IMG/VR virus record: IMGVR_UViG_3300030376_001553
Location: 1 to 32,562 of that record
Direction: 5' to 3' (one strand)
Length of the DNA: 32,562 bases
DNA from: a virus
Lineage: Duplodnaviria; Caudoviricetes
Shown here: one piece after another, positions 1-32,562 of the stretch
Position numbering within the stretch: the stretch's first letter is position 1
Layout of the letters: each line of letters starts with the position of its first letter
Program-made: the position numbers and the translations under genes
The notes under the pieces: generated by a model
What the model was told of the DNA's origin: nothing
What the model saw: the letters and a program-made list of their open reading frames with translations, nothing else
Databases searched by the model: none

Positions 1-1964
1 AGTAGCTGTTCGGCATTTGTTGGAGCATTGCTAAGTACGAACCTGTAAGCAGAACTATTAAATGATGCACTATTTCCTCCTGTACCTGAGTAACTAGAGA
101 TTGTATTTATATAGAAGTTACCTATAGATTGAACTTCTTCCCAAGCGTTATTAGCTGCGTTTCTAACAAGCATCTTGTCAGAACCAGTATCGTAGTAAAG
201 GTCACCAGCATGGTCAGTACCAGAAGGAGCACCGTTACTTACTCTGTATCTCTCATTAAAGTCGTTTATATCTCCTGAAAGCTGTGCTACGTCAGATTCA
301 GTAGCTAGTAGTTTGTGGTAAGCGTAGCTATCGCTAGATCCACTAGAGACTAGCTGTAAACCTACACCAGCCGCTAGGACATTAGGGTTAGCGTTAGCAC
401 CAACACCACCATGTAAAGCATTAGGAATACCAGTAATAGTTACTGCTGCTCCTCCTGCTGTTGTGGCTCCAGAAGCTACTCCAGAACTGTTAATAGATAA
501 ACCACCAGCATCAGCCACACTGACTACTACATCCGCATCTGGTTGACTATTAGGGAACGTAACCTCAGTGGCTACAGTAACAAAACCACCAACAGCCGTT
601 ACAGCTCCAGTTACATAAGTAACAACAGCCGATGAAGTAGGTATCTTTGCAGCATCGTTTGTAACTGATGTTTCAGCAGCTCTATTCTCACAGATACTAT
701 TGATCTCTGCTGTAGTAGCTCCTAAAGCTGTACCTGAAGCCAGTATGGAAGCAGTACCACCTTGCATTCCAGCTAGAGTAGTTAACTCTGAATCAAGAGG
801 TTGCTTTGCGTCTAACTGTGTCTGTATTGCTGAAGTTACTCCGTCTACATAGTTCAATTCTGTAACGGTTAAAGTTGCTCCATCTAATATGGCTGCTTCA
901 GTACCAGTTAAGTCAGCCAAAGAAGAGGCTGTACCACTGGACATAGTTGCTAACTCAGTCAGCTCTGCATCTAAAGGTTGTTTAGCGTTTAACTGGGTTT
1001 GAATAGAAGAAGTAACTCCATCTACATATCCAAGTTCTGTAGCTGAAAGAGTATTAGGTATCCCATCTAAGACATTAAGTTCACCACTAGATACTGTAGC
1101 TCCATCTAGTATTTGAACTTCAGCCTGAGTTAAAGCTGCTAAAGCTGAAGCAGCGTTAGTTTGGCAGCTAGAAAGTGTTGTTAAATCTGTAGCTGATCCT
1201 TGTTTTGCATCTAACTGAGTCTGGACATTAGAAGTAACACCATCGACATAGTTAATCTCTGCTGTAGTAGCTGTTATACCATCTAATATTTCAACTTCTG
1301 ATTGAGTAAGGTCAGCTAAAGCATTTGCTGTAGCCTGAGCCATTGTGGATAACTCAGTTAGTTTTGCATCTACAGCAATAGTTATCTTCCCTGAAGAAGG
1401 GCTATTATCAGCAATAGTTACTGGGGCGGTACCTACAACATCCCCAGTTAGGGCAGTAGCTATTTTAGTATCTGATCTAGCATCAATAGCGGCACTTGTG
1501 GCTGCTTTAGAGTTATTACTAACCCAAGTATCTGAACTACCAAGGAAAGCTCCAAGATCAGGTAGTGTACCTGTACCAGAGGTTAAAGAAGCATATTTAT
1601 CATCAAACTCTTGAAGACTGAATCTAATCTGGTTATCTGCGTTATTAAGGTCAGTAGACGTAAGAGTTGAACCAGCCGTATAAACAACAGTTGCATCTTG
1701 GAACGCTGTTACCCTTTCTAATATGACTGTCCCTGTAACACCTGCATTTAAAACAACATTACCGCCATTAGGTTGCTCAACTGTACTGCTACCTGATATT
1801 TGGTAGGTACTGGTTCCACTTGCTGCATTGGTATAGGTAGTACCATTTACCTTTACAGTAATATCCGATTCTTGGATATAACCAATAGGACTACCACCAG
1901 CAGTAGTTAAAGCGAAGGTAGTTGTCGATGAACCTGGGGTATAGGTTCTTTTTGCGTATGACAT
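1..1964 (-). CDS. Tail fibre protein (T7 gp17-like N-terminus), partial, runs off the left edge
   Basis: Absent from the ORF track. The ATG at 1964 overlaps the upstream stop (TAATG). My translation is open to the edge (>650 aa). It starts MSYAKRTYTPGSSTTTF..IGYIQESDITVKVNG..ILERVT..YTAGSTLTSTDLNNADNQIRFSLQE, matching the T7 tail-fibre attachment domain, and follows the gp16-like gene. Confidence 0.9.
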   Translation of the reverse strand, partial: MSYAKRTYTPGSSTTTFALTTAGGSPIGYIQESDITVKVNGTTYTNAASGTSTYQISGSSTVEQPNGGNVVLNAGVTGTVILERVTAFQDATVVYTAGSTLTSTDLNNADNQIRFSLQEFDDKYASLTSGTGTLPDLGAFLGSSDTWVSNNSKAATSAAIDARSDTKIATALTGDVVGTAPVTIADNSPSSGKITIAVDAKLTELSTMAQATANALADLTQSEVEILDGITATTAEINYVDGVTSNVQTQLDAKQGSATDLTTLSSCQTNAASALAALTQAEVQILDGATVSSGELNVLDGIPNTLSATELGYVDGVTSSIQTQLNAKQPLDAELTELATMSSGTASSLADLTGTEAAILDGATLTVTELNYVDGVTSAIQTQLDAKQPLDSELTTLAGMQGGTASILASGTALGATTAEINSICENRAAETSVTNDAAKIPTSSAVVTYVTGAVTAVGGFVTVATEVTFPNSQPDADVVVSVADAGGLSINSSGVASGATTAGGAAVTITGIPNALHGGVGANANPNVLAAGVGLQLVSSGSSDSYAYHKLLATESDVAQLSGDINDFNERYRVSNGAPSGTDHAGDLYYDTGSDKMLVRNAANNAWEEVQSIGNFYINTISSYSGTGGNSASFNSSAYRFVLSNAPTNAEQL
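780..1350 (-). repeat. Three imperfect ~60-75 aa protein repeats in the tail-fibre shaft
   Basis: Cores INYVDGVTSNVQTQLDAKQ (~1200-1256), LGYVDGVTSSIQTQLNAKQ (~979-1035) and LNYVDGVTSAIQTQLDAKQ (~801-857), each preceded by LAxLTxxExxILDG. Confidence 0.85.
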
Positions 1965-4900
1965 TACTCAACACCTCCATCTAGTTCTAAACGGTTTTTA
2001 AGGATTAACTCTCTCATGTCTGCTGGCATTGGGAATTGAAGATCTTCAGGGGTTTCGCTACGAATCAACCACTGTTCTCTGGCTAACTCTATTATTCTAT
2101 CCCTTTCATTCTTAAGAATAATCCTTCTCATATTATTTTCTCTATCCCAGTCAGCATTGACACTTGTATCAAGACCTAATACTGGTCCTAGTTTAGACGG
2201 AGAATCCAGTCCAGGTCCAGCATTTTTATAGTTAGGATCATTAACTACTGATTTAAAGTAGTCATAAGCTCCTACATACTCCTTACCTCTACTATACGTA
2301 GTAAACTCAGTATTTAAGAAATGATTAAAGTCATTTAATACTCTATCGCTCATAACAACTCCACCTAAAGTTTTTGATCTATATAAAGTATCTTTAGGAG
2401 GTGGTATTAAATTAGCTAACATTTCTCTTCCTACTGGATCTTCAGTACCAGAAGGAAACGCCCAATATCTACCTAAAACAGCTTGTAATGGGTAGAAAAA
2501 TCCAGAATGATTAGCTTCAACTGTTTGTCCAGGTTTTCCCCACCAAATAGCTTGTCTACTTCTTTGTCTATTTTCTCCAAAAGTTTTAAAGAAACCATCT
2601 GAACTATCTAATGAATCTGAGGCTGCTATTATTCCATCAGCTATTAAGGCAGGTAAGTTATATTCGTAAGCTCTACCTAAGATGTTAGCTGCACCTCCAA
2701 ATATATTACCTTGAGGTTCATTTACATCCTTACCTTTCCATATACGTTCAGGTACTGTATAACCAGGACCAAACTTACTACCAGGATTAGCTGGTTTACT
2801 AGGATCAAAACCTTCCCAAACAAACTTACGTAAACCAGTATGAGGATCACCTACTTTAGCAGCAAATTCAGAAGCAATTCTTTCTAAAGGCTCTGTATTA
2901 CCTGTAGTAGCAGCAGATAAGGCTCTTTGTACTTTATCAAAACCTACCATTGCAGGTGTATCTAGAATTGTTAAAGCTGTGCCTACAATTGCTAAATTAG
3001 CTAAATCACCATCAGCAGTTTTACTACCAAACTGAGTGTAATCCCTTAAATTTGTTTGGAAAGCTAAAGTTTGACCTAGTAAGGGTATATAACGATAAGG
3101 AATCTCTTTACCATTAATGAGCCATGTATAAGGCTTTCTAACACCCTTGGCGTATTTATAAGTATATCTTTGATCGCCTGTTATATCTTGGTTTCCATCG
3201 TGAGTTAGGAAGAAGGCTGTAGCTTGAATACCAGTAGCTAAAGCTAAAGCACCTTGAGCTTTGATACGTACTTTAGGATCTGGACTTGTGTATTTACTTT
3301 CAAAATCAATAATAGATTGCCTCCACTTAGCAGGATCGCTATTAGTTTTTGCTGCTAAAGCATCCATCGCTTTAGTTAAAGCTTCTCCTGAGATAATTGT
3401 TTCATCATTAAAAGCTTTCTTTAAACCAATTCTTGTTAGATCAGCACCAGCTTGAACTAATTCTAAACCGTAGGCTAACTTAACAGCTCTTTTAATACCG
3501 TTAATAGGTGAAACAAGGAATGGGAAAATATCTCTACCAAACAACCTTAAATATATGTTTTTACTTTTACGGAAAGAATTAATAGCATCTTCTACATTCT
3601 TAAGTCCACCAGTTAATTCTGTTGTTAAGTTTACAGCTCTAGTTAGTTCTAAGATTTGTTCATCTAATACGGCATGACCTATAGTTTCAGCGTCATAACC
3701 TGCTTTTACAGGTGCATAAACTGAAGATAACTTTTCCTTATAAAGTTTATTAATAGTATCAGCACGATCAGCTTTATCTATCTCTCCTTTAGATATTAGA
3801 TCGTCTACTGTTCTAGATATACGTCCTCTTATAGAAGCATTTGCAAAGAAAGCTGTGTTAAATTCATCACCTGTAGCAGCCATTTGGCCCCACAAGCTTA
3901 GGTTTACTTCTTCTCCACCAGGATAATAACTCTTAGCACCAAAGCCTTCATCTACACCACCTAATACCTTTCTAGCTTTACCAGTTAAACCCATAGTAGC
4001 GGTAGTTGTACCACCCAGTATGTTTCTACCAACAGCACTTCTTTTCTTCCAAGCTTCAGCAGGAGCTAAGTAATCATGGAAAACTTTAGTTAAAACTCTA
4101 GCTTTATTAAACGTCTCAAATATCTTGCCATGATCCTTTCTGTTTAAAACATATTTAACAAAAGGTACTTGCATAGTATCGCTCTTTAAATCTTGAAGTA
4201 TGGCTTCTTCTCTCATACGTAAACCACCTTTTCTAAGTTCCCAAGCTTTATCAGCAGCTTGGCTTGCATCTGTAATTGATTTACCGTAAACAAATCTGGT
4301 ATAAGCAATATCAAAAGCTTCACCTATTACGTGTCTGAGATTATTTAATGTAGCTGCAGCTTGTTCAGCTTCTTTTAGACTTTCTTCTGCTCTTGGAGCT
4401 TCTTTAAGAATATACTTAGCAAATTTAGCGTCCATATGTCCTCCTACTGTACGACCTGTTAATTCACCAAAAGCTTCTAGACCACCTTGAATAGGAATAG
4501 AAAAATGAATAGCAGGGTTACTTAGAGGTGATCCAATTTGGAGTCTTGCTAAAACAGAGTCTCCTGTAACTTCAAGTTCCTTCAGTTTTGTATAATCACC
4601 TTTAGATTCGTATATTTTATCAATTAGTCTTTCTAAACCATCCATTTCTGTAGCACTAATTTCTGCACCATCAGCTACTTTTTGGAAGAAAGCTCCTATT
4701 GTTTTATTCTTATCAGCTACAGCTTTGTTATACTTATCAGCCCAAGCCTTCCCATAGTCTTCTGGGGAATCACCTAATTTTAATAACCCTTTATTCCATT
4801 CACTAAAGAGTTCTGTAGGATCAGTCGCTCTAAATCTAAGTCTATTCCTACGTGCCAAGATGTTAAGTAAATTACCTGAAGCATAGAAAGTTTCATTAAC

Positions 4901-7900
4901 AGCCGACATAGCAGCATCTAAAGCTGTAAATGATTCACTAAAATTCATTAGTGCTGTTTGTTTATCAAGTACTACTCCAGATTTATTAGTTACTTTTTCT
5001 CCTGCAAATATTTTCCTTAAATCTCTTACATCTCTTAAAGTTACTTCTAAAACATCGTCAACAGTAGCTGTAGTAGCCATAACTAAGTTAAAGTTCTCAC
5101 TTATGTTTTTAGCAAACGCTTCAGTCTCAGCAAATAAAGCTAACTGTCTAAGTGCTCTACTTTGCTCTGGTATAAAGGAAGCTAGTTTTTCTAAAGCTAC
5201 TTTGTATTGTATTGGTCTTGTTTTTAAACGATTTAATGTTTTAAATCTAGCTGTCATTAAATCTGCACTACCAGCAGACCTAGTTGCATATTTTAAAGCA
5301 TTTGTATTGTTAATTTTATTAGCATCATCAACTTTAAGAGGGTTATTTAATAACAAGTTTTGACGTTTAGCTTCTACTTCTTCCATTCCTCTAGTAATAT
5401 CGTCTATTGCATCTTCAGCTTCATCTATATTCATCTGACGTTTAAGAAGCTTATTAACCTTATTTTGTATAGTTTTAGGGTTAGGCGGTGTATTACTCTT
5501 AGGTAAAGAAGGTGCAGTCCTAGAAGCTAACTTATCTCCATCTATAACTAGCTTTCCATCTTCTGTAGTTTTAACTGGTACTTCATTTTCAATAGCAGCC
5601 GACTTCTCAGGTAAACCTTTAACTCTTTCTTGTCCTAGTTCTTGAGCAGCTTTGTCAGGATCAGTCTTGATCATGTCGTCCTCAAGAGCTTTAACGACCT
5701 TATTTGTAAGGTCATCAGTTCCTTGTTGTAGGCTTTTAACTGCTTTAGGACCAACTTCAGAAACAAACTGAACTGTCTTATCTAAATCTCTTAAAGCTTT
5801 TTGAACTGTTTCCTCACCTGCTACTCTTCCTACATTTAAAAGATTAATAACATCCCCAACTGTATTAATGACTGTCCTCTTTTCTAGAGGTACATTCATA
5901 CCTTTCTCTAGTTTTGCTATTGCTTCATTAAGTCTTTCAAAAGCTACCTTTGCTTGATCTCCATCTGGAGCCATTCTTATAAGCTTTGATATAAGAGTCT
6001 TTTTATCAACAGAAGTAGGAACACCATCTGCTACTACTTCTATCTTTCCTTTCTCTCCAATCTGTTGTATAGCTTTTGTAAACTCTTGTTTTGGAACATC
6101 AGGTGCTTTAAATCTTTGAGACTGTAAAGCTGCTTCATTAGTAGCTGTAATAGCTCTAGCTAATAATGGTGAAGCATCTCCAGTTAAAGGTACCTTACCC
6201 TCATCAGCAGCATCACCTAGTTTCTGCATAAACTGAGGCTTTTCAGGTACAACAGGAGCCATACCCCCTGTTTCCATTGATTTATTATGTAAATCATCTA
6301 ACTGCTGGACAAACTCATTCATAAATTTACGTTGAGTTTCACCCTTAGTTACGTCTAAGTTTCCAGTAGCTTGTACGATCTCAGCAGTTTGTACTAATTC
6401 CTGTAGTTTTCTATAAATGTCTCCTAAAGTTCCAGGGAAAGAATAATCAGTATTAACTTCATCTAAACGACCTTCTGCTACTAATTGACTATTACGTGCT
6501 TTTAATAGCTCAACACGCCTAGTATCTAAGTCGTTTAATGTTCTTAGTAAAATCTTTGCATCATTTATAGCGTTCCTGAATCCAGTAATACTTACATCAG
6601 CTTCAGTTCCTAACTTGACTCCCTCTGCTTCTCTGCTGACTCTAGCTAGGTCTACAGTATCTAAACCTTGTCTAACTGATTGTAGTTGCTCAATTCTTTG
6701 TAGAGCTTCTATTGCTTGAACAGCTTGGTTATAAAGTCTTACATTCTTTTTACCTCTAGATTTGAGCCAGTTAGGGTCTTTCCTTATTTGTTTCTCATAC
6801 TCTGCTACACGTTTAACAAGTAGTTTAAATTTACCTTTAAACTTTTCAGGTGTTTCTACGGAGTATTTCTTTTCTAATTGATTTAGTTCAACATTTATAT
6901 CATCTATTTGAGTTTTGATTTTAGTTGCATCTGGTATTTCACTTATCTCATCTACAACTTCATTTAAACGAGTCTGTATGGTAGCTGTCTCATTGATTAC
7001 TTTCTTAGCTCCTTCCCTTGCACTGTAAGCAATACGTCCTACATACTCATCAATCTTACGACTCATATCTACGTTAATATCTGCTAACTCTTCTTCACGC
7101 ATTTCAGCAGCTTTATTTAATTGAGTAGGCTCTACTTCAGCTTTAACTTCTGGCTCTACTTCTTCTACTGCTTCATCAAGTGCTTTTTTAGGTTCTACAC
7201 CTTCTGTTGTTTTCCTTAGTGTTTTATTAGCAACCTTAAAGGCACCTTTTAACGCTACAAAGAAACCTAAACCAGTTGCAACGTTCTTAAGCTGTTCAGA
7301 TACTAAATCAAATTCAAAGTCGTCTTCAGCTAGTAAAAGCTTCATACGAAGTTCTCTATCTTCTTGAGATTCAAGTTGTCTTATATTTTCTAGTTTTTGA
7401 TCTAAGTCATCTGGTAAGTCAACTCCAAAATACCAAACATCTTGAGCCATTTCTGGTATAGCTTCTTTTAAGAACCAAGCACCTACTCCAGCTAAACCAG
7501 CTTTAACGTCTTTTCTAGCCCAAGCTTGAGAAATACCGAATGATGCTTGAGCAACTTTAGGAGTAAAACCTGCACCTTTAATTACTGCACGTAAACCTTT
7601 ATCACCATAAAGAGCAGATATTATAGAACCCCCTAATTCACCCCACCAAGTTTTAGGATCTAAATCCCTCATTAATTCACTGTCTTCGCTTAAAGCACCG
7701 AAAACAGGAGTATCTGGTTTTATACCATAACTAAAGCCATCAGGTCTCTTACCTGTCTTTAGAAGAGCTTCTACGGCACTTACAGAATTAGCAGCATCTT
7801 TTTCGTCTTCATCAGTTAAAGCTTCTTTACCTATTGTCCAACCCATTTCTAATAGAGCTGGTGCAGTATTAATAACTCCTTGAATACCCTTAGCTACCAT

Positions 7901-8248
7901 TCTTCCACCTTCACCTTCCCAATCTGGTATCTCCTCTGGATCTCTCATATCCTGCGGCCAGAAATCCTTATCCATAGGATTTAAGGAAGTTTTAGGTCTA
8001 TTCTTACCTAAGAGCCTGTCTGTAAGGGATTGGTCTTGCCATGCCCTTTGTTCTGCTTGTTTACTTTCACGTTCTTCATCTGTACGTTTCCAAGGTAATG
8101 ATGATTCCTTTTCTTTAGGCTTTTCCTGAGTAGCTACAGGACTTTCTTGGGCTAGATCTTCAGCCCATTCTTCGTCATATCTTCTTTTTGCTTCATCAGG
8201 ATCAGAAATCCAAATATCTCTTCCACTTCTTAGAGGTACGTAAGGCAT
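1964..8248 (-). CDS. Large internal virion/ejection protein (gp16-like), 2094 aa
   Basis: Size, helical/coiled-coil composition and position between the gp15-like gene and the tail fibre. No catalytic motif recognised. Confidence 0.75.
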   Translation of the reverse strand: MPYVPLRSGRDIWISDPDEAKRRYDEEWAEDLAQESPVATQEKPKEKESSLPWKRTDEERESKQAEQRAWQDQSLTDRLLGKNRPKTSLNPMDKDFWPQDMRDPEEIPDWEGEGGRMVAKGIQGVINTAPALLEMGWTIGKEALTDEDEKDAANSVSAVEALLKTGKRPDGFSYGIKPDTPVFGALSEDSELMRDLDPKTWWGELGGSIISALYGDKGLRAVIKGAGFTPKVAQASFGISQAWARKDVKAGLAGVGAWFLKEAIPEMAQDVWYFGVDLPDDLDQKLENIRQLESQEDRELRMKLLLAEDDFEFDLVSEQLKNVATGLGFFVALKGAFKVANKTLRKTTEGVEPKKALDEAVEEVEPEVKAEVEPTQLNKAAEMREEELADINVDMSRKIDEYVGRIAYSAREGAKKVINETATIQTRLNEVVDEISEIPDATKIKTQIDDINVELNQLEKKYSVETPEKFKGKFKLLVKRVAEYEKQIRKDPNWLKSRGKKNVRLYNQAVQAIEALQRIEQLQSVRQGLDTVDLARVSREAEGVKLGTEADVSITGFRNAINDAKILLRTLNDLDTRRVELLKARNSQLVAEGRLDEVNTDYSFPGTLGDIYRKLQELVQTAEIVQATGNLDVTKGETQRKFMNEFVQQLDDLHNKSMETGGMAPVVPEKPQFMQKLGDAADEGKVPLTGDASPLLARAITATNEAALQSQRFKAPDVPKQEFTKAIQQIGEKGKIEVVADGVPTSVDKKTLISKLIRMAPDGDQAKVAFERLNEAIAKLEKGMNVPLEKRTVINTVGDVINLLNVGRVAGEETVQKALRDLDKTVQFVSEVGPKAVKSLQQGTDDLTNKVVKALEDDMIKTDPDKAAQELGQERVKGLPEKSAAIENEVPVKTTEDGKLVIDGDKLASRTAPSLPKSNTPPNPKTIQNKVNKLLKRQMNIDEAEDAIDDITRGMEEVEAKRQNLLLNNPLKVDDANKINNTNALKYATRSAGSADLMTARFKTLNRLKTRPIQYKVALEKLASFIPEQSRALRQLALFAETEAFAKNISENFNLVMATTATVDDVLEVTLRDVRDLRKIFAGEKVTNKSGVVLDKQTALMNFSESFTALDAAMSAVNETFYASGNLLNILARRNRLRFRATDPTELFSEWNKGLLKLGDSPEDYGKAWADKYNKAVADKNKTIGAFFQKVADGAEISATEMDGLERLIDKIYESKGDYTKLKELEVTGDSVLARLQIGSPLSNPAIHFSIPIQGGLEAFGELTGRTVGGHMDAKFAKYILKEAPRAEESLKEAEQAAATLNNLRHVIGEAFDIAYTRFVYGKSITDASQAADKAWELRKGGLRMREEAILQDLKSDTMQVPFVKYVLNRKDHGKIFETFNKARVLTKVFHDYLAPAEAWKKRSAVGRNILGGTTTATMGLTGKARKVLGGVDEGFGAKSYYPGGEEVNLSLWGQMAATGDEFNTAFFANASIRGRISRTVDDLISKGEIDKADRADTINKLYKEKLSSVYAPVKAGYDAETIGHAVLDEQILELTRAVNLTTELTGGLKNVEDAINSFRKSKNIYLRLFGRDIFPFLVSPINGIKRAVKLAYGLELVQAGADLTRIGLKKAFNDETIISGEALTKAMDALAAKTNSDPAKWRQSIIDFESKYTSPDPKVRIKAQGALALATGIQATAFFLTHDGNQDITGDQRYTYKYAKGVRKPYTWLINGKEIPYRYIPLLGQTLAFQTNLRDYTQFGSKTADGDLANLAIVGTALTILDTPAMVGFDKVQRALSAATTGNTEPLERIASEFAAKVGDPHTGLRKFVWEGFDPSKPANPGSKFGPGYTVPERIWKGKDVNEPQGNIFGGAANILGRAYEYNLPALIADGIIAASDSLDSSDGFFKTFGENRQRSRQAIWWGKPGQTVEANHSGFFYPLQAVLGRYWAFPSGTEDPVGREMLANLIPPPKDTLYRSKTLGGVVMSDRVLNDFNHFLNTEFTTYSRGKEYVGAYDYFKSVVNDPNYKNAGPGLDSPSKLGPVLGLDTSVNADWDRENNMRRIILKNERDRIIELAREQWLIRSETPEDLQFPMPADMRELILKNRLELDGGVE

Positions 8249-8307
8249 TTATTTATACAAATAGTGTGGGCTTCTTACTCCAAATTAACCGATATGACTG
8301 AAAAAGG

Positions 8308-11118
8308 CTATTTTCCTACCGCTTGGTTAGAAAAACCTGTTTGATTAGTCCTTTGGTATAACTTAGTGAAGTTGTTACTAAATATATTACTCTGAACTTG
8401 TTGAGGTAAAGCACCTTCTCCTGAAAAGTAGTCTTCTGTATCAGGATCTAAGAACTGCATAAATAGATAACCAGGGTTTATATCTCCAGTTGATGAGCCT
8501 TGTCCTGAATCTGTAGGTCTAATATTACCTGCAATACATAAACTCTGACCATTACTAACTTTATCTCCAGTATTAACTAATGAAGTTGCACAATGAGAAA
8601 GAACCATAAGAGTACCAGCTCCGTAACCAGGACCAGCTTGGGTTGCTTTAATAACAATAGTATTTCCTAAACCTTCAATATAATCAGACTGTATTACGTC
8701 ACCTGTGAATGGTGATGGGATGTTGTTATGAGTTTGGTATTGATTACCTCTTTCAGCTTTAAAGGTAATTCCAGCATTATCAGGATTAGAAGGTTCGATA
8801 TATAACAACTCATCTCTAGCTGTAGTGCCTGTACCAGCTACAGGAGATTTAACACTTTTTTCAATAGTATTGATATTGTTATCCCAAATCTCTTTGGGTG
8901 GCATCTGGCTACCACTACCTTCATACCATCTTTGACCTTGTAACTGTATTATCTCTGCTATAGGCATTTCACTGCCTAGACCGTAGTAAACATTATCAAG
9001 GCTTTCTCTAGTCTTCTCAGATAAGTTTTTTGTAGTACCTGTAATAGCAGCCTGTTTAATTTCAGTTAATTCTTGGTCAGTAAAGAGGAAACGATTACGT
9101 ACATACTTTTCACGATCATCACTAGAAGCATTTTTAAAATCAGATCTAGCGTTAATCGACCATGATTTTCTATTATCTAAATCCCTAACGCCACTCTTCC
9201 ATTCTGCATAGGAACCATCAGAAGCTAAACCGCCTTCATCGGCTACACCGACAGGAGGTAACATAACTCTTTGTCCTATTTTTGTTGTATCTGCTAAATG
9301 GAACCAATTATCTACATCGTTGTATTTAGGTTTTGTAAGGAAGTGGTCTTCAGCTTCATTTAAAATCTTTTGAATCTCACTCTTATCTTGTCTTTGTTCA
9401 GCACTTAAAGCATTTATTCTCTTTGTAATCCAAGGTGTAGCCTCAGCTTCTAAGTAAGGTGTAGCTCTTTCTACAGCATCAGTTAAAGCTTCTTTTCTTT
9501 GTGTTTTAGTTTTACCCCTGTTTCCACTTAAAGCTTGGAAGTCTGGATCAGATTCCATAGCACCTTTTAACTTACCAACTAAACTTGTTACGGTCTCATC
9601 TATAGTTGTACCCATTCCGTCTAATCTATTTTTATTAGCCTTAGCAAACTCTGTAACAGCATAAGCATAAACAGAAGTATTTGTTATAGCGTCTTTTAAC
9701 TCATCAGGCATTGATCCGAACTCTATTCTTTGATTAACGACTTCATCTACGTCTCTTTTTAACTCTGCTATCTGTGTATCAGATAAGAATTTTTTGTAGA
9801 AAGGTATCTCCTTTTCTAGGTATTTTGCAAAATCTTGGTGAGAGTAACCTTCAGGTAATAGTGTCGGATTAGCTTTAACTGCATCTAAATGTTTATTCCT
9901 TTCATCAGTTACTTCTTCATCTGTAGGGGTGGTGTTTTTAGACCAGAAAGCAGTTATATCATCGTTATAAGAACGTTCAAATTTCTGTTGTTCGTTATAA
10001 ATCTGTTGATTTTCTATTCTTTCAAAATTTGATTTACGATTAGCAGCTTGGTACATTGCATATTTCAGAGCTTCTTCAAAAGTTTGTCTTCTACCATCAC
10101 TTCCTATACGAACTAAGGTCATTAGTTTTTGACCAGATTCTGTTTTTACTTTTGATAAAGCAGCTTCATAATTCAGATATGAAAACTTTTTACCTAAGTC
10201 GTTATAACCATCACCATCTTTATCCATAAACAGATCAGGAGCTATATCAAACCAAATACTGTTATAGAACTTTTCACCTTTATGAGGTAGTAGGTTCTTC
10301 TGAGTAGCTAAACCATCATTATAAGCTTGTTGTAGAGCCTGTTCTGAAAAAAGAAGACCTTTATTCCCAAACATAGGGTTAGCTATATTTGCTGCTTTCT
10401 TAAGTTTTGCGTTAAGGACATTAACTACATCTTGAGTGGCTTTCTCTTCTGCTAGGTTTATCTCTTCTTCAGCTACAAATTTTTGAATAGATACCTTAGC
10501 TTGAGACATTAAAGGATCAACCTTAGCTGCTATATAAGCTTTTGGTATGTCTCCATAAGGTTTCAATAGTTGAGCTGCTTTCTTTGCTATAGCTGCACTA
10601 CGTACTGAAGGGTCTTCCATTTCAGCTAGACCTCTAGCCGTATTCTTACCCCAAGTCTCTAAACCTATAGCGGCTGAACCTGCTGCCTCTTCTGCTTTAG
10701 TTGAATAATAGTAATGGTTGATCCAAGGGTTTTTAAGGGCTACTCTTCTTTTTGTTTCTTCGTCTTGAATTTGATTAACATCATTAGCTATAGCAGTTGT
10801 TTGTTGAGCTGCTAAGGCTTCAGTTTCAATCATCTTATCTGCTTTCTCTTGCTGCTTCTTTAAATAAGCTTCTTCAGCCCATTCCCATGCGGTATCAGCA
10901 GGACCATCAGGACCAAGAAAGTCCTGTATAGCTTTCATCTTCTCCTGATTTCTACCTATAACTGCAGTTGGATCTTCGTGGAACATTAGTTGTCCACCTA
11001 CCTGTGTTGGTATGCCTTTAGGGGCTGCAGGTGGTGGTAACTGAGCAGGAGGAGCTGCTTTAGGAACAGTACTTCTTCCTACCTGTCTTGCTGGTTCAAT
11101 TCCGTAGCTAGTAGTCAT
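8308..11118 (-). CDS. Internal virion protein (gp15-like) with a degenerate C-terminal M23/LytM-like domain
   Basis: Synteny. The C-terminus IPSPFTGDVI..GLGNTIVI..LSHCATSLVNTGDKVSNGQ..SSTG resembles the M23 fold. Confidence 0.75.
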   Translation of the reverse strand: MTTSYGIEPARQVGRSTVPKAAPPAQLPPPAAPKGIPTQVGGQLMFHEDPTAVIGRNQEKMKAIQDFLGPDGPADTAWEWAEEAYLKKQQEKADKMIETEALAAQQTTAIANDVNQIQDEETKRRVALKNPWINHYYYSTKAEEAAGSAAIGLETWGKNTARGLAEMEDPSVRSAAIAKKAAQLLKPYGDIPKAYIAAKVDPLMSQAKVSIQKFVAEEEINLAEEKATQDVVNVLNAKLKKAANIANPMFGNKGLLFSEQALQQAYNDGLATQKNLLPHKGEKFYNSIWFDIAPDLFMDKDGDGYNDLGKKFSYLNYEAALSKVKTESGQKLMTLVRIGSDGRRQTFEEALKYAMYQAANRKSNFERIENQQIYNEQQKFERSYNDDITAFWSKNTTPTDEEVTDERNKHLDAVKANPTLLPEGYSHQDFAKYLEKEIPFYKKFLSDTQIAELKRDVDEVVNQRIEFGSMPDELKDAITNTSVYAYAVTEFAKANKNRLDGMGTTIDETVTSLVGKLKGAMESDPDFQALSGNRGKTKTQRKEALTDAVERATPYLEAEATPWITKRINALSAEQRQDKSEIQKILNEAEDHFLTKPKYNDVDNWFHLADTTKIGQRVMLPPVGVADEGGLASDGSYAEWKSGVRDLDNRKSWSINARSDFKNASSDDREKYVRNRFLFTDQELTEIKQAAITGTTKNLSEKTRESLDNVYYGLGSEMPIAEIIQLQGQRWYEGSGSQMPPKEIWDNNINTIEKSVKSPVAGTGTTARDELLYIEPSNPDNAGITFKAERGNQYQTHNNIPSPFTGDVIQSDYIEGLGNTIVIKATQAGPGYGAGTLMVLSHCATSLVNTGDKVSNGQSLCIAGNIRPTDSGQGSSTGDINPGYLFMQFLDPDTEDYFSGEGALPQQVQSNIFSNNFTKLYQRTNQTGFSNQAVGK

Positions 11119-11946
11119 TTAATCCTCTGCAGGGTCTGGTAAAAAGTCTCTATACTCACTAATCGCATCAAAAGCTGCACCCGTTACTGCTGTAGCTAAT
11201 GATAATCCACTTGGACCAGGATCAGGAGTAGGTTGGTAACCATCTATAGGTATAGGAGCTAACGGTTTAACAGGATCACTTATAGGTCTTGGGTTATATA
11301 ACTGAATACTACTTACTTCATTTTCTCTTGCAGCGTTGAAAGCCTCACCAGCTCTCATTTTATCTACAAGTCTAAACTCTTTAGTTATTTGACGATTACT
11401 TAAATTTAATAACCATCTTTGATCTTGTACTTGTTGTAAAGCTTGAACATTTCTACCAACTCGACCTGCTGCAGCTCCACTCTTCTTAGCTGCATTTGTA
11501 TCTAATTGTGATCTTATATTACGCATTTGTATTTCATCTCTTGCTTCCTTTTCATAGAACTGGGCATCAAGATCTGACATTTTCCTAGCAAAATCTTTAG
11601 TAGCTCTAGTACTTACTTCACCTTTATATGTAGCTCTTTGCTTCTTTAATTCTTGTTCATACTTTTTCTGTTGTTCAACATATTGCTGTGATCTATACCA
11701 CGATCTCATTTGATCTCCATAAGCCCTGTAATTCTGTTTATTTTGATTTTTAAACTGCGCCCAGTACTGTAATTCAGCATGAGCATTACGTATTTGAGCG
11801 TTTGACTTTGCTATGGAATGTGAAAAGAAAGCACTAGCAATAGTTGAAGCTCCTTTAGCTAAAGCCATAGTTGCTCCAAAGCTATCTATACCAGTAGTAG
11901 CTCCTTGAGCTGCAGTATCAGCAGCAGGTGTGACTCCTTTAACCAT
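11119..11946 (-). CDS. Internal virion protein (gp14-like)
   Basis: Directly follows tail tubular B. Ala/Gly-rich hydrophobic N- and C-terminal segments, a Gln-rich coiled centre and an AAGRVGRNV motif, as in ejection proteins. Confidence 0.7.
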   Translation of the reverse strand: MVKGVTPAADTAAQGATTGIDSFGATMALAKGASTIASAFFSHSIAKSNAQIRNAHAELQYWAQFKNQNKQNYRAYGDQMRSWYRSQQYVEQQKKYEQELKKQRATYKGEVSTRATKDFARKMSDLDAQFYEKEARDEIQMRNIRSQLDTNAAKKSGAAAGRVGRNVQALQQVQDQRWLLNLSNRQITKEFRLVDKMRAGEAFNAARENEVSSIQLYNPRPISDPVKPLAPIPIDGYQPTPDPGPSGLSLATAVTGAAFDAISEYRDFLPDPAED

Positions 11947-14814
11947 TTAACCGTACTTCCTCGCTACATCGTAGTAGAGACCAGTCCATTCTAAAGCAAC
12001 GAACTTAGCCTGATCCATACTATCGTTTACTACTTCTATCGTAACTTGATCGTTCTTACTTTGGATATATGATCTGAATTTTGCCTCATCAAAGTCAGAC
12101 ACTTGTCCTACAACGATATTAGCGTTTAATGGATCTCTACGATCAAATTCATACGTATTCTTAGTTCTAAATTTAGGTGTTACATCTACTGTGAAATATC
12201 TTGCATCATTGTAGTAAACATCCATGTATCGTAGCTGAAGGCGACCAGTACGACTACCGATAAAAGTGTTATCAGTCGCAGTTTTGCTATAGGGCATGAG
12301 CTGAGGCGGTTCAAATTTAAACGTAAATTTTTCACCAAAGATCCAAGAGCTGCTAGAAAAATCTCCCAAACTGTCACAAACAAAACTATTAACACCAGCA
12401 GGGACAGTCGCAGCCACGACCCAACGTTTTTCAGCTTCGTTAGCATCATTCTTATCCTTCTTGATGATTACGAATTGGCTTTCGTTTACTGTGTAGTATG
12501 GCAGCGTGACTGTAGTTTTATTCGTTAAGTTGCTATAAGCAAATGAAGCTGTACCTAAGTCAGTAGTAATGGTACTAGCTAGTTGTCTATCTAATAAGAA
12601 TAAGTCTTTACTTTCTTGTGGTGGTCTAGATGCGTTAAGAGCTTCTAGGTAGTATCTTGTCTGACTATTCTCTGTGTACTTAGCTACTGAGAATAGAGTA
12701 CCTTCAATAAAGTCACACCAATATAAACTCTTATTAGGGAAGGTCCACTTAGACCAAGCATTCTGTCTATTAGTTAAAGAGCCTCCAGATGCTTCCCAAA
12801 AGAATTGGTAAATGTATAAGGCATCAGGATCATCACTACTTAACCCTATTAAGTATTGGTCTGTCCTGCTAACAGCTAAGGAGTCTATATTCTTCGGTAT
12901 GTACTTAGGAACAGTCTCTGTAATAACAGCAGTCTGACCAAGGTTAATACCAACAGTACGGTCAGTTGTTATAAACGTATGCAGTCCAGTAAAGTCTCCT
13001 TCTTTAACAGGGAATATGACCTGTGGACCCACTTGTTGAGGCTTGACATTAGATTCCATAGTAATGGAACTAATACGGCCCACAGAGGCGGTCTCAGGGC
13101 TGAATGTGACGTTATCTCCTGAATATAGTCTGAACTGGTTTTCATTAGAAAATAGAACTAATTCATCCTGCTGCTGTAAAGCATAGTTAAGTACAGCAAC
13201 GTCATTACTTACTGCTGTTAAATCAATAGGGTCTGTATCTACAATCTGTATTGCTGATTGTTGCCAGAAATTATAATAATCACCAGCTTCACTAAGGATT
13301 ATATTCTCCCCACTTATGAAGCCTAAGCGGTTTTTAAAGAAGACTATATCGTTAATAGGTTCATTAACAAATGACGGTCCAGGCATCTCATCTGCATCAC
13401 CAGCTAGCCTTACTACCCAACCAGGGATTTTAACTGTAGTGTTACTATCTGTGTAATTAGTACCACTAAAAGGTTGAACGGTAAATCTAGTTAAGCCGTT
13501 ATCGTTTCTGTAATAGATAAACGAATGAGGCATTGCATTATCATCAAACTTACCTTCTGTACCCCATCCCCCTTTTTCTTCCCAAGTACCTCTACCATAA
13601 GTACCTGCTACAGTTGTATTTTCAGCGTTGAATTGTAAATAATAAGAACTATTATCTGCAGCCCCGTCTGGAGCAACAATGATTTGATAACCTTCCCAAG
13701 AAGTACTAGGAAGTTCGATGATATTTGTAACCTGACTAGAGAAACCACTCATCAACGTATTACCTCTAGCATCAGAAGCTATAAAGCTTTTTATTGATCT
13801 AGAAGCACTTGTTAGGTTTATTAATAACTGTGAGTCTTGAATAGTAACAGTTATATTACTAGCGTTTCCATGAGCTAATAAGCTGGTCCTTAACGCTGCT
13901 GCAATGGTAGCCGTACTAATAGCTCCTGCTGCTAAAGCTCCTGTGGTATGAGTACCTGTAATAGCTGTACCATCATCAAGTTCAATTGCTACGTCATATT
14001 TAGTTTCGTAGTCAACCAGCTTTACCCATAACTGAGCCTTAATGGGTACATAAGCACTACTGATTAAACCTATGTTATATCTCGTTAAAGTCTCAGTACT
14101 GTCGTATATAGTTTTCTTTTGGATATTAGTTACAAATACAAAGTCTTGGAAAGAAGTAGCTCTAAATCTATCTCTAGCTCTACCTGAACCTCTAAAATAT
14201 TCAAGGTTAGTAGTAGTAATACCAGCAAAGGCTTGTTCTACTGGTACAACATTTGGAAGGATACCACTTATAGGTTCTAAGTTTGATAAGCCTGTTACAT
14301 AGCAACGACTAGCTTCTGCAGTCATTGTGATGCTTGAACCTGTAGCTGTAGCATTCTTATCTATAGTTACTTTATTACTACCTATTTCAACAATCTTTGA
14401 TCCTGCAGGTATGTTGGTACCGCTTACCACAGCTCCTACAAATAGATCAGTTGTACCACCTGAAGTTATAGTTATAACTGAAGAATTATTAGCTGTACTT
14501 ACAGTCTTGGTTACTGTATAACTATCATCAACTATTACTAAAACAAATCTTTCATCAGTACTTCTGTTATACACAAAGTACCAAGCTTCATCCCACTTAA
14601 CAGTACCTGTTGGTGCATTACCACCATGATTAGTAGTTAAGTTATCTATACGCTTTACAGGTACATTACCTAAACGTTTCTTTAACCCCTCTACTAAATC
14701 ACAGTTAGCATTTTCTAGAGTCTTAGCAAAGCCAGGTAATACAAAACTATTTGCCTGTTGATTGACTCCTTTATTGAGAGGTCCAATAACTTGACTATAA
14801 AGTTCTCTAGACAT
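11947..14814 (-). CDS. Tail tubular protein B / nozzle (gp12-like)
   Basis: N-terminal GVNQQ..GLKKR; MPH; PSFVNEPINDIVFFKNRLGFISGENIILSEAGDYYNFW; DTDPID; QNAWSKW; GRLQLR. Confidence 0.95.
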   Translation of the reverse strand: MSRELYSQVIGPLNKGVNQQANSFVLPGFAKTLENANCDLVEGLKKRLGNVPVKRIDNLTTNHGGNAPTGTVKWDEAWYFVYNRSTDERFVLVIVDDSYTVTKTVSTANNSSVITITSGGTTDLFVGAVVSGTNIPAGSKIVEIGSNKVTIDKNATATGSSITMTAEASRCYVTGLSNLEPISGILPNVVPVEQAFAGITTTNLEYFRGSGRARDRFRATSFQDFVFVTNIQKKTIYDSTETLTRYNIGLISSAYVPIKAQLWVKLVDYETKYDVAIELDDGTAITGTHTTGALAAGAISTATIAAALRTSLLAHGNASNITVTIQDSQLLINLTSASRSIKSFIASDARGNTLMSGFSSQVTNIIELPSTSWEGYQIIVAPDGAADNSSYYLQFNAENTTVAGTYGRGTWEEKGGWGTEGKFDDNAMPHSFIYYRNDNGLTRFTVQPFSGTNYTDSNTTVKIPGWVVRLAGDADEMPGPSFVNEPINDIVFFKNRLGFISGENIILSEAGDYYNFWQQSAIQIVDTDPIDLTAVSNDVAVLNYALQQQDELVLFSNENQFRLYSGDNVTFSPETASVGRISSITMESNVKPQQVGPQVIFPVKEGDFTGLHTFITTDRTVGINLGQTAVITETVPKYIPKNIDSLAVSRTDQYLIGLSSDDPDALYIYQFFWEASGGSLTNRQNAWSKWTFPNKSLYWCDFIEGTLFSVAKYTENSQTRYYLEALNASRPPQESKDLFLLDRQLASTITTDLGTASFAYSNLTNKTTVTLPYYTVNESQFVIIKKDKNDANEAEKRWVVAATVPAGVNSFVCDSLGDFSSSSWIFGEKFTFKFEPPQLMPYSKTATDNTFIGSRTGRLQLRYMDVYYNDARYFTVDVTPKFRTKNTYEFDRRDPLNANIVVGQVSDFDEAKFRSYIQSKNDQVTIEVVNDSMDQAKFVALEWTGLYYDVARKYG

Positions 14815-15449
14815 TAGCGGTTTAGAACATCAGGACTAAATACGGTTTGAACACGACCTCCATACATATCATCAGGTCCACTAATGAAGTTATGATTTTG
14901 AGCCATATCCTCTGTACGCTTTAATATTTGCAGAGCTTTCTCTTCATCATCTGCTGTATAACTTTCTATACTACTTGATGTTACAACTCTATTTGCATAT
15001 ATTCGACCTGATCTAATCATTATGTATCTTTTTCCTGTTTCAGGTATATCATCCCAGGCTAATTCTTCTACAATTTGAGCTACTAAATCAGTCGTAGATC
15101 CAGTTAAAGCTACACCTAAACTTCCTCTTAAATCATAAGAATTTTTAATACGATCAAAAAGTTTAATACCTCTTAAGACAAAACGTTGAGAAGGGTATGA
15201 GATGGGATTAAAACGTACAGCAAGAGTATTGCTAGGAAGAGTAGAATGTCCATTGGTATCTAAAGGGATTGCATCATAAACCATAGTATTCCAAGACCAA
15301 CCTTCGCCTTGGATCTCTGTACTTATTTCGTCTAACACTCTTTCTGCTAAAGCTGCATCACCAGTTAAAGGAGGCGTTAATGAGTTTAACGGTGCTTCCC
15401 CTATAACGGATAGAAGAGTATTTACTGCTTGTAGTTTTGTAGTTGCCAT
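14814..15449 (-). CDS. Tail tubular protein A / adaptor (gp11-like)
   Basis: TKLQAVNTLLSVIGEAPLNSL, IQGEGWSWN and WDDIPE..YI motifs; canonical position. Confidence 0.95.
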   Translation of the reverse strand: MATTKLQAVNTLLSVIGEAPLNSLTPPLTGDAALAERVLDEISTEIQGEGWSWNTMVYDAIPLDTNGHSTLPSNTLAVRFNPISYPSQRFVLRGIKLFDRIKNSYDLRGSLGVALTGSTTDLVAQIVEELAWDDIPETGKRYIMIRSGRIYANRVVTSSSIESYTADDEEKALQILKRTEDMAQNHNFISGPDDMYGGRVQTVFSPDVLNR

Positions 15450-15452
15450 TTT

Positions 15453-15617
15453 TTAAGTATTAACTATAGGAGGTTTTTGCTTTTTATACTTTTTTGGTGG
15501 ACCCTTTGGACCCCAATCTGTTTCCCAATAATAACCACCTGCAGGATGCCTATTTTTATTCTTCTTTGGACCAAGAATAGTAAAAGTTAATTTACTTTGT
15601 CTTTCAGAACCTCTCAT
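15453..15617 (-). CDS. Unannotated 54-aa basic protein
   Basis: MRGSERQSKLTFTILGPKKNKNRHPAGGYYWETDWGPKGPPKKYKKQKPPIVNT. It fills the gap between the capsid terminator and tubular A; the stop is 3 nt before the next ATG. Confidence 0.55.
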   Translation of the reverse strand: MRGSERQSKLTFTILGPKKNKNRHPAGGYYWETDWGPKGPPKKYKKQKPPIVNT

Positions 15618-15621
15618 AAAC

Positions 15622-15649
15622 AAAAAGGGGAAACATTACGCCTCCCCTT
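15622..15649 (-). terminator. Intrinsic terminator after the major capsid gene
   Basis: Minus strand AAGGGGAGGC-GTAAT-GTTTCCCCTT then TTTGTTT, at the position equivalent to T7 T-phi. Confidence 0.85.
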
Positions 15650-15673
15650 ATTGTATTAGGTTTTAGTTGGTAT

Positions 15674-17092
15674 TTACCAAGGATTACCATCATGAAGGAG
15701 TGAAACCGCACAATCAGGACGGAGGATTCCGTGTCCAACTGCGTAGCTTGCAACCATCATTGTTGATTGGGTCATTGCCTTATACTCAGCTCCAGTCATC
15801 TGCATATTCAGATCCTTAAGAGCTACTGTTCCAACTGCTTCTTTTGTGAAGCATAGGCCAAAGAGGTTACCAACACTAGAAGCGTTGCCTTGCTCATCTT
15901 GGTAGTAGTCGTTAGTACCTGCTGCTGCAGATCCGTCAGAACCATCCTTACCATTGATATAGTTAGGACGCTCTCCTCTGGTTGTAGCTGATTGGTTACC
16001 TATACCTGAGTAGGTATTTGTATAAGAAGCAGAACCAAGGTTGTTAGAAGTCTTAACTGTAAATCCAGCAACACTTAGAACTCTGTTATTAGAGAATGTT
16101 CCGTTAGAACCTCCACCACCGTTGAAGTCGGTGTTAATTGCTCTGTCAGAGTTGATAACGTCATAGTAAGCACCAGGGCTTAGTACAACCATTCTTCCGT
16201 CTTTAGGAGCATCCTTCTCATCAAGTGCCTGACAAGCTTTGTAAAGGTTCTCTACGATTAGATCTCCTCTAGCGTTTCTGTCAGCAGCACCGTTAAGGTT
16301 GATACCTGTGTATGAAGTACCACCAGGAAGCTTCTCTAGAACGAATAGTTTCTCACCAACATCAAACGCAGCCTTGGTACCAGTACCGATAGCTCCGATT
16401 GGGTTGATAACGATAACAGATGGGTTAGCGTTAGTAGCGGTTGTTGTTATAACACCGTAAGCACCACTATCTGCTCCATACATAACTTCACCAGCCGCAA
16501 ACTTGGCTTGTGAGCCAGCAGTCATTTGAGCTGACATTGTGATGTTGTTACCTGAGATAGAAGCAATTGTCACATCACCACCAGAGGCAGTAGCGTAACT
16601 CTTGTTATCCCAGTCATCTACACGTCCATCGGACTCAGAAGCTGTTAGTAATGTACGTACTAGACGCTCATCATAGGCTCTTGATAAAGCCCTTCCTAAT
16701 TCTTTTGAGTATATAGACCTAACGTCCCAATGGAGTTTGGCTTCATCTAAATCATAAATTGAAGCATCGGCTATAAGGAGGTCGTCAATGGTTATAATTT
16801 TTTCACCAATTTGACCTTTGTTTCCTTGGCCTGTTATCCAGTCACCAGGACGGTGGTAGCGACTCGAAAAACGACCCGTGATTGGGAAGCTTGCGCTCTT
16901 GCCTGAACTAATGGTTCTCTTTTGAGTGAGATCCTTGAAAATTGTTTCTCTATTGAAAACAGTTAGGACTTCCCCTGAGAAGATCTTGAGGAAATTGGCA
17001 TTCTCTTTTTCGTAGTTACCCGAAGCAGAGTTAGCGTTATATTGAACGCCATTGATACCACCTAACCTAGAGATGCTCGAAAAATCTGGCAT
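15674..17092 (-). CDS. Major capsid protein (gp10-like) with an insertion domain, 472 aa
   Basis: FLKIFSGEVLTVF, RTISSGKSASFP, ITIDDLL, DVRSIYSKELGRAL, LDEKDAP and YAVGHGILRPDCAV. Confidence 0.97.
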   Translation of the reverse strand: MPDFSSISRLGGINGVQYNANSASGNYEKENANFLKIFSGEVLTVFNRETIFKDLTQKRTISSGKSASFPITGRFSSRYHRPGDWITGQGNKGQIGEKIITIDDLLIADASIYDLDEAKLHWDVRSIYSKELGRALSRAYDERLVRTLLTASESDGRVDDWDNKSYATASGGDVTIASISGNNITMSAQMTAGSQAKFAAGEVMYGADSGAYGVITTTATNANPSVIVINPIGAIGTGTKAAFDVGEKLFVLEKLPGGTSYTGINLNGAADRNARGDLIVENLYKACQALDEKDAPKDGRMVVLSPGAYYDVINSDRAINTDFNGGGGSNGTFSNNRVLSVAGFTVKTSNNLGSASYTNTYSGIGNQSATTRGERPNYINGKDGSDGSAAAGTNDYYQDEQGNASSVGNLFGLCFTKEAVGTVALKDLNMQMTGAEYKAMTQSTMMVASYAVGHGILRPDCAVSLLHDGNPW

Positions 17093-17135
17093 CGAATTAA
17101 AAGATTAAATGTAAAAACGCTCAGTACACCACTGC

Positions 17136-17157
17136 TGTTATCTCCTCAGAGGCAACA
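17136..17157 (-). promoter_or_regulatory. Stem-loop in the capsid 5' leader
   Basis: Minus strand TGTTGCCTC-TGAG-GAGATAACA (one G-U pair, one mismatch) in the scaffold-capsid intergenic region. Confidence 0.45.
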
Positions 17158-17186
17158 ATTAATACATAAGCTACTTTAATAATAGC

Positions 17187-17843
17187 CTATCTAGGTGTTA
17201 ATACATTACTACGACTTACTTTTTCTTCTACATCTCTGGTATATGCAGTGTCATGCAGGTAGCGTGGATCGTTCATAGCCGCTTCAACTTCCTGTACTGA
17301 CCTATAAACATCTGTTGAATTACTAGAAAGTCTACCGCTTATAAGTTCTGGCTCCTGTCCTTGTGATTGCTGCATAGCAAAGTACATGGACTGTAAGGCA
17401 TTCCTAGCTCTAGTAAAATCACCGCTATTAACCTCTTGGTTATAAGCTTTAATTTCATCTTGATCTAAGTTGTCTTTAGCCCAATCAGCCATAACATCTA
17501 AACCTTCTTCACCACCAATAGTTTCTATAATTTGACTCTCTTCAGCTTCACTAAGTGGTACTTGTTCTACACCACCTATAATGTCACCTGCTTCGACATC
17601 CTGATCTTCTGATTCATACTGCGTATCTTGCGGTACTTCCTCAACCTGATCTTGGTTGCCAAGTTTCTTTTCAAGTTCTTGGTAAGCCTGTAAAAGATCA
17701 TCGGCAGATTTAAACTTACCGCCAATAAGTTCTTCCGAACCCTCTTCTTGTGGTTCTCTACCTTCAAGAATGGCTTGATCTGCTTCATTAAATGGTTGAG
17801 TCTCTTCAGGGAAGGCTCCCCCTGCTGTGTTAATTTCAGGCAT
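17187..17843 (-). CDS. Capsid scaffolding protein (gp9-like)
   Basis: Acidic; GKFKSADDLLQAYQELEKKLG, IGGEEG..WA..NL and AMNDPRY..D.AY..DVEEK; lies between portal and capsid. Confidence 0.93.
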   Translation of the reverse strand: MPEINTAGGAFPEETQPFNEADQAILEGREPQEEGSEELIGGKFKSADDLLQAYQELEKKLGNQDQVEEVPQDTQYESEDQDVEAGDIIGGVEQVPLSEAEESQIIETIGGEEGLDVMADWAKDNLDQDEIKAYNQEVNSGDFTRARNALQSMYFAMQQSQGQEPELISGRLSSNSTDVYRSVQEVEAAMNDPRYLHDTAYTRDVEEKVSRSNVLTPR

Positions 17844-17845
17844 TT

Positions 17846-18064
17846 TTAACCAATACGAACTGATAAGTCAGCATAGATGCTAACCTTTTTTTTGGCTTTA
17901 ATAGCATTTACGTAAAGTTCATAAGTTTGAGGCTTCTCTTCTTTTAATCTTTCAATGAGAAGTTCAAGCTTACTTTTAGGGGCCACCTTTTCTACTACTG
18001 GCTCCTCTTTAGTTACCACCACCTTCGGTTGGGGCGACTTCTTGCTCGGTCCTGATTGAGTCAT
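17846..18064 (-). CDS. Hypothetical 72-aa protein
   Basis: Fills the portal-scaffold gap, overlaps the portal 3' end by 56 nt and stops 2 nt before the scaffold ATG. Confidence 0.6.
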   Translation of the reverse strand: MTQSGPSKKSPQPKVVVTKEEPVVEKVAPKSKLELLIERLKEEKPQTYELYVNAIKAKKKVSIYADLSVRIG

Positions 18065-19610
18065 TTTCGGCTTTTAATAATGCGGCTTGTTTTGCAGGAT
18101 CATTGCTTGGATCTTGCAACGCCTGTTGTTCCTGCATCATCATAGCTTGTTGTTGCTCTTCAGCCATCAAATCTTCTTCAGATTTAATTAGCTTGTAAAT
18201 ATCAAGACCATCTGAGGCGGCTAATCTGGTTATCATTTCACGACTATTTACAAACTTAGCCATTTGATCTGGACCTATAGTTTGAGCCAAGGTAGTTATA
18301 AATTCAATTAACTTAGCTTTATCATTACCTCTACCTAAAGCATCAAGACCAGTTGTAATACGAGGTCTAACAACATTCTTAGGAAGTTTAGGTAGACTCC
18401 CACTCTTCTCCATAAGAGCCATCTTCCTATTAACTAAAGGTAGTTGTAGTTCTACAGAAAGTATGGAATATACTCCCCCTAATCCTGATTCCAACTCCTG
18501 TGCGACCATTCGTATCTCTTCCGCAGTAACACGGTCCCTACCTGCAGCTCCAGCTTGAATAGCACTATTAAGTAGGAAAGCAAAACTAAGTCTCTGTTCA
18601 ATCCTTGCAATCGTATTTAAGGCAACCGTAAGGTCCGCTTGCTTCTGCATTTGCAGGGGAGCTACGTCATTAGGATTACCAGCCACAATGCTACCATTAG
18701 CGGCTCTAGCCAGTGAATCTGGTCGTGTAGTTCCATTTGGGTTACATAAGAATATAATCTTAGCTGCAGCCGCACTACCCTCAACGATTGCTTTTGAGAG
18801 ATACTCTAAAGATTTAAGGTCACCTAGCAGCTCTTCACAGAATGAACGTCCATAAGCTTCATGAGCTACACGGTAGAGCCTCAATGGAATCCAAGGTGCC
18901 TTTTCTATAGGTACTGAACCATCTTTACCTACTTTCTTTCCGTAAGCCTCTTGGTACCACTTACATCTATCTTTGTCATAGTCCCACGTTATGTAGGTAT
19001 AAAGGAAAACAGATCTATCTAAAAGACCACCCTCTGCATTCTTAGGTGCTGTACCTTCTGGTAATACTTCAGGGTTTACTTCTTCTCTAACTACTACTTC
19101 AAGAATATTTCCTTCTGGATCTCTATTTAGACAGAAAGATTTTAATGGATAAACCCTAGTACCTTTCTCTGTAACATAGAGTAAAGCGTTGCCACCTATA
19201 ATTAAATGCTTTAAAGCTTCAAATAATGCAGTACGATCTCCAGACTCTTCAATGTTACGCATCACTGCACGTTCCATTAAAGAAAGCTTCTGTTCAAACT
19301 CCGATTGTAAATCTTTAAAGTTATCTAATTCTTGTTGTAGTTTTATATCATCTACAGATAATCTAAAAAATGCTTGGTTTGGAGGTAGAAGAGCAATTAA
19401 TAGTTTAGCTGCTAAGTTATTAACACCTCTGGCCCCCAAGCCTTGATATGTAGTTGTTATTTTGTTATAGAAATTCTTACCAGTACTTCTATCGTTATCA
19501 GTGATAAGTGTAGGTAAAGTATATTTACTACACTCAATTGCACGATCTAAATATATAGTTTTTTCAGGTTCTAAAAATAGATACCTAGATTCAGCTTTGC
19601 CTTTAGACAT
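18009..19610 (-). CDS. Portal / head-tail connector (gp8-like)
   Basis: YQGLGARGVNNLAAKLLIALLPP..FFRL, LIIGGNALLY, RDPEGN, YGRSFCEE.LGDL, RVTAEEIR and TGLDALGRG. Confidence 0.97.
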   Translation of the reverse strand: MSKGKAESRYLFLEPEKTIYLDRAIECSKYTLPTLITDNDRSTGKNFYNKITTTYQGLGARGVNNLAAKLLIALLPPNQAFFRLSVDDIKLQQELDNFKDLQSEFEQKLSLMERAVMRNIEESGDRTALFEALKHLIIGGNALLYVTEKGTRVYPLKSFCLNRDPEGNILEVVVREEVNPEVLPEGTAPKNAEGGLLDRSVFLYTYITWDYDKDRCKWYQEAYGKKVGKDGSVPIEKAPWIPLRLYRVAHEAYGRSFCEELLGDLKSLEYLSKAIVEGSAAAAKIIFLCNPNGTTRPDSLARAANGSIVAGNPNDVAPLQMQKQADLTVALNTIARIEQRLSFAFLLNSAIQAGAAGRDRVTAEEIRMVAQELESGLGGVYSILSVELQLPLVNRKMALMEKSGSLPKLPKNVVRPRITTGLDALGRGNDKAKLIEFITTLAQTIGPDQMAKFVNSREMITRLAASDGLDIYKLIKSEEDLMAEEQQQAMMMQEQQALQDPSNDPAKQAALLKAENDSIRTEQEVAPTEGGGN

Positions 19611-20094
19611 TAGTTCCTAGCCCTGTAGAAGAATCCCCTGGAGAACCAGAAGCACCGCCTCCTAATCCAGAGTCTATTGTAAGTTTAGTTCGCATACTCT
19701 CTGGCGTACCTCTTTTAGCAGTGCGTTTAGCTTTACTTACAACACTTCCTGGTCTCTGTCTAGCAATAGCTGATTGTAGCTGTTGCTGGTGGATCATTAA
19801 ATTAGACTGAGCTGCTTGCTGTGCCTGAGCTGCTTGTGCTTGTTGTGTAGCTGAATCTGCAGCATCTATTGAAGCTTGAGTTTGTGCCTTACTTTGTTCT
19901 ATCTGCAAGTTAAATTGTTCAGATCTAGCTGCAGCGTCAGCTTGCATTTGAGCTAACTCTTTTTCAGCAGCATCCTTAGCTTGAGCTGTTCTATCTCTAG
20001 CATCTTGAGCTTGCTGTCTAATTGAGTCAGCAGTCTTACTGCCTTGATAAAGGCCAGCTCCTAAAATAGCAAGGGCGGTCCAAGGTATTGGCAT
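19603..20094 (-). CDS. Small virion/ejection protein (gp6.7/gp7.3-like position)
   Basis: Hydrophobic N-terminus, Gln/Ala coiled coil, basic patch and Gly-rich C-terminus (..GLGTNV), immediately upstream of the portal. Confidence 0.6.
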   Translation of the reverse strand: MPIPWTALAILGAGLYQGSKTADSIRQQAQDARDRTAQAKDAAEKELAQMQADAAARSEQFNLQIEQSKAQTQASIDAADSATQQAQAAQAQQAAQSNLMIHQQQLQSAIARQRPGSVVSKAKRTAKRGTPESMRTKLTIDSGLGGGASGSPGDSSTGLGTNV

Positions 20095-20103
20095 TTATGT
20101 ACC

Positions 20104-20286
20104 TCAGTTGTACTTAGTTTCTTCTTGTAGTCTAAACTGTTCTTTCAAATGACGTACAACCGCCACCTGTCCAGCAGTAAACCAAATAAGTTTCTCTTCC
20201 ATACTAATATCTGGAGCCTGATCTGGATAGACTTCTTCCAAGTATTTGATTATATCCTCAGTTAAGGTAGGTATCATTCTATCCAA
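20104..20286 (-). CDS. Small podovirus protein (gp6.5-like position)
   Basis: YLEEVYPDQAP..IWFTAGQVAVVRHL resembles small ORFs upstream of portal genes in marine T7-like phages. Confidence 0.7.
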   Translation of the reverse strand: MDRMIPTLTEDIIKYLEEVYPDQAPDISMEEKLIWFTAGQVAVVRHLKEQFRLQEETKYN

Positions 20287-21052
20287 TTAATAGTTTACCT
20301 GCCTTATCTTTTGGTCCTTTTGTCTTACCTTTAGCAGAACCAGTTTTACCTGTACCACCTAAACCACTTACAGATTTAACAGTAGTACCAGCAATGCCTG
20401 GCTGACCTGCTGATTTAGTTTTTACTAATTTAGCTTTAGCTGCGGCTGCGGCTGCATCTCTTAATTTCTGTTGTTGTATTTTAGAAATAGTAGCTTCTCT
20501 TTGTTTAGTAGCGTAAGCAATTTTAGCTTTACCTTCCTTTTGTGCTTTTGTTTGAGATGCTTGTGCAGACTCTGCATCTGCTTGAGCTTTAGTTACTTTA
20601 GCTTCACCTTCTTCTTTTTGAAGTTTATAAGCTGATTGTCTATCTGCTATATTTTTGTTTATCTCTTCAGCAGTTTTGTTATATTCATCTGTAGCTTTTT
20701 TCCTTTCTTCTTCAGCTTCTTTAGTAGCTTTCTTAGCTTCGTTTTCTGCAGCAGTAATACCAGTTACGTCTTTAGCTCCAGCTATAGCTTTATTAGCTAC
20801 GTACTGAACAGGTTGTTTAACTACGTTAACAGTCTTATCTACTGCTTTTGATACTGCCTTACCAGCACCCGTTACTGCTTTTGATACAGTTTTAACAGCT
20901 CTCTTAAAGAACCTACCAATCCTCCATTCAAAGAATTGTTTGAATAGTTCCTCCTCTTCCTTCTTATCCTCTATAACAGGATCTACTTCTGCATAGGCAT
21001 AAGCAAAATCATAAGGATTAAAAAGTCTGTCAAACCAATTTTTGTTAGGCAT
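20279..21052 (-). CDS. Lys/Ala-rich putative virion/ejection protein
   Basis: Likely start MPNKNWF at 21052, overlapping the nrdB stop. Contains a cationic amphipathic segment GRFFKRAVKTVSKAV, a coiled coil and a basic Gly-rich tail. Confidence 0.65.
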   Translation of the reverse strand: MPNKNWFDRLFNPYDFAYAYAEVDPVIEDKKEEEELFKQFFEWRIGRFFKRAVKTVSKAVTGAGKAVSKAVDKTVNVVKQPVQYVANKAIAGAKDVTGITAAENEAKKATKEAEEERKKATDEYNKTAEEINKNIADRQSAYKLQKEEGEAKVTKAQADAESAQASQTKAQKEGKAKIAYATKQREATISKIQQQKLRDAAAAAAKAKLVKTKSAGQPGIAGTTVKSVSGLGGTGKTGSAKGKTKGPKDKAGKLLIG

Positions 21053-21761
21053 AGCTAGGTAAATCTGAATTGCTGGTCTCAAAGAACGCTGGCATTCTAG
21101 CTCTTTGTGTATCTTTTAAACCCTCTGCCTTACCAGCATACATCAGATTATCACTCTGATCTAGCCAAAACTGTTTATTCAGATAGCGTTCTTCTGAATT
21201 TTTCAAGGGTTCAAATATCCAGTTAATTGTGGCCTTCCTAAGTTTATCCAAAGATTGACTAGGAGATAAGCCCAACTCGTCACATACAAGGCTATTAGCG
21301 GCCACGTGTATTTGTTCGTCTCTGGAAATATCAGCCGATACCGTTCGGAGACCAGAATCGCCATTAAACCTAAAGAAAGGCAGAATAACAAAGAAGATTG
21401 CACGTTCAGCTACCAGTGCTTTAAGGATAGTGTGATCGGGGTGAGCCATCCAAGCATCACGTAAGCGGATTGCTTCGGCCTCAGCTTTTTCATCAACACC
21501 ATGAGCCTGAGTGACAAAATGAAGAGCAAGGTCATGTCTTTCTTCGTCCTTTACGTTCGATTGTAGAAGTTCTCTAGATAAGTCAGGAATCTCTTTGAGA
21601 GCTTCTGATATGAAATTGCCAACTGGTAATTCCATGTGCCGTATTGCAAGAGCACGGTAGATGGCTTCTTCTGCTCCATGACGTAGTTCTCCTTTAGTAG
21701 TTTGAACAGGTGTCCAAGTACGCTTCCTTTCTAGAAGCTTTTGATATGGATGCTTTCTCAT
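21045..21761 (-). CDS. nrdB: Class I ribonucleotide reductase beta subunit, compact cyanopodovirus type
   Basis: Ferritin-like ligands MEL, DEERH, AER and DEQIH; C-terminal Tyr (LPSYA); start MRKHPYQ at 21761 coupled (ATGA) to the alpha stop. Confidence 0.9.
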   Translation of the reverse strand: MRKHPYQKLLERKRTWTPVQTTKGELRHGAEEAIYRALAIRHMELPVGNFISEALKEIPDLSRELLQSNVKDEERHDLALHFVTQAHGVDEKAEAEAIRLRDAWMAHPDHTILKALVAERAIFFVILPFFRFNGDSGLRTVSADISRDEQIHVAANSLVCDELGLSPSQSLDKLRKATINWIFEPLKNSEERYLNKQFWLDQSDNLMYAGKAEGLKDTQRARMPAFFETSNSDLPSYA

Positions 21762-23155
21762 TCTGCACAATCGCAAGTGGGTTCTGGCTTATCAGCTAAT
21801 ATTTCATTCAGATACTCGTCAACATCTACTTCACTAAGGGCAGCGTAAGCGTCTGTTTTATCTTGTGTATCTGGCATTACCTGTAAAGAATAATATAGAC
21901 TCTTTAGCGGAGAATTTAACCATCTTGACATAAATTGCCTATCAAAAGTAGTCATATCACTCCACCAATTCATAGAGATTGCGTGTCCTAGTCTGGTTTT
22001 ATCCATCATGACTTGCCACTCTGCATTTAGTTCAAAAAATGTATCCCAACCTACTTCCTGTGATGTTTCACAGTTCGGATGGAACTTATAATTATGTACC
22101 CCAAGAGTAGAACTATCACGGTCTACCTCCCTACTAATTGGAGGAGCAATTTCTGGTGAGGTGGTGTGACCTTCTCTATCCACATAGCGATACGCACAGG
22201 AGGCTGTAGGAGCTACTGTAAATGCTCTCGACATATCATAAGACCTAGCGACCTCTGCAGCCTTCAGGAAGCCGATACCAATAGCACCTACAATTGCATC
22301 AGCAGTTGATTCATAACGCTTAACTCCTAAGTTCCAACGTCTTAATGAATCAACAAACTCAGCATAAGTAACACCTTCAATAGCTAATAGGTTTGATAAA
22401 CCTAATACACCAAGACCTACTTGGTTATCTCTTTTCTCATAAATAGATGATTCATCAACACCTGTTTTCTTATGAAGTTCACATAAGAATTTCATACCAT
22501 CTGCAAAGGCATCAACAATTTCATTGATCTTAGTCATCCCCAAATTTACGTGAGAAAGTAAACAGGTATCTCTACTCTTAAGTAATATTTCTTGACATAC
22601 ATTATGGTAAATTCTTTCACCATCTGAATCATATTGCTTCTTAACAATCCATATATCTCCTTTCCTAGCACCCTCCATTATTGCGTGTAGAACATTAGGC
22701 TTATTGATTACGTCTTCATCAACATTAACGCAACGTTTAACCCAAGGTATTCGACTCCGATCATAATTAATAAACTCAATAATATCAGGATGGTCGTAAT
22801 CACAATGATTAACAATCGCACCATTTCTGTAGGTACCACCTCTTCTAAGGACTTCGTTGAACTTGCTATAGATCTCCATGAATCCGCATGGACCTGATGC
22901 GACCATTCCATGTTCATTCTTTGTACCTTTTGCTCTTAACTTTGAAAGGTGGATACTAACTCCAGCACCATACCTTAATGCTTTACTAGCAAATAAGAAC
23001 GACCCTTCCAATCCGTCTTTATGCTCATCCATTGTGTCCTCACACACGAAAACCGTGCATGACACTGGATAGCGTCTTGTAGGGTTCTCAAGCCAACTCT
23101 CTACCCTACCAGTCATGGCTATTGAAGGGTTAAGTGGAGCTTCTTTAAGTTTCAT
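21758..23155 (-). CDS. nrdA: Class I ribonucleotide reductase alpha subunit, compact cyanopodovirus type
   Basis: PVSC, GAGV, NVCQE (N-x-C-x-E), TCLL, APTASC, KSLYY (tandem Tyr) and C-terminal CDC; no ATP cone. Confidence 0.95.
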   Translation of the reverse strand: MKLKEAPLNPSIAMTGRVESWLENPTRRYPVSCTVFVCEDTMDEHKDGLEGSFLFASKALRYGAGVSIHLSKLRAKGTKNEHGMVASGPCGFMEIYSKFNEVLRRGGTYRNGAIVNHCDYDHPDIIEFINYDRSRIPWVKRCVNVDEDVINKPNVLHAIMEGARKGDIWIVKKQYDSDGERIYHNVCQEILLKSRDTCLLSHVNLGMTKINEIVDAFADGMKFLCELHKKTGVDESSIYEKRDNQVGLGVLGLSNLLAIEGVTYAEFVDSLRRWNLGVKRYESTADAIVGAIGIGFLKAAEVARSYDMSRAFTVAPTASCAYRYVDREGHTTSPEIAPPISREVDRDSSTLGVHNYKFHPNCETSQEVGWDTFFELNAEWQVMMDKTRLGHAISMNWWSDMTTFDRQFMSRWLNSPLKSLYYSLQVMPDTQDKTDAYAALSEVDVDEYLNEILADKPEPTCDCAE

Positions 23156-23514
23156 AGGTCTGAAAATGATGGAGGTTGATAATTTTTACCCTTTTGAACC
23201 TTACCGTCTACGTATTCAAAAGGTATTTTTGTCTGGTTAGAAGCGTACACTCTTCCAAATGCTTCATCAGCATCTATGCCTAGAAGGTGTAATAAACCAT
23301 AGCTTACCCAGATAAGATCTACGGATTCTTTGATGATTTCGTCTCTCCTACCGTTAGCGTAGGCTTGGACTAATTCGTTGTACTCTTCATCAATAAAACT
23401 GCATTGAAGATCCACCACGTCAGGGGCATGATGAGTAGATGAATCAAGGCCATTTAATTGACCTGCTTCACTCATCCAGTGCTTGACTTTTTGGGCGTTG
23501 GTGCTCTTCATCAT
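23152..23514 (-). CDS. MazG-like / PRA-PH all-alpha NTP pyrophosphohydrolase
   Basis: FIDEEYNEL..KESVDLIWV.YG..V..SN.TK..DGKVQKGKNYQPP; probable start MMKST at 23514. Confidence 0.88.
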   Translation of the reverse strand: MMKSTNAQKVKHWMSEAGQLNGLDSSTHHAPDVVDLQCSFIDEEYNELVQAYANGRRDEIIKESVDLIWVSYGLLHLLGIDADEAFGRVYASNQTKIPFEYVDGKVQKGKNYQPPSFSDL

Positions 23515-23767
23515 CTGAGTTTTCGATAAGGGAATTATATAAAGATAAGTCATGCGGCTTCATTTTTCTCTCTTCTCTCTGGATTAGACGATCAAGATAC
23601 CATTTAGCTTTCTTAAGATCCTCTAGTCCATTCTTATTTTCGTAACGAGTAACATATTTTATTACGTTACCCTCAAGAAAATCGAAGGCATGGCTATCTA
23701 TGTAGTCGATACATTCAACTACTCCGTCTTCTCCGTATCCGTAGTAGCTAGGGTTAGTGGTGTCCAT
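23468..23767 (-). CDS. DUF3310 protein (T7 gp1.7 nucleotide-kinase-like)
   Basis: NPSYY..ECIDYI..FLEGNVIKYVTRY..KNGLEDLKKAKWYL. Confidence 0.9.
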   Translation of the reverse strand: MDTTNPSYYGYGEDGVVECIDYIDSHAFDFLEGNVIKYVTRYENKNGLEDLKKAKWYLDRLIQREERKMKPHDLSLYNSLIENSDDEEHQRPKSQALDE

Positions 23768-24510
23768 AGTTGAACTTCATCAAAGGTGTACTCCGTATTA
23801 CGAAGAATACGAGCAAGCCTAGCTTGGTTCAGGGCTTGCACCTTACTTAAACCTTTCTTCTTATACTGTTCAACTACCACTCTCCATGCGGAGGCTTCTG
23901 TGAATCCTTCCAAGGGTATGAGCTTTTCTGCCGTTTTCGGCCCAATAGAAGGGCAGCCACTATAACCGTCAACGGTATCCCCGATAAGACACTGACGGTA
24001 AAAAAAGGCATCGGCTTCTGTTTGTGTGATTTCGTAGAGGTTTCCCTCGTTATCTAGGTGAGTACCTGCAATCTGTTTAAGATCCTTATCCCCTGACCAA
24101 ATAACTGTGTTTTTATAAGTACCTCTAGTACCCAGAATACCAAGAACATCATCTGCTTCAAGATTTTTCCAACACTCAGATGGGTGATTACTTTCTGCCC
24201 ATTTTCTAGCTTCTCTAAATCCTACAGGTTTTACTCGATGATTTGTAGCTCTTCTATTTGCTTTGTAAGTTTCATCTACAGTTTTACGAAAGTTTTTACC
24301 ATCAGTCCAACAAAGAATATATTCATCAGCATTAGCTTGCTGTCGTTTAATGTTTAATAAAGCTTCAAATTCAAAACGTACAGCAGCTAAAGGTAAGTGA
24401 GTAGTAATTATATCTGGCTGCCATTCAATCTCTACTTCTGAATTTAATACGGTCTTATATAGAAGCATATCTGCATCTATTAAGAGCGTATTAGATGTCG
24501 CAGATCCCAT
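23719..24510 (-). CDS. 5'-3' exonuclease (T7 gp6-like)
   Basis: LLIDAD, NFRK, YKANR, LEADDVLG, DKDL and GDTVDGYSGCPSIGPKTA. Confidence 0.95.
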   Translation of the reverse strand: MGSATSNTLLIDADMLLYKTVLNSEVEIEWQPDIITTHLPLAAVRFEFEALLNIKRQQANADEYILCWTDGKNFRKTVDETYKANRRATNHRVKPVGFREARKWAESNHPSECWKNLEADDVLGILGTRGTYKNTVIWSGDKDLKQIAGTHLDNEGNLYEITQTEADAFFYRQCLIGDTVDGYSGCPSIGPKTAEKLIPLEGFTEASAWRVVVEQYKKKGLSKVQALNQARLARILRNTEYTFDEVQLWTPLTLATTDTEKTE

Positions 24511-25015
24511 TAATATCTTTCTCAGGTTCTTGAATATTATCTGCTTTCTTTAAATACTCAACTGCTTTTGTGACACCTTCTAAATTGTCACCTAGTTTTC
24601 CGATACCTACATTACAGTCCCAACAAATCCATCCTCTATGTTCTTTAGTGCCGTGATCATGGTCCCATTGAAGGTTTCTAGTACTATCACCACAACATTC
24701 ACATGGAGTTCCTGGGTCTGGAGTTACTTGATGCTTACGGATTCTGTGATAAAGATTTAGGTTATAACGATAACACTTTATACATTCAGACCTAGAACCA
24801 ATAGCACCTTGTCTGTAGAAATCATCTAAAGATTTTTCTTGCTTACAAGTTTTACAAACCTTAGTGGCATTCGGCCCAGTTGTTTCCAATTTTATATTCC
24901 GACTCAACTGCAATTCGCATTCTAAGCTGTTCTCCTGCTTTTTTTGATGCTTCAGTAGCGATGAGTGCGAGCTGTTCTGAAAATTCAGCTCTAACTGCAA
25001 ATTGGATTTCGTCAT
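24491..25015 (-). CDS. Endonuclease VII-like (His-Me finger) nuclease, possible homing endonuclease; start uncertain
   Basis: CECCG..DHDH..RGWICWDCNVGIG.LGDN..AVEYL, plus an N-terminal Zn finger CKTC..F..CIKC. Confidence 0.88.
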   Translation of the reverse strand: MTKSNLQLELNFQNSSHSSLLKHQKKQENSLECELQLSRNIKLETTGPNATKVCKTCKQEKSLDDFYRQGAIGSRSECIKCYRYNLNLYHRIRKHQVTPDPGTPCECCGDSTRNLQWDHDHGTKEHRGWICWDCNVGIGKLGDNLEGVTKAVEYLKKADNIQEPEKDINGICDI

Positions 25016-26729
25016 GTATGTGAGCTAAAAAAGTCCAATCAGTTCCATATACAAGACCTGACTTAGTTATATCTTCATAGCAGATGTTATACCACACCTT
25101 AGATATTATTGCTCCACAAGACTGAAGAAGAAAATTCAAAGAACTATGTGGTGACCTGACTTTTATAGGTCTTCCATCTATAGCATTTAATACTCCTACG
25201 TTCTCTGCCTTAGCTGTTACTCTCTTAGTTAATTCTGCTAACGCTGGCATATTTTTATAGTAAGTCTTCTTCAATTTCTTCCCATCCATACCAGTGATCT
25301 TAGAAAGTTTCTCTCCACCCACACCATAAATTAGGGCATAGAAAAATGTTTTAGCTAAGTCACGGTTTGGCAAACCTGCAGCCTCTTGATTAGCAGTGTG
25401 TATGTCGCCCTCTAAAACCTCAAGACCAAACTTTCCTTCATCAAAGGGCCACAAGTAATGTGCCAAACATCTAGCCTCAATTCCCGAAAGGTCCACGCCA
25501 ACCTGTTTGGTGGCAGATTCAATCGTGTTCTTATTTACTGTCCCAGTGGGACTGGACAAAACGTTAGGTCCAAACAGTAACCGACACTGTTCCCCAAGTA
25601 CTGACCTAACTGCTGGTACCTGAGCAGTGTTGGGATTGACGTGTGACGCTCTCTGAGTAGCACATCCGACTGTAATAACACTGCCGTGGATACAGCCATC
25701 AGGCTGGACCAGACGCAGCCAAGCATTGTTTCCAGTGCTTAGCTGGCCTAATCGTTTTTGAAGCGTTAAAGACTCAACAAAGTCTTCTGCTCCAGAAATC
25801 TCCTTAAGAACTGTCTCATCGATCTTTGGTTTCCCTGAATCGGTAAGTACTTCTGCACACCACTGCAAATGATTCTTAAGTACCCAAGCTATATGATCCC
25901 TTGAATTGGGATTCAAAGGAGTCAAGCGGCACATAGTTGCATTAGCTACATACCCTCTTGATTTGTCATTACGCTTAGGAGTAAAGATTCCTCCGTCAAC
26001 GAAAGGGAACCGTTGTCTCAATCTTTCGTCAAGAATATTCAGTTTTTCAACAATCTTAGCTTCAAGCTCTAATGCACCCTTCTCATCAAACTTGAAACCA
26101 GATTGCTCCTGTTTAGAGATAAGAGTGGCAAACTCCATCTCAAGGTTGACTGCTAAGGGAAACAGTTCAACCTTCGGCTGCAGCCTGTCCCATAACTTAG
26201 CAGTTACGTCAACATCACAGACACACCTCTCTGCTAAATCATCAGATAACCTACTGAAATCTTCTAAATCTGCATGTTTCTTCTGAAGACCTAAGCGGTA
26301 TCCATAAGCTTCAAGCTTGTGTCTTCCATAAAGTTGTATAGGCATCCCCTCCCATTTCTTTCTGTAATCAATATCCAAAATGTCTGAATAGAACATCCTT
26401 GAAAGGATAAGAGTATCTAATAACTTTCCCTTTGGTTTAAATTCTGGATAAAGATGTTTTATACAAACCAAATCATATTGAATAATATTGTGACCTATTA
26501 ATACATCTGCCTTTTCTAAAATCGGTATCCACTCCTTCGGGTGGGTGTATAGCACAGTACCTTCACCATTGTTAATGGCACAGCACCAGATGTTAGTCAC
26601 ATCATTTTTCCTTAAAGCGTTTGTTTCTATATCGAATATTGCTATCGATGTGGAGCTTGAGTTTGTTTTTGCGACAGTATTTGATAAGTTTTTCGAGGGT
26701 TGCGTAGTTGAAAGAGTAGACGAAGTCAT
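24861..26729 (-). CDS. Family A DNA polymerase (T7 gp5-like)
   Basis: Exo I FDIET, Exo II GHNIIQYD, motif A DLSGIEAR, motif B RDLAKTFFYALIYG and motif C HDE. The short thumb insert suggests no full thioredoxin-binding domain. Confidence 0.97.
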   Translation of the reverse strand: MTSSTLSTTQPSKNLSNTVAKTNSSSTSIAIFDIETNALRKNDVTNIWCCAINNGEGTVLYTHPKEWIPILEKADVLIGHNIIQYDLVCIKHLYPEFKPKGKLLDTLILSRMFYSDILDIDYRKKWEGMPIQLYGRHKLEAYGYRLGLQKKHADLEDFSRLSDDLAERCVCDVDVTAKLWDRLQPKVELFPLAVNLEMEFATLISKQEQSGFKFDEKGALELEAKIVEKLNILDERLRQRFPFVDGGIFTPKRNDKSRGYVANATMCRLTPLNPNSRDHIAWVLKNHLQWCAEVLTDSGKPKIDETVLKEISGAEDFVESLTLQKRLGQLSTGNNAWLRLVQPDGCIHGSVITVGCATQRASHVNPNTAQVPAVRSVLGEQCRLLFGPNVLSSPTGTVNKNTIESATKQVGVDLSGIEARCLAHYLWPFDEGKFGLEVLEGDIHTANQEAAGLPNRDLAKTFFYALIYGVGGEKLSKITGMDGKKLKKTYYKNMPALAELTKRVTAKAENVGVLNAIDGRPIKVRSPHSSLNFLLQSCGAIISKVWYNICYEDITKSGLVYGTDWTFLAHIHDEIQFAVRAEFSEQLALIATEASKKAGEQLRMRIAVESEYKIGNNWAECH

Positions 26730-26847
26730 TGACTTTAAAAAAGGATTGAAGGGAGCGTTTAGATTCCTCAGTCGCTGCTAACGCTGAGAGTTTTACGTCA
26801 TTTATTCTTGTAATAAATACGTCAAAAGTCGGGTGTAGCATAACCAT
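26602..26847 (-). CDS. Hypothetical ~80-aa protein bridging primase and polymerase
   Basis: ATG at 26847 (or 26841) with GAGG upstream; overlaps the primase end and the first 128 nt of the polymerase ORF. Confidence 0.55.
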   Translation of the reverse strand: MVMLHPTFDVFITRINDVKLSALAATEESKRSLQSFFKVNDFVYSFNYATLEKLIKYCRKNKLKLHIDSNIRYRNKRFKEK

Positions 26848-28426
26848 TTGAGTGTTCCTCTGGTACTTCCAGCATTCTGCCTGTGGCCTCATCGTACTTG
26901 ACTTGGCCGCATACCCCTAGCCAACCACTGAATCTGTTTTTTAACACCCTGACTTTACATCCACTATCGGCTACTTGTTGGTCTCTCTCTAAAGAAAGGA
27001 CAATATCACTAAGACAAGCAATACTTGAACTACCTCTAAGGCTACTAATCCTAGTCTGTTCTCCATCCTCATATCCCTTATTACCTTGTGGTCTTCTTAA
27101 ATGACTGACCAATATCATCCCACAACCAGTCTCTTCTACAAAAGATCTAAGCTGAGTTACTGTGTAGTCAATCGCTCTGCGTTCGTCACTGCTTTGTTCC
27201 AGACCTGAGACGAGTATCGATAGGTGATCGAAAATAACCCAATCACAATTGAGGCTGATAACGCAGTGCCTAATACGATTAAGTAACACGGTAGGATCAA
27301 TAGAGCCAAAAGAGTCGTACAAGTAGACTCTATTGTTCCCAAGGGTTTGGTCGAACGCTGTTGAGATTTCTTCATCGGTAAGTTCTCCTTTATCAATGTG
27401 GATAGGACGGTTGAGGTGGATGCCAACGAAACGTCTAGCAGTCCTTAAGTTATTCTCTTCTAAATTAATAGAAGCAATTGTTTGATTCTGTTTTACGGCA
27501 AGACTATAAGCAATTTCATTTACAAAAGTTGACTTGCCTGTGCCAGTTGCCCCAGTGATAGTACAAAGCTCCCCCTTACGTAGCCCCAGAAGCCTCTTGT
27601 CTAGGCACTCATAGCCATAACTAACACTGTCTACCTTTGGGTCTTCAAGGATTGCTTCCTTTAGTTTATTAGCATTAACAATACCATCAGGTTCATACTC
27701 CTTAGCATTGAACACCATGTCTGTAATAGCTCTAGTATCTCTAGCTTGTAAAGCCTCACTAGCATCCTTATAACCCTCTATAAAGCCTATCTTTCCCTTT
27801 CTGGGGGGTAAGAGTTGAATGTCTCTAGCTGCTGCCTTCTGTCCTACCTCATCATTGTCATAACAGAGTATGACTGTCTCAAAGGTTAGTAACCAAGTCA
27901 GTTGTTCCTTAATAGTTTTCTGTCCAGACTCAGCACCATTAGGTAGAGAAACACAGGGCCATCCATCTCTTGTTTGCATATAAGATAGACAATCCTTCTC
28001 CCCTTCAAAAACTACTAAGAGTTTACTGTTACCTCCCCATAGTTCCTGACCTAAGAATCTATTATCTATATTCTTACCAATCTGTAAAAACACTTTGTTA
28101 GCTTTCCTTACCTTATAACCAGAAAGAACTCTGTCCTTACTGTAGATAGGCCAGAAGTAAGCATCTTCACCCCCATGCTTTCCTTTTATATAACCTGCTT
28201 TCTTACAAGTAGCAGCTTTAAGGTTACGTCTAGGGATGTCTACATATTCACCTATAACAGGTTGAATATCTAATGGATTTGTCGAGGTCATTGGAAAAGG
28301 GTTAGTAATGTTTGAATAAACTTGATAATTACAATTAGGAGTAAAACACTTTTGGCTGCCGTCTTCCCAAACGGCTAAGTTATTCTTACTCCCACATTTA
28401 GGGCAAGGTAAATGATTTACACTCAT
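26822..28426 (-). CDS. Primase/helicase (T7 gp4-like)
   Basis: Zn finger CPKC..CFTPNC, TOPRIM EGEKD and DND, Walker A GATGTGKST, DHLS, LVSHLRR, LRGS and KNR. Confidence 0.97.
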   Translation of the reverse strand: MSVNHLPCPKCGSKNNLAVWEDGSQKCFTPNCNYQVYSNITNPFPMTSTNPLDIQPVIGEYVDIPRRNLKAATCKKAGYIKGKHGGEDAYFWPIYSKDRVLSGYKVRKANKVFLQIGKNIDNRFLGQELWGGNSKLLVVFEGEKDCLSYMQTRDGWPCVSLPNGAESGQKTIKEQLTWLLTFETVILCYDNDEVGQKAAARDIQLLPPRKGKIGFIEGYKDASEALQARDTRAITDMVFNAKEYEPDGIVNANKLKEAILEDPKVDSVSYGYECLDKRLLGLRKGELCTITGATGTGKSTFVNEIAYSLAVKQNQTIASINLEENNLRTARRFVGIHLNRPIHIDKGELTDEEISTAFDQTLGNNRVYLYDSFGSIDPTVLLNRIRHCVISLNCDWVIFDHLSILVSGLEQSSDERRAIDYTVTQLRSFVEETGCGMILVSHLRRPQGNKGYEDGEQTRISSLRGSSSIACLSDIVLSLERDQQVADSGCKVRVLKNRFSGWLGVCGQVKYDEATGRMLEVPEEHSNGYATPDF

Positions 28427-29013
28427 AAATCACTCCATTGATCGCACATGGCTTGGGCTATACCATCGTAAGTTTTACTGCGTTTCTTCCAGCGATCCTT
28501 AGATGGTCCTAGTTTGTTCTGACCACTAGGTGTTTGATTCTCCCAATATCCACATTCAGGCTTGGGTAATATTTTTGTAGGGTTTAAATGGTTTAAGCCC
28601 CTGAGCCATAAGCAAGTTCGCTTAGATTCTGGATGACCAAATTCATACGGCTGGATTATTTGGCTTGGCTTACCAAGTTTTGTTTTAGTAGAAATAACAC
28701 TGACAGGATTCTCAATACACATCTTTGGTATTGGTGCATCCCATAGAGCAGTGACAAAATCTAAAGCTCTTTGTTGCCTACCATCTGCAATCTTCTTAGC
28801 AAAATGAGCAGCACCTGAGACAGCTATATCCGTACAGGGTGGGTGTAAAATCGCCAAATCCCAGTCGTTATCTATGATGTCGAAGATGTTTCCTTGGTAA
28901 TGTGGACCTTCTACTTCAGTAGGGAGTAGGTCACAACTCCAAGCATCATGTCCTGCTGCAATGAACTTGTTTCTGATAACGCCAGAATGTTCGCAGCCAA
29001 TTAAAACTCTCAT
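28423..29013 (-). CDS. Compact DNA cytosine-C5 methyltransferase-like protein, 196 aa
   Basis: Start MRVLIGCEHSG at 29013 with GGAGG upstream; motifs SCD, HPPC (catalytic PC), ENP, QPYEFGH, K.T.LW and RSKT. Confidence 0.75.
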   Translation of the reverse strand: MRVLIGCEHSGVIRNKFIAAGHDAWSCDLLPTEVEGPHYQGNIFDIIDNDWDLAILHPPCTDIAVSGAAHFAKKIADGRQQRALDFVTALWDAPIPKMCIENPVSVISTKTKLGKPSQIIQPYEFGHPESKRTCLWLRGLNHLNPTKILPKPECGYWENQTPSGQNKLGPSKDRWKKRSKTYDGIAQAMCDQWSDL

Positions 29014-29050
29014 TAAAAAACCTCCAAGGTGGGGATTGATCCTTGGAGGC
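29014..29050 (-). terminator. Terminator-like hairpin that includes the MTase ribosome-binding site
   Basis: Minus strand GCCTCCAAGG-ATCAATCCCCA-CCTTGGAGGT then TTTTTA and the ATG. Confidence 0.75.
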
Positions 29051-29078
29051 TTGGTAACCCTTTCACTTACCAACTGAA

Positions 29079-29474
29079 CTATAGCGTAGTCCAGCGTCTA
29101 GGCAAGCTTGGTCCCTTGCACCAAGGAATATTATGTTTGTCACACCACATTGCATAGGTCATCTTTGCAGTGCGACTCAGTTTTTGATGTGGGTTCTGAA
29201 AACACATACGAATGTCAATATCAGGATGTTGTTCTTTAAAGATCTTCATTAGTCTCCGATCATCGCTGTCAAACATCCCCTTAATTTCAACCAGAGTGCC
29301 ATTCGCTAGCATTATGTCTGGTGTGTAGCGTCTTGGGATTACTACGTCATACTTATGTTTTTCGTATTCGTAGTGAATCCCATCTGCTGTAAGCTGGTGA
29401 GCTACCTTTGATTCAAAGCCAGATCTGAAGCCATCTTTAGTACGCTTTCCATACTTGTGGAATCTTCTTGGCAT
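29079..29474 (-). CDS. Endonuclease I / Holliday junction resolvase (T7 gp3-like)
   Basis: FRSGFE, YTPD, VEIKG, DIR..F and TYA.WC.K. Confidence 0.95.
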   Translation of the reverse strand: MPRRFHKYGKRTKDGFRSGFESKVAHQLTADGIHYEYEKHKYDVVIPRRYTPDIMLANGTLVEIKGMFDSDDRRLMKIFKEQHPDIDIRMCFQNPHQKLSRTAKMTYAMWCDKHNIPWCKGPSLPRRWTTL

Positions 29475-29521
29475 TAGTATTTCGATTCAGGGCATATGAA
29501 GCATACCTAATAAATCAAAAT

Positions 29522-30091
29522 TTAGAAATCAATGTCAACATCAGAAGTACTCACTGGCTCTACCTTTGGTTTAGCTTGAGTGAACCCTTTCTGTTTCTTA
29601 AACGCACTCTTAATATCAAAGTTCTCACCTCCACTGTCTTTACCACCAGTAGTTACAGCTTCTAATACCTGCATCCCTAATGGTGCAAACCTTACACCAC
29701 CTTTAGATGCTTTAGGTGAGATGAACTTAGGCTTAAGCTCTACCTTTACTACTGAACCTTCTCTTAGTTGTAGATCATCAGCTAAAGGTACTAATGAACC
29801 ATCTACTACTGGAAAAGGAAACTCCTCATACTTTGGTTTAGCTGTAATACGAACAGTAATTGAACCATCATCATTAGTAATCCAAGGGCCATCAAAGAAG
29901 GCTCTACCTGATCCTCCGTTGCTCTTATACCACTCACAAGCTTTGTCATAATGATCTTCTAATTCATTTAAAAGCTTATCTGCGTTCTTAGTGACTCTGA
30001 CTTTCATTCGGTAGTCAGATGGTTGACCTTGATAAGTTGGTTCCTCTAAATGATGGGGAACAAAACCTTCAAGAGTTCCTGTGATTTGCAT
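29522..30091 (-). CDS. Single-stranded DNA-binding protein (gp2.5-like)
   Basis: Probable start MQITGTL at 30091; FPVVD..EGS.V..GV....MQV; acidic tail ending in Phe (DVDIDF); upstream of endonuclease I. Confidence 0.85.
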   Translation of the reverse strand: MQITGTLEGFVPHHLEEPTYQGQPSDYRMKVRVTKNADKLLNELEDHYDKACEWYKSNGGSGRAFFDGPWITNDDGSITVRITAKPKYEEFPFPVVDGSLVPLADDLQLREGSVVKVELKPKFISPKASKGGVRFAPLGMQVLEAVTTGGKDSGGENFDIKSAFKKQKGFTQAKPKVEPVSTSDVDIDF

Positions 30092-30157
30092 TTCGTGATA
30101 GTTGAAAGGACTACTGAAAGATAAACAGAAGAACCACCTAAAGGTAACTCTTACTGT

Positions 30158-30175
30158 GACACTTATTAAAGTGTC
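30158..30175. promoter_or_regulatory. 18-bp palindromic operator-like site, copy A
   Basis: GACACTT-ATTA-AAGTGTC, a perfect inverted repeat upstream of the SSB/replication operon; related copies at 31869, 31902 and 31927. Confidence 0.7.
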
Positions 30176-30264
30176 CACTTTAAACAGCCTTATACTGCCT
30201 TATAATTAAACTATAAATGTATTTATAACCGTACTCTTAAGCAATATTAGAAGTTTAAACAGTA

Positions 30265-30270
30265 TATAAT
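30265..30270 (+). promoter_or_regulatory. Candidate sigma70 -10 element for the plus-strand cassette
   Basis: TATAAT 24 nt upstream of the ATG at 30295; a second TATAAT at 30201-30206; no clear -35. Confidence 0.5.
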
Positions 30271-30294
30271 GAGTGGGTACTTATATAACAACTA

Positions 30295-30654
30295 ATGAAG
30301 TTCGCAATAGCTCTAGCTGCCCTGCTAGGAGTAGGAACAGCTCCAGCCCTTGCTGGTACTTACGTCAACGTTGAGTCCAATGCATCTTACGTTGGGAATG
30401 ATTATAAATCTAGAACTACGGACGTTCACATAGGATTTGAAGGAGGTGGTCCACTTGCTACTTATTACATCCAAGGCGGCCCTGCTTTAGTTAATGGCGA
30501 TGCCGTTGATGGTTCAACAGAGTTCTCTGGTAAGACAGGGATCAGCATAGCTGCTACTGAAAGACTAGATGTCTATGGCGAAGTATCTCTACTAACTGCT
30601 GAAGATACAGACAACAGCTACGGTACTAAAATAGGAGGAAAGTTTAAGTTCTAA
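30295..30654 (+). CDS. Small secreted outer-membrane beta-barrel-like protein of picocyanobacterial/cyanophage type
   Basis: Signal peptide ending in ALA; alternating beta-strands (YVNVE, DVHIGFEG, YYIQGGP, LDVYGEVS); C-terminal KFKF resembling a BAM signal. Confidence 0.75.
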   Translation: MKFAIALAALLGVGTAPALAGTYVNVESNASYVGNDYKSRTTDVHIGFEGGGPLATYYIQGGPALVNGDAVDGSTEFSGKTGISIAATERLDVYGEVSLLTAEDTDNSYGTKIGGKFKF

Positions 30655-30659
30655 CTTCA

Positions 30660-30857
30660 ATGACAATCACAACCGAATACGGTAAACAAAACATCTTCGC
30701 AAACGAACCTGCTATTGAAGTTATGGACAATCACAACCACGAAGGAGATCCAATGCACATTGCAGAGGAACTCAATGGCCGCCTAGCTATGATGGGTTTC
30801 GTAGCTGCTCTAGGTGCCTATATAACAACTGGACAACTTATACCAAACATTTGGTAG
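30660..30857 (+). CDS. hli: High-light-inducible protein
   Basis: AEELNGRLAMMGF chlorophyll-binding motif, TGQLIPNIW tail and a phage-type N-terminus TTEYGKQNIFA.EP. Confidence 0.97.
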   Translation: MTITTEYGKQNIFANEPAIEVMDNHNHEGDPMHIAEELNGRLAMMGFVAALGAYITTGQLIPNIW

Positions 30858-30873
30858 AATAAATCTAATTGAG

Positions 30874-30882
30874 TGTTAGTCT
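30874..30882 (+). promoter_or_regulatory. Candidate extended -10 promoter for the riboswitch transcript
   Basis: TG-T-TAGTCT would place the transcription start at ~30889-30890, the 5' edge of the riboswitch. Confidence 0.5.
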
Positions 30883-30887
30883 TCGCT

Positions 30888-30941
30888 TCCGTTCATCCTT
30901 TGTGGACGCATGACACCTAATCATGGAACGGGGATTAGGTT
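30888..30941 (+). ncRNA. Downstream-peptide / glutamine-II riboswitch
   Basis: CGTTC (30890-94) pairs with GAACG (30926-30); small hairpin TCC-TTTGT-GGA; pseudoknot ACCTAATC (30915-22) with GATTAGGT (30933-40); followed by an RBS and a YRG peptide. Confidence 0.9.
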
Positions 30942-30955
30942 TTAGGAGACTGACC

Positions 30956-31057
30956 ATGAGTCCAGTTGAACTACAAGCTCGTATCAAAGAACGAGTAAAG
31001 GCTAAGAAACAAGTAAAACTTACATACAGAGGTTTAACTTACATAGTCAAACGCTAA
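30956..31057 (+). CDS. 33-aa DUF4278-like (YRG-motif) peptide
   Basis: MSPVELQARIKERVKAKKQVKLTYRGLTYIVKR; RBS AGGAG at 30944-48; LTYRGxxY motif. Confidence 0.88.
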   Translation: MSPVELQARIKERVKAKKQVKLTYRGLTYIVKR

Positions 31058-31061
31058 GATC

Positions 31062-31087
31062 AGGGGAGCCAAACGGCTCCTCTTTTT
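31062..31087 (+). terminator. Intrinsic terminator after the DUF4278-like peptide
   Basis: AGGGGAGCC-AAAC-GGCTCCTCT then TTTTATTT. Confidence 0.9.
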
Positions 31088-31097
31088 ATTTGGAGAA

Positions 31098-31256
31098 ATG
31101 CAAGAGTTTATCACTCTAGATACCGAACATCTAACGGACACCCACAGCTACGCTAGAGAGCGTTACAAGGACGCTATAGGCGATAGGGATAAAGACTACT
31201 GGGAAGGCTATTTGGACGCTCTGGACTCCGTATATCAGGCTCAGAAGACGACCTAA
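31098..31256 (+). CDS. Unannotated 52-aa acidic protein
   Basis: GGAG then ATG; MQEFITLDTEHLTDTHSYARERYKDAIGDRDKDYWEGYLDALDSVYQAQKTT; the stop overlaps the convergent ORF. Confidence 0.65.
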   Translation: MQEFITLDTEHLTDTHSYARERYKDAIGDRDKDYWEGYLDALDSVYQAQKTT

Positions 31257-31408
31257 AGGTTCTTACGGTGCTTCTCGTCTTGAGCATACTTCCATTGCTC
31301 TATTAATCTTGAGGTTGCCTCATTCCTTTTCTGTTCACCCCAGTCCTCTATCTCTGCTAACTTATTTAGTCTCTTTAAGTGGTCTAAAAGCCCATCAGCT
31401 TTAGTCAT
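31253..31408 (-). CDS. Hypothetical 51-aa protein
   Basis: Probable start MTKADG at 31408, overlapping the stop of the upstream 129-aa ORF. Confidence 0.6.
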   Translation of the reverse strand: MTKADGLLDHLKRLNKLAEIEDWGEQKRNEATSRLIEQWKYAQDEKHRKNL

Positions 31409-31790
31409 TGGTATCTTGACCTTCGTATAAGGACACAAAATCTCCATTAGGGTCTAAATAGAAACAGTTCGTATCTCTTATTTTGACATAATCTTCCTGC
31501 AAGAGTTCTATAAAAGCACCTACTAAGGCTTGACAGGTACTAGCCTCTAGTACTGACTTATGTAAGTCTGTCTGTGCCTCTACTACTCCCTCCATAAGCT
31601 CTGTATTATCTAAACCCCATAGGATCTCATGGTCCTCATCTGCATCTGCTTCTAGGTATTCAATAGCCTTATGTGACTTCCTTTCTAAAACTTTCATCCT
31701 TGCTAAAAGTAAGGGTAGGTAGTCTCTAGCCACTCTCTTAAGTGGTCCATAGAACTTATCTTTTGCTGTTGCTTTTGCCATAAGTGCCAT
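31401..31790 (-). CDS. Hypothetical helical protein, 129 aa
   Basis: Open frame directly downstream of the operator cluster; no motif recognised. Confidence 0.7.
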   Translation of the reverse strand: MALMAKATAKDKFYGPLKRVARDYLPLLLARMKVLERKSHKAIEYLEADADEDHEILWGLDNTELMEGVVEAQTDLHKSVLEASTCQALVGAFIELLQEDYVKIRDTNCFYLDPNGDFVSLYEGQDTND

Positions 31791-31868
31791 TAAGCTTCAC
31801 TCACTAACCAATTTAATACAGGATTGCCAGTCACGTGGTGTATTACTATCACGACCTCTTAAGGCGTG

Positions 31869-31944
31869 GACAATTTGAAAACTGGCACACCGAACTTAAC
31901 AAACAGTTACATAACTGTCCACTTGTGACACTTAACAAACTGGC
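31869..31944. repeat. Three clustered copies (B-D) of the 18-bp palindromic site
   Basis: GACAATT-TGAA-AACTGGC (31869), AACAGTT-ACAT-AACTGTC (31902) and GACACTT-AACA-AACTGGC (31927). Confidence 0.8.
31896..31913 (+). promoter_or_regulatory. HLR1 (RpaB-binding)-like direct repeat
   Basis: TTAACAAA-CA-GTTACATA against the consensus (G/T)TTACA(T/A)(T/A)-N2-repeat: one mismatch. Confidence 0.5.
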
Positions 31945-31955
31945 ACATAGTAAAC

Positions 31956-31974
31956 GATAACGATAATCATTTTC
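31956..31974. promoter_or_regulatory. Fur box-like site
   Basis: GATAACGATAATCATTTTC matches the classical GATAATGATAATCATTATC at 17/19. Confidence 0.65.
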
Positions 31975-31984
31975 ATTCTATAGA

Positions 31985-32015
31985 TAATAAATAAGCCCCT
32001 AATGTTAGAGGCTTA
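31985..32015 (-). terminator. Probable terminator of the rightmost minus-strand unit
   Basis: Minus strand TAAGCCTCTA-ACAT-TAGGGGCTTA then TTTATTAT. Confidence 0.65.
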
Positions 32016-32023
32016 ATTAATAT

Positions 32024-32092
32024 TTAATTAGTAGTAGATGCTGCTGCTATATATAAAACAATAGGCAACATAAAGAGTATAAAGTAGTACAT
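32024..32092 (-). CDS. Possible 22-aa hydrophobic micropeptide
   Basis: MYYFILFMLPIVLYIAAASTTN; starts 2 nt after the upstream stop and ends just before the terminator. Confidence 0.4.
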   Translation of the reverse strand: MYYFILFMLPIVLYIAAASTTN

Positions 32093-32094
32093 AC

Positions 32095-32562
32095 TTACTG
32101 AGTTATGTTTAAATATATTCTTCTATGTGTTACCCATGTAATCGCTTGAACTGTTGATATTGAATATTTAGAATCTAAATCTAGATTTATTAATTTGGTT
32201 GCTATCTTATAATCTTGTTTAATTGTGTGCCTTAGTTTCTTACCAATAGCAGGAACATCCTTAAGCGATTGATAAACACCTAACCAGATATTGTAGGCAT
32301 GACCATCAATACAAACATCCTCCCTCCCTAATATTGAGTGAGTAAATTCTATAACCTTTGGGCCTTTTAGAATCTCTAAGACTGGCTTAAGTTTTAAATC
32401 ATTATCATCTAATTCTAAGATCTTTAAAGCTTTACTCTTATTAAGTGGATAAGTACAAACCGAAGTTTCTAATACGTCCTGAGCCTCACCATATTTAAAG
32501 ACTTTTATTAAACTCTCAGCATCAAAGCAGTTACGCTCCCATTTATTGTTTGGGCTAAGAGC
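32095..32562 (-). CDS. HhH DNA-glycosylase-like phage protein (DUF7178-like), partial, N-terminus outside the window
   Basis: Absent from the ORF track. 155 open codons: ALSPNNKWERN..LKGPKVIEF..I.G..VCIDGHAYNIW..QAITWV. Confidence 0.75.
   Translation of the reverse strand, partial: ALSPNNKWERNCFDAESLIKVFKYGEAQDVLETSVCTYPLNKSKALKILELDDNDLKLKPVLEILKGPKVIEFTHSILGREDVCIDGHAYNIWLGVYQSLKDVPAIGKKLRHTIKQDYKIATKLINLDLDSKYSISTVQAITWVTHRRIYLNITQ

Follow-up and report, generated by a model that had tools for sequence, protein, structure and literature searches.

Predicted host-read palindrome promoters before the replication genes of RNA polymerase-less P-RSP2-like cyanophages

The window analyzed here, a whole stretch of 32,562 nucleotides (IMG/VR record IMGVR_UViG_3300030376_001553), is a P-RSP2-like cyanopodovirus of marine cyanobacteria, 75% complete, from a clade without an RNA polymerase gene. 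Based on its gene content, on the conservation and spacing of its motifs and on the sequence identity of their half-sites, all directly observed, we lean towards a reading in which the host sigma70 polymerase, acting at promoters with a PlmA palindrome, would drive the replication genes of this clade, while the other regulatory elements nearby would be separate. Polymerase loss and the riboswitch are, each alone, ordinary for this phage group.

Results

The nearest cultured relative of the window is P-RSP2 (HQ332139). The two share a T7-like gene order with 47-87% protein identity for most shared genes, a DNA polymerase A gene without a single-subunit RNA polymerase, a divergent hli-riboswitch-peptide cassette before the single-stranded DNA-binding protein (SSB) gene, and Fur-like boxes before a gene for a 129-aa protein. 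The window differs in its additional outer-membrane protein (OMP) gene, methyltransferase-like gene, 52-aa ORF and DUF7178 gene, in its stronger palindromes, and in the reversed orientation of a 9-mer, ACTATCACG. The 2.4 kb upstream of SSB hold a divergent three-gene cassette and three further small ORFs, which an earlier sequence-only reading of this DNA had overlooked, and the contig ends within the DUF7178 gene (PF23802; 32095..32562, minus strand).

That reading had claimed that neither an RNA polymerase nor an integrase lies in these 2.4 kb. Profile searches agree: RNA polymerase, integrase and MarR had no match upstream of SSB or elsewhere in the window, and the positive controls worked (P-SSP7 for the PF00940 polymerase search). 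Because the window is only 75% complete, we argue the absence of the polymerase from relatives. The terminase-to-SSB interval spans 3.3-4.5 kb in 31 distinct relatives and holds no open frame longer than 253 aa. Labrie et al. are said to have described P-RSP2 in 2013 as lacking the gene; the claim that phages of this type are polymerase-less held when tested on P-RSP2 and its relatives. Absence of the RNA polymerase is a trait of the whole clade. The Autographiviridae are defined by an encoded RNA polymerase (PMC12361551); the P-RSP2 clade has no single-subunit RNA polymerase gene, yet GenBank still files P-RSP2 in this family. About 3-4% of cyanopodovirus reads come from P-RSP2-like phages (PMC9860041).

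Transcription by the host RNA polymerase is well supported. The sigma70-like -10 boxes that had been pointed out fared unevenly: a generic scan gave 4 matches versus 8.4 expected, which is below chance and was rejected as promoter evidence, and the boxes became significant only when compared with relatives. The intrinsic terminators are present as described (5 terminator-like sites versus 1.9 expected). Input from host regulators is also likely, mainly through the palindromes and a conserved Fur-family box.

The first gene of the replication operon encodes a gp2.5-like SSB (29522..30091, minus strand, ATG at 30091; PHROG 112; 49% identity to P-RSP2). Upstream of it lies a 22-bp palindrome (30156..30177) with two 9-bp arms and a 4-bp spacer, which we predict to be a PlmA activator site common to the divergent SSB and cassette promoters. 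The predicted SSB-promoter -10 box, TATCTT (30118..30123, minus strand), follows 32 nt past the palindrome. In the clade this arrangement reads GTGNCAVTT-N4-AASTGNCAC with a -10 box 30-32 nt downstream. A palindrome with a score of at least 3 precedes SSB in 35 of 39 dereplicated clade regions, and 31 of these 35 have TAnnnT at 30-32 nt; the composite thus occurs in 31/39 SSB regions versus 0/133 control regions before five other genes. Five polymerase-bearing cyanopodoviruses gave 0, 1 (within a tail gene), 0, 0 and 0 composite matches. P-RSP2's own SSB palindrome is weak and was not the top match of the scan. On the opposite strand, which faces the cassette, TAnnnT peaks at offset 30 in 16/36 clade regions, and the window offers two candidate -10 boxes there (30201..30212, plus strand): TATAAT at 30201 and TAAACT at 30207, 29 nt past the palindrome. 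It is likely that the palindrome and -10 box form a host sigma70 promoter for the replication genes.

A second palindrome (24570-24591) with a -10 box, TAATAT, 30 nt on (together 24534..24591, minus strand) precedes the exonuclease-MazG-nrdAB genes. It lies within the endonuclease VII coding sequence, so codons account for part of the site. Among relatives, 10/26 regions score at least 3 here, and all ten have TAnnnT at exactly 30 nt. A further match at 27540, inside the primase gene, is probably due to chance.

CGRE1 is an element of yfr2 promoters that is bound and activated by PMM1637, the GntR-family PlmA of Prochlorococcus (PMC6191309). The phage palindrome has 9-bp half-sites identical to those of CGRE1 in MED4 yfr2/yfr4, and one arm would stand at the same distance from the start, about -64 to -56, an activating position; if the predicted -10 box is correct, the arm of the SSB site lies about 55-65 nt before the start. 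The two elements differ in geometry: in CGRE1 the arms stand back to back, 1-2 bp apart, while in the phage SSB and exonuclease sites they face each other across 4 bp. The PMM1637 binding data cover the CGRE1 form (PMC6191309). The closest phage counterpart is a junction near 31914-31933 in a tandem array, which looks like a CGRE1-type pair in everted orientation, longer by one base. The four-base-spacer form itself occurs 69-75 nt before plmA in 24/32 picocyanobacterial loci from related genomes, and most of these sites are lopsided (scores 1-18); no plmA-upstream site in 27 other cyanobacteria scored above 4.5. In an acidobacterial genome (G342) a perfect palindrome lies 12 nt before two PlmA-like genes, and 5/7 acidobacterial GntR loci have no palindrome. 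The palindrome also precedes the Cyano-1/Yfr2 RNA in 10/18 cyanobacterial loci. The same palindrome/-10 geometry was found at 155/191 sites from viral contigs, with 79 matches in 122 bacterial loci, and individual phages carry varying numbers of palindrome copies (S-PM2 8, Mic1 47, P-RSM4 8, DSL-LC02 4, P-SSP7 0).

An early-promoter element of T4-like cyanophages was reportedly described by Doron et al. in 2016. Named T4-like cyanophages and the siphovirus Mic1 also carry the palindrome with a -10 box at fixed spacing; here, by contrast, the carrier is a podovirus of the T7 lineage, and the element stands at the head of the core replication operon rather than before small early genes. Excerpts of PMC11237433 and PMC10665884 contain nothing on a palindrome promoter.

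Host PlmA is the likely reader of the SSB-promoter palindrome. One alternative is that the promoters are real host-polymerase promoters but that a different host regulator, or the phage's own 129-aa or 64-aa product, reads the palindrome. A LuxR/NarL-type regulator has reportedly been suggested for the Syn9 element. This alternative, which we judge unlikely, draws on the departure of the phage geometry from the tested CGRE1, on the finding that PMM1637 of MED4 gave no shift of its own promoter (PMC6191309), and on the clade-wide presence of the 129-aa protein, which has no assigned function. However, the palindrome is common to unrelated phages and host chromosomes, which indicates a host reader, and plmA-type genes of two phyla have it upstream. 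Three near-complete clade records, S-PM2 and Mic1 yielded no GntR gene. The 129-aa protein (31401..31790, minus strand) is a clade marker with 91 homologues and a predicted coiled-coil hairpin (model pLDDT 80); its model shows no helix-turn-helix, and it had no family, no Foldseek match at E<=0.001 and no Atlas hit, so that we rejected it as a recognizable regulator. The neighboring 64-aa ORF (31253..31447, minus strand) and 52-aa ORF (31098..31256, plus strand) belong to no family and are conserved in part of the clade.

The Fur-like box that had been noted, which lies before the 129-aa gene, withstood comparison with relatives. It is a Fur-family box, Fur or Zur (31956..31974), with 2 mismatches to what we take to be the 19-bp Fur consensus (0.002 expected by composition), and such a box is kept in 38/46 clade regions versus 0.2 in shuffles. 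Like known Fur-family operators, it forms an inverted repeat of the 7-1-7 type in hexamer arrays. Four small cyanobacterial genomes have the same box upstream of ferritin genes, and one has it upstream of a ZnuA/ABC pair; the window box equals the host znuA-upstream box at 14/15 positions, and the clade consensus also fits ferritin boxes. Unlike host operators, it precedes a phage gene without an assigned function. A candidate -10 box, TACTAT (31952-31947, minus strand), adjoins it, and an intrinsic terminator (31992..32015, minus strand), at the same place in relatives, parts the upstream early genes from the 129-aa unit. In a literature search on Fur boxes, cyanophages and iron, no title or abstract concerned such a phage box. 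An NtcA box before the 129-aa gene was rejected (8/46 versus 5.6 in shuffles).

The divergent cassette begins with a cyanophage outer-membrane beta-barrel protein (30295..30654, plus strand; PF24653, E 1.5e-37) and a high-light inducible protein, hli (30660..30857, plus strand; PHROG 178). A predicted extended -10 box, TG-T-TAGTCT (30874..30882, plus strand), follows at a conserved position, with TAnnnT 13 nt upstream of the aptamer core in 13/16 dereplicated loci. The glutamine riboswitch of the earlier reading proved to be a Glutamine-II aptamer (RF01704; 30887..30940, plus strand) at 52.6 bits versus a cut-off of 33; the minimum-energy fold of the region is unremarkable (z -1.0) and uninformative on switching. 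Its likely only target is a 33-aa DUF4278-like (IF17-like) peptide (30956..31057, plus strand; a weak Pfam match below cut-off, E 0.028), and an intrinsic terminator (31062..31083, plus strand) closes the cassette. A glutamine riboswitch before a DUF4278/IF17-like peptide is known from host Yfr6 (PMC6212724), and phage glutamine riboswitches have been published (PMC9004378). The arrangement here matches the type 2 riboswitch with Yfr6, an aptamer above the Rfam cut-off and then a short DUF4278-like ORF, but is phage-borne. P-SSP7 and P-HP1 carry the riboswitch in a psbA-capsid island common among cyanopodoviruses, whereas in the window it has moved, inverted, to the former polymerase locus. 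RNA-library contigs (4/6 RNA rows) overlap parts of SSB, OMP, hli and the hli-to-peptide stretch; since the shares are small, other hli genes pile on, and starts and strand are lacking, we do not count them as evidence. Two of the runs look like one data set, and uncovered parts prove nothing.

The sequence-only reading had joined the riboswitch, Fur box, HLR1-like box and palindromes into one nitrogen/iron/light panel that arose with polymerase loss and tunes infection. Such integration seems very improbable to us. All four element matches do lie within 1.9 kb, P-RSP2 has a perfect HLR1 between its Fur-like boxes at the equivalent place, host isiA is known to be under the joint control of Fur and RpaB (PMC6525291), and in 18/27 relatives, though not in the window phage, the riboswitch unit has its own palindrome at activator spacing. 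However, the riboswitch also occurs in the polymerase-bearing P-SSP7 and P-HP1; among 14 cassette-less clade loci, the fetched DNA of 13 lacks it and the remaining one has it at another place, and one polymerase-less branch lacks it in the stretch upstream of SSB. The elements also serve different, partly convergent units parted by terminators, with the riboswitch on a small unit served by a -10 box and a terminator of its own. The HLR1-like match is real (31896..31913, plus strand, overlapping a palindrome arm), with 1 mismatch to what are presumably the two octamer repeats of the RpaB-site consensus, but it is near chance (0.25 expected per window; matches in 3/5 polymerase-bearing control phages) and is retained in only 2/46 clade regions, in opposite orientations. 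We therefore rejected it as a conserved input and regard it as likely incidental. The conservation in related contigs that the reading had put forward as a check thus held for the Fur-family box and the SSB palindrome with its -10 box, not for HLR1, and host-regulator input remains likely outside a single panel.

Palindromes, as reported upstream, were found at the SSB site and in a tandem array (31867..31946) comprising 31867-31888, a degenerate copy at 31900-31921, and 31925-31946. Such an array occurs in 17/46 clade regions, and in the window no -10 box follows it at the spacing of an activator site. The 9-mer ACTATCACG, an unexplained clade motif, stands just before the SSB start (30094..30102, minus strand) and again at 31845..31853 (plus strand), where it is kept in 30/46 clade regions in either orientation; exact copies number 3 in the window and 2 in P-RSP2. 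The Fur-like boxes, tandem palindromes and ACTATCACG might instead form a replication origin or a regulator decoy, PlmA being merely an always-available activator of SSB without environmental tuning. We consider this improbable. The T7 primary origin adjoins the polymerase gene, no fixed -10 spacing follows the Fur-like box, ACTATCACG is found in either orientation, P-RSP2 has a similar cluster in a non-coding stretch near 3360-3465, and Mic1 has its 47 palindrome copies. Against this, ferritin and zinc-uptake genes of the host are preceded by the same box, a -10-like box abuts the Fur-like box in the window and several relatives, and PlmA targets are stress-induced in MED4 (PMC6191309).

Discussion

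From these sequences we infer the status of the promoters, the identity of their binder and the effect on infection. We propose that the host polymerase and PlmA (PMM1637) have most likely taken over the role of the phage promoter at the replication operon. The site at 30156 would drive the genes from SSB to DNA polymerase and, divergently, the OMP-hli cassette, and the second palindrome would drive exonuclease-nrdAB. PlmA is linked to PII-PipX, and its known targets rise under nitrogen starvation and high light; replication-gene output would therefore follow the state of the host. Separately, the glutamine riboswitch probably gates translation of the IF17-like peptide alone, and a Fur-family repressor probably controls the 129-aa unit.

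A more far-reaching version is possible, though we hold it to be doubtful: having shed its own polymerase, a T7-lineage phage would use host PII-PipX-PlmA as the on-switch for replication, with an iron/zinc-gated early gene adjacent; many relatives would add a glutamine-synthetase-inhibitor-like peptide under double control, by PlmA in transcription and by glutamine in translation. The nitrogen, redox and metal state of the host would then set the timing of infection by way of three host sensors.

The literature that we searched leaves gene expression of polymerase-less T7-like cyanophages unexplained. Our results point to a specific promoter and a host protein, and the means to assay them are at hand: PMM1637 has been purified, its R50A mutant can serve as a control, an E. 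coli reporter is available (PMC6191309), and P-RSP2 has been isolated in culture. Should PlmA bind, cyanobacterial myo-, sipho- and podoviruses would have one host regulator in common, and ocean nitrogen and light would be directly linked to phage replication.

As the sequence-only reading had stated, no repeated phage-polymerase promoter was seen before the late genes: palindrome promoters were absent (3-10 sequences per gene), and ACTATCACG, likewise absent there and found in either orientation in relatives, was rejected as a late or phage promoter. The sole lead on late-gene control is a -10-like box that is conserved upstream of the capsid gene.

Loss of the RNA polymerase across the clade

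The window is a linear virus contig of 32,562 bases, 75% complete by CheckV, with T7-like gene kinds and order. The genes, which begin with tail fibre and end with SSB, occupy the minus strand and include DNA polymerase A and nrdAB. Prochlorococcus phage P-RSP2 was the sole SSB match among 50,697 phage records searched, and the two genomes are syntenic along the full length. Since one metagenome contig (possibly from the same sample) is 99.5% identical to the region across 3.3 kb and two more match it at 90%, misassembly of the layout is unlikely.

An initial sequence-only reading held that RNA polymerase and integrase are absent upstream of SSB, and our searches bear this out. Three cyanopodovirus polymerases, one integrase and one MarR protein, which as queries were mutually detected in five control genomes, gave zero matches in the window, a single 48-residue match in P-RSP2 (E 0.026), and none in 126 clade loci; 13 stretches taken from longer contigs of the clade were negative too. 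The PF00940 profile likewise matched none of four clade records that are 89-100% complete, with P-SSP7 positive. The terminase-to-SSB interval is unbroken in 34 loci (31 distinct), where it spans 3.3-4.5 kb and every open frame is at most 253 aa; in close relatives, about 2 kb of small genes lies between the point where the window's contig ends and terminase. Clade-wide searches and short intervals together therefore establish polymerase loss as a clade trait, and the absence was reportedly noted by Labrie et al. 2013. Host polymerase would almost certainly transcribe the entire phage genome.

The P-RSP2 record (HQ332139) carries about 510 bases repeated at both termini (1-520 and 41745-42257). 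One 57-kb contig, G004, probably represents a genome of about 43 kb whose assembly wrapped around, because its nrdB-to-gp15 genes are present twice.

A self-contained glutamine riboswitch unit

The gap at the former polymerase locus holds a divergent cassette encoding an outer-membrane beta-barrel protein, hli and a DUF4278-like peptide, with a Glutamine-II riboswitch upstream of the peptide and a terminator at the end. Beyond it lie a 52-aa ORF, convergent 64-aa and 129-aa ORFs (the latter at 31401-31790, minus strand), 200 bp of non-coding DNA, a terminator and a DUF7178 gene truncated by the contig end. The hli, riboswitch and DUF4278 peptide of P-RSP2 are unannotated in its record.

The riboswitch proposed upstream of SSB is present, and it recurs in P-RSP2 and in 18/18 of the first set of clade loci scanned. 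It is not specific to polymerase-less phages, being carried by polymerase-bearing P-SSP7 (psbA/capsid interval) and P-HP1 (adjoining the same barrel gene). Of 14 cassette-less clade loci, 13 had no riboswitch in the DNA retrieved and one had it at another place. Among 16 dereplicated loci, 13 have a -10 box 13 nt upstream of the aptamer core. Of 27 riboswitch promoters, 18 have their own palindrome copy, neither the window's nor P-RSP2's among them. The riboswitch is thus a movable, self-contained unit, which likely controls a single IF17-like peptide. An IF17-like peptide context for the riboswitch is described in PMC6212724, and glutamine riboswitches in phages are already published (PMC9004378).

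A palindrome at fixed distance from a -10 box

The palindromes reported by the sequence-only reading are present, and the SSB copy (30156-30177) is conserved. The pattern GTGNCAVTT-N4-AASTGKCAC occurs in an estimated 1,800 or so viral stretches (at least 161 loci), and among the matches listed 155 of 191 sites have a TAnnnT hexamer beginning 30-32 nt past the palindrome, against 12-39 in equal windows at offsets 0-27; these, like all palindrome counts here, are drawn from related sequences and are not independent events. With a scoring matrix derived from these viral sites and a threshold of 3, 35 of 39 dereplicated clade SSB upstream regions scored, 31 of the 35 with TAnnnT at 30-32. Upstream of the exonuclease gene 10/26 regions scored, with the site inside coding sequence and TAnnnT at exactly 30 in 10/10; the combination was found in none of 133 regions ahead of five other genes. 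The palindrome and its -10 spacing are thus conserved ahead of replication genes. Read in the other direction, the SSB site has a second TAnnnT peak at 30 (16/36), so divergent use of this site would fit.

Five polymerase-bearing podoviruses yielded one weak intragenic match in total, and none was found in P-SSP7. S-PM2 and P-RSM4 each have 8 copies, DSL-LC02 has 4 and the Microcystis siphovirus Mic1 (MN013189) has 47, the last forming tandem groups that all fall within a single 15-kb region (56815-72123). Doron et al. 2016 are said to have described a palindrome-type element in T4-like phages. It is highly probable that the palindrome acts as an activator site.

No palindrome was found ahead of late genes in the 3-10 sequences inspected for each gene. 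The region upstream of the capsid gene has a conserved -10-like box and hairpin, located in the window at 17136-17184 (minus strand) and seen in 9/9 sequences examined; two sequences show an apparent compensatory base-pair change in the hairpin. This segment is a candidate for a late promoter with a leader element.

PlmA as the probable reader of the palindrome

In GTDB genomes (at least 122 loci, about 300 estimated), Acidobacteriota and cyanobacteria predominate among the matches listed. The -10 spacing recurs there, with 79 matches at 30-32 among the 122 loci listed, and the palindrome precedes Cyano-1 (Yfr2-family) RNA at 10 of 18 cyanobacterial loci. According to PMC6191309, the Prochlorococcus PlmA homologue PMM1637 binds and activates CGRE1 in the yfr2 and yfr4 promoters, these RNAs go up in nitrogen starvation and high light, and PlmA binds PII-PipX. 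In the promoter oligos given there, CGRE1 has the same 9-bp arms as the phage palindrome, and one arm sits at about -64 to -56, the position expected of the phage left arm. The half-site of the phage palindrome is the half-site of the PlmA operator.

Two observations from PMC6191309 count against PlmA as reader: the CGRE1 arms stand back to back, whereas those of the phage palindrome do not, and MED4 PMM1637 gave no shift of its own promoter. Of 301 cyanobacterial genomes searched for the back-to-back form, 47 have it (14 for a reversed-pattern control), including 9 of the 11 smaller than 2 Mb; it lies mostly 54-60 nt upstream of a Yfr2 start. The phage-type form lies 69-75 nt upstream of the single-copy GntR gene at 24 of 32 picocyanobacterial loci, where the 4-bp spacer outdid six other arrangements; none scoring above 4.5 was found upstream of the GntR gene in 27 other cyanobacteria. 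In the acidobacterial genome G342 a perfect palindrome stands 12 nt ahead of the start of each of two PlmA-like GntR genes, and it is absent at five other acidobacterial GntR loci. PlmA has been described as exclusive to cyanobacteria. Searches for a GntR gene in S-PM2, Mic1 and three clade records that are nearly complete gave no match.

PlmA is the probable reader of the palindrome. A dependence of infection on nitrogen or light through such a PlmA-read palindrome is a more tentative proposition, which we think somewhat doubtful. Titles and abstract starts, a coverage that excludes subscription papers and bioRxiv supplements, contained no claim of a PlmA-phage link or of Fur boxes in cyanophages. 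The picocyanobacterial plmA palindrome, about 70 nt upstream, has a -10-like box about 14 nt further downstream; self-repression of plmA through this site is possible.

A Fur-family box upstream of the 129-aa gene

We collected 92 regions upstream of the 129-aa gene, 46 after dereplication, and scored them with Fur, HLR1 and NtcA consensus sequences. The proposed Fur-like box is well supported, with a Fur 19-mer (at most four mismatches) in 38/46 regions against 0.2 in shuffles, and the palindrome is kept in 17/46. Conservation in relatives does not extend to HLR1, found in 2/46 regions; at up to one mismatch 0.25 are expected per window and 3/5 control phages have it, which argues against the HLR1-like box as an input, but the P-RSP2 copy is perfect and flanked by two Fur-like boxes, which counts against dismissing it. 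The NtcA box was at chance level across the 46 regions.

An exact long form of the Fur-like box occurs in nine viral stretches, six with clade genes. Matches in five small cyanobacterial genomes (15/29 inspected) included four ahead of ferritin genes and one ahead of a ZnuA/ABC pair. The element is a conserved Fur-family box, for Fur or Zur, the two being inseparable because the window box agrees with the host ZnuA/ABC box at 14/15 positions. No fixed -10 box distance from it was found.

The motif ACTATCACG occurs, in one orientation or the other, in 30/46 of these regions. It lies at 30094-30102 and 31845-31853 in the window. The clade keeps copies, pointing either way, ahead of SSB and the 129-aa gene, and CCACG repeats often come next. 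In P-RSP2 a second cluster, made up of palindromes, Fur-like boxes and CACGAC repeats, lies in non-coding DNA at 3300-3470, which has the terminase side on one flank and early genes on the other. Elsewhere in the window, a DNA methyltransferase-like gene (28423-29073), with endonuclease I on one side and primase on the other, shows 93-96% identity in some relatives, where flanking genes reach just 60-85%, and is missing from others; it is likely a recent mobile insertion.

Follow-up and report, generated by a model that had tools for sequence, protein, structure and literature searches.

This locus raises a question of control: where does the transcript of a phage-borne, putatively glutamine-binding RNA start, which strand may hide the ribosome-binding site (RBS) of the tiny gene behind it, and does glutamine turn that gene on or off? 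We addressed it by computational analysis of a 32.6-kb fragment of a T7-like cyanophage, estimated to be ~75% complete (hereafter the window, the whole analyzed stretch of 32,562 nucleotides).

The inverted cassette and its phage

The phage genes of the window lie on the minus strand. By sequence, Prochlorococcus phage P-RSP2 is the nearest isolate, with 68% identity in the DNA polymerase as against ~40% for other isolates. Between ssb and the early genes stands a plus-strand cassette with an OMP-like gene, an hli gene and the riboswitch-peptide unit; psbA is absent from the window. The position and orientation of the OMP-like gene are retained in most syntenic relatives. The two genes ahead of the unit are:

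30295..30654, plus strand: cyanophage outer-membrane-protein-like (OMP-like) gene, first in the inverted cassette (Pfam PF24653, 129 bits)
30660..30857, plus strand: hli gene, with the likely promoter box overlapping its final codon and stop (phrog_178, E = 1.5e-23)

This cassette (30295-31057; loci L124-L147) runs opposite to the phage genes and adjoins ssb in P-RSP2-like phages, and psbA-bearing T7-like cyanophages have the same parts in the sense orientation, ahead of the capsid gene. Elsewhere in the window, a DNA methyltransferase-like gene (28423-29073, minus strand; phrog_757) lies between the endonuclease and primase genes, at a place where P-RSP2 has no gene.

A Glutamine-II aptamer ahead of a short peptide gene

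The elements of the unit itself, other than its promoter and leader, are the following:

30887..30940, plus strand: Glutamine-II aptamer (RF01704, 52.6 bits), with the geometry of PMC6698751 in the four pairings below
30890-94 with 30926-30, plus strand: aptamer pseudoknot PK, 5 bp
30896-98 with 30904-06, plus strand: aptamer P1
30909-30931, plus strand: aptamer long-range pair C19:G41
30915-22 with 30933-40, plus strand: aptamer P2, 8 bp
30944..30954, plus strand: Shine-Dalgarno (SD) site (30944-48) and spacer, from sequence and folds; 30945-54 forms the 3' strand of the leader helix P0 described below
30956..31057, plus strand: 33-aa basic peptide, net charge +8, with one YRGxxY motif, DUF4278-like (PF14105, 15.2 bits; synonymous-rich changes)
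31062..31091, plus strand: intrinsic-terminator-like hairpin (stem 31062-83) and U tract (fold z -3.26, 0 of 200 shuffles)

The sole Rfam match in the window is to Glutamine-II (RF01704), over model positions 1-60 of 60 (E = 3.5e-10), and its score stands above the gathering threshold (cut-off 33 bits). This bears out the first-pass annotation, made from the letters alone, which had placed the RNA in the Downstream-peptide (Glutamine-II) family that accompanies DUF4278 peptides in picocyanobacteria. Every pair of P1, P2, PK and C19:G41 can form in the window. The ligand-contact bases named from the crystal structure (PMC6698751), namely C1, G2, G18, C19, C39, G40 and A33:G42, are all present (30890, 30891, 30908, 30909, 30929, 30930 and 30923:30932, respectively). 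Across 18 syntenic sequences, 96.4% of the cells of the aptamer pairs are paired, four pairs showing two-sided changes. Judged by its sequence, the aptamer is a true member of the Glutamine-II class. The helices that had been described as an intact P1 and an 8-bp pseudoknot exist, but by the helix names of the crystal structure the 8-bp one is P2, and it is the 5-bp PK that makes up the pseudoknot; Weinberg's figure labels the helices of this class differently from PMC6698751.

Two features of the wider set of copies deserve mention here. The PK pair C5:G36 is replaced by a compensatory U5:A36 in the L127, L132 and L353 classes, and our initial search pattern missed such copies. Of 109 viral copies (L003-L122), 78 have CGTC and 14 have CGTA as the four bases before C1, unlike the host copies; possible pairing partners of this tetranucleotide are the 3' strand of P1, the SD site and the YRG codons, the last of which would contaminate the coding-region control used below.

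The aptamer stands in the 5' UTR of a short ORF, with the ATG (30956) 16 nt past the motif. The RBS AGGAG and the 33-aa ORF with LTYRGLTY are where the first-pass annotation had put them. Its remark that the peptide is absent from the ORF track was mistaken, as the mechanical ORF list contains it within a 44-aa frame that opens at an upstream ATG (30923). This ATG is unconserved: 25 of 109 copies have it in an open, matching frame, which is at chance level, and we rejected an in-frame upstream AUG at this place as a leader or as the start of a longer product.

A YRGxxY ORF lies just downstream in 105 of 105 complete viral aptamers, as opposed to 2 of 13,033 random positions; these 105 derive from 120 viral loci found by a pattern scan, after leaving out 5 without the core, 4 failing the P2 test and 6 ending too early. 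Synonymous-to-nonsynonymous codon changes against three relatives are 9:4, 7:7 and 5:1. By these comparative measures, the 33-aa ORF is a real gene. Its match to DUF4278 (PF14105) falls below the curated cut-off of 25.3 bits and covers only profile positions 40-57 of 57; on this profile score the peptide is classed as DUF4278-like and not as a DUF4278 member. In an alignment of 34 peptides, 28 match DUF4278 at E<=0.1 (best 7.3e-7), and L22, Y24, R25, G26 and Y29 are invariant across all rows, which were chosen for a YRG-type motif. Phage peptides range from 13 to 60 aa (median 18) and share YRGxxY only; since long and short forms replace each other at the locus, YRGxxY appears to be the working unit. 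Searches with the peptide returned three representatives at E<=0.001, one phage record, and Atlas leads below 0.9 with one cluster 27% DUF4278, and a search for a relative of solved structure found none.

The strong terminator that had been proposed is likewise predicted from the sequence, and its place in syntenic relatives is taken by hairpins whose sequences belong to three or more unrelated types. A small hairpin within the peptide ORF (30978-30995) scores as a minus-strand terminator-like site. In contigs from RNA runs (4 of 15 listed runs), pieces span 30669-31065, 30734-30961 and 30891-31056, and none spans 31080-31667; these contigs, which may be DNA, carry no information on strand, start or level, and we did not count them as evidence of transcription or termination. 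Directly after the U tract begins a 52-aa plus-strand ORF with its own RBS (31098-31256), whose expression would require terminator read-through. It has 68% identity in L146/L147 and is missing from L127 and L143, and Pfam and PHROG searches with it found nothing (Atlas leads below 0.9).

The probable promoter and the NtcA box

The first-pass annotation had taken 30874-82 for an extended -10 box. The pattern TGnTAnnnT is indeed present there, but in the window it is no more frequent than chance alone would give (70 matches observed versus 114 expected), and a better box lies upstream, outside the coordinates claimed for the unit:

30852..30860, plus strand: likely extended -10 box TGnTAnnnT with a predicted start at ~30867 (A); a homologous box is present in 22 of 22 syntenic loci

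We accordingly consider this box to be probably the true promoter and the earlier placement to be off. Across the 22 loci, the upstream box occurs in 10 variants, with TG, TA and the last T all kept, as against 2 variants of the downstream box; this is the expected outcome if the former is constrained by a sigma factor and the latter by pairing. Among hli genes with the window-type ending, TGGTAnnnT is found in 11 of 11 cases in which an aptamer follows, and in none of the 8 other matches, not all of which are hli genes. The predicted start is 20 nt ahead of the motif, and the Yfr6 start is likewise 20 nt upstream of the motif (PMC2864571). As P-RSP2 has no ORF longer than 129 aa between terminase and ssb, i.e. 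none that is polymerase-sized, host-type promoters are plausible, even expected, and the box at 30852-60 is likely read by the host polymerase. The unit was also said to be self-contained within 215 nt. This is not established: its start probably lies ~20 nt earlier, and transcripts from promoter-like sites ahead of the OMP gene (30179-30206) may run through OMP and hli into it.

An NtcA-type site follows the upstream box in most of these loci, exact in 17 of 22 and with one mismatch in 2; it is missing in 3, among them the window, where we looked for an NtcA box near the unit and found none. Host copies have the same order of elements, with an NtcA site in 9 of 14 parsed. An NtcA box overlapping the start region has been read as repression under nitrogen shortage (PMC6212724), and this repressing geometry in the relatives and host copies fits nitrogen-replete expression. 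The window lineage resembles the L143 type minus the NtcA box, perhaps through a 31-nt deletion between short direct repeats, though another alignment is possible. In all L124-class and L143 leaders, an 8-nt palindrome separates the NtcA box from the P0 strand.

A predicted leader helix over the ribosome-binding site

The stretch at 30874 is better read, on the predicted folds, as one strand of a helix:

30875..30884, plus strand: P0 5' strand, an anti-RBS leader spanning the formerly proposed -10 box (MFE and centroid of three 5'-extended folds)

In these folds, it pairs with 30945-54 as a 10-bp helix, P0, lying over the SD site. The comparison of the 22 syntenic loci shows that this complementarity is conserved, at the level of sequence, in the P-RSP2-like lineage of the window. 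In the 7-bp core of P0, 150 of 154 cells are paired, versus 48-83 when one strand is slid by 1-3 positions. Four positions show two or three pair types each: at -10, U-A in 4 and C-G in 18; at -7, U-G, U-A or C-G; at -6, C-G in 3, U-A in 15 and a mismatch in 4; and at -5, among six close relatives, U-A, A-U or G-C in three and no pair in three. These figures should be read as a handful of covariation events, the 22 loci comprising 18 near-identical leaders plus 4, in two main leader types. The loci were collected by ssb homology and patterns, and 12 of the 22 came via patterns containing the P0 3' strand, which selects for it; the count excludes L270, which is of the psbA type, and the leaderless L132, L134 and L138. 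Pairs were counted by an anchored script, the MAFFT alignment putting the P0 3' strand out of register in four rows.

Outside this lineage the picture differs. P0 is absent in P-RSP2 and its class and in the 11 scored host copies (14 of 22 parsed). Among 109 general viral copies, leader-RBS pairing reaches -9 kcal/mol in 13 and beats its own shuffles in 18, versus 21 for the coding-region control. We therefore rejected P0 as a class-wide platform: the own-versus-cross z of -5.8 (-3.1 without the 10 strongest) and the far-flank z of -0.3 have to be set against z -3.7 for the coding-region control. As far as these sequences go, a P0 general to the class is not supported, and it is missing in host copies and most phage copies. 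In the class containing S-TIP37, leader and RBS show another 7-bp match, one that takes in C1 (9 of 9 versus 0 of 100), within one lineage.

Glutamine, the leader helix and the sign of the switch

According to the structural study, earlier probing indicated that P1 and P2 form without glutamine, and the pseudoknot induced by the ligand (Kd 190 uM) probably competes with an RBS-covering structure that was left unnamed (PMC6698751). P0 is a concrete candidate for this partner, conserved in its lineage. In the glutamine-free RNA, a relaxed junction of P0, P2 and an extended P1 would keep the SD site hidden. With glutamine bound, the pseudoknot would pin C1 at the PK-P2 junction, some ten base steps away from the P2 end that carries P0. 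The 5-nt leader linker would then have to cross P2 beside a linker already there, and P0 would begin to fray at its inner end, where the SD site lies, such that high host glutamine would allow the peptide to be made. The composite reading, in which a Glutamine-II aptamer and a YRG gene are transcribed by the host polymerase from 30852-60 and glutamine loosens the P0 lock, strikes us as about evenly poised between right and wrong.

Its sign draws on two indirect lines, the reporter result in the host and the NtcA geometry. The Prochlorococcus MED4 copy is ON in a reporter and is the only member tested (PMC6212724). By analogy, glutamine-ON is the likeliest polarity, and would act via an anti-RBS strand other than the CCUAA segment within P2. 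The energetics are less accommodating. Nested folding with the ligand core blocked did not show P0 opening in the window (opening cost 9.8 versus 10.1 kcal/mol), and this cost is higher with the core blocked in 20 of 22 loci, in a model that excludes the pseudoknot and sterics. A Kd of 190 uM also provides little energy relative to a 10-bp helix, which counts against glutamine opening P0. The ON model would thus require either strain between PK and P0, which is plausible given the coaxial P1-PK-P2 layout, or kinetic capture by the ribosome.

An unlikely alternative invokes two starts: the box at 30874-82 would also be a promoter, yielding a short RNA without P0, and P0 would serve to silence longer or read-through RNAs. 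TGnTAnnnT is kept at the 30874 position in 22 of 22 loci, including TG/TA bases that are not paired in all of them, and copies of the P-RSP2 and L353 types are leaderless, with a -10 box whose end is 9 nt upstream of the aptamer. However, the start predicted for the box at 30874-82 falls on a pyrimidine and lies two bases closer than that of the P-RSP2 class, and the middle bases of the downstream box are frozen. It is equally unlikely that base pairing between the ligand core and the surroundings of the start codon (30903-12/30955-64 and 30891-95/30966-70) gates the short RNA itself. Such a fold is the MFE of the short RNA, and opening goes from 8.8 when free to 6.3 with the core blocked, yet this pairing is unenriched in the 109 copies (mean relief 0.66 versus 0.91 shuffled) and is about zero in most syntenic loci. 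As a general platform, the core-start codon fold was discarded, showing no excess over shuffles.

Less probable still is an inverted polarity, in which P0 is compatible with, or favored by, the glutamine-bound fold, and the peptide is made as host glutamine falls during infection (glutamine-OFF). Blocking the core raises the number of leader-RBS pairs in most loci (0.1 to 6.7 in L124; 3.5 to 6.9 in L128), as the leader has alternative partners inside the aptamer, and nine linker nucleotides can in principle span P2. But blocking any bases removes competitors, which partly builds in the effect, and the change in the window is small (11.0 to 12.4 pairs); moreover, the NtcA boxes in a repressing position in the relatives suggest nitrogen-replete expression and the sole tested member is ON (PMC6212724). 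The historical version of this proposal, whereby P-RSP2-like phages rebuilt a captured host riboswitch with a leader lock, such that glutamine frees the leader from the core, closes the lock and reverses the sign, is as improbable as the polarity that it explains.

The switch offered in the first-pass annotation, in which CCUAA (30916-20) alternates between two UUAGG copies (30935-39 and 30942-46, all in the sequence as claimed) and hides the RBS without glutamine, is largely refuted and very improbable: it sets 5 bp against the 8 bp of P2, which is reported to be preformed (PMC6698751), forcing it takes 8.4 kcal/mol in the long and 7.2 kcal/mol in the short RNA, the second UUAGG is altered in the close relatives L127, L143 and L373, and across the 109 copies the P2 5' strand matches its own initiation region no better than that of other copies (z +1.1; p<=0.05 in 1 of 109), as opposed to z -23.4 for the positive control against its own P2 3' strand. 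The annotation's glutamine-ON sign is still the most likely one, with the P0 leader as the preferred anti-RBS strand.

The target of the peptide

Host homologues of the peptide have been proposed to act on glutamine synthetase (PMC6212724; PMC6316151), and for the phage peptide an IF17-like inactivation of the host enzyme is one candidate, though a doubtful one. The gifB-like regulatory wiring, with NtcA box and glutamine riboswitch, and the basic charge are in its favor. On the other hand, DUF4278 corresponds to the N-terminal part of IF17, which is described as dispensable for inhibition, and the Prochlorococcus proteins are described as being without the needed C-terminal residues (both PMC6316151 and PMC6212724). 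Picocyanobacterial DUF4278 proteins are likewise reported to be without the IF7-like C-terminal region (PMC6212724). Of the peptide profiles, only DUF4278 matches here; the IF7-like C-terminal region, with its three conserved arginines, was compared via profile search alone. Half of the phage peptides are no longer than 18 aa, with just YRGxxY conserved, and a shutdown of nitrogen assimilation would have no obvious benefit for a lytic phage. Support for glutamine synthetase as the target is weak. We suggest that the peptide could be a host-derived nitrogen-replete signal that probably acts on an acidic protein of the host involved in nitrogen or photosynthetic control, glutamine synthetase being but one possibility.

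Distribution and comparison with known systems

The core pattern is found in ~1800 stored viral stretches (an estimate from 5 of 64 parts), about nine in ten of those sampled being true aptamers, and BLAST finds the unit in many cyanopodovirus isolates. The aptamers of P-SSP7, P-SSP10, S-TIP37 and P-RSP2 score 48.1, 51.5, 54.5 and 41.9 bits with Rfam, respectively. The gene upstream of the 109 distinct viral copies is psbA in 60 and hli in 7, as assigned by sequence motifs. Aptamer and YRG peptide are thus common in cyanophages, and often unannotated (P-SSP7, P-SSP10, P-RSP2).

The riboswitch class and its occurrence in cyanophages are already on record: the P-SSP7 copy is a row of the 2010 discovery alignment (PMC2864571, supplement file 5), and glutamine riboswitches are mentioned in T4-like cyanophages (PMC9964418; PMC9602691). 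Our search of the open-access literature found no published expression platform for the Glutamine-II class and no work on the phage peptides, and within that literature the lineage-specific leader helix and the corrected promoter, as predicted from sequence, appear to be new. Riboswitches have been called rare in phages (PMC9004378); if the aptamer-peptide units are active, many ocean cyanophages would sense host nitrogen status directly. As S-TIP37 carries the unit, and mutants of this phage have been made (PMC12695635), the peptide is open to knock-out study there.

Some neighboring features of the isolates stand apart from the unit. P-RSP2 (L351 260-483) and L132-L138 have two tiny lysine-rich ORFs of 19 and 55 aa, the second phrog_16028, between hli and the aptamer promoter. 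The P-RSP2 record repeats ~500 nt at both ends (1-500, 41745-42257), duplicating hli and the small ORFs, probably as an assembly overlap. P-SSP7 (L001 1620-1660) and S-TIP37 (L350 1690-1730) have a hairpin with a tRNA T-loop-like sequence after the peptide and before the capsid leader, for which there was no Rfam match at the gathering score.

Among the phages, the closest parallel is P-RSP2 itself, of clade R of the T7-like cyanophages, in which the same inverted locus adjoins ssb, with hli, the aptamer and an unannotated 17-aa YRG ORF; it differs in that it has an NtcA box, its -10 box stops 9 nt short of the aptamer, and the leader helix and the OMP gene are missing. P-SSP7, P-SSP10 and S-TIP37 share the aptamer and YRG peptide (17, 18 and 38 aa), but their unit follows psbA in the late-gene sense and has no P0 of the window kind, whereas that of the window is in the inverted OMP-hli cassette beside ssb.

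The host counterpart is Yfr6/PMM1846 of Prochlorococcus and Synechococcus, which shares the aptamer sequence and fold, the short basic YRG ORF, a promoter ~20 nt upstream and, in relatives, the NtcA box. Host peptides have two or more YRG motifs, whereas the window phage has one, behind an N-terminal extension. In the phage lineage of the window, ~17 extra nt between the NtcA box and the aptamer carry the anti-RBS strand, which the 11 scored host copies are without (duplexes of -2.5 to -6.5 versus -14.4). The unit of the window is phage-borne, and its sub-lineage has no NtcA box. More distantly, the Glutamine-I (glnA) riboswitch of gifB/IF17 in Synechocystis shares the ligand pocket, a proposed RBS-masking logic and DUF4278 in the IF17 N-terminus. 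However, it is built on a three-way junction rather than the pseudoknot of Glutamine-II, and IF17 has an IF7-like C-terminal inhibitory region that the 33-aa single-YRG peptide appears to do without.
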